From assembly GCA_040376605.1 (NCBI GenBank), contig JBEIQI010000002.1:1-53101 (forward strand): a stretch of 53,101 nt of DNA, given 5' to 3'. The notes beneath the pieces are model-generated. The model saw only the letters and a program-made list of their open reading frames with translations. It was not told the DNA's origin and searched no databases. Source of the stretch: Flavobacteriales bacterium. GTDB lineage: Bacteria > Bacteroidota > Bacteroidia > CAIKAF01. Within the stretch, counting starts at the first letter, position 1. The number at the start of each line of letters is the position of its first letter. Shown here in pieces: positions 1 through 53,101 of this stretch. The position numbers and the translations under genes are program-made.

Positions 1-164
1 GTACTTTCCAAAATTGTGTAGATAGTTCAAATCCAGTTATTTCCGCTAAAATAATACTTAGGAACGATAGATACATATTTTATACCCGAAAATATAAAGA
101 AACCTTATTATTCAAGGGGTTCGGAAAGAGTTTATTTTGCTTTTTTATCGTACTTTAGTCCCCA

Positions 165-1340
165 ATGAGCGTAGAGGAGGTAAGTAAATATGTCTTTTTC
201 ATTTCCCTTGGACTGTTATTGTACACCTATATTGGATACGGATTGTTAGCGGGCTTTATTGGGATGTTTAGAAGAAGGCCTGGTTTAGATGAAGTTGACT
301 TTGCTGCTATTCCTTTAACGATTATCATACCGGCATACAATGAGGCCGGCGTTTTAGAGGAAAAAATCAACAATACTTTTCTTGCCTTAACTCAATTCAA
401 AAATACCCAGGTCATATTAATTACAGATGGCAGTAATGATGGAAGCGGAGAAATGAATTGGTCAAACTATCCATTATTGCACCTTCATGGACCGGAAAGA
501 AAGGGGAAATCTTCAGCTATTAATGAAAGTATGTTGAGGGCAACTGGAGAAATTGTGATCATTACCGATGCTAATGCAATGGTTAACAAAGAAGCTTTTG
601 AAAAATTGGTTATTCGTTTTCATAATCAACGAACAGGCGCTGTATCCGGCGAAAAAAAGGTTTTAACCAAGGACGGTAGCACTGGTGGTGAAGGACTTTA
701 CTGGAAGTATGAATCGTTCTTGAAACGAAATAGTGCAAGAATGTACTCGTTAACTGGTGCAGCAGGGGAGTTGCTTGCTTTTAGAAGAGAGTTATTTATG
801 CCAATTCCTAAAGATGCTATTTTGGATGATATGGAATTATCACTAAGTATCATTAAACAAGGCAAAGTGATTGATTATGAACCGATGGCATTTGCCATAG
901 AACCTCCAAGTAGGTCTATAAAGGACGAATTTATGCGGAAGGTGAGGATTTCAGCAGGAGTCTTTCAAACCCTGAAAAGAAATTTATTTGTTTTTAATCC
1001 CTTTAAACATGCCATTTTTATTTTTCAATTTAATTCGCATAGGGTATTGCGTTGGACCATTGGGTTATTCTGCTTAATTTTATTTTATACGTCTAACATC
1101 GCGTTAATTGGGTATCCCCCATCTAACAATACTCAACTGGTTTTTGATATAATTTTTGTTTGTCAAAATCTATTTTATCTATTTGTCTTTTTTGGTTTAT
1201 TATTTCGGAATATTAAACGGATTCCAACTTTCATTTTCCTTCCATTTTATTTTATGATGATGAATATAGCCGTGGTTGTAGGATTTTTTAGGTTTTTATC
1301 TGGAAGCGAAACGGTGCTTTGGAAAAAGGCTAATAGATAA
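165..1340 (+). CDS. Family 2 glycosyltransferase, membrane-integrated (N-terminal TM helix plus multi-TM C-terminal region)
   Basis: 391-aa ORF with GT2 signatures IIIPAYNE, ITDGSNDGS and ITDANAM. The N-terminus and the last ~120 aa are hydrophobic. Confidence 0.8.
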   Translation: MSVEEVSKYVFFISLGLLLYTYIGYGLLAGFIGMFRRRPGLDEVDFAAIPLTIIIPAYNEAGVLEEKINNTFLALTQFKNTQVILITDGSNDGSGEMNWSNYPLLHLHGPERKGKSSAINESMLRATGEIVIITDANAMVNKEAFEKLVIRFHNQRTGAVSGEKKVLTKDGSTGGEGLYWKYESFLKRNSARMYSLTGAAGELLAFRRELFMPIPKDAILDDMELSLSIIKQGKVIDYEPMAFAIEPPSRSIKDEFMRKVRISAGVFQTLKRNLFVFNPFKHAIFIFQFNSHRVLRWTIGLFCLILFYTSNIALIGYPPSNNTQLVFDIIFVCQNLFYLFVFFGLLFRNIKRIPTFIFLPFYFMMMNIAVVVGFFRFLSGSETVLWKKANR

Positions 1341-1397
1341 AGCTATTAAATTCAACAGCTATTTTAGGAGAATATTTTATTTCAGGGCTTATTCGGT

Positions 1398-1838
1398 TTA
1401 ATAAACTCTGCCCGAAAATTTACCATTAGTTACTGCAATGGTATAGGTATTGTCAATGTTTTTAATGTTACCACTAAAGGTTCCTTCAATTAAGTTGCTA
1501 CCAGCAGTTAGCAATTCAATGGTTCCAGTGGATCCAGTATATTGTGTGCTAAACTGAACACCATCGTAGGTGATAAATATGGTGGCCTGGGCACTTGGGC
1601 TATTTAAGCATGGGTAGGTTCCCTTTACATTGTTTTTAATGGTAAAGCTAACTGCGGTTGTTCCATCATCTGCAATAACAATCGAACTGGTTTGACCACT
1701 GATATTTTGATATAAAGCAGTAACTTGTTCTTCATTGAATATATATTTGGTTCCTTCAATGTCCAATTCAGTCATTTCATGATATTCGCATGATGTTAAT
1801 GATAAGATGGCTATAATTAGAATGAAATATTTCTTCAT
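1398..1838 (-). CDS. Hypothetical lipoprotein
   Basis: 146-aa ORF with a signal peptide ending in lipobox-like LSLTSC. No recognisable catalytic motif. Confidence 0.55.
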   Translation of the reverse strand: MKKYFILIIAILSLTSCEYHEMTELDIEGTKYIFNEEQVTALYQNISGQTSSIVIADDGTTAVSFTIKNNVKGTYPCLNSPSAQATIFITYDGVQFSTQYTGSTGTIELLTAGSNLIEGTFSGNIKNIDNTYTIAVTNGKFSGRVY

Positions 1839-1850
1839 GATTCATTAATT

Positions 1851-2483
1851 TTGATACAAATTACAAAAAAATTGCCTGTTTTAACAAAAATACCTACTTG
1901 GCTTCAAGTATATAACAAGGATATCTGCTGGAAAGTACCTCAGGCAGAAAATAATCTATACCTCACTTTTGATGATGGTCCGCATCCTATTTGCACACCG
2001 TTGGTTTTGGATATCCTTAAAGAATTGAACATTAAAGCCAGTTTTTTTTGTGTTGGAAAACAGGTAAAGCTTTATCCGGAGATCTATCAAAGAATATTAA
2101 AGGAAGGACATCAAGTTGGAAATCATTCATTTTCACATTTAAATGGCTGGAAAACCCATATAGATGATTATTTAGGCGATGTAGCGTTGGCTGAAGAATT
2201 TATCAACTCCTCGCTTTTTAGACCTCCGTATGGTAGAATAACACCAACACAATTTAAGGCTCTTAAATCGAATTTTAAAATAGTGATGTGGGATGTTCTA
2301 AGTCAGGATTATGATTCGACTATATCAAATGCTGAAGTGATTCAAAATGTTGTTGGTAATGTTTCTAAAGGTTCAATTATTGTTCTGCATGATAATGAAA
2401 AGACGATGAATAGGATATCTGTTATTCTTCCAGAAATAATTAATCAATTACATGACAGGGGCTGGTCATTTAAAACTTTATAG
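1851..2483 (+). CDS. Polysaccharide deacetylase (NodB homology / CE4 family)
   Basis: CE4 motifs TFDDGP, HSFSH and RPPYG are present. The ORF opens with TTG at 1851 and has no in-frame ATG before the domain, so the start is uncertain. Confidence 0.8.
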   Translation: MIQITKKLPVLTKIPTWLQVYNKDICWKVPQAENNLYLTFDDGPHPICTPLVLDILKELNIKASFFCVGKQVKLYPEIYQRILKEGHQVGNHSFSHLNGWKTHIDDYLGDVALAEEFINSSLFRPPYGRITPTQFKALKSNFKIVMWDVLSQDYDSTISNAEVIQNVVGNVSKGSIIVLHDNEKTMNRISVILPEIINQLHDRGWSFKTL

Positions 2484-2485
2484 TT

Positions 2486-3505
2486 TTATTTGGCTTGTAA
2501 ATCTTCCAGATACAATGTTTTTTCCTGTATCGTAAAATTTTGGATGTCCTTGATTTCAATTTTTATGGTTATCGGGGAATTCCAGTTAATCGACATCATT
2601 CCATAATTTAAACCGCAAAAAGGTTTCTGAATCTTGTATTTATTTGAATTAATTTTTGGACCGGTATGTGCATGACTCATGCCACTTGCGGTAAATTCAT
2701 ATAAAGGATAGTTTAAATCAGGTGATGTATTTTGCATCATTTCTGCACAATGAATATCTCCACTTAAGAAAATAATACCAGGCTTTTTTGAAGCTTGTAT
2801 TAATTGGTACATTCGTTTTTCGGCTTTAGGATATTGTTCCCAGCGATCACAGGTCGTTTTGGTACTAAGAAATTGTGAACTAGAGGCTATGATATTTATT
2901 TGAGCATCTGATTCATTGAGCTCTTTTTCGAACCATTTCCATTGTATTTCTCCTAAAATATCTGCGGCTTCTCCCGGCTTTTCTCTGAAGTATCTTTCGT
3001 CTAACATGAAAAACTTCACCTTCTTTCCTTCTTTTCCAAAGGTATAAGTAGTGTAAATTCCTTCCTGCATGCGGCGGGGAGATTCTTTAGGCTCGCCAAT
3101 AAAATCCAGAAAATATTTTTGACTTTCTTTTTTAATTGGGTGTTCAATGCCACTATTATTAGGCCCATAATCATGATCATCCCAAGTGCCAATCATGGGT
3201 ATTTTTTCTAAAAAGTCTAAGAAGTATGGTTTTTTTAATTGTTGATTATAGGTTTTTATTAGACAATCTACATCCGTGCAATTTCCATATACATTGTCGC
3301 CTAGAAATACAAATAAGTCCGGCTTATAGTCCAACATATTCAACCACATTTCTTGCGGAAGAAGTTGGTGATTACAGGATCCAAAGGTTATCACATCGAT
3401 ATTCTTAACCGAGTCTAAAGGCACTCGATTCACTTTGGTTAACTCTTGTAAATAGGATATTTGACCAATACAAAAAATAGCAATTACAACTCCCCATTTT
3501 TTCAT
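2486..3505 (-). CDS. PhoD-like metallophosphoesterase (secreted)
   Basis: Motifs GDNVYG, WDDHDYG and GDIHCAE. I placed the start at internal Met43 (ATG at 3505-3503), which gives the signal peptide MKKWGVVIAIFCIG. The ORF-track start at 3631 adds a non-signal extension. Confidence 0.7.
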   Translation of the reverse strand: MKKWGVVIAIFCIGQISYLQELTKVNRVPLDSVKNIDVITFGSCNHQLLPQEMWLNMLDYKPDLFVFLGDNVYGNCTDVDCLIKTYNQQLKKPYFLDFLEKIPMIGTWDDHDYGPNNSGIEHPIKKESQKYFLDFIGEPKESPRRMQEGIYTTYTFGKEGKKVKFFMLDERYFREKPGEAADILGEIQWKWFEKELNESDAQINIIASSSQFLSTKTTCDRWEQYPKAEKRMYQLIQASKKPGIIFLSGDIHCAEMMQNTSPDLNYPLYEFTASGMSHAHTGPKINSNKYKIQKPFCGLNYGMMSINWNSPITIKIEIKDIQNFTIQEKTLYLEDLQAK

Positions 3506-3631
3506 GTTACTAAGATAAGAAAAATATTTAAGCCTAGCATAAGGTATATTCTTAAGGCATGGGCCAACTGTTTTAAGTTGAATTTGGTCCAAAGTAATAG
3601 GATTTTGGGTCGAATGTAAATAACAAATCAT

Positions 3632-6139
3632 TTACCTATTCAAAAGAATATTTAAGCACATTATTTTTTCTGGGTGACCTACAAGTTCCTTTATGATGTT
3701 TTCATTATCAATTTTAAGGTTATAAATTCTTCCTGTGACCAAGGTTCCCAATGAATAATGATCAATGATTGCATATGGGCAATAGGTATCACTTAAGATT
3801 TCGATAAAACCTGGAGTTGAAGCCCTGTTAATGGTAAATTTTGGAATAGGTAACTGGAGTTGATTTAATTGGGTAAAATGGTAGTAGGAAGGTTGAAAGC
3901 TATTATTGGTGGAGGAGATTTCAAGAAATACTTTTTCAAGTTTTAAATCCCTTAAGCTGTTTTTTTCTATCGCATAACAAATGTTCGATGATTGATGGCG
4001 AAGTTTACCTACTATATTTTTTGAATAAATGACCTTCCCGTTAAAATCAATAATTTGTATGAGCAATTCCTCCATAAAATCATGAAACTGGTCGTTAATG
4101 CCATAAATTTGGTAGTTGTTACTATCCTCCTTCACTGTGAATATTATGGGAGCATTTACTCGTTTAACTTCAGTATACGATAGTTTGGGTTGAAGCGAGT
4201 AATCAACTAAACTCCAAGAGGTAACAGGCCAGCAATCATTCAACTGCCATAATAAACTTCCCATACAATAGGGCATGGAACTGCGCTGAGCTTCTATTGC
4301 CGTGGTTAAAGTATACGCCTGCAAAACCTGTGTAGCATATATATAATCTTCCATTTTCTCCGGAACAACCAAATACTGTTTTAAATAATGATCTAAAGTT
4401 TTAAAACCTGTAGGATGTTTTTGATGATTTTTAAATGAAGAAGAATTAAAATTCATGGCTGAATCTGCCATCACTTTTTTTAATGTACTCATGTCGGGAA
4501 TTGCCTGCATGCCAAATTCACTCATGAATCTTGGAATTTTTTCTTCAAACTTCTCTATGGGCTCCAAGCCCCACCAAACTCCCCAATAATGGCTATCTCC
4601 AGAGGTCATGCTTTCTTTTCTGCCCCATCCAAACAAAGGGGAAGTTGGAATATAGGCGGTATTTTTATCATATTTATTTACCACTTTGGGCAGTAAATTT
4701 TCAAACAAGTTGATATAGTTTTCATAAACTAAGGTTGAATCTTGTTTTGAATAGTTGAATTCTTTTTGCCAGCCCCAGTTTTTCCAACCTTCATCGTTTT
4801 CATTATTCCCACACCAAATAGCAATGTTATTATAATTAGATAATCGTTGTACCTGATATTGGGCTTCGTTCTCCACATTTTCTAAAAAAATTGAATCACC
4901 GGGGTACATGGCACAGGCAAACATAAAATCTTGCCATACCATAATACCCTTTGTTAAACAAGCCTCGTAAAAATCATTATCAGGATAGGTTCCACCACCC
5001 CAAACCCTCAGCATGTTCATATTGGCATCAGCTGCCATGTTAACCAATTCGGTGGATTTCGAGCCCGAATTAAAACTATCATCCGGAATAAAGTTGGCTC
5101 CTTTTGCAAAAACCTTTTTTCCGTTCACCGAAAAATAGAACGACTCTCCAACTTTATCTTTCTCTTTATGTAGATTTATTTCGCATATACCATATGAAAT
5201 ATTTTTCCATTCTATATTTTTTTCATCATGCTGTATTGAATAATGCAATTGATAAACTTGACTTGAATATCCGGACCCATTGGGCCACCATAGCTGTGGA
5301 TTGTTGATGGTGGTTTTTAATCGGATTGTATTTTTTCCTTTTTGAACAATAATTTTTTCTTCAGCAACTTCTGGAATTAATGGTATAATAAATCCTTTGG
5401 TATATTGTATAACGATGGTATCGATAGTATGAGAGCTAATTTCCAAAGTTGATTCTAAGATGGCTTTTTTCTTTTTTAATGAAACCGTTTGGATATTTAT
5501 TTGTTTACACTGAATTCCTGATGGAGGATGGTATTTTATTTTTACCGGCTTTCGGATTCCCATGTTGATGAATGTGGGTCCCCAGTCCCAGCCAAATTGA
5601 TATTGTGGAGTTCTGGCATATACTCTTTCTCCACCGGGCAGCTTGGTTGAATCATTTTTCATGAAGGCTTGAGTTCTATTAAATGTAGAATGAAATATTA
5701 TCCGGATATTGAGCACCGTATCCGTCAAATTTTCTAATCTAAAGGGATAGAATGCATTTTGATGACGAAATATTTGATCATTGATGAATATATCACAAAA
5801 TAAATCCAGGGATTCAAATTCTAGTGAATAAGTGTAGCCTTGAGCTAGAAGGTTCTTATTGATGTCAACATTCTTTCTAAATTCCCAATCCTTTTCTCCT
5901 ACCCATTGATAGAGCTTTTCGTTATCCCCATAATATGGATGGCTGGAATGTGAAAAATCATTAGAATTGATCAAATTATCAATAATGGTTCCGGGTACTT
6001 TGGCTGATTTCCAGAAGCTATCATTCTGCATCCGATATTCCCAATCAACAATATCATGTTCAATAATTTGTGCCTTAAGAGATAAGGAATTTAATCCCAA
6101 TAGGAGAGTGATAAAAAAAGGCAGAACCTTCAATTTCAT
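3632..6139 (-). CDS. GH2 beta-mannosidase, secreted
   Basis: 835 aa with an N-terminal signal peptide, acid/base-type motif WCGNNE and nucleophile-type motif MSEFGMQA. Size and layout are typical of beta-mannosidases. Confidence 0.8.
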   Translation of the reverse strand: MKLKVLPFFITLLLGLNSLSLKAQIIEHDIVDWEYRMQNDSFWKSAKVPGTIIDNLINSNDFSHSSHPYYGDNEKLYQWVGEKDWEFRKNVDINKNLLAQGYTYSLEFESLDLFCDIFINDQIFRHQNAFYPFRLENLTDTVLNIRIIFHSTFNRTQAFMKNDSTKLPGGERVYARTPQYQFGWDWGPTFINMGIRKPVKIKYHPPSGIQCKQINIQTVSLKKKKAILESTLEISSHTIDTIVIQYTKGFIIPLIPEVAEEKIIVQKGKNTIRLKTTINNPQLWWPNGSGYSSQVYQLHYSIQHDEKNIEWKNISYGICEINLHKEKDKVGESFYFSVNGKKVFAKGANFIPDDSFNSGSKSTELVNMAADANMNMLRVWGGGTYPDNDFYEACLTKGIMVWQDFMFACAMYPGDSIFLENVENEAQYQVQRLSNYNNIAIWCGNNENDEGWKNWGWQKEFNYSKQDSTLVYENYINLFENLLPKVVNKYDKNTAYIPTSPLFGWGRKESMTSGDSHYWGVWWGLEPIEKFEEKIPRFMSEFGMQAIPDMSTLKKVMADSAMNFNSSSFKNHQKHPTGFKTLDHYLKQYLVVPEKMEDYIYATQVLQAYTLTTAIEAQRSSMPYCMGSLLWQLNDCWPVTSWSLVDYSLQPKLSYTEVKRVNAPIIFTVKEDSNNYQIYGINDQFHDFMEELLIQIIDFNGKVIYSKNIVGKLRHQSSNICYAIEKNSLRDLKLEKVFLEISSTNNSFQPSYYHFTQLNQLQLPIPKFTINRASTPGFIEILSDTYCPYAIIDHYSLGTLVTGRIYNLKIDNENIIKELVGHPEKIMCLNILLNR

Positions 6140-6798
6140 TTTATTTTTGCTAACAGGTCTTTAATTTCATTTTTATCAGCAATTTCTCCATCTATAATTC
6201 CTGCGGAATGAATTTCCGGAAATATCCCAGCCTCAATAAATGCCTGAACATTATTACTTCTAATTCCACCACCTGGCATAATGGTAACTTGCGATCCGTA
6301 TTTCTTTTGCAATGAAACAAGCAGGTCAATATGATCAATGGCTTTACCACTATTTCCCGAGGTTAATACCCTTTGAAATCCACATTTAAGAATAGATTCC
6401 ATGGCATCTGATTTATTACTTATTTCATCGAATGCCCTATGAAAGGTGCATGGAAGTGGAGCGGCTTCTTTTACTAATTCTTTATTTTGTACCACGTTAA
6501 TACCATCTCTACTATACATAGATGCAAAAACAAATCCATCCGCCTTTGCTTTTTTAAAAGTGGATATGGAATTTTTAATCATATCAAACAAGCGTTGATT
6601 GTAAGTATAAGGACCAGCTTTTGGGTGGATCATGATGTAAATGGGAACTTTTATCTTCTTTCTAATTTCCACAAAATCCTCCAGGGTTGGGGTTATTCCA
6701 CCGCTAGCATAATCTGCACAAAATTCGATTCTATCGGCTCCTGCCTCAGCAGCGATAAGGGCAGATTTTACATTGAAACAAGCAACTTCTAAAAGCAT
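6136..6798 (-). CDS. cutC: CutC-family protein (annotated copper homeostasis protein)
   Basis: 220 aa. The N-terminus LEVACFNVKSALIAAEAGADRIEFC...GGITP matches the CutC TIM-barrel family. Its stop overlaps the beta-mannosidase start as ATGA. Confidence 0.8.
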   Translation of the reverse strand: MLLEVACFNVKSALIAAEAGADRIEFCADYASGGITPTLEDFVEIRKKIKVPIYIMIHPKAGPYTYNQRLFDMIKNSISTFKKAKADGFVFASMYSRDGINVVQNKELVKEAAPLPCTFHRAFDEISNKSDAMESILKCGFQRVLTSGNSGKAIDHIDLLVSLQKKYGSQVTIMPGGGIRSNNVQAFIEAGIFPEIHSAGIIDGEIADKNEIKDLLAKIK

Positions 6799-6856
6799 AT
6801 GGTTGTTATTAGTTGAGAACCCTGGGCTTTCTGTTCCAAGTGTTCTTTTTGGTTAA

Positions 6857-9166
6857 TTAATCAATTATTATTTCATCAAAAAACAACCAGCTCGGTTCAC
6901 CGGAACCAGGATTGCCTGATGGAATATTTCCGGGGTTAGTTGCCGTTATTTTTATAAACTGAGCTTTTGTCTTTTTAAAATTGATGATGAGTTGTCGAGG
7001 ACTTTGTTCAATCTTTTCACTCTCTACAGTTGCCAACTTTTTATATTTGATTCCATTGGTGGATATTTCCACATCAATTTGTTTAGGCAACCAAATCCAG
7101 TTATTGATATCTTTTAAATAACCTATTTCAACTTGCTCTATTTCTTGAATGGATTCAAGATCGATGATCATCTCTACATCCTCGCCACTCCAAGCATTCC
7201 ATTGATTGTTTTTTCTTGGCAAATCGGCTTTCAACCCATTAACAAGTGTAAAACCTGATTGAGTATTGTAGTATTTACTCGGATCTACATTGAAAATAAT
7301 TTTTTTGGAAGTGGATTTTGATAGATAAAGATTGAGGGTACTTGTGGCGGAAAAATTCGCAATGTTGGCTTTTAAGGTAAGGGGGCTATATCCAGCGCTA
7401 GCGCTAAATTCAAAAAACTCAGCCGTATCTTTTAAAATAAATGGGTTGGGGGATTCCGAAAAATTGGAAATAGCATTACTGCTCGATATTTCAACATTTC
7501 CTATGTTTTGTGGCCATATCAATTTTACCTTTAGACCATCTTGATTAGGTAAAACCTTAAAGTTAACTTGGTAGATGGAGGTTGAATAGTTGACGTTCCA
7601 AGTATCTAAAAATTTGAAATGTTCAATAAGTCTATCTTGAAAATCGGGCATGTTTTTTTTCTCCTTAGGGGTCCACAATACTTCTGCTAAGGCACACATT
7701 CGTGGTAATGCCATATATTCTACATGCTTTTCGTTTAGGATGTATTCGGTCCAAACATTGCCTTGAGCCCCCAAAATATATTTTGATAAAGAGTCTGGTA
7801 ATTCCTTTGGGACAGGCTCATAACTATATACCTTTTCGATAGGCGTATATCCACCAATGGCTAAAGGTTCCAGTTCTGGATTTCCTTGGTAATGATCGAA
7901 ATAACAGTAAGCGCCAGGAGTCATAACCACATTATGCTGTTGATTGGCCGCTTGAACACCACCTTCTTCTCCTCTCCAACTCATCACAGCCGCATTCGGT
8001 GCTAATCCTCCTTCTAAAATTTCATCCCAGCCAATGATTTGTTTTCCCTTGCTATTTAAAAATTTCTCAATCCTTCTTATAAAATAACTTTGAAGTTCAT
8101 GTTCATCTTTTAGGCCTTCATCCTTCATTCTTTTTTGACAGCGTGTGCAGTTTTTCCATCTCTCTTTAGGACATTCATCACCACCAATATGGATATATTG
8201 ACCTGGGAAAAGGGCGCAAACCTCCGAAAGTACATCTTCAATAAATTGGAAGGTGGCCTCATTACCTGCACAATAAACATCTTCAAAAACTCCCCATTCT
8301 TTCGCCACTTCAAATGGCCCACCAGTACATGATAACTCCGGATAGGATGCTAGTGCGGCCAATGCATGGCCAGGCATTTCGATTTCTGGCACAATGGTTA
8401 CGTGACGTGAGGTAGCATATTTTACAATTTCACGAATATCATCTTGCGAATAATATCCACCATAACGAATGGTATCAACTACATGATCACTATAAGGGCC
8501 TACCATACTGCCATTTCTCCAGGCACCTATTTCTGTAAGTTGAGGATATTTTTTTATTTCTATTCTCCAGCCTTGATCTTCTGTTAAATGCCAATGAAAA
8601 GTATTCATTTTGTGCAAGGCCAAAAGATCAATGTATTTTTTAATAAATTCTTTTCCATAAAAATGCCGGCATACATCTAAGTGCATTCCGCGCCAGGCAA
8701 ATCGAGGTTCATCTTTAATATAACATGCGGGAACTCTAAAACTGCCTTTGCCATCATTGGTGGGTTCGGTTAATTGCAAAACAGAAATGAGTCCATAAAA
8801 CATTCCCGTTCGGGTGTTGGCAGTAATTTTTATATATTCAGAATTACATTCAATTTCATATCCCTCAGGATGTTTGAGCAATGAATCTTTGGTTAGATGC
8901 AGAAAAATAAACTTTTGGTTAGAGTCCAGAATTTCATTTGTCCAGGATAATTCGAACCCATACATTTTTTTTAGGAGAGAATTAAATTCAATTACATTGG
9001 CCATTGCCCGGCCACTCACAAAGAAGAAGGGGGTTTGTTTGTTAAATTCGAATGGTGCGGATTCTATCATCCTAACCACCGCAGGCTGAGGGATTATTTG
9101 AGCCGATTGGGCATAGAGGTGGGATAAAATTCCAAAAATAAGAAAACCCAACCATCGCTTTTTCAT
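6857..9166 (-). CDS. GH20 beta-N-acetylhexosaminidase with C-terminal F5/8 type C (discoidin) domain
   Basis: 769 aa with a signal peptide and the motifs HWHLTEDQGWRIEI, PEIEMPGHA and HIGGDE. The C-terminal ~150 aa are discoidin-like. Confidence 0.85.
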   Translation of the reverse strand: MKKRWLGFLIFGILSHLYAQSAQIIPQPAVVRMIESAPFEFNKQTPFFFVSGRAMANVIEFNSLLKKMYGFELSWTNEILDSNQKFIFLHLTKDSLLKHPEGYEIECNSEYIKITANTRTGMFYGLISVLQLTEPTNDGKGSFRVPACYIKDEPRFAWRGMHLDVCRHFYGKEFIKKYIDLLALHKMNTFHWHLTEDQGWRIEIKKYPQLTEIGAWRNGSMVGPYSDHVVDTIRYGGYYSQDDIREIVKYATSRHVTIVPEIEMPGHALAALASYPELSCTGGPFEVAKEWGVFEDVYCAGNEATFQFIEDVLSEVCALFPGQYIHIGGDECPKERWKNCTRCQKRMKDEGLKDEHELQSYFIRRIEKFLNSKGKQIIGWDEILEGGLAPNAAVMSWRGEEGGVQAANQQHNVVMTPGAYCYFDHYQGNPELEPLAIGGYTPIEKVYSYEPVPKELPDSLSKYILGAQGNVWTEYILNEKHVEYMALPRMCALAEVLWTPKEKKNMPDFQDRLIEHFKFLDTWNVNYSTSIYQVNFKVLPNQDGLKVKLIWPQNIGNVEISSSNAISNFSESPNPFILKDTAEFFEFSASAGYSPLTLKANIANFSATSTLNLYLSKSTSKKIIFNVDPSKYYNTQSGFTLVNGLKADLPRKNNQWNAWSGEDVEMIIDLESIQEIEQVEIGYLKDINNWIWLPKQIDVEISTNGIKYKKLATVESEKIEQSPRQLIINFKKTKAQFIKITATNPGNIPSGNPGSGEPSWLFFDEIIID

Positions 9167-9312
9167 TGTCTAAATATAAACAAAATATTGAAAGGAAATT
9201 GATTTATTGACCAATACCTAATCCCGTTTAGGCTCATTATGCAAGGGTATTAGCCAAATAAATGCTTCAATCGAAGGTTTCAAAAATACTTTTACCAAAA
9301 AATAAATAAATA

Positions 9313-9801
9313 ATGAAGAAGTTAGGAGTCTTATTAGTAGTGGCAGTATCCGTTGTAATGTTTTCATGTAACGGTTCCCAAGTCAAATTTAAATCAGCCA
9401 AAGATTATAATGATTATATCGTTCAGGTTGTTCATGAGGTAGACAATTCCTGGTCGGATGTTATGCATGAAAAGGATTTAGATAAATCGCTTGCCAAAGC
9501 GGATATATTGATCAAGGTATCGCAAGATGGTTTGATTAAACTCAAGAATCTCAAAACCTTTAAAAAGGACAATCTCTTTAAAAAATCGAGTATTGCTTAC
9601 ATAGAGCATATCAATAAAATTGCACAAAAGGAATTAAAGGAATTTTTACACTTGATTCATGATGAATCCCCCAATGATAAAAGATTGGACGAGTTAATCG
9701 TAATTTTAGATGATGAACGAGAGGCGAAGTTTCAGGTTTTAACTGTTTGTCAGCAATTATTTGCGGCAACCTATCATCTTAACTTGGCCCAAAACAGCTA
9801 G
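9313..9801 (+). CDS. Hypothetical lipoprotein
   Basis: 162 aa with signal peptide and lipobox VMFSC. The mature part is helical with no known motif. Confidence 0.5.
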   Translation: MKKLGVLLVVAVSVVMFSCNGSQVKFKSAKDYNDYIVQVVHEVDNSWSDVMHEKDLDKSLAKADILIKVSQDGLIKLKNLKTFKKDNLFKKSSIAYIEHINKIAQKELKEFLHLIHDESPNDKRLDELIVILDDEREAKFQVLTVCQQLFAATYHLNLAQNS

Positions 9802-9807
9802 CCTATA

Positions 9808-10215
9808 TTAATCTAATGCTTTTTTTCGCCAATTCTTAATTTCAGCGTTCCTCTTTTTTGTAAGCAGCCTTTTTTCTTTGGCTGCTTTAGGAGGTTTGGT
9901 GGGCTTTCTTTTTTTCGGTACGATAAAACATTTATTCAGTATTTTATAAAACTTATCTATGGCCACTCTTTTATTACCTAATTGGGTTCGTTCGGTTTGA
10001 GAAATTATCTGAAGCAATCCATCATTGGTTAATTGGTTGGAAAGTTTCTCCAGCAGAATCAATTTTTGTTCTTCGGTAAGAATTTGTGAATGAGCAATAT
10101 CAAAGGTGATTTCAATTTTGGTAGAAACTTTATTTACATTTTGACCTCCACTGCCTCCGCTGCGGCTGGCTTTAAAATTTAATTCCTTTTCTAATTGAAG
10201 AGTTTTTAGGTCCAT
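9808..10215 (-). CDS. arfB: Alternative ribosome-rescue factor ArfB (peptidyl-tRNA hydrolase, GGQ family)
   Basis: 135 aa with GGQ motif SGGSGGQNVNKVSTK followed by a Lys/Arg-rich C-terminal tail. Confidence 0.85.
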   Translation of the reverse strand: MDLKTLQLEKELNFKASRSGGSGGQNVNKVSTKIEITFDIAHSQILTEEQKLILLEKLSNQLTNDGLLQIISQTERTQLGNKRVAIDKFYKILNKCFIVPKKRKPTKPPKAAKEKRLLTKKRNAEIKNWRKKALD

Positions 10216-10389
10216 GGGTTAAATTTAGTGATTTTGTAGATATGGCTAAATGCTGAAGGGCGGCAAACCCTTGAAGGTCTGTAAAATATCCAAGAGGTTA
10301 CGGTTTAATGTGAATTCCTTGCGGAATCAAGCCCGTTTGCACTAAATAGCATAGATAATTCTTCACGCCGAGGAACGGTCAAAAAATCG

Positions 10390-10397
10390 TATATTTG
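10390..10397 (+). promoter_or_regulatory. Bacteroidota -7 box (TAnnTTTG) upstream of dnaG
   Basis: TATATTTG lies 9 nt before the ATG at 10407. This argues against the TTG at 10395 as the start. Confidence 0.3.
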
Positions 10398-10406
10398 AAG
10401 GGTAGA

Positions 10407-12359
10407 ATGATCTCGAAAGAAACCATAGATGTTATTAAAGAAACGGCCCGTATTGAGGAGGTGGTTGGTGATTTTGTGATGCTCAAAAGAAGAGGGGTGA
10501 ACATGCTTGGTAGATGTCCTTTTCATGATGAGAAAACTCCCTCTTTCACGGTTTCTCCTACTAAAGGAATTTATAAATGTTTTGGTTGTGGTGTTAGTGG
10601 AGATAGTATTAAGTTCGTCATGGAACATGAACATTTTACTTATCCAGAAGCACTGCGATATGTTGCCAAAAAGTACAATATTCAAATAGAAGAAAAGGAA
10701 GTAAGTCCTGAATTTCTAGAGGAACAATCGGGAAGGGAGTCCTTATTAATGGTTAATCAATTTGCCGAGAATCATTTTATAGAGAATCTTTGGGAACATG
10801 AGATGGGGAAGGCTATTGGGCTCTCCTATTTTCATGAACGTGGATTTACCGATGAAACCGTTAAGAAGTTTAAACTCGGATTTGCCATAGAAGAATGGGA
10901 TTATTTTTTAAAAAAGGCAACCGAAGCAGGCTATAAATTGGAGTTTTTAAAAACGCTTGGTTTAGTTACCTCGGGAGAAAGGACAGTTGATATGTATCGG
11001 GGAAGAGTCATCTTCCCGATTCACAATTTAAGTGGAAGGGTTGTTGGTTTCGGTGCTCGAATTTTAAAGACCAACGAGAAAGCCCCAAAGTATATTAATA
11101 GTCCCGAGAATGAGGTTTATAATAAAAGTAAAATCGTTTATGGGATTTATTTTGCTAAAGCTTCCATCATAAAGAATAATAGATGTTTTTTGGTTGAGGG
11201 GTATACAGATGTAATTTCTTTACATCAGGCAGGGGTAGAGAATGTGGTATCATCATCCGGAACTTCCCTTACAACCGGCCAAATTGATTTAATTAAACGA
11301 TATACCCTTAATATTACTATTTTATATGATGGGGATGCCGCAGGCATTAAAGCATCCTTTAGAGGTATTGACATGATCCTCGAAAATGGAATGAATGTGA
11401 AGGTGGTATTATTTCCTGATGGAGAGGATCCGGATTCATATGCAAAAAATCATTCACAGGAAGAGTTGGAATCTTTTATCAAAGAAAACGAAAATGATTT
11501 TATAAAGTTTAAGGCAGCCGTTTTAATGAAGGATGCGGCGACGGATCCTATATTAAAAGCTGCAGCCATTAAGGATATTGTAAATAGTATTGCGCTTGTT
11601 CCAGACGGAATTTTAAGGACTTTGTACATTCAACAATGTAGTGAATTGATGAATGTTCCGGAAAATACCTTAAATAATGAGCTTAATAAAATTCGCCGAG
11701 AACTTACCCGCAATAAAATGCGGAAAGATGGTTGGCAAGAAGAAGAAATCATTCCATTACCAACTCAAGAACCTCATGAAAAACAAATTGAGGAAATTGT
11801 GTTTAGTTCAGAACCTCACGAAAAAGAAGTACTCCGCTTGTTGTTAAATTATGCAGGTGAAATCATTCAATTTGAACAAATGAGTGAAGATGGGGCTATT
11901 GAAATGGTGGATACTACCGTGGGGCAGTATATTACTCAAGATATTTTGACAGACGAAATCTCCTTTAATAATCCTCTCTATCAACTTATATTTGATGAAG
12001 TTACAGAGTTGGTGGCATTGCATCATTACGAAGGTTTAACAAATCATTTTCTGCATCATTCTGACGAGGAAATTAGTAAGTTTAGCATAGATCTGTTGAC
12101 TCAAAAATATGAGGTAAGTGAAAATTGGTTGAATTATCATAACATCATTATTACTACCGAACTATCACAAATGACTAAAACGGTGTTTAATGTTTTATAT
12201 AATTTTAAAGCAGCCAAGTTGGAGCAGATGATCGAAATACTTAGAAATAAACTAAAGGATGAAGAGGTGGATAGTATTCAATTGTTAACGGATATTCATG
12301 ATAAACAAACCATTAAAAAATCATTGTCGAATCGGTTAAGTGTTGTGATATGGAAATAA
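10407..12359 (+). CDS. dnaG: DNA primase DnaG
   Basis: CHC2 zinc finger CPFHDEKTPSF...CFGCG and TOPRIM motifs EGYTDV and DGDAAG. Start taken at the first ATG (10407), not the TTG at 10395. Confidence 0.9.
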   Translation: MISKETIDVIKETARIEEVVGDFVMLKRRGVNMLGRCPFHDEKTPSFTVSPTKGIYKCFGCGVSGDSIKFVMEHEHFTYPEALRYVAKKYNIQIEEKEVSPEFLEEQSGRESLLMVNQFAENHFIENLWEHEMGKAIGLSYFHERGFTDETVKKFKLGFAIEEWDYFLKKATEAGYKLEFLKTLGLVTSGERTVDMYRGRVIFPIHNLSGRVVGFGARILKTNEKAPKYINSPENEVYNKSKIVYGIYFAKASIIKNNRCFLVEGYTDVISLHQAGVENVVSSSGTSLTTGQIDLIKRYTLNITILYDGDAAGIKASFRGIDMILENGMNVKVVLFPDGEDPDSYAKNHSQEELESFIKENENDFIKFKAAVLMKDAATDPILKAAAIKDIVNSIALVPDGILRTLYIQQCSELMNVPENTLNNELNKIRRELTRNKMRKDGWQEEEIIPLPTQEPHEKQIEEIVFSSEPHEKEVLRLLLNYAGEIIQFEQMSEDGAIEMVDTTVGQYITQDILTDEISFNNPLYQLIFDEVTELVALHHYEGLTNHFLHHSDEEISKFSIDLLTQKYEVSENWLNYHNIIITTELSQMTKTVFNVLYNFKAAKLEQMIEILRNKLKDEEVDSIQLLTDIHDKQTIKKSLSNRLSVVIWK

Positions 12360-14296
12360 GAAAATTGGTTTTAGGTTTTGGGGCATTTATGTTCATGTTA
12401 AATATTACTTCTCAAATTACTCCGCATTTGGATAATCTTTGTGAGGTTTCTTGTATGGAAGGGAAACATCGTGAGGACTTATTTGACGGGGTTCAAAGGT
12501 CATTAGTGCCCAATGTATATGATTTGAAATATCATGAAATCTATCTTGAAATTGATCCAGCCGTTGCATTTATTACTGGAAAAATTACTTCTACTTTTTT
12601 AGTTACCGGGATGAATGTTGACACCATTGTTTTTGATTTAAGAAATGGTTTAATTGTAGATTCGGTTCGGGTGATTGGATTGGCTTCCACATTTGCACAG
12701 ATTCCCGGTGATGGACTTAAAATTGATCCTGCCACAAATTTGATTCAAGGAAACACGTATACTACTCTTGTGTATTATCATGGAGTGCCTGGAGGCGCAG
12801 CTTATTTTGAGGATCATGGACCATCAAATATTCCGGTGGCCTGGACTTTATCGGAGCCCTATGGTGCCAAGGATTGGTGGCCATGTAAACAATCCCTCAA
12901 TGATAAAATTGATTCGATTGATGTAATTGTAAAAACACCGGATACTTATAGAACTGCCAGTAATGGAATATTAAAAAGTGAAATTTCAGCAGGAGGATTT
13001 AATACCTGTCATTGGAAACATCGCCATAAAATTCCTGCTTATCTGATTTCATTTGCGATCACCAATTATTTGGATTATTCTGATTATGTGCCTTATTCGG
13101 CTACCGATTCAATACAGGTGTTGAATTATGTTTATCCTGAAAATATTTCTACTGACATGACAGCATCCTCAAGTATCAGGGATCAAATGCCCGTTTTTAA
13201 CGAACTTTTTGGACTGTATCCTTATGCCGATGAAAAATATGGACATGCCGTTACTAATATTGGCGGGGGAATGGAACATACTACCATGTCTACCATGATT
13301 GGTTTTAACTATGAAATCATGGCTCACGAAGCGGCACATCAATGGTTTGGGGATTTGGTAACCTGTAAACGTTGGGAAGATATTTGGCTCAATGAAGGAT
13401 TTGCCACCTATTGTACAGGTATGATTTATGAGAACTTATTTCCAACGGTTTATTGGCCAGTTTGGAAAACGAATAATTGGAATTATGTAATGAGTCAACC
13501 TGGGGGATCAGTAAAAGTAAGTGACACCGCTAATGTTGGAAGAATTTTTAGTAGCAGATTGTCTTATAGCAAGGGAGCTTATGTATTACATATGGCCAGA
13601 TGGGTTATGGGAGATACTGCCTTTTTTGAAGCTGTAAATAATTATTTATATGATCCTTTATTGAACCATGGTTACGCTATAACCGAAGATTTAAAGGCAC
13701 ATTTTGAAGCTACTCATGGAAGCAGTTTGACTTATTTTTTCGATGATTGGTACAGCGGAGAAGGTTATCCCACTTATCAGGTAAATATGGACTATAGTAC
13801 CCTTGGTGATGGAGGTGTAACTTTTACCTTGAATCAAACGCAGTCTCATCCATCGGTATCCTTCTTTGAATTACCGGTTCCCATCAAAATTTTTGGACCC
13901 TTTGGTCAAGACACCACCATTGTTTTAAATAATACTGTGAATGGCGAACAGTTTACTGTTTATCCTGGATTTTGGGTAGATAGTATACAGTTTGATCCGG
14001 AAAAATGGATCTTGGCCAAGTTGTCTGGAATTACTATTGGTATAGAGAATGAAATAAGTTTTTCGGCAGCCATTTATCCCAATCCGGTTAATGATTTTTT
14101 ACAAATACAACTTCAATCACCTACTGGAGAAATTACCATAAATGTGCTAGACTTGAGTGGTAGAATGGTTCAGGCCCATCGATTTGCAGATGGTACAAGT
14201 TATATGTTGGATGTGAATCAACTTTCATCAGGAACTTATATTCTCGAACTAATTTCAGATAACGCTGTTTTGCGAAAGAAGTTTATTAAACAATAG
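12350..14296 (+). CDS. M1-family zinc metallopeptidase (aminopeptidase N-like) with T9SS C-terminal sorting domain
   Basis: GGMEH, HEAAHQWFG (HEXXH) and WLNEGFA. The C-terminal ~80 aa (IYPNPVNDFLQIQL...GTYILELISD) are a T9SS CTD. Confidence 0.85.
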   Translation: MEIRKLVLGFGAFMFMLNITSQITPHLDNLCEVSCMEGKHREDLFDGVQRSLVPNVYDLKYHEIYLEIDPAVAFITGKITSTFLVTGMNVDTIVFDLRNGLIVDSVRVIGLASTFAQIPGDGLKIDPATNLIQGNTYTTLVYYHGVPGGAAYFEDHGPSNIPVAWTLSEPYGAKDWWPCKQSLNDKIDSIDVIVKTPDTYRTASNGILKSEISAGGFNTCHWKHRHKIPAYLISFAITNYLDYSDYVPYSATDSIQVLNYVYPENISTDMTASSSIRDQMPVFNELFGLYPYADEKYGHAVTNIGGGMEHTTMSTMIGFNYEIMAHEAAHQWFGDLVTCKRWEDIWLNEGFATYCTGMIYENLFPTVYWPVWKTNNWNYVMSQPGGSVKVSDTANVGRIFSSRLSYSKGAYVLHMARWVMGDTAFFEAVNNYLYDPLLNHGYAITEDLKAHFEATHGSSLTYFFDDWYSGEGYPTYQVNMDYSTLGDGGVTFTLNQTQSHPSVSFFELPVPIKIFGPFGQDTTIVLNNTVNGEQFTVYPGFWVDSIQFDPEKWILAKLSGITIGIENEISFSAAIYPNPVNDFLQIQLQSPTGEITINVLDLSGRMVQAHRFADGTSYMLDVNQLSSGTYILELISDNAVLRKKFIKQ

Positions 14297-14334
14297 AAAC
14301 TGGCAATTATCATTTTTTTACTCATTAACCAACC

Positions 14335-14342
14335 TACTTTTG
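14335..14342 (+). promoter_or_regulatory. Bacteroidota -7 box (TAnnTTTG)
   Basis: TACTTTTG lies 22 nt upstream of the ATG at 14364. Confidence 0.35.
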
Positions 14343-14363
14343 TAGTAACCATTTAAATTGTCT

Positions 14364-15641
14364 ATGACTCCCCAATATATTACTGCAGAAGAAGCCGTTT
14401 CAGTTATTCAAAGCAACCAACGTGTATTTATTCATGGGGCTGCTATGACACCCTTGGTTTTAATCGACGCTATGGTGGCCAGAGCCAGCGAATTGAAAAA
14501 TGTAGAGATTGTTCATATGCATACAGAAGGGGAAGCGTCTTATGCGGATAATCATTTAAAAGAATCTTTTCACACTAATTCTTTTTTTGTTGCCAATAAT
14601 TTACGCAAGTCGGTTAACGAGGAAAATGCAGATTATGTACCGATATTTTTAAGTGAGATTCATTTACTTTTTAAAAAGGATATTCTTCGGCCAGATGTGG
14701 CGTTATTGCAAGTTTCTGCGCCGGATGCTCATGGATATTGTTCGTTGGGGGCTTCGGTGGATGTTGCCATAGCTGCAGTTCAAACCGCTAAAATTTTGAT
14801 TGCAGAGGTAAATGAAATGGCGCCTAGGACTCATGGAGCAGGAAGTATTCATATCAGTCGATTTAATTATTTAGTAAAAACAGATCATCCGTTATGTGCT
14901 CATTATCCGGCCGTACTTTCGGAAAATGATAAGAAAATTGGAAAAAACGTAGCCTCACTTATTGAAGATGGAGCAACTCTGCAAATGGGGATTGGCGCTG
15001 TTCCTGATGCTGTTTTAACGGAACTTGGTGGGCATAAAGGATTGGGAGTTCATACCGAAATGTTTTCGGATGGGATTATTCCATTAGTACAGAAGGGAAT
15101 AATTACCGGAGAAAACAAAAAAGTTTCGCCCGGCAAAATGGTCACCTCATTTGTATTTGGTTCTCAAAAAATCTATCAGTTTATCCACGATAATCCTGCT
15201 ATTTCGATGCGTGAAGCATCTTATACGAATGATCCGGGGATCATCCGTCAGAACCCCAAAGTAACTGCCATTAACTCTGCCATTGAAATTGACTTAACTG
15301 GCCAGGTTTGTGCCGATTCCATTGGACCTTATCAATTTTCGGGTGTCGGTGGTCAATTGGATTTTATTAGAGCTGCGGCCTTAAGTGAAGAGGGAAAGCC
15401 TATTATAGCGATGGAGTCGGTCACCAGAAAAGGGGAAAGTAAAATTGTTCCATTTTTAAAAATGGGAGCCAGTGTAACTACTACCAGGGCCCATATTCAT
15501 TATGTGGTTACCGAAAATGGGATTGCGTTTTTATACGGAAAAAACTTAAGGGAACGGGCAAAGGCACTTATTGAAATTGCACACCCCGACCATCAGGAAG
15601 ATTTGACCCGGCAAGCTTTTGATAGGTTTCGGCACCTATAG
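14364..15641 (+). CDS. Acetyl-CoA hydrolase/transferase family protein (4-hydroxybutyrate CoA-transferase-like)
   Basis: About 425 aa with family-typical segments GIGAVPDAV, EMFSDG and SGVGGQLDFIRAA. Start set at the first ATG after the TTG at 14358. Confidence 0.8.
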   Translation: MTPQYITAEEAVSVIQSNQRVFIHGAAMTPLVLIDAMVARASELKNVEIVHMHTEGEASYADNHLKESFHTNSFFVANNLRKSVNEENADYVPIFLSEIHLLFKKDILRPDVALLQVSAPDAHGYCSLGASVDVAIAAVQTAKILIAEVNEMAPRTHGAGSIHISRFNYLVKTDHPLCAHYPAVLSENDKKIGKNVASLIEDGATLQMGIGAVPDAVLTELGGHKGLGVHTEMFSDGIIPLVQKGIITGENKKVSPGKMVTSFVFGSQKIYQFIHDNPAISMREASYTNDPGIIRQNPKVTAINSAIEIDLTGQVCADSIGPYQFSGVGGQLDFIRAAALSEEGKPIIAMESVTRKGESKIVPFLKMGASVTTTRAHIHYVVTENGIAFLYGKNLRERAKALIEIAHPDHQEDLTRQAFDRFRHL

Positions 15642-15664
15642 AAATAATTATAAACCTACTTTGT

Positions 15665-16315
15665 TTAGATTCTATTGATCTTGCCGTTGGTGAACTCAAT
15701 ATTATAATCTCCTTCCACTCTGAAATATGAACTATGGGGAATATCATCAGTAGGAAACCATCTTCTTTTTTCTTTGTTGAGAATAATAAAAAGTCCATTT
15801 TCATCGCCGGCAGCGCAGAATACTTCGAAATCGCCCGAATATATTGGTAAAGGTTTAACCTGATTGATATGATGAAAGGTACGTTCCATGTTATTCACAG
15901 GGAGTCCAATTTCACTAATACATAATAAGCTTTCGGGACGAAATGGATTATTGCTTTCTATTTTTAAATTTTTTCTGGCAATAAATTCTACAATATTATT
16001 GTCCTTGTCATAGAAGTAAATAGCTTCAGCATTCCAATCGTTGAATTGTTGAATTTCTTTCATATCATCCGTAAGAATTTCAACCCTCTGTTTGAGCCAG
16101 GCTAATGCTTCTTTTATTTGATTGGATGGAATATTAAATGCAAAATGATAGGGTGTGGAGGTTTCCCGAAAATAAAATGAAAGGATAGAGGTCCCAATTT
16201 TAAAACTACTATGGTCTTCGGTTTTCTCCATTAACTTAAAACCCAAAATATCCTTATAAAAGCTGGTTTGTTCTTCCAGTTGGGCGGTGTATAAAATAAG
16301 TCTATTAATTCTCAT
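15665..16315 (-). CDS. VOC (glyoxalase/bleomycin-resistance/dioxygenase) family protein
   Basis: The N-terminus MRINRLILYTAQLEEQTSFYKDILGF is typical of VOC folds. Start at Met12 of the ORF (ATG 16315-16313), overlapping the upstream stop by 11 nt. Confidence 0.55.
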   Translation of the reverse strand: MRINRLILYTAQLEEQTSFYKDILGFKLMEKTEDHSSFKIGTSILSFYFRETSTPYHFAFNIPSNQIKEALAWLKQRVEILTDDMKEIQQFNDWNAEAIYFYDKDNNIVEFIARKNLKIESNNPFRPESLLCISEIGLPVNNMERTFHHINQVKPLPIYSGDFEVFCAAGDENGLFIILNKEKRRWFPTDDIPHSSYFRVEGDYNIEFTNGKINRI

Positions 16316-16784
16316 TGATGATTTCTTTCCATTTATCCGTTTCAGCAAACTCCTTAATCACTGCATTTCTCTCTAATAAAAATCGGGTCATATAATTTTT
16401 TAAAAAGAGAAAGTTGGCAAATTTACCTAAAATTCCCAAGGGAGCTGTATAATCGAAAATATCTGCCATAATTGTTTTGGAATGTTTTTCCTCAAAGTGA
16501 TGGTGGTGATGAAATCTTTTAAAGGCCCCAAAGACTTGTTCATCGGAAAAATGGGTTGGAGATGTTACTTTTGTTATCTTGGAGTGGAGTTGCTGCCTTA
16601 CACCTAAGTGCACGGCTTCCCAGGTAACCGTGTCACCTTCTTCTACCAATCCGGTTGTTCTTCCAGAAATAGCTTTCTCATGGGTCTTTTGGGTAGTAAT
16701 CATATGTAGATCTATACTTCTTGAAAGATCAAAACATCGTTTCATTGGAGCGTTAATTTCGGTTGTAAGATGAATAATGGGCAT
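16305..16784 (-). CDS. SRPBCC-superfamily (START/polyketide-cyclase-like) protein
   Basis: 159 aa. The N-terminal pattern IHLTTEINAPMKRCFDLSRSIDLH resembles SRPBCC ligand-binding proteins. This is pattern recall only. Confidence 0.5.
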   Translation of the reverse strand: MPIIHLTTEINAPMKRCFDLSRSIDLHMITTQKTHEKAISGRTTGLVEEGDTVTWEAVHLGVRQQLHSKITKVTSPTHFSDEQVFGAFKRFHHHHHFEEKHSKTIMADIFDYTAPLGILGKFANFLFLKNYMTRFLLERNAVIKEFAETDKWKEIINEN

Positions 16785-16878
16785 ATATCAAAACTACTAA
16801 AACTTATGGACACCTGACCGAGGAACCTAATTGAGTATTTGTAAGCCTAAAGACCTTATCATTTTGAGGGGCCTTTAT

Positions 16879-16922
16879 AAAAAGAAACCCTTAATCATCT
16901 TAATTTGATGAATAAGGGTTTC
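16879..16922 (-). terminator. Rho-independent terminator closing the SMC-like operon
   Basis: 16-position stem with 15 pairs and 1 mismatch (16884-16899 with 16907-16922) and a 7-nt loop. On the minus strand it is followed by UUUUU (16883-16879), 19 nt after the stop at 16941. Confidence 0.75.
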
Positions 16923-16940
16923 CAACGAAATCTAGAAATG

Positions 16941-17477
16941 CTAATTATTAGTAGGCTCTACCTCTTTGCTTCTGCTTTTTGCTAATTCAATAGCAAATTC
17001 TATAAAAACCTTGTAAGCAGAGGTAAAAGTAAAACGATCCTCAGTTACCTTTTCTACAATGTGACGACGATTCATGGCATTAACTAAGGTTCTTCTGGCA
17101 TCAGAGTCCTTTAATTGTTTATTTGACAAGATCAAATCAATAAATGAAGAATTGTCAAACATCCGATCAACCTCTTCCATCTCAAATTCACTGTATTGAA
17201 TTTGATCAAGAAAATTTCTCCCATCACGGTCTAACTCGTAACAAATAATAGCGAAAAATATACTGATATCTCTGCTCAAGGTTTCTTGTGTTTCCTGAGA
17301 AATAACATATGCGAAATCATTGGTTACATTTAAGGTATAACCAAATGATTCTTTAAAGAAACTTGCATAAAATGCTTCATTTTCTTTAAGGGATTCAAAA
17401 TATTTTACGGAAGGAAGGATAAATTTACCTGCCATTAAATCTTCAACAATTTCTTTATGATTCTTTGGATATTCCAT
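16941..17477 (-). CDS. MukE/MksE/JetB-like (KITE-type) small subunit candidate
   Basis: 178 aa. The N-terminal LMAGKFILPS...FYASFFKESFGYTLNVTNDFAYVISQE matches my recollection of the MksE/JetB (DUF4194) pattern. It is the third gene of a tight operon behind an SMC-like ATPase. Confidence 0.5.
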   Translation of the reverse strand: MEYPKNHKEIVEDLMAGKFILPSVKYFESLKENEAFYASFFKESFGYTLNVTNDFAYVISQETQETLSRDISIFFAIICYELDRDGRNFLDQIQYSEFEMEEVDRMFDNSSFIDLILSNKQLKDSDARRTLVNAMNRRHIVEKVTEDRFTFTSAYKVFIEFAIELAKSRSKEVEPTNN

Positions 17478-17495
17478 ATTTGAATAATTTGATAA

Positions 17496-18680
17496 TTAAT
17501 TAAGTATTTTGATTTTTGGTACTGTCATTTTCGAATGTTGAGTTTTAATCTTCACCTTAGAGCCTTTATCTGAAAATTCTTTTTCTAGGTCTTCCTCAAA
17601 TAATAGGGTACACATGGCAAAAAATTTATCCGCATCTACCTCGTTAAACTCATCCATTAGTTCATTTCTGCACCAGGTGAAGAAATCCTGAACAGGTACT
17701 TGTTCTTTTAGTTTAGCTTTTACATTGGTTTTATTAAAAATCCATTGTTCATGTGATTGTGGATCTTCCTCAATAAATACCTCTTCTTCATCCATAAATT
17801 GTTCAAAGAACTCCTTGGTATGAAAGAATAGATTTTTGCTGTATGCAGCACTTCTTCCCGATTTAAGAAGCTTGGGTGTTGTTACCTTATATGGGTTTCT
17901 TAAGAACTCAATCCAACCTGTTAAGATCATCGATTCTGTTCTGATTCTCTCTATTAATGGAAGAAGCTCGTTGGTGAGGATTTTTGATTGACGTAATAGA
18001 TCATCGTTGGTTTGAATTAACTGGTTGTATAATTTTTCAAATTGAGTACGAATACCTTCCTCATCAAAATTCAACCTTCTTTGATTAGCAAAATCAGAAA
18101 TTTCTAATAATTTGTTAGCTACCGAATCTGGATGGTTTACATTTAAAACTGTATTTAAAGGAATGATGTAATATTCAATCCAAAACGAAGCTTTATGAAC
18201 CTTTACCCGATAGTCAACTTTATCTACATTGGCTTTAAGTTCACGTGTTTCATGTAATAAACGTACAGTGTTTTTCTCCACTCCATCTAAAAATTCCCGA
18301 ATTTGTGTCTGAAGATTAATGATCCTTTCACTTAAAATCATTTTATCTCCATTCACTCCATCCTTTATTTTACGATATAATTCACTCATGCTCATGAAAT
18401 ATTTCTCGAATGTTTCAGGAAGCATGGGTTTAAATTCGTACAAGATGAATTCCATTAATTTATAATAGACATCTCTTAATTCATAGTCCGAATTAATCGA
18501 GCGAAGGATTTTATAGTCCTTAAACTGCTGTGTAATGTCGTGGTCATGACGACTGCAAATATCACTCAACTCCTCATGTCTGATAATACCTTCTTTATTT
18601 TGAATGGTATATAATTCTTTAATGATGTCGTAGTAATTTGCTAAGAATCTTAAAATACTAACCGGTTCTGCCTTTATCAT
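17496..18680 (-). CDS. Kleisin-like (MukF/MksF/JetA-position) subunit candidate
   Basis: 394 aa, predicted helical with an acidic C-terminal half. It lies between the ATPase and the MksE-like gene (gaps of 25 and 18 nt). Assigned by position and architecture only. Confidence 0.4.
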   Translation of the reverse strand: MIKAEPVSILRFLANYYDIIKELYTIQNKEGIIRHEELSDICSRHDHDITQQFKDYKILRSINSDYELRDVYYKLMEFILYEFKPMLPETFEKYFMSMSELYRKIKDGVNGDKMILSERIINLQTQIREFLDGVEKNTVRLLHETRELKANVDKVDYRVKVHKASFWIEYYIIPLNTVLNVNHPDSVANKLLEISDFANQRRLNFDEEGIRTQFEKLYNQLIQTNDDLLRQSKILTNELLPLIERIRTESMILTGWIEFLRNPYKVTTPKLLKSGRSAAYSKNLFFHTKEFFEQFMDEEEVFIEEDPQSHEQWIFNKTNVKAKLKEQVPVQDFFTWCRNELMDEFNEVDADKFFAMCTLLFEEDLEKEFSDKGSKVKIKTQHSKMTVPKIKILN

Positions 18681-18705
18681 TTTTTTGATGGTTAAATGTT
18701 AGACA

Positions 18706-21357
18706 TTAAACTCTGTCAACAGACACAGCATTTTGATTTTCGTTTACAGTAATCTTACCTTTTGTATTTCTATAGATGAAATAGTATTTACTAAATCCAT
18801 CATAAGGTTGAGGAGCAGCAAAGATTGGAATGAAGTTATGATCCTTGCAAAATTTAACCAATTCCGGACGGTTTTGCTCATCTATTGTTCCGACCTCATC
18901 GATAAACAAGGCGATTTTGTTTTTAGTATCATTAATGGCCAATCGATTAATAATACTCATTACAATCACCAAACGAATCATTCTATCCGTTCCATCAGAT
19001 TCAACTTGATTTTTCAAATCCACTTTTTTCAAATGTCCCTTTAACATTAAGTGAAGTTCAATATCAAAGATCTCATCAAAGTCAATTTTTTTACCGCTAT
19101 CTAAATATTTATTGAGGGTTTCCAATTGTTCACGATGTTCTCCGCTATCGAAGTTGAATTGACTTCTTAAATCCTGTATTGAGGAAATTTTAATTAAATC
19201 ATCCATGATTCGCTTATTCTCAACCAATTCAATTTTTAATGAATCAATGTCGGAAATTTTGGTGGTTGCCAGTTTCTGATTGAAACGTGAATAAACAAAT
19301 TCTTTAAACTCGTTATATCTGCGAATTAAATTGAATGCAGGATTAGCAAACTGTGTAGAGATACTTTGTAATAAACCTTCGATTGATTTTTCTTTATCTT
19401 CTAAACAAGCGATTTCGTCTTCAATAAATTTAATGAACTGCTCTTCGTCGGCCAATCCACTGTTCATTTTATATCGCAGACTATCGAACATTCTATCCTT
19501 ATTATATTTAAGGGTTTCCCGGTCCTCCGAATGTAAAATGAGTTTTTGGTAAATAACTTCTAAACTTTCACTTGATTCATTTTCAATAGCGTCCAAACCA
19601 AAGGTTTCTACTTGCACCTTTTGTCTTCTTAACTCTTCGATACGAGCATCCAATTTATTTTTCTCTTCTTTGCTTTGTTGCAATAAGTTGGTTTTTTCGA
19701 ATATTGATCTGGTAAGACCTATTAATTCGCGTTCAAGTCTTTCACGTTCTGCAATCAAGTCGTTGAGTTCAGCATTTTGTTGAGCTAATTTCTTTTCAAC
19801 TTTTGGCAAACCATCTATCAAACGAATTTTTTCATGGATTTCCGCAATGTTTCTTTGAATGCCATGCAATTCTTCTACGGTTTGCTCTAGATGATTGGCA
19901 GCTTCGAGTAATTTCTCAGTATCCTGTTTATCATTCTTTAAAAGCTGCAGTTGCTCTTTTAATTCTTCTAAAGAAGGAAGCTCCTTTAGTTCAAAGTTCT
20001 TAGGTAGATTGATTTCTCCATCAAAGATTTGAATTTTATTGGAGGTCTTGGTGATTTTCTTTTTGATCAAATCGGCACTTTGTCCGGCAAAATCCTCCGA
20101 AAGAATCGTATATAATAATTTCTTATCAGCTTGTTTATCTGTTAAATTATGAATTAGTTGGTTGTTGAAATTATTAACCTGATTTTCAACTCTTCCTAAA
20201 TCATGGTTGATTTTTTCTAATTTGGATTCTAGTTGCTTGGCAGAAATTTTCTGGGATTCTAATCGTGTTAAACGAACTTCAATTTCTTTTCTGGTAATGT
20301 TTAAGTTCTCTAAACTCTCTTGTAAAAAATCTTTACCCTCAAATGCTTTTACCTCATCTACTTGTTTTTGCAGTTCATGGGTTGATTTCATTAAAGTTTC
20401 AGCAAGGGCTGTCTTGGCGCCGATTTGCTGATTTAATGTCTGCTTTTTGGGTTCTAATTCTTCGTTGATTTCAGTTTGTAAGGAAATAATATCCTTCTCT
20501 TTCTGAATGATTCGATGGTTAAGTTCGGGCAGAGTAACTGAATAGTTATTGTTAAAGGAATAAATCAATTCAGCTACAATTTTTGTTTTTGCATTGTATT
20601 GATTCACAATTTCACGGAAATTTTCAAAATCACCCTGAATGGTTCTTATTACTTTAATCTCATCATTGATTCTTAAAAGATCCGTGATGTCTTTTTTGTT
20701 TTTTTGCGAAAAACTCAGTTTTTCATTCTCTCTATTATCAGCAATAATTAAGGCATCTTTCAACGATTTATTGGTAATCAATTTGGAGTTGATTAAATAC
20801 CTGTAAACTTTACTGAAATTGTTGTTTAGGCCATCACTTTTAACGGTATCCTCTAACCATACAGCGGCATTACTTTCTGTACCTCTTTGATACAAGAAAT
20901 TAAAATATTCCGATTTGCTTTTGAATTGATATAGTTCTAATCCCTCTTTAGAAACAATATCAGCAATTTCTTCAAATTTTCTGATTTTTTGCTGTTTCTC
21001 TACTTTCTCAAAGAAATATTCCTCTCTAAATTCACAATTCAATCGATAATATTCAAGTTCACCTTCAATATCACGTTTCACAATGATGCAATAGGGAGTA
21101 AATTTTCCACATTCAAAAATGATATAACTCTGGTTTACCGTAGGGAAATAATGATGAATGGTTTCCTTATCTCCTTTACGATTACCCGAAAATGACATTC
21201 GGCTTCCATCTACGATGAATAAAAAGTTAAGGGCATATATTAAGGTGGATTTACCAATATTGTTGGGTCCTACCAGTTGGATGGAATCACAATCATCCAA
21301 AAGCATTTCGGCTTTTGAGTAAATGCTTGAATTTAAGATCACTAATCGTTGTAGCAT
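18706..21357 (-). CDS. MukB/MksB/JetC-family SMC-like ABC ATPase with short coiled-coil arms
   Basis: 883 aa. Walker A GPNNIGKST at residues 30-38, about 500 aa of heptad-rich E/K/L/Q sequence, then a C-terminal head with ESDGTDRM (signature-like) and Walker B ALFIDEVG. Confidence 0.75.
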   Translation of the reverse strand: MLQRLVILNSSIYSKAEMLLDDCDSIQLVGPNNIGKSTLIYALNFLFIVDGSRMSFSGNRKGDKETIHHYFPTVNQSYIIFECGKFTPYCIIVKRDIEGELEYYRLNCEFREEYFFEKVEKQQKIRKFEEIADIVSKEGLELYQFKSKSEYFNFLYQRGTESNAAVWLEDTVKSDGLNNNFSKVYRYLINSKLITNKSLKDALIIADNRENEKLSFSQKNKKDITDLLRINDEIKVIRTIQGDFENFREIVNQYNAKTKIVAELIYSFNNNYSVTLPELNHRIIQKEKDIISLQTEINEELEPKKQTLNQQIGAKTALAETLMKSTHELQKQVDEVKAFEGKDFLQESLENLNITRKEIEVRLTRLESQKISAKQLESKLEKINHDLGRVENQVNNFNNQLIHNLTDKQADKKLLYTILSEDFAGQSADLIKKKITKTSNKIQIFDGEINLPKNFELKELPSLEELKEQLQLLKNDKQDTEKLLEAANHLEQTVEELHGIQRNIAEIHEKIRLIDGLPKVEKKLAQQNAELNDLIAERERLERELIGLTRSIFEKTNLLQQSKEEKNKLDARIEELRRQKVQVETFGLDAIENESSESLEVIYQKLILHSEDRETLKYNKDRMFDSLRYKMNSGLADEEQFIKFIEDEIACLEDKEKSIEGLLQSISTQFANPAFNLIRRYNEFKEFVYSRFNQKLATTKISDIDSLKIELVENKRIMDDLIKISSIQDLRSQFNFDSGEHREQLETLNKYLDSGKKIDFDEIFDIELHLMLKGHLKKVDLKNQVESDGTDRMIRLVIVMSIINRLAINDTKNKIALFIDEVGTIDEQNRPELVKFCKDHNFIPIFAAPQPYDGFSKYYFIYRNTKGKITVNENQNAVSVDRV

Positions 21358-21377
21358 GGTTCAAAATATTTAACTCT

Positions 21378-21385
21378 CAAAAATA
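21378..21385 (-). promoter_or_regulatory. Bacteroidota -7 box (TAnnTTTG) for the SMC-like operon
   Basis: The minus strand reads TATTTTTG, ending 20 nt upstream of the ATG at 21357. Confidence 0.4.
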
Positions 21386-21452
21386 AGAGAAGAGCCCGTC
21401 TAAATGAATACTCAGGAGGTGTATAGCCTATTAAACCATCAACATTTTGCTA

Positions 21453-21469
21453 ACAAATTGAGAATTTGT
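21453..21469. promoter_or_regulatory. Perfect 7-3-7 palindrome, candidate operator in the divergent control region
   Basis: ACAAATT-GAG-AATTTGT is centred at 21461, essentially the midpoint of the 205-bp gap between the divergent ATGs (21357 and 21563). It is nested in a second inverted repeat CTAACAAA (21450-21457) / TTTGTTAG (21476-21483). Confidence 0.45.
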
Positions 21470-21562
21470 CAATACTTTGTTAGTAAGTGGACTTGTGGAT
21501 AAGGATGAAATTTATTAATGTAATTCGTTCAGTACACTTTCATTATTGTATATTGGTGCTTC

Positions 21563-23977
21563 ATGCATCCGACAATAAAATTAGCAAGTGATTGGTTCAA
21601 GACTTTAGGGTGGCAACCACAGGATTTTCAATTGGCCTCCTGGCAAGCTTTTGTGGATGGTAAAAATGGTATTGTAAATGCCCCCACCGGTAGTGGAAAA
21701 ACCTATTCCATCTTACTTCCGGTCATTTTGCAATCTCTGAATGATCCAGGAAATGGGATACGAATTATTTGGATTACTCCCATAAGAGCTTTAGCCAAGG
21801 AAATTAAAATATCCGCAGACAAAGCGTTATTGGGACTGGGTGTTGATTGGGGAGTTTCAATTCGTACCGGAGATACAAGTATTTCGGATCGAAAAAAACA
21901 GAATAAAAAGCCACCTGAAATTTTAATTACTACACCCGAAAGTTTACATATTTTGTTAGCAACCAAGGGGTATGCTAACCTATTTGCGAATTTAAAATGT
22001 TTGGTCGCTGATGAATGGCACGAACTCATGGGTTCCAAAAGAGGTGTTCAGGTTGAATTGGCTTTAAGTCGACTAAAAGGTCTTCAAGAATCATTAAAAA
22101 TATGGGGAATTTCTGCCACCATTGGTAATTTGGATCAGGCGATGGATGTACTTTTGGGGGCCGATTCTGCAAATGGAGTACTCATTCGTTCATCCATTAA
22201 AAAGGTACCTTTGGTAGAAACTATTGTGCCTGATGATCTTGAAAAATTTCCATGGGGAGGGCATCTGGGAACCAAATTATTAGATAAAATTTTACCAGTA
22301 TTACATCAAAGTAAAACCACTTTAATTTTTACGAATACCAGATCTCAATGTGAGAATTGGTATCGTAAGATTTTGGAGGCTGATCCGGACATGTCTGGTT
22401 TGATTGCTATGCACCATGGAAGCATCTCTCAGGAAATTAGAAATTGGGTAGAGGAACAGTTATATATAGGAAAGTTGAAGGCGGTCGTTTGTACTTCTAG
22501 TTTAGATTTAGGGGTGGATTTTCGACCTGTTGAAACCATTATACAAATTGGTGGTCCTAAGGGGATTTCCCGCTTTTTGCAACGTGCAGGTAGAAGTGGT
22601 CATAGACCTGGTGAAATCAGTAAAATTTATTTTGTTCCTACACATAGTTTGGAAATTGCAGAAGGAGCCGCTTTAAGATCTGCTATTGAGCAAGAAATTA
22701 TGGAAGATAGAATCCCATATATAAGGTCGTTTGATGTTTTGGTTCAGTATTTAATCACTTTGGCTGTTTCTGACGGATTTGAACCTAAATCTGCATTAAA
22801 GGAGATTAAATCAACCCATTCCTTCGCATCTATATCGGATGATGAGTTTGAAGAGGTATTGCAATTTATTACTACAGGAGGTACTTCCCTTCATGCCTAC
22901 GACGAATATCATAAGGTGGTTTTTGAAAATGGTAAAATTAAAGTGAATGACATACGAATTGCCAGGCGTCATAGACTATCTATTGGAACTATCGTAAGTG
23001 ATGTGATGATCAAGGTAAAGTTAATGGGAGGGCGAAATATCGGTTCCATTGAAGAAAGCTTTATCGGCCGACTAAATCCTGGTGACGTATTTGGGTTAGC
23101 TGGTTTAACGTTGGAGTTGCAAAAAATAGAAGGAATGACGGCGTATGTCCGTAAATCCCCCAACAAAAAAGGAATGATTCCAAGCTGGGGAGGAGGAAGA
23201 TTACCTCTGAGTGCTCAACTGGGAGATGTTTTACGGCAGGAAATATATTCAGCTTATGGTAAAAGTAAACATCCTGAAATACAAGCATTAATGCCATTGT
23301 TTAATCTGCAAAGGAGTAGAAGTATTTTGCCTAGTGAAAATGAGTTTTTGATAGAAAAGTTTAGAACGGATGAAGGGGTGCATGTATTGTGTTATCCATT
23401 TGAAGGTCGTTTTGTACATGAAGGAATGGCTGCTCTATTAGCCCATCGTTTGGGTCATATTGGGAAATTTACATTTTCCATTGCAATGAATGATTATGGT
23501 TTCGAATTATTATCTGATCAGGATATCCCAATTGAATTGGCTGTTGATACAGATATATTTTCAAACGAGCATTTGATGCTGGATATTCAGGCCAGCATTA
23601 ACAGTAATGAAATGGCTAAACGTAAGTTTAGGGATATAGCAACCATTGGGGGATTGGTGTTTACAGGTTATCCGGGAAGTCAAAAGGCTGATAGACATCT
23701 TCAGTCAAGCAGTCAACTATTTTTTGATGTATTTATGGAGCAAGAGCCGAATCATTTATTATTGCGGCAGGCTTTTGAAGAAGTTTTTGAATTTCAGTTA
23801 GATCAACAGCGTATGAAAAATGCGTTGGACAGAATCCAAAGCCAAAAAATTATTATTAAATATCCTGATAAGCCTACTCCATTTGCTTATCCAATTATGG
23901 CCGAAAGAATTAGAGAAAGTTATAGTAACGAAAGCCTGGAAGATAGGGTAAGAAAAATGTTGTTACAGTTTGAATAA
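21563..23977 (+). CDS. Lhr-type DEXH-box helicase (ligase-associated DNA damage response helicase family)
   Basis: 804 aa with motif I NAPTGSGKT, motif II DEWH, III SAT, VI QRAGRSGH, and a long C-terminal DEAD-associated-like region. Confidence 0.8.
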   Translation: MHPTIKLASDWFKTLGWQPQDFQLASWQAFVDGKNGIVNAPTGSGKTYSILLPVILQSLNDPGNGIRIIWITPIRALAKEIKISADKALLGLGVDWGVSIRTGDTSISDRKKQNKKPPEILITTPESLHILLATKGYANLFANLKCLVADEWHELMGSKRGVQVELALSRLKGLQESLKIWGISATIGNLDQAMDVLLGADSANGVLIRSSIKKVPLVETIVPDDLEKFPWGGHLGTKLLDKILPVLHQSKTTLIFTNTRSQCENWYRKILEADPDMSGLIAMHHGSISQEIRNWVEEQLYIGKLKAVVCTSSLDLGVDFRPVETIIQIGGPKGISRFLQRAGRSGHRPGEISKIYFVPTHSLEIAEGAALRSAIEQEIMEDRIPYIRSFDVLVQYLITLAVSDGFEPKSALKEIKSTHSFASISDDEFEEVLQFITTGGTSLHAYDEYHKVVFENGKIKVNDIRIARRHRLSIGTIVSDVMIKVKLMGGRNIGSIEESFIGRLNPGDVFGLAGLTLELQKIEGMTAYVRKSPNKKGMIPSWGGGRLPLSAQLGDVLRQEIYSAYGKSKHPEIQALMPLFNLQRSRSILPSENEFLIEKFRTDEGVHVLCYPFEGRFVHEGMAALLAHRLGHIGKFTFSIAMNDYGFELLSDQDIPIELAVDTDIFSNEHLMLDIQASINSNEMAKRKFRDIATIGGLVFTGYPGSQKADRHLQSSSQLFFDVFMEQEPNHLLLRQAFEEVFEFQLDQQRMKNALDRIQSQKIIIKYPDKPTPFAYPIMAERIRESYSNESLEDRVRKMLLQFE

Positions 23978-24018
23978 TCGTTTAATATTATCTTTACCTT
24001 CGAACATATTTAATTATT

Positions 24019-24900
24019 ATGAATATTCAGCATTGGTTTGAGGAAAATCGGGAGTTTTTTTGGGTAATTGGTCGCATTGCTGTTGTTATTGGTTCTGCAA
24101 TTATTCTTAACTTTTTTGTAAGATATTTTGTTACCAGTTATTTTAAAAGAGAATCTCCTCGAATAAATGTTGATCCTACTACCTATAGTTTTGTAAAAAA
24201 TGCCTTTACCTTTTTAGTAGTAGTTGTTACCAGTATATCCGTTATCTATATGATTCCGGCCTTTAAACAAATTGCAGTGACCTTGTTTGCTGGTGCTGGC
24301 ATTGTAGCGGCAATTGTGGGATTTGCTTCACAAGCCGCTTTTTCAAATATTGTAAATGGTATTTTTCTAGTGATTTTTAAACCTTTTAGAATTGGGGATC
24401 TTATTGAGATTGGAACGAAACAGGAATATACGGGTCGAGTGGAGGACATTACCTTAAGACATACAATTATTAAGAATTTCGAGAATAAGCGAGTGATTGT
24501 TCCTAATTCGGTGATCAGTAATGAAATTATCACTAATAGAAGTATTGTTGATGAAAAAGTGATAAGGTATTTGGATATACTTATCAGTTTTGATGCAAAT
24601 GTTGACAAGGCTATTTCCATAATTCAGGAGGAATGTGAAAAACATCCAATTTTTATTGACTCCCGAACTCCTGAAGCCAAGGCGGCCAATGAAGATGTGG
24701 TGGAAGTAAGGGTTATGCGTTTTGCTGAATATGGGATTCAGTTAAGGGCTTATGTTTGTGGTGAAAATTCACCTGAATCCTTTGTCCTCGTTACGGATCT
24801 TTATAAGATTATTAAGAAACGATTTGATCAGGAGGGTATCGAAATTCCGTTGCCTTATATGAATGTGATAATTAAAAATCCATCTGGCAAACAACCATGA
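24019..24900 (+). CDS. MscS-family mechanosensitive ion channel
   Basis: 293 aa with three N-terminal TM helices, followed by FKPFRIGDLIEIG...GRVEDITLRHT...VIVPNSVISNEIITN, which is typical of MscS beta-domains. Confidence 0.8.
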   Translation: MNIQHWFEENREFFWVIGRIAVVIGSAIILNFFVRYFVTSYFKRESPRINVDPTTYSFVKNAFTFLVVVVTSISVIYMIPAFKQIAVTLFAGAGIVAAIVGFASQAAFSNIVNGIFLVIFKPFRIGDLIEIGTKQEYTGRVEDITLRHTIIKNFENKRVIVPNSVISNEIITNRSIVDEKVIRYLDILISFDANVDKAISIIQEECEKHPIFIDSRTPEAKAANEDVVEVRVMRFAEYGIQLRAYVCGENSPESFVLVTDLYKIIKKRFDQEGIEIPLPYMNVIIKNPSGKQP

Positions 24901-26009
24901 GAGGTGAAAAAAAGAATTACATTTTCCGAAAGGAGAAACCGGAACGCAAGCATGTGATAAAAACGGGGCAACCCCCTGGAGCATTGCATTATACGGGTGA
25001 TAAAAAGGATACAAAACCTTTAATAACAGCTATTCAGTACAAAGAGGATCGTGTTGTAGAACATACAGCAGAGTCCCTAATCGAACTTAAAGATAAACTC
25101 GAATCCGGTTATACAACTTGGATTAATATCGACGGTGTTCACGATTCGAGAATTATTAACGACTGTGGTTCAAATTTCCAAATCGAAAATTTATCCATGG
25201 AGGATATTATGAATGTGGAAAGTCGGCCAAAGTTTGAAGAATTCGAAGATTATATTTTCATCATTATTAAGGATATGCATTGTACCTCAGATGGTGATTT
25301 TGGAATGGAGCAAATTAGTATGGTGGTGAAGGAAAATTTATTAATAACTTTTCAGGAAGAAGTTGGGGATGTTTTTGATGGAATTAGAGGACGTATTAGA
25401 GGAGGCACATCTAAAATTAGATCGCGGGGAATTGATTATTTAGTCTATGCCTTAATAGATGCTATTATCGACAATTATATTGTAATTACTGAAACATTTG
25501 ACCATTATTTGGATGATCTAGAGGATACTTTATATGGGTCTACACATAGGAGTCAATTGAACCAAATTAAGGATGCCAAAAAACATTATAATACCTTAAA
25601 ACGCATTGTGCATCCTATGAAAGATGTGGTTTATAATATGTATCGTACCGAGCATAAACTTGTTACCAAACGAACACATATGTATACAAGGGATTTGTAT
25701 GATCATGTGACAAGTATTGATGATACTATTTCTCAATCGCGGGATAAGGTATATGGTTTAATGGGGATTTATCAATCGGGTACCAACAATACCATGAATA
25801 CCATCATGAAAACCTTAACGATTGTTTCTGCCATATTTATGGCACTTTCACTTATTGCGGGTATATATGGGATGAACTTTAATACCGATGCTTCAAAATT
25901 TAATATGCCGGAACTAAATTGGATGTATGGGTATCCAGCGGCTTTAGGTTTAATGGCGGTTACTGCTATTGGACTTATTATTTACTTTAGGTTTAAGAAA
26001 TGGCTTTAA
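24897..26009 (+). CDS. corA: CorA-family Mg2+/Co2+ transporter
   Basis: 370 aa with two C-terminal TM helices carrying the YGMNF signature. The start overlaps the MscS stop (ATGA at 24897-24900). Confidence 0.85.
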   Translation: MRGEKKNYIFRKEKPERKHVIKTGQPPGALHYTGDKKDTKPLITAIQYKEDRVVEHTAESLIELKDKLESGYTTWINIDGVHDSRIINDCGSNFQIENLSMEDIMNVESRPKFEEFEDYIFIIIKDMHCTSDGDFGMEQISMVVKENLLITFQEEVGDVFDGIRGRIRGGTSKIRSRGIDYLVYALIDAIIDNYIVITETFDHYLDDLEDTLYGSTHRSQLNQIKDAKKHYNTLKRIVHPMKDVVYNMYRTEHKLVTKRTHMYTRDLYDHVTSIDDTISQSRDKVYGLMGIYQSGTNNTMNTIMKTLTIVSAIFMALSLIAGIYGMNFNTDASKFNMPELNWMYGYPAALGLMAVTAIGLIIYFRFKKWL

Positions 26010-26470
26010 ATAGCTAATAAATATACGCAACATAATTCTATGGTTCCGGATCTCTTTTCTTTTTAAGATTAATCTAGAAGGAATGCGGTTAAACTTTCAA
26101 GTTGAACTAATATTTAACTGTCTGGGGATTCAAAAAACAATCATTTAGTGTTTAGAATGGCAGGGTCTTGTTTTGTAATCTGCCATACTGAAGTGTATCG
26201 GATAGAAAAAAGAGCGTCCCGGGTTTTTAATACTTGGGTTTTGTCGGGTCAGCCGCGAATTGTTTGCTAAAGAGAGGCCGTTTCATGGAACATGATTTTT
26301 GGAACTAAATCGATTATTCATTAGTGAATACCTAATATTGGTGAGGGTTCTGGCCATTTTTAGGTATGCGTTAATTTCGTGGAACATAAATTTTCTTATT
26401 TAGAATCATTTTAAATAAGCAAAGTCCTTCATTTTTTTGGCTGTACGCATACGAAATATGGATGATTGTA

Positions 26471-26478
26471 TAATTTTG
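26471..26478 (+). promoter_or_regulatory. Bacteroidota -7 box (TAnnTTTG) upstream of the ACIII operon
   Basis: TAATTTTG lies 53 nt upstream of the actA ATG. I found no convincing -33 TTG at canonical spacing. Confidence 0.3.
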
Positions 26479-26531
26479 CACACTGAAAACTTGACCATAT
26501 TTTAACAAGTTTCAACAATTGGAAAATTTCT

Positions 26532-27917
26532 ATGAAGAGCGAAAGATCCTCCACTTATCACCACTTAAAAGCCCTACTGGTCGCATTTTTATTGGTGATC
26601 ACCACAGCCCAATCATGGGCAGCCGGTAATCCGGATAACGGAAAAACCTTATTTAAAGCTAACTGTGCCCGTTGCCACTACATAACCGACCAGAAATTTG
26701 TTGGTCCCGGTTTGGCAGGCGTTAAAGGTCGTTGGTCCGATGAGGCAAATCTGGTTAAATGGATTAAGAATTCTGCGGATTTCTTAAAAACAGGAGATAA
26801 GTATGCCAACGATTTGTTTGCTGCTTATAATGGTTCGGCCATGCCTGCCTTTAGTTTAAAAGACGAGGAAATTGCAGACATTCTTGCATATATCGAAACG
26901 CCTCCGGTTGATCCCGGGATTAAAGACACTACTCAAGCAGGCGGCGGTGCAGGTGGCGGTGCAGGTAAAGGGACCAATAAAAATTTGGTACTTATCATAT
27001 TAATTGTTGCAGCCATTGTTTTATTGGTAGTGGCTCGTGCATTAAGTAATGTAAGCCGATCAATCGATAATTTAAGTCGCAAACAAGCTGGTGAAGATTT
27101 ACATCCAGAAAGAAAACCTTTTGACTTTTTTACCAATATCTGGAAGTGGTTGGGTAACCATAAAAAATTCGCTTTATTACTTGGTATAATAGCCAGTTCA
27201 TGGTTGGCTTATGAAGCTTTTGTTGGATTAAGTGGAATTGGGGTTTACCAAGGTTATAAGCCGCAGCAAACCATTAAATTTTCTCACGTTACCCATGCCA
27301 AACAAAATGGGATCGATTGTAAATATTGTCATTCAACGGTAGAAAAATCTCGTCATGCTAGTATTCCTTCTTCGAATGTTTGTATGAACTGTCACAAGGC
27401 AGTTAACAACGGGCCGAAAACAAAACGTGCAGAGATCACTAAAATTTATGCAGCGATTGGATGGAACCCTGTTGATTTGAAATACTTTGATAACTATGCT
27501 TCGATGAAGAAAGAAGATGTGGAAAAGGTATTTAAAGAATGGTTGGTTGATGAACCAGGTGCATTTGAACCGGTAAAAAATCAAATTCAACAACCAGTAA
27601 AATGGACTCAGGTGCATGTTTTACCTGATCACGTATTCTTTAGCCATCAACAACACGTGAAAGTTGGTAAAGTAGAATGCGCCGAATGTCACGGAAAAGT
27701 TGAAGAAATGGAAGAGGTTCAGCAATTAGCTCCACTTACCATGGGATGGTGTATTAATTGCCATAGAAAAACGGAAGTTCAATTTGCCAGCAATGGTTAT
27801 TACGATAGGTTACATACTTATTATAAAGAACATTATGGTGAGTATGAAATGAAAAAAGGACAGGCCTTTACCGTTGAAAAAATCGGTGGTTTAGAATGTT
27901 CAAAATGTCATTATTAA
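26532..27917 (+). CDS. actA: Alternative complex III subunit ActA (pentahaem cytochrome c) with an extra N-terminal monohaem cytochrome c domain
   Basis: Six CXXCH motifs: CARCH, CKYCH, CMNCH, CAECH, CINCH and CSKCH. The first lies in a class-I-like domain, separated from the rest by a Gly-rich linker and a TM helix. Confidence 0.85.
   Translation: MKSERSSTYHHLKALLVAFLLVITTAQSWAAGNPDNGKTLFKANCARCHYITDQKFVGPGLAGVKGRWSDEANLVKWIKNSADFLKTGDKYANDLFAAYNGSAMPAFSLKDEEIADILAYIETPPVDPGIKDTTQAGGGAGGGAGKGTNKNLVLIILIVAAIVLLVVARALSNVSRSIDNLSRKQAGEDLHPERKPFDFFTNIWKWLGNHKKFALLLGIIASSWLAYEAFVGLSGIGVYQGYKPQQTIKFSHVTHAKQNGIDCKYCHSTVEKSRHASIPSSNVCMNCHKAVNNGPKTKRAEITKIYAAIGWNPVDLKYFDNYASMKKEDVEKVFKEWLVDEPGAFEPVKNQIQQPVKWTQVHVLPDHVFFSHQQHVKVGKVECAECHGKVEEMEEVQQLAPLTMGWCINCHRKTEVQFASNGYYDRLHTYYKEHYGEYEMKKGQAFTVEKIGGLECSKCHY
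26937..26966 (+). repeat. 12-nt tandem repeat (2.5 copies) encoding the AGGGAGGGAG linker of ActA
   Basis: gcaggcggcggt / gcaggtggcggt / gcaggt, read directly from the sequence. Confidence 0.7.
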
Positions 27918-27951
27918 TTAATTAAAATAACATCCATAAGGATCAAATCAT

Positions 27952-30900
27952 ATGAGTAACAACAAAGTTTACTGGAAAGGTTTCGAAGAACTGGAAAATG
28001 ATGCAGAGTTCCTTAAGAATAAGGAAAAAGAGTTTGTTCACGACTTGCCAATGGATGAATTCCTGGCGGATGAAAAAACGGCTACATCTAATACAAACCG
28101 TAGAGATTTCTTGAAATTTTTAGGTTTCAGCGTTACCGCTGCTACCCTAGCGGCTTGCGAAACCCCAATTAAAAAAGCTATCCCATACGTAATCAAACCT
28201 GAAACGGTTACCCCTGGTGTTGCTAATTACTTTGCATCAGCCTATTATGATGGAAGTGATTTTTATGGTGTTTTGGTAAAAACCCGTGAAGGTCGTCCTA
28301 TTAAAATTGATGGCAATAAATTATGCCATGTAACGAAGGGAGCAACTAATGCAAGAACTCAAGCCTCTGTTTTGTCGTTATATGATAATAAGCGTGCTAA
28401 ATCTCCAATGAAGGACGGTGCCCCAATAACTTGGGAAGCTGCCGATACAGAGATCAATCAGAAGTTAACTGATATTGCTACCAAAGGTGGTAAAATCGTT
28501 ATCCTTTCAAATACTGTTGTTAGTCCTTCTACCAATTCGGTGATTAAGGATTTTACTACAAAGTTTACCAACGTACAACATATACAATATGATGCCGTGT
28601 CTTATTCTGCAATAAGAGAAGCGAACCAAGCATCATTTGGAAAATCTGTTATTCCAGGATATCATTTTGATAAAGCATTAGCGGTAGTATCGTTTGGTGC
28701 TGACTTTTTGAATGGATGGTTGATGAGTGGTGTTTACGAAAAACAATATGTTGTTAATCGTAAACCTGAAGCTGGTGTAATGAGTCGTCATTTCCAATTT
28801 GAAGCGATCATGTCTTTAGCTGGTTCAAATGCTGACTATAGAACCATGGTAAAACCATCTGAGCTAGGGGTTGGATTAATTGCTCTTTACAACTATATCG
28901 CTGCAAAATCAGGCAAGCCTACTGTTAGTGGTAGTAAAGTAGATTTTGAAAAAGAAATCGCTGCTGCAGGTGATTATTTATTAGCCAACAAAGGAAAGGC
29001 TTTAGTAGTTTGTGGGTTGAATGATGTAAATGCTCAATTGATTACCAATAGTATCAATGATATGTTAGGTGCTTATGGTAACACCATAAATTTAGATCAT
29101 TCAGTTAATTTATATCAAGGTCAGGATAACGAAGTAATGGGTTTAATGAAAGGTTTAGCAGATAAAACTGTTAAAGCGGTGATCCTTTACGGTACCAATC
29201 CGGCTTATACCTTACCTAACGGAGAAGAATTTAATAAAGCATTAGCGAATGCTGAATTATCAGTTTCATTTGGTGATCGCTTAGAAGAAACGAAAGTTCA
29301 ATATTTATGTCCAGACCATAACTATCTGGAAAGTTGGAATGATTATAGTCCGGTGGCGGGTCATTATGTGATTCAACAACCAACTATTCATCCTCTTTTT
29401 GATACCAGATCAGCTCAAGAGAGTTTATTGGTTTGGGCTGGATTTGCTAACAGATCTAATAAAACCGGTAACGGTTATAGAGAATATATCAAGGCCTATT
29501 GGAAGACCAATTTATTTGCCGGTTCTGGCTATTTAACTTTCGATGAGTTTTGGAATACAACTTTGCATGATGGTTGTTTTGCTTCTGGTGGACATCCGGT
29601 TGTAACCGAAGTGCATCCTAATGTGGATCAATCCAGCCATGGAGGAGAAACTACCACTGAAACAGTAGTTGAAACAACCACCGTAGTTAGCGGTAATCTT
29701 GGTGATGCTGCTGCAAAAATGGTGGAGATGCAAAAAGCCAGCAAAAGTTGGGAAGTAGTATTATACGAAAAAGTGGGAATGGGTACCGGTACTCAATTTG
29801 CCAATCCAATTTTACAAGAATTACCAGATCCTATTACAAGAGTTGTTTGGGATAACTATATCACCATGTCTCCTGAAGATATGGATAAGCCAGAGTTTAA
29901 GTTCAATAAAATGATGGGTGAAATGCAATGGGCAAGTTTTGCAACAGTTTCTGTAAACAAAACTTCTGTTGATTTACCAGTAGTTGCTGTACCAGGTCAA
30001 AAACCAGGTACTATTGGAATTGCTTTAGGTTATGGTAAGGTTTTTGGCAAGAATTTAGCCGTTTTCGGTAACAATAGCGATGATACCATAGGTAAGAATG
30101 CTTATCCGTTAATGAGCACTTCTGGTAATTATTTAATTAATGTTGCTTTAAATGCGAATGTTGTAAAAACTGAAAAGCAACCTAAATTTAAATTAGCAAG
30201 CACACAAACTCATCATACCATGATGGGCCGTGACATCATTAAGGAAACTTCTTTAAAGGAATACAAGATCAATCCAAGATCTGGTAATCCAAAGAAGACC
30301 ATGCATACCAATGTGAAAGATTTGGCTCCACATGGACATACCGATATTGATAAAATCGATTATTGGAAAGATTTTAAAATGATTAATCACCGTTGGGGAT
30401 TGTCTATTGATTTAAATTCTTGTACTGGTTGTGGTGCTTGTGTGGTTGCTTGTCATGTTGAAAATAACGTACCGGTTGTAGGTAAAAGAGAGGTTCACGT
30501 TTCTCGTGATATGCACTGGTTACGTATCGACCGTTATTATACTTCTGATGCTGATGATACCTTCCGTTACGAAAGTGGTATCTATAATATCAAACAGGCG
30601 AAGGATATGGAAACTCCTGGAAAAAATCCAAGAGTGGCATATCAGCCAATTATGTGTCAGCATTGTAACCATGCTCCTTGCGAAACAGTATGTCCGGTAT
30701 TAGCTACCACTCATAGTACTGAGGGCTTAAACCAAATGACATATAATCGTTGTGTTGGAACTCGTTACTGTGCAAATAACTGTCCATATAAAGTACGTCG
30801 TTTCAATTGGTTTAAATACAATGAGAATGAGAAGTTTGATTTCTATATGAATGATGACTTAGGTAAAATGGTATTAAATCCAGATGTTACTGTTCGTGCT

Positions 30901-31284
30901 CGTGGAGTAATGGAAAAATGTAGCATGTGTGTTCAAAGAATTCAATCTGGCAAATTAGAGGCTAAGAAAGAATCAAGAATGGTAAATGATGGAGAGATTC
31001 AAACGGCTTGTTCTGATGCTTGTCCTACAAATGCCATCATCTTTGGAGACTACAATGATGCTAAGAGTAAGATTCATGAAATGGAAAATTCTAATGAAAG
31101 ATCTTATAAATTATTAGAAGAGATTGGAATTAAGCCAAACGTAATCTATCAAACCAAAGTGAGAAATGTTGAAGAAGAATATAAACATTTCGAAGAAGCG
31201 CTTCATGAAGGTGGGGAAGATCATGGTGGTGAACACCAGGAAGAAAAACATGAAAGTGGTTCTGAAGAACACGGAGGTCATTAA
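27952..31284 (+). CDS. actB: Alternative complex III subunit ActB (Tat-exported molybdopterin-oxidoreductase-like domain fused to a 4Fe-4S ferredoxin domain)
   Basis: 1110 aa with twin-arginine motif NRRDFLKFLG and cysteine clusters CTGCGACVVAC, CQHCNHAPCETVCP and CVGTRYCANNCPY. The C-terminal tail is His/Glu-rich. Confidence 0.9.
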   Translation: MSNNKVYWKGFEELENDAEFLKNKEKEFVHDLPMDEFLADEKTATSNTNRRDFLKFLGFSVTAATLAACETPIKKAIPYVIKPETVTPGVANYFASAYYDGSDFYGVLVKTREGRPIKIDGNKLCHVTKGATNARTQASVLSLYDNKRAKSPMKDGAPITWEAADTEINQKLTDIATKGGKIVILSNTVVSPSTNSVIKDFTTKFTNVQHIQYDAVSYSAIREANQASFGKSVIPGYHFDKALAVVSFGADFLNGWLMSGVYEKQYVVNRKPEAGVMSRHFQFEAIMSLAGSNADYRTMVKPSELGVGLIALYNYIAAKSGKPTVSGSKVDFEKEIAAAGDYLLANKGKALVVCGLNDVNAQLITNSINDMLGAYGNTINLDHSVNLYQGQDNEVMGLMKGLADKTVKAVILYGTNPAYTLPNGEEFNKALANAELSVSFGDRLEETKVQYLCPDHNYLESWNDYSPVAGHYVIQQPTIHPLFDTRSAQESLLVWAGFANRSNKTGNGYREYIKAYWKTNLFAGSGYLTFDEFWNTTLHDGCFASGGHPVVTEVHPNVDQSSHGGETTTETVVETTTVVSGNLGDAAAKMVEMQKASKSWEVVLYEKVGMGTGTQFANPILQELPDPITRVVWDNYITMSPEDMDKPEFKFNKMMGEMQWASFATVSVNKTSVDLPVVAVPGQKPGTIGIALGYGKVFGKNLAVFGNNSDDTIGKNAYPLMSTSGNYLINVALNANVVKTEKQPKFKLASTQTHHTMMGRDIIKETSLKEYKINPRSGNPKKTMHTNVKDLAPHGHTDIDKIDYWKDFKMINHRWGLSIDLNSCTGCGACVVACHVENNVPVVGKREVHVSRDMHWLRIDRYYTSDADDTFRYESGIYNIKQAKDMETPGKNPRVAYQPIMCQHCNHAPCETVCPVLATTHSTEGLNQMTYNRCVGTRYCANNCPYKVRRFNWFKYNENEKFDFYMNDDLGKMVLNPDVTVRARGVMEKCSMCVQRIQSGKLEAKKESRMVNDGEIQTACSDACPTNAIIFGDYNDAKSKIHEMENSNERSYKLLEEIGIKPNVIYQTKVRNVEEEYKHFEEALHEGGEDHGGEHQEEKHESGSEEHGGH

Positions 31285-31318
31285 TAATATATTGAATATT
31301 TAAAAGCTTAAGAGCATT

Positions 31319-32725
31319 ATGAATATAGAGTCGCCAATTAGAGAACCGTTAATCCTGGGAGACAAAACGTATCACCAGATTACTGAGGATATCGTAAAAC
31401 CAATCGAGGGAAGAGCCAATAAAATGTGGTACCTTGTATTTACGATTTCTGCCATGTGTGCTTTGTGGGGAATAGGATTGATTTTCTATACCTTCGGAAC
31501 AGGTATCGGGGTATGGGGATTAAATAAAACAGTAGGATGGGCATGGGATATCACTAACTTCGTTTGGTGGGTGGGTATTGGTCACGCCGGTACGCTTATT
31601 TCTGCGGTACTTTTGCTGTTCCGTCAAAAATGGAGAATGGCAATCAACCGTTCTGCAGAGGCGATGACAATTTTTGCGGTAATTTGTGCTGCTACTTTCC
31701 CGGGGATTCACGTAGGTCGTGTTTGGGTTGTATATTGGTTTTTCCCATTACCAAATCAATTCGGATCTTTATGGGTTAACTTTAACTCACCTCTTCTTTG
31801 GGACCTTTTTGCGATCTCAACGTATTTCTCTGTATCATTAGGTTTCTGGTATATTGGTTTAATTCCTGACTTTGCAACGGTTCGTGATCGTCAGGTAATT
31901 CCATTTATGAGAAAAATTTATAGAATTGTAAGTTTTGGATGGAGTGGAAACGTTAAACAATGGCAACGTTTTGAAGAGGTATCCTTAGTATTAGCTGGTT
32001 TATCAACTCCACTGGTACTTTCGGTACACACCATTGTATCCATGGACTTTGCTACTTCTATTGTACCTGGTTGGCATACAACCATTTTCCCGCCATATTT
32101 CGTTGCTGGGGCGATCTTCTCAGGATTTGCGATGGTGGCTACCTTGTTGATCATTATGAGAAAAGTATTGAATTTACAAGAATATATTACCATTAATCAC
32201 CTTGAATCCATGAACAAAATCGTGATGGTAACAGGATCCATTGTTGGGGTTGCTTATATTACCGAGTTAGTAATTGCTTGGTATTCCGGTGTTCAATACG
32301 AACATTATGCATTCTTAAATCGTGCAACCGGTCCATATTGGTGGGCATATTGGAGTATGATGAGTTGCAACGTTATTAGTCCACAATTATTCTGGTTCAG
32401 AAAAATTAGAAGAAGTTTGATGTGGTCTTTCTTCTTGTCTATTATCGTAAATATTGGTATGTGGTTCGAACGTTTCGTAATCATTGTAACCTCATTGCAT
32501 AGAGATTTCCTTCCTTCAAGCTGGACTATGTTTTATCCAACATGGGTGGACGTGGGAATTTTCATTGGAACTTTAGGAATCTTCTTTACACTTTATTTAT
32601 TATTCTCAAGATCATTCCCAGTAATTGCTATCGCTGAAACCAAGTCAATTTTAAAACAAAGCGGCGATGCTTGGAAGAAGAGAACCGAAAATGATTACGA
32701 TAAAGTAGCTGAACATCATCATTAA
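31319..32725 (+). CDS. actC: Alternative complex III subunit ActC (NrfD/PsrC-like quinol-interacting membrane protein)
   Basis: 468-aa polytopic membrane protein immediately after actB, as expected for the conserved operon position. Confidence 0.85.
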   Translation: MNIESPIREPLILGDKTYHQITEDIVKPIEGRANKMWYLVFTISAMCALWGIGLIFYTFGTGIGVWGLNKTVGWAWDITNFVWWVGIGHAGTLISAVLLLFRQKWRMAINRSAEAMTIFAVICAATFPGIHVGRVWVVYWFFPLPNQFGSLWVNFNSPLLWDLFAISTYFSVSLGFWYIGLIPDFATVRDRQVIPFMRKIYRIVSFGWSGNVKQWQRFEEVSLVLAGLSTPLVLSVHTIVSMDFATSIVPGWHTTIFPPYFVAGAIFSGFAMVATLLIIMRKVLNLQEYITINHLESMNKIVMVTGSIVGVAYITELVIAWYSGVQYEHYAFLNRATGPYWWAYWSMMSCNVISPQLFWFRKIRRSLMWSFFLSIIVNIGMWFERFVIIVTSLHRDFLPSSWTMFYPTWVDVGIFIGTLGIFFTLYLLFSRSFPVIAIAETKSILKQSGDAWKKRTENDYDKVAEHHH

Positions 32726-32745
32726 TATTCCATATAGCTGAAAAT

Positions 32746-33303
32746 ATGAGCAAAAAGGGAAATAGTAAAACAATCTTAGCGGTCTATAATGATCCGGATG
32801 AGGCATATGCTGGCGCACAGGCGTTGGTTGGAAAAGGAATAAAAATTCGCGAAATATATTCGCCATTTCCTATCCATGGAATTGATAAGGTATTAAAAGT
32901 TAAACCTACAAGGGTTTCAACCATTGCATTTTTCTATGGTGCAAGCGGAACTTCACTTGCCTTATTAATGATTTGGTATATGAATATTTCTGATTGGGCG
33001 ATGGATATTGGTGGTAAACCAAGTTTTTCATTAACTCAGAATATACCGGCATTTATTCCAGTTACTTTTGAGGTAACGGTATTATGTGCTTCGCACTTAA
33101 TGAATTTTACCTTCTTGTTTACGTCAAGATTATTTCCTGGATTAAAAAATATGAATCCTGATCCAAGATCTACTGATGATAAATTCGTAATGGAAATTGT
33201 ATTGGATGATAACCATAAAATGTCAGCAGATGATATTAAAGGTGCCTTACAAGAAACTAAAGTGACCGAAGTAAACGATTCTCAATTATTATATAAAGAC
33301 TAA
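32746..33303 (+). CDS. actD: Alternative complex III subunit ActD (DUF3341-type)
   Basis: 185 aa with a soluble N-terminal domain and two TM helices. Assigned mainly by operon position. Confidence 0.75.
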   Translation: MSKKGNSKTILAVYNDPDEAYAGAQALVGKGIKIREIYSPFPIHGIDKVLKVKPTRVSTIAFFYGASGTSLALLMIWYMNISDWAMDIGGKPSFSLTQNIPAFIPVTFEVTVLCASHLMNFTFLFTSRLFPGLKNMNPDPRSTDDKFVMEIVLDDNHKMSADDIKGALQETKVTEVNDSQLLYKD

Positions 33304-33316
33304 TTCATCCAGTTAC

Positions 33317-33976
33317 ATGAAGATGAAAAAATTAAATATAAGTTTTATCGCGATCGCAGCAGGAATGATTTTGCTGTCCTCATGCAGTAAGGATAAAAAT
33401 AGCCCCGGATATGAGTACATGGGCCAAACGGATATGTACAGAAGTCCATCATACAAAGCCTTCGAATCAAATCCAGTTTTTGAGAATGGCCTTACTATGC
33501 AAAATCAAGTTGAAGGAACTATTCCTCATTCTGCAGACAGGGAAAAAATGATTAATTATTTCCCATTTGCTTATGCAAATACTCCTGCAGGAAGAGATTC
33601 TGCCATTGCTTACTTAAAGAATCCTTTAGCGAAAACTGAAGAGAACTTGAAGCAAGGTGAATATAATTATGGAATTTATTGTGCTGCTTGTCATGGTAAA
33701 AAAGGAATGGGTGATGGACCAGTAGTGACTTTGCTTGCCAAAAGAGATAATATGGGCTTGTTACCACCTGCTTATAATTCTGAGGCTTTAAAAAATGCTA
33801 CTGAAGGTCAGATTTATTATGCTACCCAATATGGTAGAAATAATATGGGGTCATATGCTTCTCAATTAAGCGCCTATGAAAGATGGCAGGTTACCATGTT
33901 TGTTCAAACCTTACAAGGGGGTGGAGCTCCGGCTGATTCTTCAAGTGCTCCTGCAGATACATTAGCAAAAAAATAA
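33317..33976 (+). CDS. actE: Alternative complex III subunit ActE (monohaem cytochrome c lipoprotein)
   Basis: 219 aa with lipobox LLSSC and a single CAACH motif. Confidence 0.8.
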   Translation: MKMKKLNISFIAIAAGMILLSSCSKDKNSPGYEYMGQTDMYRSPSYKAFESNPVFENGLTMQNQVEGTIPHSADREKMINYFPFAYANTPAGRDSAIAYLKNPLAKTEENLKQGEYNYGIYCAACHGKKGMGDGPVVTLLAKRDNMGLLPPAYNSEALKNATEGQIYYATQYGRNNMGSYASQLSAYERWQVTMFVQTLQGGGAPADSSSAPADTLAKK

Positions 33977-33997
33977 TTAGATTAAAAAGCATTCAAG

Positions 33998-35182
33998 ATG
34001 AACTATACATTCGGCGGAAAAACAAAGATTTTAAGCATCGTCCTGATGGTTGTTGGGTTAGCCGCAATCATATATGGTGCCGTAGCTACACCTGAAAGAT
34101 TATTACCTAATTTATTATTGAATGGTTTTCTTTTTACAGCCATTGCAATAGCGGGCACCGTATTCGTTGCCGTGCATTATGCCGGACAAGGAGGTTGGTA
34201 TACTGCCGTTAAAAGGGTGCCTGAGGCTTTTACTTCGTTCTTACCAATCGGTATGATCGTTTTATTGGGTTTAATTTGTTTTGATATGTTCTCAACAAGC
34301 GAAACCTTTAAAATTTGGGAATGGATGAATCCTGAATTTCAAGAATCGGATCGAGTTTATAAAAATTCTGGAAAAGCCGCTTGGTTAAGTAATGGTTTCT
34401 ATATAGCTCGTATGATTGGTTATATGGCTATCTGGATTGGATTTTCATTTTACTTAAGAAAATTATCTCGTCAAGAAGATGTTATTGGCGGGGTTGGTAA
34501 TCACAGAAAATCCATGATTGCCAGTTCTATTTTCTTGGTTTTATTTGGGGTAACTTCTTCCACATCTGCTTGGGACTGGTTAATGTCTATTGATGTTCAT
34601 TGGTTCTCTACTTTATTTGGATGGTATGTTTTCGCTGGTTTATTTGTTAGTGGAATTTGTATGATTACGCTCATCGTATTGCATCTGAAACGTCAAGGAT
34701 TAATGCCTTGGGTTAATGAGAATCACGTTCACGACTTAACTAAATTCATGTTCGGGATAAGTATTTTCTGGACCTACCTATGGTTTTCACAATATATGTT
34801 GATTTGGTATTCTAATATTCCTGAAGAGATTAATTATTTCCTTGAGAGATTTAATACCAATTATCGATACATTACCTTAACTGCCTTGATCCTTAACTTC
34901 GTGTTCCCATTATTGGTTTTAATGCACAGATATGCTAAACGTAGTTTCGGTTTGGTAACATTTGCAGCGTGTATCATTATTTTCGGTCATTATCTGGATT
35001 TATTTCAAATAATAATGCCTGGTACCGTTAAAGATAAATGGGCAATAGGATTTACTGAATTAGGAATGTTTGCTGGGTTTATAGGTTTGTTCTTGTTTGT
35101 AGTGCTTGGAGCATTAAGTAAACATGCACTTGTCCCTAAAAATCATCCATTCCTTAATGAAGCAAAACAACATCATATTTAA
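33998..35182 (+). CDS. actF: Alternative complex III subunit ActF (second NrfD-like membrane subunit)
   Basis: 394-aa polytopic membrane protein in the operon position after actE. Confidence 0.75.
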   Translation: MNYTFGGKTKILSIVLMVVGLAAIIYGAVATPERLLPNLLLNGFLFTAIAIAGTVFVAVHYAGQGGWYTAVKRVPEAFTSFLPIGMIVLLGLICFDMFSTSETFKIWEWMNPEFQESDRVYKNSGKAAWLSNGFYIARMIGYMAIWIGFSFYLRKLSRQEDVIGGVGNHRKSMIASSIFLVLFGVTSSTSAWDWLMSIDVHWFSTLFGWYVFAGLFVSGICMITLIVLHLKRQGLMPWVNENHVHDLTKFMFGISIFWTYLWFSQYMLIWYSNIPEEINYFLERFNTNYRYITLTALILNFVFPLLVLMHRYAKRSFGLVTFAACIIIFGHYLDLFQIIMPGTVKDKWAIGFTELGMFAGFIGLFLFVVLGALSKHALVPKNHPFLNEAKQHHI

Positions 35183-35207
35183 TATTGATATTTAAAATTA
35201 TAGAGAG

Positions 35208-36458
35208 ATGTACATGAATATTCTTTTATTATTGGTTATACTCCTTACAATTTTCACCTGCTTTAGGTTGATGAAGGTATTTGATTTGGCCGCCAAACTA
35301 AGAGGAAGAGAACCTTACGAAATTAGCGAAACAGAGAATAATATCAATGCCTTGCTGATGTTGTTTTCTGTGGTAGGTCTTTCGAGCATGTTTTTCTATT
35401 TGAACAGCAACTTCTATGATCCTTCGACATTTTTACCCAATGCCTCTAAGCATGGTATTGAAGTTGACAAACTTTTAAAAATCAACTTTATAGTAATTAG
35501 CATTGCCTTCTTATTATGTCAAGTCTTATTATCATGGTTTGCTTATAAATATCGTTATAACAAAAAGCGTCGCGCTACTCACTTTGCACATAGCACCAAA
35601 TTGGAGTTGATCTGGACCATCTTACCAGCGGTTGTTTTAGTATTCTTAATTGGAAAAGGTCTTATCGTTTGGAATCTTCAAATGTGGCCAGAAAATGACC
35701 CGAATAAATTAACCATAGAAATTTATTCACGTCAATTTGATTGGACTGCACGTTTTGCCGGAGATGATAAAACTCTAGGTGATGCTAACTTTACCATGAT
35801 TGCTGATGATAATATTTTGGGAGTAATTACCCCAGAAACCATCGATAAGCAATTGGTAAAATGTCAAAAGGATTTGAAAGAGTTGGATTCCTTATTGAAA
35901 TACTCTTTCCCTAATGAAAAGAAATATAAGGATCTAAAAAAGGCAAGACGCCGCAAGAATTTCCAAATACAGCGAGTTATTGAGTTTAAAAATAAATCTA
36001 AAGATACCGAGTACAAAACCGGATATGATGATGTTGTTCTTCAGCAAGAAATTCATATCCCGGTTGACAGAACAATTGAATTATTGTTCCGTTCTCAGGA
36101 TGTAATCCACGCGGCTTACTTCCCACACTTTAGAGTGCAAATGTACACAGTGCCTGGAGTTCAAACCAAGTTTACTTTTGTGCCAATTGTTACCACTGCA
36201 GCTATGAGAGCTAAATTGGGCAAACCTACTTTTGATTACATTTTATATTGTAACAACATTTGTGGAGCGGCTCACTTTAACATGCAAATGAAAATTGTAG
36301 TTGATACCCCAGAAGATTATGCTAAGTGGATGAAGGAACAAAAAACATTTAGAGCTAGCTTATTTCCTGAAGAAATAATAGAAGTAAAAGATTCTGCTAC
36401 TGCAACGGTGGATACCTTAAAGGTTGATTCAAATGCGGCATTAGCCAACGGTAAATAA
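35208..36458 (+). CDS. ctaC: Cytochrome c oxidase subunit II
   Basis: 416 aa with two TM helices. CuA ligands are present: DVIHAAYFPHF and CNNICGAAHFNM (C-x3-C-x3-H-x2-M). Confidence 0.85.
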   Translation: MYMNILLLLVILLTIFTCFRLMKVFDLAAKLRGREPYEISETENNINALLMLFSVVGLSSMFFYLNSNFYDPSTFLPNASKHGIEVDKLLKINFIVISIAFLLCQVLLSWFAYKYRYNKKRRATHFAHSTKLELIWTILPAVVLVFLIGKGLIVWNLQMWPENDPNKLTIEIYSRQFDWTARFAGDDKTLGDANFTMIADDNILGVITPETIDKQLVKCQKDLKELDSLLKYSFPNEKKYKDLKKARRRKNFQIQRVIEFKNKSKDTEYKTGYDDVVLQQEIHIPVDRTIELLFRSQDVIHAAYFPHFRVQMYTVPGVQTKFTFVPIVTTAAMRAKLGKPTFDYILYCNNICGAAHFNMQMKIVVDTPEDYAKWMKEQKTFRASLFPEEIIEVKDSATATVDTLKVDSNAALANGK

Positions 36459-36490
36459 TTTATAATAACAGGTAGATAAAAGATATCAAT

Positions 36491-38320
36491 ATGAGTGAAA
36501 TGCACACTACACATGTAGACAGCCACACTGGAGCACATCATGATCACGATCATCATGATCACCATCACAAGCAGTCTTTCATTACCAAATACGTATTCAG
36601 TCAGGATCATAAAATGATCTCTAAGCAGTTTTTGATTACTGGTATGATTATGGGATTTGTGGGAATGATGTTAAGTATGTTCTTCCGTATTCAACTCGGA
36701 TGGCCTAATCAGCCCAACCCAATTCTTGAGACATTTTTAGGGAAATGGGCACCAGGTGGAGTAATGGATCCTAACTTTTATTTAACGGCAGTTACTATTC
36801 ACGGAACCATTATCGTATTCATGGTATTAACTGCGGGTTTATCAGGAACGTTTTCGAACTTATTAATTCCATTACAAATTGGAGCAAGAGATATGGCCTC
36901 GCCATTCCTAAACATGCTTTCATATTGGTTCTTCTTCTTATCCAGCTTCTTAATGTTGATCTCTTTGTTTGTTGAAACAGGGGGTGCATCAGGTGGCTGG
37001 GTTGTTTATCCTCCATTATCTGCGTTGCCTGAAGCTTCACCAGGGTCTGGATTAGGTATGACCTTATGGTTATTTTCAATCATTGCTTTCATTGTTTCAG
37101 TTCTATTGGGTGGATTAAATTATATCACAACAGTAATCAACTTAAGAACAAAAGGAATGTCGATGACTAGATTGCCACTTTCAGTATGGGCTTTCTTAAT
37201 TACAGCTATTCTAGCATTGATGTCTTTCCCTGTTTTATTATCTGCTGGTTTATTGTTAACCTTCGATAGAAGCATGGGTACCAGTTTCTTCTTGTCTGAT
37301 ATTTTTGTAAGTGGTCAGGCACTTGAACAAACAGGTGGCAGCCCAATCTTGTTCCAGCATTTATTTTGGTTCTTAGGCCATCCAGAGGTATATATTATTT
37401 TGATTCCATCATTAGGAATTACTTCAGAAGTTTTAGCGATCAATTCGCGTAAACCTATTTTCGGATATAGAGCAATGGTGGCTTCGATGTTAGCTATAGC
37501 CTTCTTGTCATTTATTGTTTGGGGTCACCATATGTATATTACTGGTATGAATCCATTCTTAGGTTCTGTATTCGTATTTACCACCTTGTTGATTGCGATT
37601 CCTTCTGCTATTAAAGCGTTCAACTACATTACCACTTTATGGAAAGGTAATATCCGCTTTACTCCAGGCATGCTTTTTGGAGTTGGTGTGGTTTCCTTAT
37701 TTATCACTGGTGGAGTAACAGGATTGATCCTTGCAGACTCTGCGTTGGATGTGAATCTTCATAATACTTATTTCGTGGTTGCTCACTTCCATATTGTAAT
37801 GGGTGTTGCATCTATGTTCGGAACATTTGCCGGAGTTTACCATTGGTTCCCTCGTATGTTTGGAAGAATGATGAATAACAAGTTGGGTTATGTGCATTTC
37901 TGGCTAACCTTAACTGCAGCTTATGGAGTATTCTTCCCTATGCACTATCTAGGTTTGGCGGGTGTACCACGTAGATATTATAACTATACCTCTTTTGAAA
38001 TGTTTAATGGATTTGCCGACATTAATATGGTGATTTCTTGTTTTGCATTCTTGGGTGGTTTCGCTCAATTAATATTCTTCTTCAACTTTATTTATAGTTC
38101 ATTAAAAGGTCCAAAAGCTCCTAAGAATCCTTGGGGTGCTGCAACACTTGAGTGGACTGCACCGGTTGAACATATCCATGGAACCTGGCCAGGTGAAATT
38201 CCAACTGTACATCGTTGGGCTTATGACTATAGTCTACCTGGAAAAGAGGAAGACTTTATCCCTCAGGATGTTCCTTATACAGAAGCGGAACTGAAGGAAA
38301 TGGAAAATCAAAAGCATTAA
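36491..38320 (+). CDS. ctaD: Cytochrome c oxidase subunit I (haem-copper oxidase) with His-rich N-terminal extension
   Basis: 609 aa with the motifs WFLGHPEVYI, GHHMYITG and VAHFHIVMG. Residues 5-26 contain 11 His. Confidence 0.9.
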   Translation: MSEMHTTHVDSHTGAHHDHDHHDHHHKQSFITKYVFSQDHKMISKQFLITGMIMGFVGMMLSMFFRIQLGWPNQPNPILETFLGKWAPGGVMDPNFYLTAVTIHGTIIVFMVLTAGLSGTFSNLLIPLQIGARDMASPFLNMLSYWFFFLSSFLMLISLFVETGGASGGWVVYPPLSALPEASPGSGLGMTLWLFSIIAFIVSVLLGGLNYITTVINLRTKGMSMTRLPLSVWAFLITAILALMSFPVLLSAGLLLTFDRSMGTSFFLSDIFVSGQALEQTGGSPILFQHLFWFLGHPEVYIILIPSLGITSEVLAINSRKPIFGYRAMVASMLAIAFLSFIVWGHHMYITGMNPFLGSVFVFTTLLIAIPSAIKAFNYITTLWKGNIRFTPGMLFGVGVVSLFITGGVTGLILADSALDVNLHNTYFVVAHFHIVMGVASMFGTFAGVYHWFPRMFGRMMNNKLGYVHFWLTLTAAYGVFFPMHYLGLAGVPRRYYNYTSFEMFNGFADINMVISCFAFLGGFAQLIFFFNFIYSSLKGPKAPKNPWGAATLEWTAPVEHIHGTWPGEIPTVHRWAYDYSLPGKEEDFIPQDVPYTEAELKEMENQKH

Positions 38321-38329
38321 AATATTAAT

Positions 38330-38355
38330 CCCGACAATATGTCGGGATTTTTTTT
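38330..38355 (+). terminator. Rho-independent terminator of the ACIII-cox operon
   Basis: CCCGACA-ATA-TGTCGGG hairpin followed by A and then T8, starting 10 nt after the ctaD stop. Confidence 0.8.
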
Positions 38356-38421
38356 GGACAAAATTTTAGGTAATCAGTATCATTCAATTAAACTTTATAA
38401 TTCATATAGTCTAAGATTCTT

Positions 38422-38429
38422 TATCTTTG
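38422..38429 (+). promoter_or_regulatory. Bacteroidota -7 box (TAnnTTTG)
   Basis: TATCTTTG lies 27 nt upstream of the ATG at 38457. Confidence 0.35.
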
Positions 38430-38456
38430 GTTGTTAATACCCTTAAAAACCCGAGC

Positions 38457-40217
38457 ATGAAAACACTATGTACTATTATTTTTACAGTTTTGGTTGCCTT
38501 AACCGGATATACTCAACCATTGGGATGGAATCATTCCCAAGTTATAGCAGTAACGGAAAATTCCGGAGCCAATCTTTATGATTATCAATTAAGAATGCAT
38601 TTTGATTCACAATCTTTGATTGCGGCTGGTGAAATGAATTCTGATTGCAGTGACTTACGCTTTGGTAATTTATGTGATGCAGCTAATTTAAATTATTGGA
38701 TTGAATCAGGTATTAACTCAGATTCAACGGTAGTATGGGTAAAGTTGGATAGTATTTTGGCTAATGACACCAGAAATATATTTCTATTTTATGGCAACCC
38801 ATTAGCTACTAGCAACTCATTAGCAACCGGAACATTTTTCGGACCTCATTCAGCAACGGATAGTGTAGCTTCAGGGGGTGCTGGAGGTGTTGCCGATAGC
38901 CAACGTGGATTTCGATTCACTCCCAACACGGATCTTCTGGTTACCTCTTTTGGTAAAAGGGAGCCGACTGGCACAACCCGATTTGTTACTCTTTTTGATT
39001 TTGTAACCCAGGCAATTATTGCTCAAACACAGGTTTCTGGGCCTGCTGCCCAGTATTCTTATTCAAACCTTGCTTCTCCTATTTGGCTTATTGGAGGAAC
39101 TCAATATGTTCTAGAACTTTTTCAAGGTGCTGGTGATGGATATTATTTTGGGACTTCCTCACAAATTGGTCAGCACATTACTTATGGTGATATGCGTTAT
39201 TGTAATAGTTGTACTGAAAATACATTCCCAACTAATACATTGACCAATTATCACTATGGTTATCCTGATCTCTGGTATTATACCCGAAATGTTGTAACCC
39301 CAGCTCCTACATTCACCTTAGGAGGCTCATTTTCAGTGAACATTGGACCCGACTCGTCCTATTGTGGTTCTGCTATTTTGGATGCTGGTAATGCCGGTAG
39401 TTCTTACCTATGGAGCAATGCCGCATCCTCTCAAAGCATTAATGTTGATACTTCTGGATTCTATTTTGTAACGGTTACAAATCCTCAAAACTGTGTAGCA
39501 TCCGATTCAATTAATATTGTTATTAACGCCATTCCAACTGTTGATTTATGTGCTGATACCAGTTTTTGTACTAGTGGTAATGTAATTGCTGCCGGTAATG
39601 GCTTCGAATTTATTTGGAGCAACTTGGATACTACTCAAACCATCAACGTAAATGCAACGGGCACCTATTCTGTATTAGTTTCTTCTATTGAAAATTGTTT
39701 TAACTCGGATACGATTGATGTAAACATCCTAGGACTTCCTTCCGTGGCTTTTGATTTGCTCATAGATACGGTTTGTACAAATTATGCCATATTTGGCCTA
39801 TCCAACGGTACTCCAGCTGGAGGTGTTTATAGCGGTACCGGTGTAAGCGCAGGTAATTTTGATCCTTCCGTAGGTGTCGGTAATTTTTTATTGACCTATA
39901 CCTATACGGATCTAAATGGATGCACGAATGATGAAATTGACAGTATCAGGGTAATTGGATGTGCTGGATTAGAAAATGAAAATGATTTGGACATCTCTAT
40001 TTATCCAAATCCTAATTCCGGTAGTTTTTACATTGAATGCTCAAATATAGATGAAACAAGTATTCTTCGTATTTACGATATCATTGGAAAAAACATTTAT
40101 TCGAAACCCATGTTTGGAAATATACATCAGGTTAACCTGATTACAGAGCCGGGCACATATATTATTGAAATAGCTACCAGCAAATCAGCAGTGAGGAAAA
40201 GGGTCATCATAAAATAG
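38457..40217 (+). CDS. Secreted DUF2341-like protein with tandem Cys-containing repeat modules and a T9SS C-terminal sorting domain
   Basis: Signal peptide MKTLCTIIFTVLVAL. DUF2341-like block CSDLRFGN...NYWIES...VVWVKL...IFLFYGNP. Two ~55-aa repeats (...YLWSN..SQSINV..SG.Y.V.V / ...FIWSNLDTTQTINVNATGTYSVLV). CTD SIYPNPNSGSFYIE...GTYIIEI. Confidence 0.7.
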   Translation: MKTLCTIIFTVLVALTGYTQPLGWNHSQVIAVTENSGANLYDYQLRMHFDSQSLIAAGEMNSDCSDLRFGNLCDAANLNYWIESGINSDSTVVWVKLDSILANDTRNIFLFYGNPLATSNSLATGTFFGPHSATDSVASGGAGGVADSQRGFRFTPNTDLLVTSFGKREPTGTTRFVTLFDFVTQAIIAQTQVSGPAAQYSYSNLASPIWLIGGTQYVLELFQGAGDGYYFGTSSQIGQHITYGDMRYCNSCTENTFPTNTLTNYHYGYPDLWYYTRNVVTPAPTFTLGGSFSVNIGPDSSYCGSAILDAGNAGSSYLWSNAASSQSINVDTSGFYFVTVTNPQNCVASDSINIVINAIPTVDLCADTSFCTSGNVIAAGNGFEFIWSNLDTTQTINVNATGTYSVLVSSIENCFNSDTIDVNILGLPSVAFDLLIDTVCTNYAIFGLSNGTPAGGVYSGTGVSAGNFDPSVGVGNFLLTYTYTDLNGCTNDEIDSIRVIGCAGLENENDLDISIYPNPNSGSFYIECSNIDETSILRIYDIIGKNIYSKPMFGNIHQVNLITEPGTYIIEIATSKSAVRKRVIIK

Positions 40218-40226
40218 ATTAACCTA

Positions 40227-40271
40227 GAATTATATAAAGGGGAACTTAAAGCGCCCCTTTATATGTAATTC
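40227..40271 (+). terminator. Long hairpin after the T9SS cargo gene (terminator-like, no clean U-tract)
   Basis: TATAAAGGGG (40233-40242) pairs with CCCCTTTATA (40254-40263). The stem is extended by GAATTA/TAATTC across a 2-nt bulge. Confidence 0.5.
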
Positions 40272-40378
40272 TAATTACAGAATACCCAATTATTGACAGC
40301 CTATACCAAGGAAGTTACCTAGTTTATAGAGGTTGTAGAGGGCTAATTGGGAGACGCCCTAAAAATCAACATTTTCCT

Positions 40379-40386
40379 TATTTTTG
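40379..40386 (+). promoter_or_regulatory. Bacteroidota -7 box (TAnnTTTG) upstream of metG
   Basis: TATTTTTG lies 17 nt before the ATG at 40404. It falls inside the ORF-track N-terminal extension, which argues against that extension. Confidence 0.4.
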
Positions 40387-40403
40387 TATTCAATATTCAC
40401 TAC

Positions 40404-42488
40404 ATGTCATTACCAAAAAGATATACCATTACCTCTGCATTACCTTATGCCAATGGCCCTTTGCATATTGGGCATATTGCCGGAGCCTACCTGCCCGCGG
40501 ATATTTATGTTAGGTATTTGCGTCTTTACAAAAGAGATGTAGCGTTTATTTGTGGCAGCGATGAACATGGGGCAGCCATAACCCTAAGAGCAAAAAAGGA
40601 AGGTACAACACCGAAAGAGATTATAGATAAATACCATACCATCAATAAAAAAGCCTTTGAGGATTTTGGTATTTCGTTTGATATTTATCACCGTACCAGC
40701 GATCCTTTGCATTATGAAACGGCACAAGAAATATTTACCAATCTTTTAAATAAAGGTAAATTAACGGTTGAGACCACCGAACAGTTTTACGATGAAGAGT
40801 TCAGCCAGTTTTTGGCCGATAGGTATATTATGGGTACTTGCCCCAAATGTGCTAATTCAAATGCGTATGGTGATCAATGCGAAAAATGTGGAACAGCTTT
40901 AAGTCCTACAGATTTAATTAACCCACATTCTATTTTAAGTAAAAAGCCACCAGTTTTAAAAACTACGCAGCATTGGTTTTTGCCCATGCAAGATTCTCAA
41001 CAATGGGTGGAGGAGTGGATAAGTACCGGAAAGTTTGATGGAATGGAGGCTCCTATTGTTGCGCATGATCCGGATAGCTGGAAAGGGAATGTAAAAGGAC
41101 AATGTTTAAGCTGGTTAAAGGATGGGTTGAGGCCAAGAGCTATGACCCGTGATTTGGATTGGGGCGTGCCGGTTCCTTTAAAGGATGCCGCCGGTAAGGT
41201 TTTATATGTTTGGTTAGATGCTCCTATAGGTTATATAAGTGCAACTAAACAATGGGCAAAAAATAAAGGGATCGACTGGGAGCCCTTTTGGAAAAGTTCA
41301 GATACCAAACTTTTACATTTTATTGGAAAGGATAATATTGTTTTTCATTGCATTATTTTCCCAATCATATTAAAAGAAAACGGAGGATATATTTTACCAG
41401 ATAATATTCCAGCGAATGAATTTTTGAATTTAGAAGGGGATAAATTATCGACATCTCGCAATCATGCGGTTTGGTTGCATGAATATTTAGAAGATTTTCC
41501 GGGACGTAAAGATGAATTACGTTATGTATTAAATAGCATTGCTCCTGAGAATGGGGATAGTGAGTTTACCTGGAAGGATTACCAAACTCGTGTGAATAGC
41601 GAGTTGCTTTCGATACTAGGAAATTATGTGAATCGGGTAATGGTTTTATACCACAAATACTTTGAAGGTAAAGTTGTAAGTACAACCGATCAATTGGATT
41701 TTACAGATGCCTCATTACACGATACCGTAGGAAAAGTTTATGATGCCTTAGGAAAGAATTTGGAGGAGTATAAATTCCGTCAAGCACAATTTGAAGCGAT
41801 GGAGCTGGCTCGTTTTGGGAATAAATATTTGACCGAGTTAGAGCCTTGGAAATTCTATGCCACTGATCCGGAAAAGGTAAGAGAAATCTTAAACAATCAT
41901 TTGATATTGATATTGCATCTGGCGGCTGTGATGCAACCTTTTATGCCTGATACTTCTAAGAAAATATTTGCCATGGTAAATATGCCAAAGGATAGTTATG
42001 GCTGGGAAGATCACCTCATCATTCCAAATGGACATCAACTGAATCCTGCAGCACATTTGTTTACCAAAATAGAAGATGAGGTAATAGAAAAACAATTGGC
42101 CAAATTGGAAGAGGCTAAAAAAATCAATGCAATTCAAGGCGATATACCAGCTCAAAAGGAAAATGTATCCTACGATGATTTTTCGAAAATGGATATTCGG
42201 GTAGGAACCATTTTAACGGCCGAAAAAGTGGCTAAAACCAAAAAACTATTAAAGCTTACTATCAACACAGGGCTTGATGAAAGAACCGTTGTAAGTGGGA
42301 TTGCCGAATATTATTCGCCCGAAGAAGTGGTCGGCCAGCAAGTATTGATCTTGGTTAATTTACAACCACGTATGTTAGCTGGTATCGAATCGCAAGGAAT
42401 GATATTAATGGCGGAGGCTCCGGATGGTACCTTGAAATTTGTGAATCCTAAGGATGGGAGTTCGCCAAATGGAGCAATAGTAAAATAG
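40404..42488 (+). CDS. metG: Methionine--tRNA ligase with C-terminal EMAP/Trbp111-like tRNA-binding domain
   Basis: HIGH (PLHIGH), zinc knuckle CPKCANSNAYGDQCEKCG, KMSKS variant KLSTS, and C-terminal MDIRVGTI...QPRMLAGIESQGMIL. Start at Met20 of the ORF. Confidence 0.9.
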   Translation: MSLPKRYTITSALPYANGPLHIGHIAGAYLPADIYVRYLRLYKRDVAFICGSDEHGAAITLRAKKEGTTPKEIIDKYHTINKKAFEDFGISFDIYHRTSDPLHYETAQEIFTNLLNKGKLTVETTEQFYDEEFSQFLADRYIMGTCPKCANSNAYGDQCEKCGTALSPTDLINPHSILSKKPPVLKTTQHWFLPMQDSQQWVEEWISTGKFDGMEAPIVAHDPDSWKGNVKGQCLSWLKDGLRPRAMTRDLDWGVPVPLKDAAGKVLYVWLDAPIGYISATKQWAKNKGIDWEPFWKSSDTKLLHFIGKDNIVFHCIIFPIILKENGGYILPDNIPANEFLNLEGDKLSTSRNHAVWLHEYLEDFPGRKDELRYVLNSIAPENGDSEFTWKDYQTRVNSELLSILGNYVNRVMVLYHKYFEGKVVSTTDQLDFTDASLHDTVGKVYDALGKNLEEYKFRQAQFEAMELARFGNKYLTELEPWKFYATDPEKVREILNNHLILILHLAAVMQPFMPDTSKKIFAMVNMPKDSYGWEDHLIIPNGHQLNPAAHLFTKIEDEVIEKQLAKLEEAKKINAIQGDIPAQKENVSYDDFSKMDIRVGTILTAEKVAKTKKLLKLTINTGLDERTVVSGIAEYYSPEEVVGQQVLILVNLQPRMLAGIESQGMILMAEAPDGTLKFVNPKDGSSPNGAIVK

Positions 42489-42544
42489 TATTCAGCTATA
42501 AATACATGGATCCCGACTTTCGTTGGGATCACCCTTTATATTTA

Positions 42545-42585
42545 CAGGGCAGTACAAACGAAGTTTGTGCTGCCCTGTTCCTTTT
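42545..42585 (+). terminator. Rho-independent terminator of metG
   Basis: 15-bp stem including one G-U pair (42545-42559 with 42563-42577), GAA loop, followed by TTCCTTTT. Confidence 0.7.
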
Positions 42586-42714
42586 AAACCGTTATCACGG
42601 CGCAGGCCGGGATCAGCTTGTTGAATTATGAAATAAACATTGCATATTTATGTTCGCAATATCACTTTTTTATATACTTTCATCAATTATTATTATTTAA
42701 TAAATTAATAACCT

Positions 42715-44246
42715 ATGAGTCTATTTAGAACAAAAGCCTTAAGCGATATGCTGGCATCAGCAGATTCGGAAAAGGGCTTAAAACGTACCTTGGGAGCCGG
42801 GAATTTAATTGCTCTGGGGATTGGGGCTATTATTGGTGCAGGACTTTTTGTTCGTACGGCCGCTGCTGCCGGACAAGCCGCCGGGCCTGCAGTTACCTTA
42901 GCCTTCGTTGTTGCAGCTATTGGCTGTTTATTTGCTGGACTTTGTTATGCAGAATTCGCATCCATGATTCCAATAGCAGGTAGTGCTTATGCTTATAGCT
43001 ATGTAACCATGGGGGAAATTGTTGCTTGGATTATTGGATGGGCATTGATTATGGAATATGCTTTAGGTGCGGCCACCGTGTCTATTGCTTGGAGTGAATA
43101 CTTAAACAATTTGCTGGGAGGTGCAATCCCCTACGAATGGTGCCATTCACCCTTCGAGATTTCGAAGGATGGCGTTCATGGTATGATGAACTTACCTGCA
43201 ATAGGTATTCTTGTTCTTTTAACAGCATTATTAATTAAGGGAACACAGGAATCTGCCTTTATCAATATGATTATTGTATTTGTTAAAGTGGCCATTGTAT
43301 TGTTATTCATTTTTATTGGATGGCAGTTTATCAACCCAGAAAATTATGCGCCTTATATGATTCCTGAGGGAACATCCCCTGTTTTAAATGCTGCAGGCGA
43401 AGTTCAATATAGCTATACTAGCTTCTTTAGACATGGATGGGGAGGAATTATTGGTGGAGCAGGAATTGTATTCTTTGCGTTCATTGGTTTTGATGCTGTT
43501 TCCACTGCGGCTCAGGAAGCTAAAATCCTAAGCGTGATATGCCAATTGGTATCCTGGGTTCATTAGTGGTTTGTACCATTCTATATATTCTTTTTGGACA
43601 CGTATTAACAGGTGTGGCTAACTGGAAAGATTTTGCAGATCCTGCTAAGGGAGGAGAGGCTTCGGTGGTTTATGCCATTCAAAACTTTATGCCTGGATAT
43701 GGATGGTTGGCAACTGCGGTAACTATTGCCATTCTTGCCGGGTTCTCTTCTGTAATTTTGGTAATGTTAATGGGACAAAGTCGTGTATTTTATACAATGA
43801 GCACCGACGGGTTATTACCAAAAGCATTTAGTGCTTTACATCCTAAATTTAAAACACCTTATAAAGCAAATATCATTTTGTTCGTTTTTGTGGGATTGTT
43901 TGCCGCATTTGTACCTATACATGTGGCGGGAGATCTAACCTCTTTTGGAACTTTATTTGCCTTTGTTTTGGTGAGTGTTGGTGTTTTAATTATGAGAATT
44001 AAATCACCGGAAATAAAGCGACCTTTTAGAACTCCATTTGCACCAGTAGTAGCAGTTTTAGGAGCATTAATCTGTACCTTGATGATTGTTGGTCTTGATC
44101 CTCAAACCCTATTAGTTGCAGCCATATGGATGCTATTTGGTTTAGTTATCTATTTCGCATACGGACGAAAAAGATCTAAGCTTCACAATCCAGTTGAGAT
44201 TATGCCTACCGCTTCTGACTTTGAATCAACCGATGAAAATCGATAG
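42715..44246 (+). pseudogene. APC-superfamily amino-acid permease (cationic amino acid transporter-like) interrupted by a -1 frameshift in an A-run
   Basis: ORFs 42715-43566 and 43539-44246 are the two halves of one ~510-aa permease. Adding one A to the A4 run at 43522-43525 restores ...STAAQEAKNPKRDMPIGILGSLVV... Confidence 0.8.
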
Positions 44247-44265
44247 ATATATTTTTCAATGAAAT

Positions 44266-44297
44266 AAAAAAGCCAGAAGATTTCTTCTGGCTTTTTT
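44266..44297. terminator. Bidirectional rho-independent terminator between convergent genes
   Basis: AGCCAGAAG-ATTT-CTTCTGGCT hairpin flanked by A5 on the left and T6 on the right. Confidence 0.8.
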
Positions 44298-44315
44298 ATT
44301 GATGCTTCAATTTGC

Positions 44316-45623
44316 TTATTTTTTAAATAATTTCTCCAACTCCGAAAAATTAGGAGAATAACTAATATTTCTTTTTAGTTCATGTTGATAAATTAGAAGG
44401 GATAGATTTTGTAGAAAAGGCATTCCAACATCAGCATAGTCATATTTGTTATCTAACATTATTCCATCCTTGTTAACATAAATGGTAGCGGATAAAAAGA
44501 ACTCTCTCTTGTTTTTAAAATCTGCCACATAGGCCGTTTCGGAAAGGAAACCATAGGCCATGGCTACTTTATTAAAGATTCGAACATGGGGCAAAATTTT
44601 GGCGGATTTACTCTGACCATAAAAGAAATAATTATTATAAGCAGGCCAGTATTCTTTGCAATCGTACAGAGGGTCTTCACATTCTTCAGGATAAACACCT
44701 AAATATTTTCTCATTAAATTTAAATCATCCTCGGTTAAATTTAATGAGACGTTTTTAGACAATTGTTGAGGAAAAAATATAACCATCATTAATTGATGAA
44801 CATGATGGAGTAGGAGGCGATTCGCATTTGAGAAATCCTTACCACCCTTTATTTTTTTTCTGCCATCCATGATATAATTTCCTACCATAAATGTTGAATC
44901 TTTGGTATGCTGATATTTTTCGTTGTATTGCTCAGGCTGTCGATAAAGTAAATTACTATCCACATCAAAAAAATTAATTGCATTGGTATATCGATTGCCT
45001 TCTTCGTCGCATTCGCTGGCAAAACGTTGAATGATTTTCGAACCGGTAAACCCTAATGCTGCTAATTTATTCTGGATATATTCCTGTCCCAGAAATTCAT
45101 ACAATCTTTTATAGGGCTTATTTTCACTAATAACTAACGTTCGTTTAATATAGTGGGCAACATTGGGGTATTTACAAACACAGGTGGAGTCCCACACCTC
45201 CGGTTCCTGGCAATCGTAATTTTGTTCAACTAAAAGGGGCGAATATTTACTTACACCAAATGATTGCAGGTCATTATTTATTTTATCCATGGAGAACAAA
45301 CAAGCCGGAATCTTAACCAAGCTGGCCGGATTAAAATAATCTTGGTCATTTAATCTCCAAGTATGATTTGTAAAAGTTGGATTATTCTTTTCATCTCGAT
45401 CTATTTGTGTATAGATGATTTGAATCTTATAAAAATCAGGGAAGTTATAATACGAAGAAAAAAAGGAAGATTGTGTTTTTAATAAACTATCAATTAATGG
45501 AGAAAAACTATTTTCGGAAAATGATAGTTGGGAAAACGAAATATTAAAACTGTATAAATAGAAAATCAGGCAACTAAGGGTTGTCTTTAGAATTGGATAT
45601 TTTCTTATTCGGACTAATTGCAT
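44316..45623 (-). CDS. Serine hydrolase, class A beta-lactamase-like fold (function unknown)
   Basis: 435 aa with an N-terminal signal/anchor, an SxxK-type motif in NPASLVKIPACLFSM and an SxN-type motif in VISEN. The first 50 nt overlap the upstream permease gene, so the start is uncertain. Confidence 0.5.
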   Translation of the reverse strand: MQLVRIRKYPILKTTLSCLIFYLYSFNISFSQLSFSENSFSPLIDSLLKTQSSFFSSYYNFPDFYKIQIIYTQIDRDEKNNPTFTNHTWRLNDQDYFNPASLVKIPACLFSMDKINNDLQSFGVSKYSPLLVEQNYDCQEPEVWDSTCVCKYPNVAHYIKRTLVISENKPYKRLYEFLGQEYIQNKLAALGFTGSKIIQRFASECDEEGNRYTNAINFFDVDSNLLYRQPEQYNEKYQHTKDSTFMVGNYIMDGRKKIKGGKDFSNANRLLLHHVHQLMMVIFFPQQLSKNVSLNLTEDDLNLMRKYLGVYPEECEDPLYDCKEYWPAYNNYFFYGQSKSAKILPHVRIFNKVAMAYGFLSETAYVADFKNKREFFLSATIYVNKDGIMLDNKYDYADVGMPFLQNLSLLIYQHELKRNISYSPNFSELEKLFKK

Positions 45624-46932
45624 AGATGATTACTCCTAATACTGCAAATCCCAGGCCAACAAATGATTCTATAGGTTTTCTATAAAGTCCAAAGCCCAGC
45701 ATAAACAAATATATCAAAACAAATACGATGGGTACGAAGGGGTATCCGAATACTTTATAACCATCCGTTGTTGATGAGGTTTTCTTATCCCTGGCCCTCA
45801 GTATAAATAGGCCGAATACTGTTAATAGGGTAAATATATTTAAGGTAAACCCAATGAATACAATCACCGATTCGAAACTCGAGGTAATAATAAAGGCAAG
45901 GCTGATTAATGACTGCACAAGGATAGCCCTTTGTGGTACCTCAGTAGCTGTTGATTTGCTGAACCATTTAAACAGGCCATGATTTTCGCCCATGCTTTTG
46001 GTTACCCTAGGTCCTGTAATAATCATGGAGCTGATACTCGAAACCAACAGGAAGGATATCACCAAACCAATTCCTCCACCAATGATATTTCCAAAAATTT
46101 TCGTAGAAAAAATTCTTCCCACATCTTCCTGGCCTTTAATCTCATCAAATGGAAGAACCAGCATAAAGGCCAGATTGAGCAAAATATACAACACCGTTAC
46201 GATTAGAGTTCCCAACAATAAGCTTCTGGGAATATTTTTTTTAGGATTTTCAATTTCACCCGCTATATACGCCGATGCATTCCAACCACTATATGCATAC
46301 GAAACAAAGAAGAGAGAGATAAAGAAAGGGCCTGATACCAATTCGGGGAATTTAATTCCTTCTCCAAATGATTGTGAAATAACGGTGGTATCCATAAAGA
46401 AGAATCCTATGGCACAAATAATGGTTACAATAGCAATTTTAAAAGTGGTGGAAATATTTTGGAAGATGGCTCCAATTTTTTTGCTCACTAATTGTAAAAT
46501 AGTTAGTAAAAGCAAAGCGAATACAGCAATTACCTTTGATATGCCCACTTCCATGCCGGCCACGTAAATATTAGAGATCTGAAGTGAATGACTGAAATAA
46601 GTACCGAGTGCAATGCATGCTGCAGCAATTGGAGCTGCAAATCCAACTGTAAATGAGATCCAGCCAGCCGAGAAACCAATGGGTTTACCGTAGATCTGCG
46701 AAAGAAAATTATACTCTCCACCTGAGCCTTTTAAACGGGTAGCAATTTCAGCATAACAGCCGGCCCCAAATAAGGAAACAATACCACCCAAAAGCCAAAG
46801 CCAAATAATAGAATAACCACTGGATAAACCCAGCACCTGAAATCCTAAACTGGTAAATACGCCTGCGCCAATCATATTGGCAACCACAATCATGGTGGCG
46901 GTGTAAAGAGAATACGAATTTTTATTCGCCAC
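45574..46932 (-). CDS. APC-family amino-acid permease
   Basis: 452 aa and about 12 TM helices, with a typical APC N-terminus ...VVANMIGAGVFTSLGF. GTG start at 46932. Confidence 0.8.
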   Translation of the reverse strand: MANKNSYSLYTATMIVVANMIGAGVFTSLGFQVLGLSSGYSIIWLWLLGGIVSLFGAGCYAEIATRLKGSGGEYNFLSQIYGKPIGFSAGWISFTVGFAAPIAAACIALGTYFSHSLQISNIYVAGMEVGISKVIAVFALLLLTILQLVSKKIGAIFQNISTTFKIAIVTIICAIGFFFMDTTVISQSFGEGIKFPELVSGPFFISLFFVSYAYSGWNASAYIAGEIENPKKNIPRSLLLGTLIVTVLYILLNLAFMLVLPFDEIKGQEDVGRIFSTKIFGNIIGGGIGLVISFLLVSSISSMIITGPRVTKSMGENHGLFKWFSKSTATEVPQRAILVQSLISLAFIITSSFESVIVFIGFTLNIFTLLTVFGLFILRARDKKTSSTTDGYKVFGYPFVPIVFVLIYLFMLGFGLYRKPIESFVGLGFAVLGVIIYAISPNKKISNSKDNP

Positions 46933-46934
46933 GC

Positions 46935-48185
46935 TTACTTAGTTTTTTCCTCTTCATTTTTTACCGTCATATCTTCCTTGCGAATCTGTTTTAAGAAAGG
47001 AGTCTTATTAAAATCCCTAACACAGTATTGCAAATTGGATGTACCGATAGATACATTGTACCCAATAAAGAATGGCAATTCTTTTTTATCTTTTCTATTG
47101 GCGTAAGCTTCTTTCAAATCAGGTTGATTGTAGTTGTGGAACAATGGGAGTACAGTTGTAAAATTACCCCAAAGTTCAACATCCCATGCTTCATTATTTA
47201 AACTACTCCATGGAATCCCGCTATCATCCTGAATAATTACACTAGAAGTGTTTACCATATAATTATGCATTACGCTATAGCCTGGATATTGTGACAAATA
47301 AGACGCAGCCTTAAGGAATAAATAATGTCCACCAAAAGTATCTACAAATTTAAACATGGGATCATTTGCCCCATCTTTTAACATAGGATTCCAAATATTA
47401 TACCCGAAATAGTAAATGGCTTTGTCACTTCCTTTTTCATCGGTAAATTTCACTTTTACACCATACTTATCATTCTTCTCTCCGTAAACTGCTTTGGTAT
47501 AATTGGGTTTTCCGGTGGCTACATCCAAATCGAAATATTCTATGCCGGTTACTTGATAGCCTCTTCTTACCACATAGAATAATATATTATGCACAGTTCC
47601 GTTCAAATGTTTTTTGTTGAAGTCAACACGCATGGAGTTGGTTCTGTAAAAGCCCTTATCGTGGCTCATTCCCATTGCATTGTCATTTTGATATAAATAA
47701 GTACCTAATTCATCCTTGCTCATTTTGGCAGGGTCGTTAATGGATCCCGGAGGTTCCAAACCAATTAAAATATAGTTATCTGCATCTGGGAAAAATAAAT
47801 TAGCATATAAAAAATCTGCCCCACTAAAAGGGTAAAAACATGTTTTGTTTCCCTTTAAAGTGTGATTAACATTTTCCTTGGTCCATTTTAAAATCGGTGC
47901 AATTTTATCCTTTTCAAGTTGCGCCCATTCAAAATCCATCGATGCTTTATACTTTTTATAAAAGCCGGTATCAGCGATGTCTTTGTAGTTTTTATTGGTT
48001 GGCATTCCTGCAAGTAATCTGGCCAGATCATCCAATTCAGCATCTACTTGTGGAGCAGGTTTAGTTGAAGTTGAATCAACTTTTGTTGAATCATTATTTG
48101 AATTTTTGTTGGTGTTTTTTCCGCTTCCACATGCAGTAAATGCTAAAAGAAAAAAGGAGGCATAGATAAGGGTAATTAGTTTCAT
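46935..48185 (-). CDS. Hypothetical lipoprotein
   Basis: Start at Met31 of the ORF (ATG 48185-48183), giving MKLITLIYASFFLLAFTAC (lipobox). Its stop lies 2 nt from the permease start, so it is the first gene of that operon. Confidence 0.6.
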   Translation of the reverse strand: MKLITLIYASFFLLAFTACGSGKNTNKNSNNDSTKVDSTSTKPAPQVDAELDDLARLLAGMPTNKNYKDIADTGFYKKYKASMDFEWAQLEKDKIAPILKWTKENVNHTLKGNKTCFYPFSGADFLYANLFFPDADNYILIGLEPPGSINDPAKMSKDELGTYLYQNDNAMGMSHDKGFYRTNSMRVDFNKKHLNGTVHNILFYVVRRGYQVTGIEYFDLDVATGKPNYTKAVYGEKNDKYGVKVKFTDEKGSDKAIYYFGYNIWNPMLKDGANDPMFKFVDTFGGHYLFLKAASYLSQYPGYSVMHNYMVNTSSVIIQDDSGIPWSSLNNEAWDVELWGNFTTVLPLFHNYNQPDLKEAYANRKDKKELPFFIGYNVSIGTSNLQYCVRDFNKTPFLKQIRKEDMTVKNEEEKTK

Positions 48186-48249
48186 ATTGTTTTTAGTTGT
48201 GCCACAAAGATATGCAAAAGACTGGGATGTGAAAATTCTGTTAAATCCA

Positions 48250-48402
48250 TTCTGGTTCGGGGTCGCTATGGTCATGGGTTCGCCCCAACCAAGTGCTGGG
48301 ACCAGCCTATGGCAGCCCTTCCCATCGCTACTGCAATCTGGTTTGCAACCCTGCGGCTATATCACTACCTTTGCGGTTGATTGAAGCCATAAAATTTCAA
48401 TC
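48250..48402. ncRNA. Candidate structured RNA or leader (unclassified, strand undetermined)
   Basis: GC-rich island: a hand count gives 69 G+C in the 120 nt from 48251 to 48370. It contains at least four consecutive hairpins and has no credible ORF. It sits between a minus-strand operon start and a plus-strand tRNA. Confidence 0.3.
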
Positions 48403-48442
48403 CTTGTGGTTTAAACATTTGCCTAAAAGTTCTTTTAAAAAT

Positions 48443-48514
48443 GGCGCCGTAGTTCAATGGATAGAATAGAAGTTTCCTAAACTTTAGATATGAGTTCGAT
48501 TCTCATCGGGGCCA
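48443..48514 (+). tRNA. tRNA-Arg (anticodon CCT)
   Basis: Hand-folded 72-nt cloverleaf. Acceptor GGCGCCG/CGGGGCC with one G4-G69 mismatch, D-arm GTTC-AATGGATA-GAAT, anticodon arm GAAGT-TTCCTAA-ACTTT, T-arm ATGAG-TTCGATT-CTCAT, discriminator A. No CCA is encoded. Confidence 0.8.
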
Positions 48515-48518
48515 CTAT

Positions 48519-48545
48519 AAGTTTATCAAGAAATTAAACTTTTTT
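48519..48545 (+). terminator. Weak AT-rich hairpin plus T-run after the tRNA
   Basis: AAGTTTA (48519-48525) pairs with TAAACTT (48535-48541), running into TTTTTT. Confidence 0.35.
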
Positions 48546-48599
48546 ACATTAAATTCGTTTCAAACTATTTGATAATCGATTTTTACTAGTCCTGCAAAT

Positions 48600-50576
48600 A
48601 TGAAAAGTCTACTTTATTCATTTTTTTTAATAACCATAATCAGCTTTGGGGTATTTCCTAAAGCTTATGCTCAAAACGTATATATCCCTGATCCTATTTT
48701 TAAATCAGTCTTGGTAGCAGATCTTGGTATTAATATTAATGCTGATACAAATATTCAAGAAACAGAAGCCATTGCTTATACGGGAAATTTGTTTTTAGGC
48801 GAATTCGGAATTTCTGACCTTACAGGAATAGAAGCATTCGTAAATCTTACTGGCTTAGAATGTGGAGCTAATTTTTTAACCACCCTCAATCTCTCTGCTA
48901 ATACTGCTCTCCAAACCTTAACTTGTTCAATGAATTCATTAACAAGTTTGGATCTATCAACAAATGTTAATCTATATTATATCTCTTGCGGAAATAATAT
49001 GCTAACTAGTTTGGATGTATCTAATAATGTAGCCCTTCAATCGTTATATTGTGAGCTTAATAGTTTAACTAATTTAGATCTAAGTAATAATCCTGCGCTT
49101 TTGGATATTTATTGTCCAAATAATCAATTAACCAGTTTAGATTTTTCTTCTAATCCATTACTTACTTTTGTTGGTTGTGCAGACAACCTTCTTACTTGTG
49201 TTGATATTTCGAATAACCCAAATGTTACCTCTGTATTTTGTAATAATAACCTTCTTAATAGTTTAAATCTAAAGAACGGGAACAATACAAATTTTACAGG
49301 ATTAAATGCACTCAATAATCCATTATTAACCTGTGCTCAGGTAGACAATGTTTCTTACGCCAATACCAATTGGTGGGGATTTGTAGATGTATCCGTCAAT
49401 TTTAGCTTGGATTGTGGCCAACCTATCGCAGCTTTTAATGCAAATGATCCAGTATGTTTTGGAAGCCCTGTTAGTTTTACTGACGCTTCAACTTTAACAA
49501 CCAATTGGTTTTGGGATTTTGGAAATGGATTTTCATCCACCAGCCAAAACCCCAATTATGTTTATCCTGCGGGAGGAAATTATCAAGTAATTTTGCAAGC
49601 AAGCAGCTGTTACGGAGGAGATACCGCAAGTGCTTGGATTGTGCAGGGACAAGATGTTTTCGGTAGTGCAAGTTATACTGGAGGACCGGTAACCAATGGA
49701 TGGGCATTATTGTATCCTTTCCAACCATTTTATATTGCATTTGATACGGTTCAAATACAACCATTGGATGCTTCTGGGAATTTCCATTTTACAAATGTTG
49801 CAGATGGAAATTATTTAGTTCAAGTATTTCCCAACGAAGTTTCATTTCCTTCTTTAACACCTTCCTATTTTGATAATGATTGGGCATGGGATTCTGCCTT
49901 GGTCATCAACCATGGTTGTATTAATGCAACCAATGCCATCGATATTACCATGACCGAAATCATACCAACTGCACCTGGTATTGGATTGCTGGAAGGTTTA
50001 GTGGTAGAAGGGCCTGGTTTTGGAAGGGCACAAGGCGATCCGGTTCATGGGGTAGTTGTAAAAAGAGGAATCACTGGATCTTCACAAATTGTTGAAACTA
50101 CAGTTACTGATTTGGGAGGTCAATTTAGTTTTTCAAATGTGGGTTTTGGAACCTATACCATTTATGTAGATATTCCGGGATTATTAAGAGATTCTAGTTA
50201 CGAGGTTACGGTAGATGCTGCGAATAATCAGTTTCTTGATCTTAATTATTTGGTTGATTCAATGGCCGTATACGTTTTACCTAATATTGGTTTAGAAGAT
50301 TTAATGGATGAGTCTGCGGGCTTAAAGGTATTTCCCAATCCTGTGGAGGATCAGTCAACCATCGAATATATACTTGCCTCTAATGCCAAAGTAGATTTAT
50401 CTATTTCTAATGTGTTTGGGGTGCAGGTGCAATCCATTGTTAATGGTTATCAACTTGCGGGAAATTATAATTATCAATTCAACTCAAAAAATAGCCCCTT
50501 AAAATCTGGCGTATATTTTGTTACATTATCAATTGATGATAAGCAAATCACTCAAAGCATTCTTGTAATAGAATAA
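48600..50576 (+). CDS. Secreted leucine-rich-repeat protein with PKD-like domain and T9SS C-terminal sorting domain
   Basis: 658 aa with a signal peptide and about 10 tandem ~22-aa LRRs (L.sLD.S.N..L..L.C..N.LT). PKD-like block FTDAS...WDFGNG..S....P.Y.Y...G.Y.V.L. CTD LKVFPNPVEDQSTIEY...GVYFVTLS. Confidence 0.8.
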   Translation: MKSLLYSFFLITIISFGVFPKAYAQNVYIPDPIFKSVLVADLGININADTNIQETEAIAYTGNLFLGEFGISDLTGIEAFVNLTGLECGANFLTTLNLSANTALQTLTCSMNSLTSLDLSTNVNLYYISCGNNMLTSLDVSNNVALQSLYCELNSLTNLDLSNNPALLDIYCPNNQLTSLDFSSNPLLTFVGCADNLLTCVDISNNPNVTSVFCNNNLLNSLNLKNGNNTNFTGLNALNNPLLTCAQVDNVSYANTNWWGFVDVSVNFSLDCGQPIAAFNANDPVCFGSPVSFTDASTLTTNWFWDFGNGFSSTSQNPNYVYPAGGNYQVILQASSCYGGDTASAWIVQGQDVFGSASYTGGPVTNGWALLYPFQPFYIAFDTVQIQPLDASGNFHFTNVADGNYLVQVFPNEVSFPSLTPSYFDNDWAWDSALVINHGCINATNAIDITMTEIIPTAPGIGLLEGLVVEGPGFGRAQGDPVHGVVVKRGITGSSQIVETTVTDLGGQFSFSNVGFGTYTIYVDIPGLLRDSSYEVTVDAANNQFLDLNYLVDSMAVYVLPNIGLEDLMDESAGLKVFPNPVEDQSTIEYILASNAKVDLSISNVFGVQVQSIVNGYQLAGNYNYQFNSKNSPLKSGVYFVTLSIDDKQITQSILVIE

Positions 50577-50737
50577 TATAATAAAAGTATCTCTTTTCAG
50601 GACGTTGGATTTATTCAAATTCAAGGAATTAATGTGAAGGTATTGTGTAACTATTCATTAAAATCTTATAATACAATTGATTTTAAATGAATGCACCTTT
50701 GTTATGTAAAGAAATAACCATAACAAAATTCCACATA

Positions 50738-50938
50738 ATGAAAATTTTAAAATCACTTATACCAATTCTGTTAAGTATGATTATTGCAATCAATCTTACA
50801 TATTGTTTTTTAATTACCAACAAAGATGCCAAAAGGCATGATAACGGTAAGCATAAGGGCTGGCATAAAGAGCCCCATAAATCAAAAAAGATCATTATTA
50901 TTACTCCAAATGGCAAGGGCCACGGCAAACATAAATAA
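50738..50938 (+). CDS. Small secreted or membrane-anchored His/Lys-rich protein (66 aa)
   Basis: MKILKSLIPILLSMIIAINLTYC followed by KRHDNGKHKGWHKEPHKSKK...GKGHGKHK. Its own terminator starts 35 nt after the stop. Confidence 0.45.
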   Translation: MKILKSLIPILLSMIIAINLTYCFLITNKDAKRHDNGKHKGWHKEPHKSKKIIIITPNGKGHGKHK

Positions 50939-50972
50939 AAGGTAAATTTTATGCACAATATATTTAATTAGT

Positions 50973-50996
50973 AACGCTGCATTTGCAGCGTTTTTT
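50973..50996 (+). terminator. Rho-independent terminator
   Basis: AACGCTGC-ATTT-GCAGCGTT hairpin running into T6. Confidence 0.75.
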
Positions 50997-51043
50997 GTGA
51001 TATTACATTTCAATCTTTAGGTCTTTGGCTGGCACTTTCAATG

Positions 51044-52268
51044 TTATTTTTTTGATGCTTTCAAAAAGTAATTCCCAGATGAGGTTTCCAAATGGTTGTC
51101 GGCGCTTCCGAGTAATATGTATGTTTTTGCCAATACCTCCTTTTTCCCAATCCTGTTGTGAGCTCTAACCGCAAAGATATTGGCAAAGAATGAAACAAAC
51201 TTCTGTTTTTTTGTTTTAGGGCTTTTACTATTAGGCTTTAGAATTAATACTTTTAGCTTATCATATATTATTCTTCCATTACCAGTTATACCTTTCGAAT
51301 TCCCATGAAATTTAATATGAACTTCATGCAATACCATTGACTTTAGTTTAATATTGGCAAATAGTATAAAAACAGAATTTAATTCCTTTTTTAAATGGAG
51401 CCTTCGCCAAGGCTTCGTTTGCGTATTTCCCTAGCTGAGAGGTGGTGTGGTAATGAGCTGTTCTGTCTCTATGTATTTTAATGATTGGTTTTTGTAGAAT
51501 TATCGTATCTAAACAAACCTCATTATCAATAAAGAATCTTTCTATTTTAAAGTTTATTCCTATGACTTGGAGTATTTCGTCTCGAAGATATCAACTTGCA
51601 TTCCGCGTTTTCGTGTAAATTCAATAGGAGAGAGGGTAGGTTTATAACTAAAATTGTAGAGTTTTACTTTCTTTGAAAAAGAAGAATAGTTTAAGGTGTC
51701 TACTTTTAGGTTGTATAAGGAATCTGGAGTAAAGTATTTACGACTAAGCAATTTGATAACCACTTCCTCTGTAAATAAAATTCTGGAAGGGTTGGCTGCG
51801 CCTATACTATCTATTCGAATATGTCGAAGTTTTACCGAGCAGTCGTTGTATGAAAAGGAAATGTCTTTTTTATTTTCTGAATGGCGATACGTCAGTTTTA
51901 TTTTATCTAATAAAATCGAGTTAACATAAATACCATTTATATGTGGTTTTATACTTTTCCAGAGGGATTCTTCAGTTGGGGTCGGTTCTTTCTTTTCGGG
52001 ATGTTGTCTACAGAGAGTAATATGGCCATTTTCAACCTGTATCGTCTCAATGATTATTTTTTTGGAGAAAATAAGCGGAAATAATTTCAAACCACTTATG
52101 GATCCCTTGAGGATGCTTAATTCATTGGTAATATTGGGCAGTTTCCCGATTTGTTTTAGATGATGATACTTTATGCTGATAGCGCCATGATGAACAAGAG
52201 GATAATGTTAAGGCTACAATACCAATTAATACTTTTGTAATGGTTAAATTTCTTTTCATTTTTTTCAT
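51044..52268 (-). pseudogene. Decayed AsmA-like outer-membrane-biogenesis gene (multiple frame disruptions)
   Basis: Protein-like sequence continues across at least four minus-strand frame segments: MKKMKRNLTITKVLIGIVALTL..., then ...GLKLFPLIFSKKIIIETIQVENGHITL...(51560-52207), then ...GINFKIERFFIDNEVCLDTIILQKPIIKIHRD...(51348-51590), then MVLHEVHIKFHGNSKGITGNGRIIYDKLKVLIL...(51044-51337). Confidence 0.5.
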
Positions 52269-52667
52269 TTTTAATTTTGTCAAAGGTACTTGCTATGGGA
52301 TGGGTTTTTGTTACATAGTTTTGTAAATATATTGTATGATATCCGTATTGCTTGAAACTAATCATGGTATTCCCTTTTCTTATAATATGGATTATTTAGC
52401 TTTTTAAGTTAACCCTCACAAACCCCTTGTTGAATAAGGTTTCTAAATACTTGTACAAATTTGTGTGTAATATGACATTTAGGAATATACGGTAAAGGTT
52501 GTTTCGATTAATTTTTATAAATGTGATACCATATTTCCAAAGAGTGTGGATGTTGCAAAAAATTACAATATAAATGTAAGGGTTACTTACTGTGGGGATT
52601 CACTTCATTTTTGTCAAAACAAAATACATCTATGATTTTGGTCATATTTTATAGTTCTGTATTAACA

Positions 52668-52675
52668 TAGATTTG
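52668..52675 (+). promoter_or_regulatory. Bacteroidota -7 box (TAnnTTTG)
   Basis: TAGATTTG lies 43 nt upstream of the ATG at 52719. Confidence 0.3.
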
Positions 52676-52718
52676 ACCAATAAATTTTATAAACAATTAT
52701 TAATTAAAAAAAACAGTT

Positions 52719-53101
52719 ATGAAAAAAGGAGTTACAGTATTATTGTCTGCTCTCTTAGCTGTTCAAGTATATACGACCGCTCAGGTTTCGTGTACAGACT
52801 TGAATGGCTATCCCCAGTCTAAAAACATTGGAGGTACGGGAGCATATACACTTACAGCAGGTGTTGAAGAAATGGCTGCACAAACTTATCATTATTCGGG
52901 TCCTGGGTTAATAACCGGAGTTCGTATTTATGGTTATGCTCCGGGCATTGCATCCGTTGATTTGATTGCAAAGGTTTACACGGTTGATGCAAATGGTCGT
53001 CCTTTAAGCGTGGTTGCTTCCAGAAATTTCAATTGGGGGTTTTGGGAAGATTTAGCCGGTTTTAAAGATGTCACTTTTTTTAGTGGAGGACATTACCTAG
53101 A
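52719..53101 (+). CDS. Secreted protein of unknown function (5' partial, runs off the window end)
   Basis: The ATG at 52719 opens MKKGVTVLLSALLAVQVYTTAQ (signal peptide). The frame stays open to the end of the window. It is absent from the ORF track because it has no stop. Confidence 0.6.
   Translation, partial: MKKGVTVLLSALLAVQVYTTAQVSCTDLNGYPQSKNIGGTGAYTLTAGVEEMAAQTYHYSGPGLITGVRIYGYAPGIASVDLIAKVYTVDANGRPLSVVASRNFNWGFWEDLAGFKDVTFFSGGHYL

What the first reader, a model, noticed from the sequence alone, without database searches (positions are those of the whole stretch)
16879..21385. Compact MukBEF/MksBEF-like SMC module with ATPase-first (B-F-E) gene order and no JetD/MksG nuclease gene
Three tightly spaced minus-strand genes (gaps of 25 and 18 nt) form a self-contained unit. 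They are bounded by a TAnnTTTG box 20 nt upstream of the first ATG and by a terminator with a 16-position stem (15 pairs, 1 mismatch) and a U-tract. Gene 1 (883 aa) has Walker A GPNNIGKST at residues 30-38, about 500 aa of heptad-rich sequence, and a C-terminal head with ESDGTDRM and Walker B ALFIDEVG. From recalled alignment, not computation, the head layout reads like MukB/MksB/JetC rather than Smc or RecN. Gene 3 (178 aa) opens with LMAGKFILPS...FYASFFKESFGYTLNVTNDFAYVISQE, a pattern I associate with MukE/MksE/JetB. Gene 2 (394 aa, helical, acidic C-terminal half) occupies the kleisin position. Canonical loci run F-E-B (mukFEB, mksFEB) or jetABCD. Here the ATPase comes first, all three proteins are clearly shorter than the canonical ones, and no Toprim/JetD-type gene is nearby. 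Bacteroidota normally use Smc-ScpAB. This is therefore either an accessory condensin or a nuclease-less Wadjet-like DNA-sensing module with a different effector. The operon also looks more A+T-rich than its neighbours by eye, which I did not compute.
Basis: partly seen in the sequence, partly recalled or inferred. Interest (0 to 1): 0.8.

Follow-up and report, generated by a model that had tools for sequence, protein, structure and literature searches.

The report
Compact nuclease-less MukBEF-like SMC operon
Three adjacent genes encode a half-size relative of the MukBEF/Wadjet DNA-looping machines; sister lineages keep a nuclease gene inside the operon, this one has none, and the module looks like a fixed, strongly conserved chromosomal system in some Bacteroidota rather than a mobile defence island.

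Summary
Three minus-strand genes of 883, 394 and 178 aa are separated by 25 and 18 nt and end in a strong terminator. The 178-aa protein is a MukE/MksE-type KITE subunit (Pfam PF21980, 78 bits). The modelled 394-aa protein has kleisin architecture and matches MukF, then JetA. The ATPase model matches MukB best, ahead of Rad50 and JetC. The reading as a MukBEF/Wadjet-group module is therefore supported.

New findings:
- The B-F-E order holds in all 69 loci complete enough to judge (68 Bacteroidota MAG loci plus the window).
- Sister and deeper lineages carry a 263–275-aa JetD-like Toprim gene between B and F (B-G-F-E). The tree implies several independent losses.
- All four proteins have compact relatives in canonical F-E-B-G order on a Salinibacter plasmid.
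- No trace of G exists in the 53-kb window.
- The low GC comes from amino-acid composition. GC3 is normal.
- B, F and E are more conserved (87–94%) than the syntenic housekeeping neighbours (62–82%).
- In one lineage B and F-E are unlinked.

I found no paper on this compact family. It matches no PADLOC JetA/JetB model and is absent from the 2025 Wadjet operon census. The most likely function is a domesticated, nuclease-free DNA-entrapping or loop-extruding complex acting on the chromosome. That function is inferred, not shown.

The parts
21378..21385 (-). Candidate Bacteroidota-type -7 promoter box TATTTTTG, 20 nt upstream of the ATG of the ATPase gene
   Evidence: Read directly from the sequence. 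The motif is not enriched in the window (61 matches against 77 expected), so only its position supports it. Function is inferred.
18706..21357 (-). mksB-like SMC ATPase, 883 aa. N-head about residues 1-215 (Walker A 30-38), coiled coil 218-395, small hinge about 396-462 (invariant FDGE 445-448), coiled coil 463-697, C-head about 700-850 (signature-like SDGT 787-790, Walker B D820-E821).
   Evidence: ORF. Invariant motifs across 27 homologues. AF2 model, pLDDT 72. Foldseek hits: MukB 7nyw_B 6.7e-19, Rad50 1.4e-11, JetC 4e-11. Pfam hits are all below threshold: MukB_N 18.7 bits against a cutoff of 23.
17496..18680 (-). mksF/mukF-like kleisin, 394 aa. N-terminal winged helix (5-80), helical bundle (88-261), disordered acidic linker (265-312), C-terminal winged helix (317-393).
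   Evidence: AF2 model, pLDDT 74. The top 11 Foldseek hits are all MukF or JetA: 9gm7_C 2.4e-5, 7nz2, 3euh, 3rpu, 1t98, 8q72_E, 9qxt_E. No Pfam, NCBIfam or PADLOC hit. Distinct family of 122 clusters, full-length members about 390-425 aa.
16941..17477 (-). mksE/mukE-type KITE subunit, 178 aa
   Evidence: Pfam PF21980 MksE, E = 1.2e-21, 78.2 bits against a cutoff of 27, model positions 2-162 of 163. E. coli MukE hits the same model at 173 bits. NCBI already names some homologues 'condensin complex protein MksE'.
16878..16923 (-). Intrinsic terminator: 16-position stem with one mismatch, 7-nt loop, T-tract
   Evidence: Read from the sequence. RNA fold -21.7 kcal/mol, z = -5.16, 0 of 200 shuffles fold as well.

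Best explanation
The three genes encode a compact member of the MukBEF/Wadjet (Mks) group of SMC complexes. It comprises an 883-aa MukB-like ATPase with roughly half-length coiled-coil arms, a 394-aa MukF-like kleisin and a 178-aa MukE/MksE-type KITE protein.

By analogy with MukBEF and JetABC, I infer the following. The ATPase dimerises at its small hinge. The kleisin bridges the neck of one head and the cap of the other, and dimerises through its N-terminal winged-helix and helical domain. Two KITE subunits bind the kleisin linker. ATP binding and hydrolysis (Walker A K36, Walker B E821) then drive DNA entrapment and loop extrusion.

The family's ancestral form is a four-gene plasmid-restriction-type system, B-G-F-E, with a short JetD-like Toprim nuclease G. 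The lineage of this window has lost G, as have several others independently. It keeps B, F and E under strong purifying selection in a stable, syntenic, housekeeping chromosomal context.

I therefore read it as a domesticated, nuclease-free SMC complex that acts on the host chromosome (organisation, segregation or similar). This parallels MukBEF and Pseudomonas MksBEF. It is not an active DNA-cleaving defence system.

Shown here: subunit identities, gene order, absence of G, conservation and context.
Inferred: complex assembly, loop extrusion and the chromosomal role.

Confidence is 0.9 that this is a Wadjet/Mks-group SMC-kleisin-KITE module and about 0.55 that its role is chromosomal.
For: Subunit identity:
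- E: Pfam MksE at 78 bits. MukE hits the same model.
- F: kleisin architecture, with top Foldseek hits to MukF and JetA.
- B: top Foldseek hits to MukB, then Rad50 and JetC. ATPase motifs are invariant.

Family context:
- B-G-F-E with a JetD_C/DUF7281-like Toprim protein occurs in L015, L021, L024, L042, L043, L081 and L084. L086 shows G-F-E on a short contig.
- All four proteins have homologues in F-E-B-G order on Salinibacter pSR76.
- In the NJ tree of F the deep branches are G+, and the crown G+ clade is paraphyletic. This implies repeated loss.

Domestication:
- No G anywhere in the window or in the 75 loci of the survey that lack G.
- B>F>E order holds in 69 of 81 loci; 10 of the remaining 12 are cut by contig ends, and in L007 and L074 B is unlinked.
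- Neighbours are housekeeping genes and differ between clades.
- GC3 equals the genomic mean.
- B, F and E are 87-94% identical to those of L001 and L002, against 62-82% for syntenic neighbours that include DnaG.
- B and F-E are unlinked in one lineage, and unrelated genes are inserted between the subunit genes in others.
- None found on viral contigs.

Precedent: several Wadjet-group members, including MukBEF, lack MksG/JetD (PMC7617805).
Against: - No experiment or multimer model shows that the three proteins assemble.
- AF2 confidence is moderate (pLDDT 72-74, pTM 0.36-0.45). Foldseek TM-scores are low because the proteins are elongated and multi-domain.
- I could not check whether these genomes also carry Smc-ScpAB, or a G-like nuclease elsewhere in the genome.
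- The family was found in about 275 of 185,579 species genomes with stringent peptide patterns, and the best 80 loci are all from MAGs. It is not universal in Bacteroidota.
- Strong conservation and chromosomal context are also compatible with a non-cleaving anti-plasmid role.
- The NJ tree is a single-protein distance tree without support values.
Confidence: 0.6

Rival explanations
1. It is still a defence or plasmid-control system. B-F-E senses and loads on small circular or foreign DNA as Wadjet does. It then either recruits a nuclease or other effector encoded elsewhere in the genome, or silences or mis-segregates plasmids without cutting them.
For: Sister clades carry the Toprim G gene inside the operon, and relatives sit on plasmids (next to a DUF262 gene on pSR76). 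The ancestral function is therefore very probably plasmid restriction. Only 53 kb of this genome could be inspected.
Against: No G remnant within 10 kb in 75 loci or anywhere in the window. No conserved fourth gene near the G-less operons. There is no defence-island or mobile-element context. B and F-E are unlinked in one lineage, which is unusual for defence modules. Conservation exceeds that of DnaG primase in close relatives. In characterised Wadjet systems, restriction requires JetD (established knowledge; 10.1101/2022.10.04.510915).
Confidence: 0.22
2. It is a DNA-repair SMC-like complex of the Rad50/SbcC or RecN kind. It tethers broken DNA ends and may work with the neighbouring Lhr-type helicase.
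For: Rad50 is a good Foldseek match (7zr1, 1.4e-11). JGI labels several homologues 'SbcCD ATPase subunit'. An Lhr-like DEXH helicase is divergently adjacent in the window and in L002. UvrA is adjacent to B in L090.
Against: MukB matches are about 7 orders of magnitude better. The partner proteins are a MukF-type kleisin and a MukE-type KITE, not an Mre11/SbcD nuclease. The Lhr and UvrA adjacencies are not conserved across clades.
Confidence: 0.08
3. It is a decaying remnant of a Wadjet-like system that became non-functional once the nuclease was lost.
For: G has been lost. In some MAGs the B gene appears fragmented (L042, L015, L002).
Against: In the loci where the genes are complete, B, F and E have near-constant lengths (B 882-915 aa in 55 loci, F 394-405, E 173-189) and invariant ATPase motifs. 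They are more conserved than neighbouring housekeeping genes. The fragmented copies are most simply explained as assembly errors (multiple frameshifts in L042, a single break in L015, a run of N in L002), which I did not verify.
Confidence: 0.03

Closest known systems
MukBEF (E. coli and relatives)
   Same: SMC ATPase, kleisin with N- and C-terminal winged helices, and a KITE subunit. No nuclease. Chromosomal housekeeping context. The best structural matches of both B and F are MukB and MukF. E and MukE hit the same Pfam model PF21980.
   Different: Gene order is B-F-E, not F-E-B. B is 883 aa against 1486 aa, with arms about half as long and a hinge of about 65 aa. F is 394 aa against 440, and E is 178 aa against 234. 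There are no above-threshold hits to the Pfam MukB, MukF or MukE (PF04288) models. HMM and hhalign comparison with E. coli MukF and MukE finds nothing. The phylum differs.
Wadjet / MksBEFG / JetABCD (types I-III) plasmid-restriction systems
   Same: Same overall group. Sister clades of this family carry a JetD_C-like Toprim protein in the operon. JetA and JetC are significant structural matches.
   Different: No nuclease in this lineage. There is no hit to the JetA (DUF3375) or JetB (DUF4194) models, only marginal PADLOC JetC scores (E 0.03 and above), and some homologues carry a precomputed PF12128 (DUF3584) label. Gene order is B-(G)-F-E, against jetABCD (F-E-B-G). G, where present, is only 263-275 aa and lies between B and F. 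All subunits are smaller. The family is absent from the 2025 operon census, whose size cut-offs (MksB over 890 aa, MksF 400 aa or more) would exclude most members.
Compact F-E-B-G systems on Salinibacter ruber pSR76 and Pseudomonas amygdali pMPPla107 (all four genes annotated 'hypothetical protein')
   Same: Same size class: B 879/949 aa, F 410/436, E 216/228, G 231/308. E hits PF21980. All four pSR76 proteins match this family's profiles: B 2e-23, G 3e-11, F 1.4e-5, E 2.5e-5. On pMPPla107 only B (2e-23) and E match those profiles, and the F and G roles there rest on gene size and position alone.
   Different: They have the canonical F-E-B-G order, are plasmid-borne and retain the nuclease. 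B is only about 23-27% identical.
Pseudomonas aeruginosa MksBEF (nuclease-less Mks condensin)
   Same: A Wadjet-group complex without MksG that contributes to chromosome management alongside Smc-ScpAB (10.1101/2020.05.18.101659; PMC7485682). This is the functional precedent for the proposed role.
   Different: It has F-E-B order and larger subunits, and is proteobacterial.

Membership tests
Wadjet/Mks group (MukBEF-like SMC complexes) | SMC-like ABC ATPase with a MukB-type head split by a long antiparallel coiled coil and a hinge | tested here: met
   Walker A, signature-like and Walker B motifs are invariant. The AF2 model has a head / coiled-coil / hinge / coiled-coil / head layout. MukB gives the top Foldseek hits at 6.7e-19 and JetC scores 4e-11.
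Wadjet/Mks group (MukBEF-like SMC complexes) | MukF/JetA-type kleisin: N-terminal winged helix plus helical domain, flexible linker, C-terminal winged helix | tested here: met
   AF2 architecture. The top 11 Foldseek hits are all MukF or JetA chains.
Wadjet/Mks group (MukBEF-like SMC complexes) | MukE/MksE/JetB-type KITE subunit | tested here: met
   PF21980 at 78.2 bits over the full model length. E. coli MukE scores 173 bits on the same model.
Wadjet/Mks group (MukBEF-like SMC complexes) | The three genes are co-directional and adjacent, in a conserved operon | tested here: met
   Gaps of 25 and 18 nt. B>F>E order in 69 of 81 loci.
Wadjet/Mks group (MukBEF-like SMC complexes) | Physical assembly: kleisin bridging the SMC neck and cap, KITE dimer on the kleisin, ATP-dependent DNA entrapment | not testable with these tools
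   No multimer prediction or biochemistry was available.
Wadjet defence system sensu stricto (JetABCD / MksBEFG) | JetD/MksG Toprim nuclease encoded with the SMC genes | tested here: not met
   A profile of the family's own G protein finds nothing in the 53-kb window in six frames. G is present in sister clades.
Wadjet defence system sensu stricto (JetABCD / MksBEFG) | Match to the JetA (DUF3375), JetB (DUF4194) and JetC (DUF3584) models used by PADLOC and Pfam | tested here: not met
   PADLOC gives no JetA or JetB hit, and JetC scores E = 0.033. Pfam gives no DUF3375, DUF4194 or DUF3584 hit for the window proteins.
MukBEF proper | Above-threshold matches to the Pfam MukB, MukF and MukE (PF04288) models, and mukF-mukE-mukB order | tested here: not met
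   MukB_N scores 18.7 bits against a cutoff of 23. There are no MukF or MukE (PF04288) hits. The order is B-F-E.
Smc-ScpAB | Smc (TIGR02168/02169) with ScpA kleisin and ScpB | tested here: not met
   TIGR02168 scores 16.8 bits against a cutoff of 567. No ScpA or ScpB hits.
Rad50/SbcC, RecN, RecF | Best similarity to these ATPases and a cognate partner (Mre11/SbcD), with no kleisin or KITE | tested here: not met
   Rad50 scores 1.4e-11 and RecF about 1e-2, both behind MukB. The partners are a kleisin and a KITE protein.
Lamassu (LmuB SMC plus LmuA effector) | LmuB-type ATPase with LmuA effector and LmuC | tested here: not met
   Only weak LmuB hits: PADLOC 1.7e-4 and Foldseek 6e-4. No effector gene is present.

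The most novel reading that the evidence does not exclude
This B-F-E module is a second, independent domestication of a Wadjet-type plasmid-restriction machine into a chromosome-organising condensin, parallel to the origin of MukBEF. In these Flavobacteriales-type lineages it is a principal or essential SMC complex that works with coiled-coil arms about half the usual length. The related B-G-F-E and B-F-E clades would then be a natural series for asking what turns an SMC nuclease system into a chromosome organiser. They could also bear on the reported lack of recognisable condensins in some Bacteroidota (PMC10197239).
Probability: 0.3. Interest if true: 0.8.

Novelty: new variant of a known kind. 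Interest (0 to 1): 0.6.

Why it matters
SMC complexes are thought to depend on tuned arm lengths and on fixed subunit architecture. This family works with an ATPase of about 885 aa, a kleisin of about 395 aa and a KITE protein of about 178 aa. Its gene order is rearranged. It also offers closely related lineages with and without the Toprim nuclease.

That makes it a compact, tractable model for two open questions:
- How does a plasmid-cleaving Wadjet machine become a chromosome-directed, MukBEF-like one?
- What is the minimal SMC-kleisin-KITE machine?

There is also a practical gap. PADLOC's JetA and JetB models do not match it, and its sizes fall under the cut-offs of the latest Wadjet census. 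Such loci are therefore left as 'hypothetical protein' in Bacteroidota genomes.

Tried and rejected
- Single-sequence and profile HMM searches of B, F and E against PDB sequences gave no MukBEF or JetABC hits, only coiled-coil noise.
- hhalign of the F and E family alignments against single E. coli MukF and MukE sequences gave nothing. The link to MukF and MukB therefore rests on predicted structure. The link to MukE rests on the shared Pfam model.
- NCBIfam gave no useful hit.
- The sigma-70 and terminator scanner missed the real terminator because of its one mismatch, and its promoter hits were below chance.
- I considered a foreign-island origin because of the low GC, and rejected it on GC3.
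- I considered the Lhr helicase as a conserved partner, and rejected it because the adjacency holds only in the closest relatives.
- A scan of viral contigs found no relatives.
- Two plasmid accessions from the census (CP044456.1, CP007513.1) are not in the local collection. A direct comparison with census 'BEFG' and 'FEBG' systems was therefore not possible.
- Literature searches for a named subtype (Wadjet IV, DUF7281, PF21980, mini-Wadjet) found nothing.
- I could not identify a cultured carrier organism.


Full report
**Observation**

The window carries three minus-strand ORFs at 18706-21357 (883 aa), 17496-18680 (394 aa) and 16941-17477 (178 aa), separated by 25 and 18 nt.
- TATTTTTG lies at 21385-21378, 20 nt before the first ATG.
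- After the last stop codon comes a hairpin with a 16-position stem, one mismatch, a 7-nt loop and a T-tract. It folds at -21.7 kcal/mol with z = -5.2.
- TAnnTTTG is not enriched in the window (61 matches against 77 expected). Only its position speaks for a promoter.
- Walker A (residues 30-38), ESDGTDRM and ALFIDEVG are present. They are invariant in 27 homologues.

**Composition**

The operon has GC 0.324 against 0.360 for the window. The deficit lies at codon position 2 (0.245 against a mean of 0.355). GC3 is 0.30-0.31 for B and F and 0.26 for E, against a mean of 0.311 for the other genes (z = -0.2, -0.07 and -1.4). The A+T-richness therefore reflects the Lys/Glu/Asn/Ile-rich coiled-coil proteins and not foreign DNA.

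**Identity of the proteins**

- *178-aa protein.* It matches Pfam PF21980 (MksE) over the whole model at 78 bits. E. coli MukE hits the same model at 173 bits, so PF21980 is a MukE-type KITE model. NCBI already labels some homologues 'condensin complex protein MksE'.
- *394-aa protein.* It has no Pfam, NCBIfam or PADLOC hit. Its AF2 model (pLDDT 74) shows an N-terminal winged helix, a helical bundle, a disordered linker of about 48 residues and a C-terminal winged helix. The top 11 Foldseek matches in the PDB are all MukF or JetA chains, the best at 2.4e-5.
- *ATPase.* The model (pLDDT 72) shows two head halves, coiled coils at 218-395 and 463-697, and a small hinge. MukB chains are the best matches (6.7e-19), ahead of Rad50 (1.4e-11), JetC (4e-11), Smc5/6, Lamassu LmuB and RecF.
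- *Sequence-only comparisons.* Searches against PDB sequences and against E. coli MukF and MukE found nothing. The family is a remote one.

**Family and distribution**

- Hundreds of homologues exist. Every one that a source names to organism (all MAGs) is Bacteroidota. Lengths are nearly constant, and identity across named orders is about 55-58%.
- An exhaustive profile search of 1.84 billion representatives found only 122 clusters for the kleisin (E up to 0.001), with full-length members of about 390-425 aa. The family does not merge with JetA or MukF at the sequence level.
- A scan of one genome per species found 275 carriers. The best 80 are all MAGs, nearly all labelled Bacteroidota (Flavobacteriales, Crocinitomicaceae, Cyclobacteriaceae, Chitinophagaceae, Bacteroidia).
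- In 69 of 81 loci, B, F and E all occur in that order on one strand. Ten of the other twelve are cut by contig ends, and L007 and L074 lack B nearby.
- F and E are tightly coupled, with gaps mostly from -35 to +5 nt. The B-F spacer is usually about 100 nt.

**The nuclease**

- In five loci (L015, L021, L024, L042, L043) a 263-aa ORF lies between B and F. In the four where it is intact it overlaps both neighbours.
- It carries Toprim-like motifs (CFVENL, VFVDxDxxG, FLEQE). It weakly matches DUF7281 (1e-5), JetD_C (0.029) and PADLOC JetD1 (0.0012).
- More divergent family members show the same B-G-F-E layout: L081/L082 and L084. L086 shows G-F-E on a short contig.
- In a neighbour-joining tree of the kleisin, the deep branches are G+. 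The crown G+ group is paraphyletic around G-less L020, L071 and L072. The simplest reading is an ancestral B-G-F-E with several independent losses, including in the clade of the window.
- A profile of G finds no trace in the window in six frames, nor in the other G-less loci.

**Plasmid relatives**

Compact relatives in the canonical F-E-B-G order sit on Salinibacter ruber plasmid pSR76 (410/216/879/231 aa) and on Pseudomonas amygdali megaplasmid pMPPla107 (436/228/949/308 aa).
- All four pSR76 proteins match this family's profiles: B 2e-23, G 3e-11, F 1.4e-5, E 2.5e-5.
- Its G reaches the DUF7281 threshold, at 29.4 bits against a cutoff of 27.
- On pMPPla107 only B and E match the profiles, so its F and G are assigned by position and size.

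**Context and selection**

- The window's neighbours are housekeeping genes: DnaG primase, GH20 and GH2 glycosidases, acetyl-CoA hydrolase, glyoxalase, Lhr-type helicase, MscS and CorA. Neighbours in other clades are likewise housekeeping and differ between clades.
- In the closest relatives (L001, L002) synteny is kept. B, F and E are 87-94% identical there, against 62-82% for the flanking genes, including DnaG at 82%.
- In one lineage B lies alone (L090, a 3.59-Mb contig) while F-E lie without B (L007, L074). Elsewhere unrelated genes are inserted between B and F or between F and E.
- No relatives were found on viral contigs.
- Taken together, this fits a vertically kept, selected chromosomal function better than a mobile defence island.

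**Comparison with what is known**

- PADLOC's JetA and JetB models do not match, and JetC scores E = 0.033.
- The 2025 census of Wadjet-group operons lists FEB, FEBG, GFEB, BEF and BEFG. BFE, BGFE and the four other alternative orders I searched for are absent from it. It also lacks the Salinibacter and P. amygdali systems.
- Its cut-offs (MksB over 890 aa, MksF 400-1200 aa) would exclude most members of this family.
- That paper also states that several Wadjet-group members, including MukBEF, lack the nuclease.
- Literature searches found no description of this compact family.
- One Hi-C study reports that no known condensin could be found in some Bacteroidota. I could not test whether carriers of this operon have Smc-ScpAB.

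**Verdict**

This is a compact, rearranged, nuclease-less member of the MukBEF/Wadjet group, derived from a four-gene B-G-F-E ancestor.

The most likely mechanism is an ATP-driven SMC-kleisin-KITE ring that entraps and extrudes DNA and acts on the chromosome. I put membership of the group at 0.9 and the chromosomal role at about 0.55. The rivals are a defence role with a distant or absent effector (about 0.2), a repair role (under 0.1) and decay (about 0.03).

It is a new variant of a known kind. Interest is 0.6.

Noticed in passing
L090:10001-12655; L007:10001-11775; L074:2683-4433: In one lineage the ATPase gene stands alone, followed by an RsmE-type methyltransferase gene and divergent from uvrA. 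The kleisin and KITE genes lie elsewhere, with no ATPase gene on either side in L007 (10 kb each way) or L074 (about 2.7 kb up and 1.8 kb down). The B of L090 is 84-87% identical to the B proteins of the sister clade of L007 and L074.
   Followed up: partly
L011, L014, L019, L023, L041 (between B and F); also L036, where B is cut off by the contig end: An opposite-strand gene of about 290 aa (it looks like an extradiol/LigB-type dioxygenase; no family search was run on it) is inserted between the ATPase and kleisin genes. B and F-E must therefore be separate transcription units there. In L003 two genes (319 and 699 aa) are inserted between F and E.
   Followed up: partly
L088 (Salinibacter ruber pSR76, 55922-60819 in the record) and L089 (P. 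amygdali pMPPla107, 924135-930667): Compact Wadjet-like four-gene systems in F-E-B-G order, all four genes annotated 'hypothetical protein'. On pSR76 the system sits near a DUF262 gene and a thermonuclease gene. They are absent from the 2025 census.
   Followed up: partly
window 21563-23977 (+): An 804-aa Lhr-type DEXH helicase (WH_Lhr, DEAD_assoc) is divergently transcribed from the operon across a 205-nt spacer. The adjacency is kept in L002 but not in other clades.
   Followed up: partly
window 10390-10397, 14335-14342, 16789-16796, 38422-38429, 40379-40386 and others: TAnnTTTG is not enriched overall, yet many copies lie 4-30 nt upstream of gene starts. One lies just after the operon terminator and before the next gene (16784). 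This fits short-leader Bacteroidota promoters.
   Followed up: no
L042:7413-9229; L015:6537-9227; L002:7203-9879: The ATPase gene is split by frameshifts, or by a run of N in L002, in these MAGs. Assembly errors seem the likeliest cause, not pseudogenes. This was not verified.
   Followed up: no
L002, L010, L036, L022, L031, L032 (record titles): Several carrier MAGs are labelled Competibacteraceae, Comamonadaceae or Chryseobacterium gleum. Their loci nevertheless cluster with the Flavobacteriales-type sequences, so the taxon labels are probably wrong.
   Followed up: no
window 16305-16784 (-): A 159-aa ORF directly downstream of the operon has no Pfam hit at E up to 1e-5. It is conserved (75% identity) at the same position in L001.
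   Followed up: no
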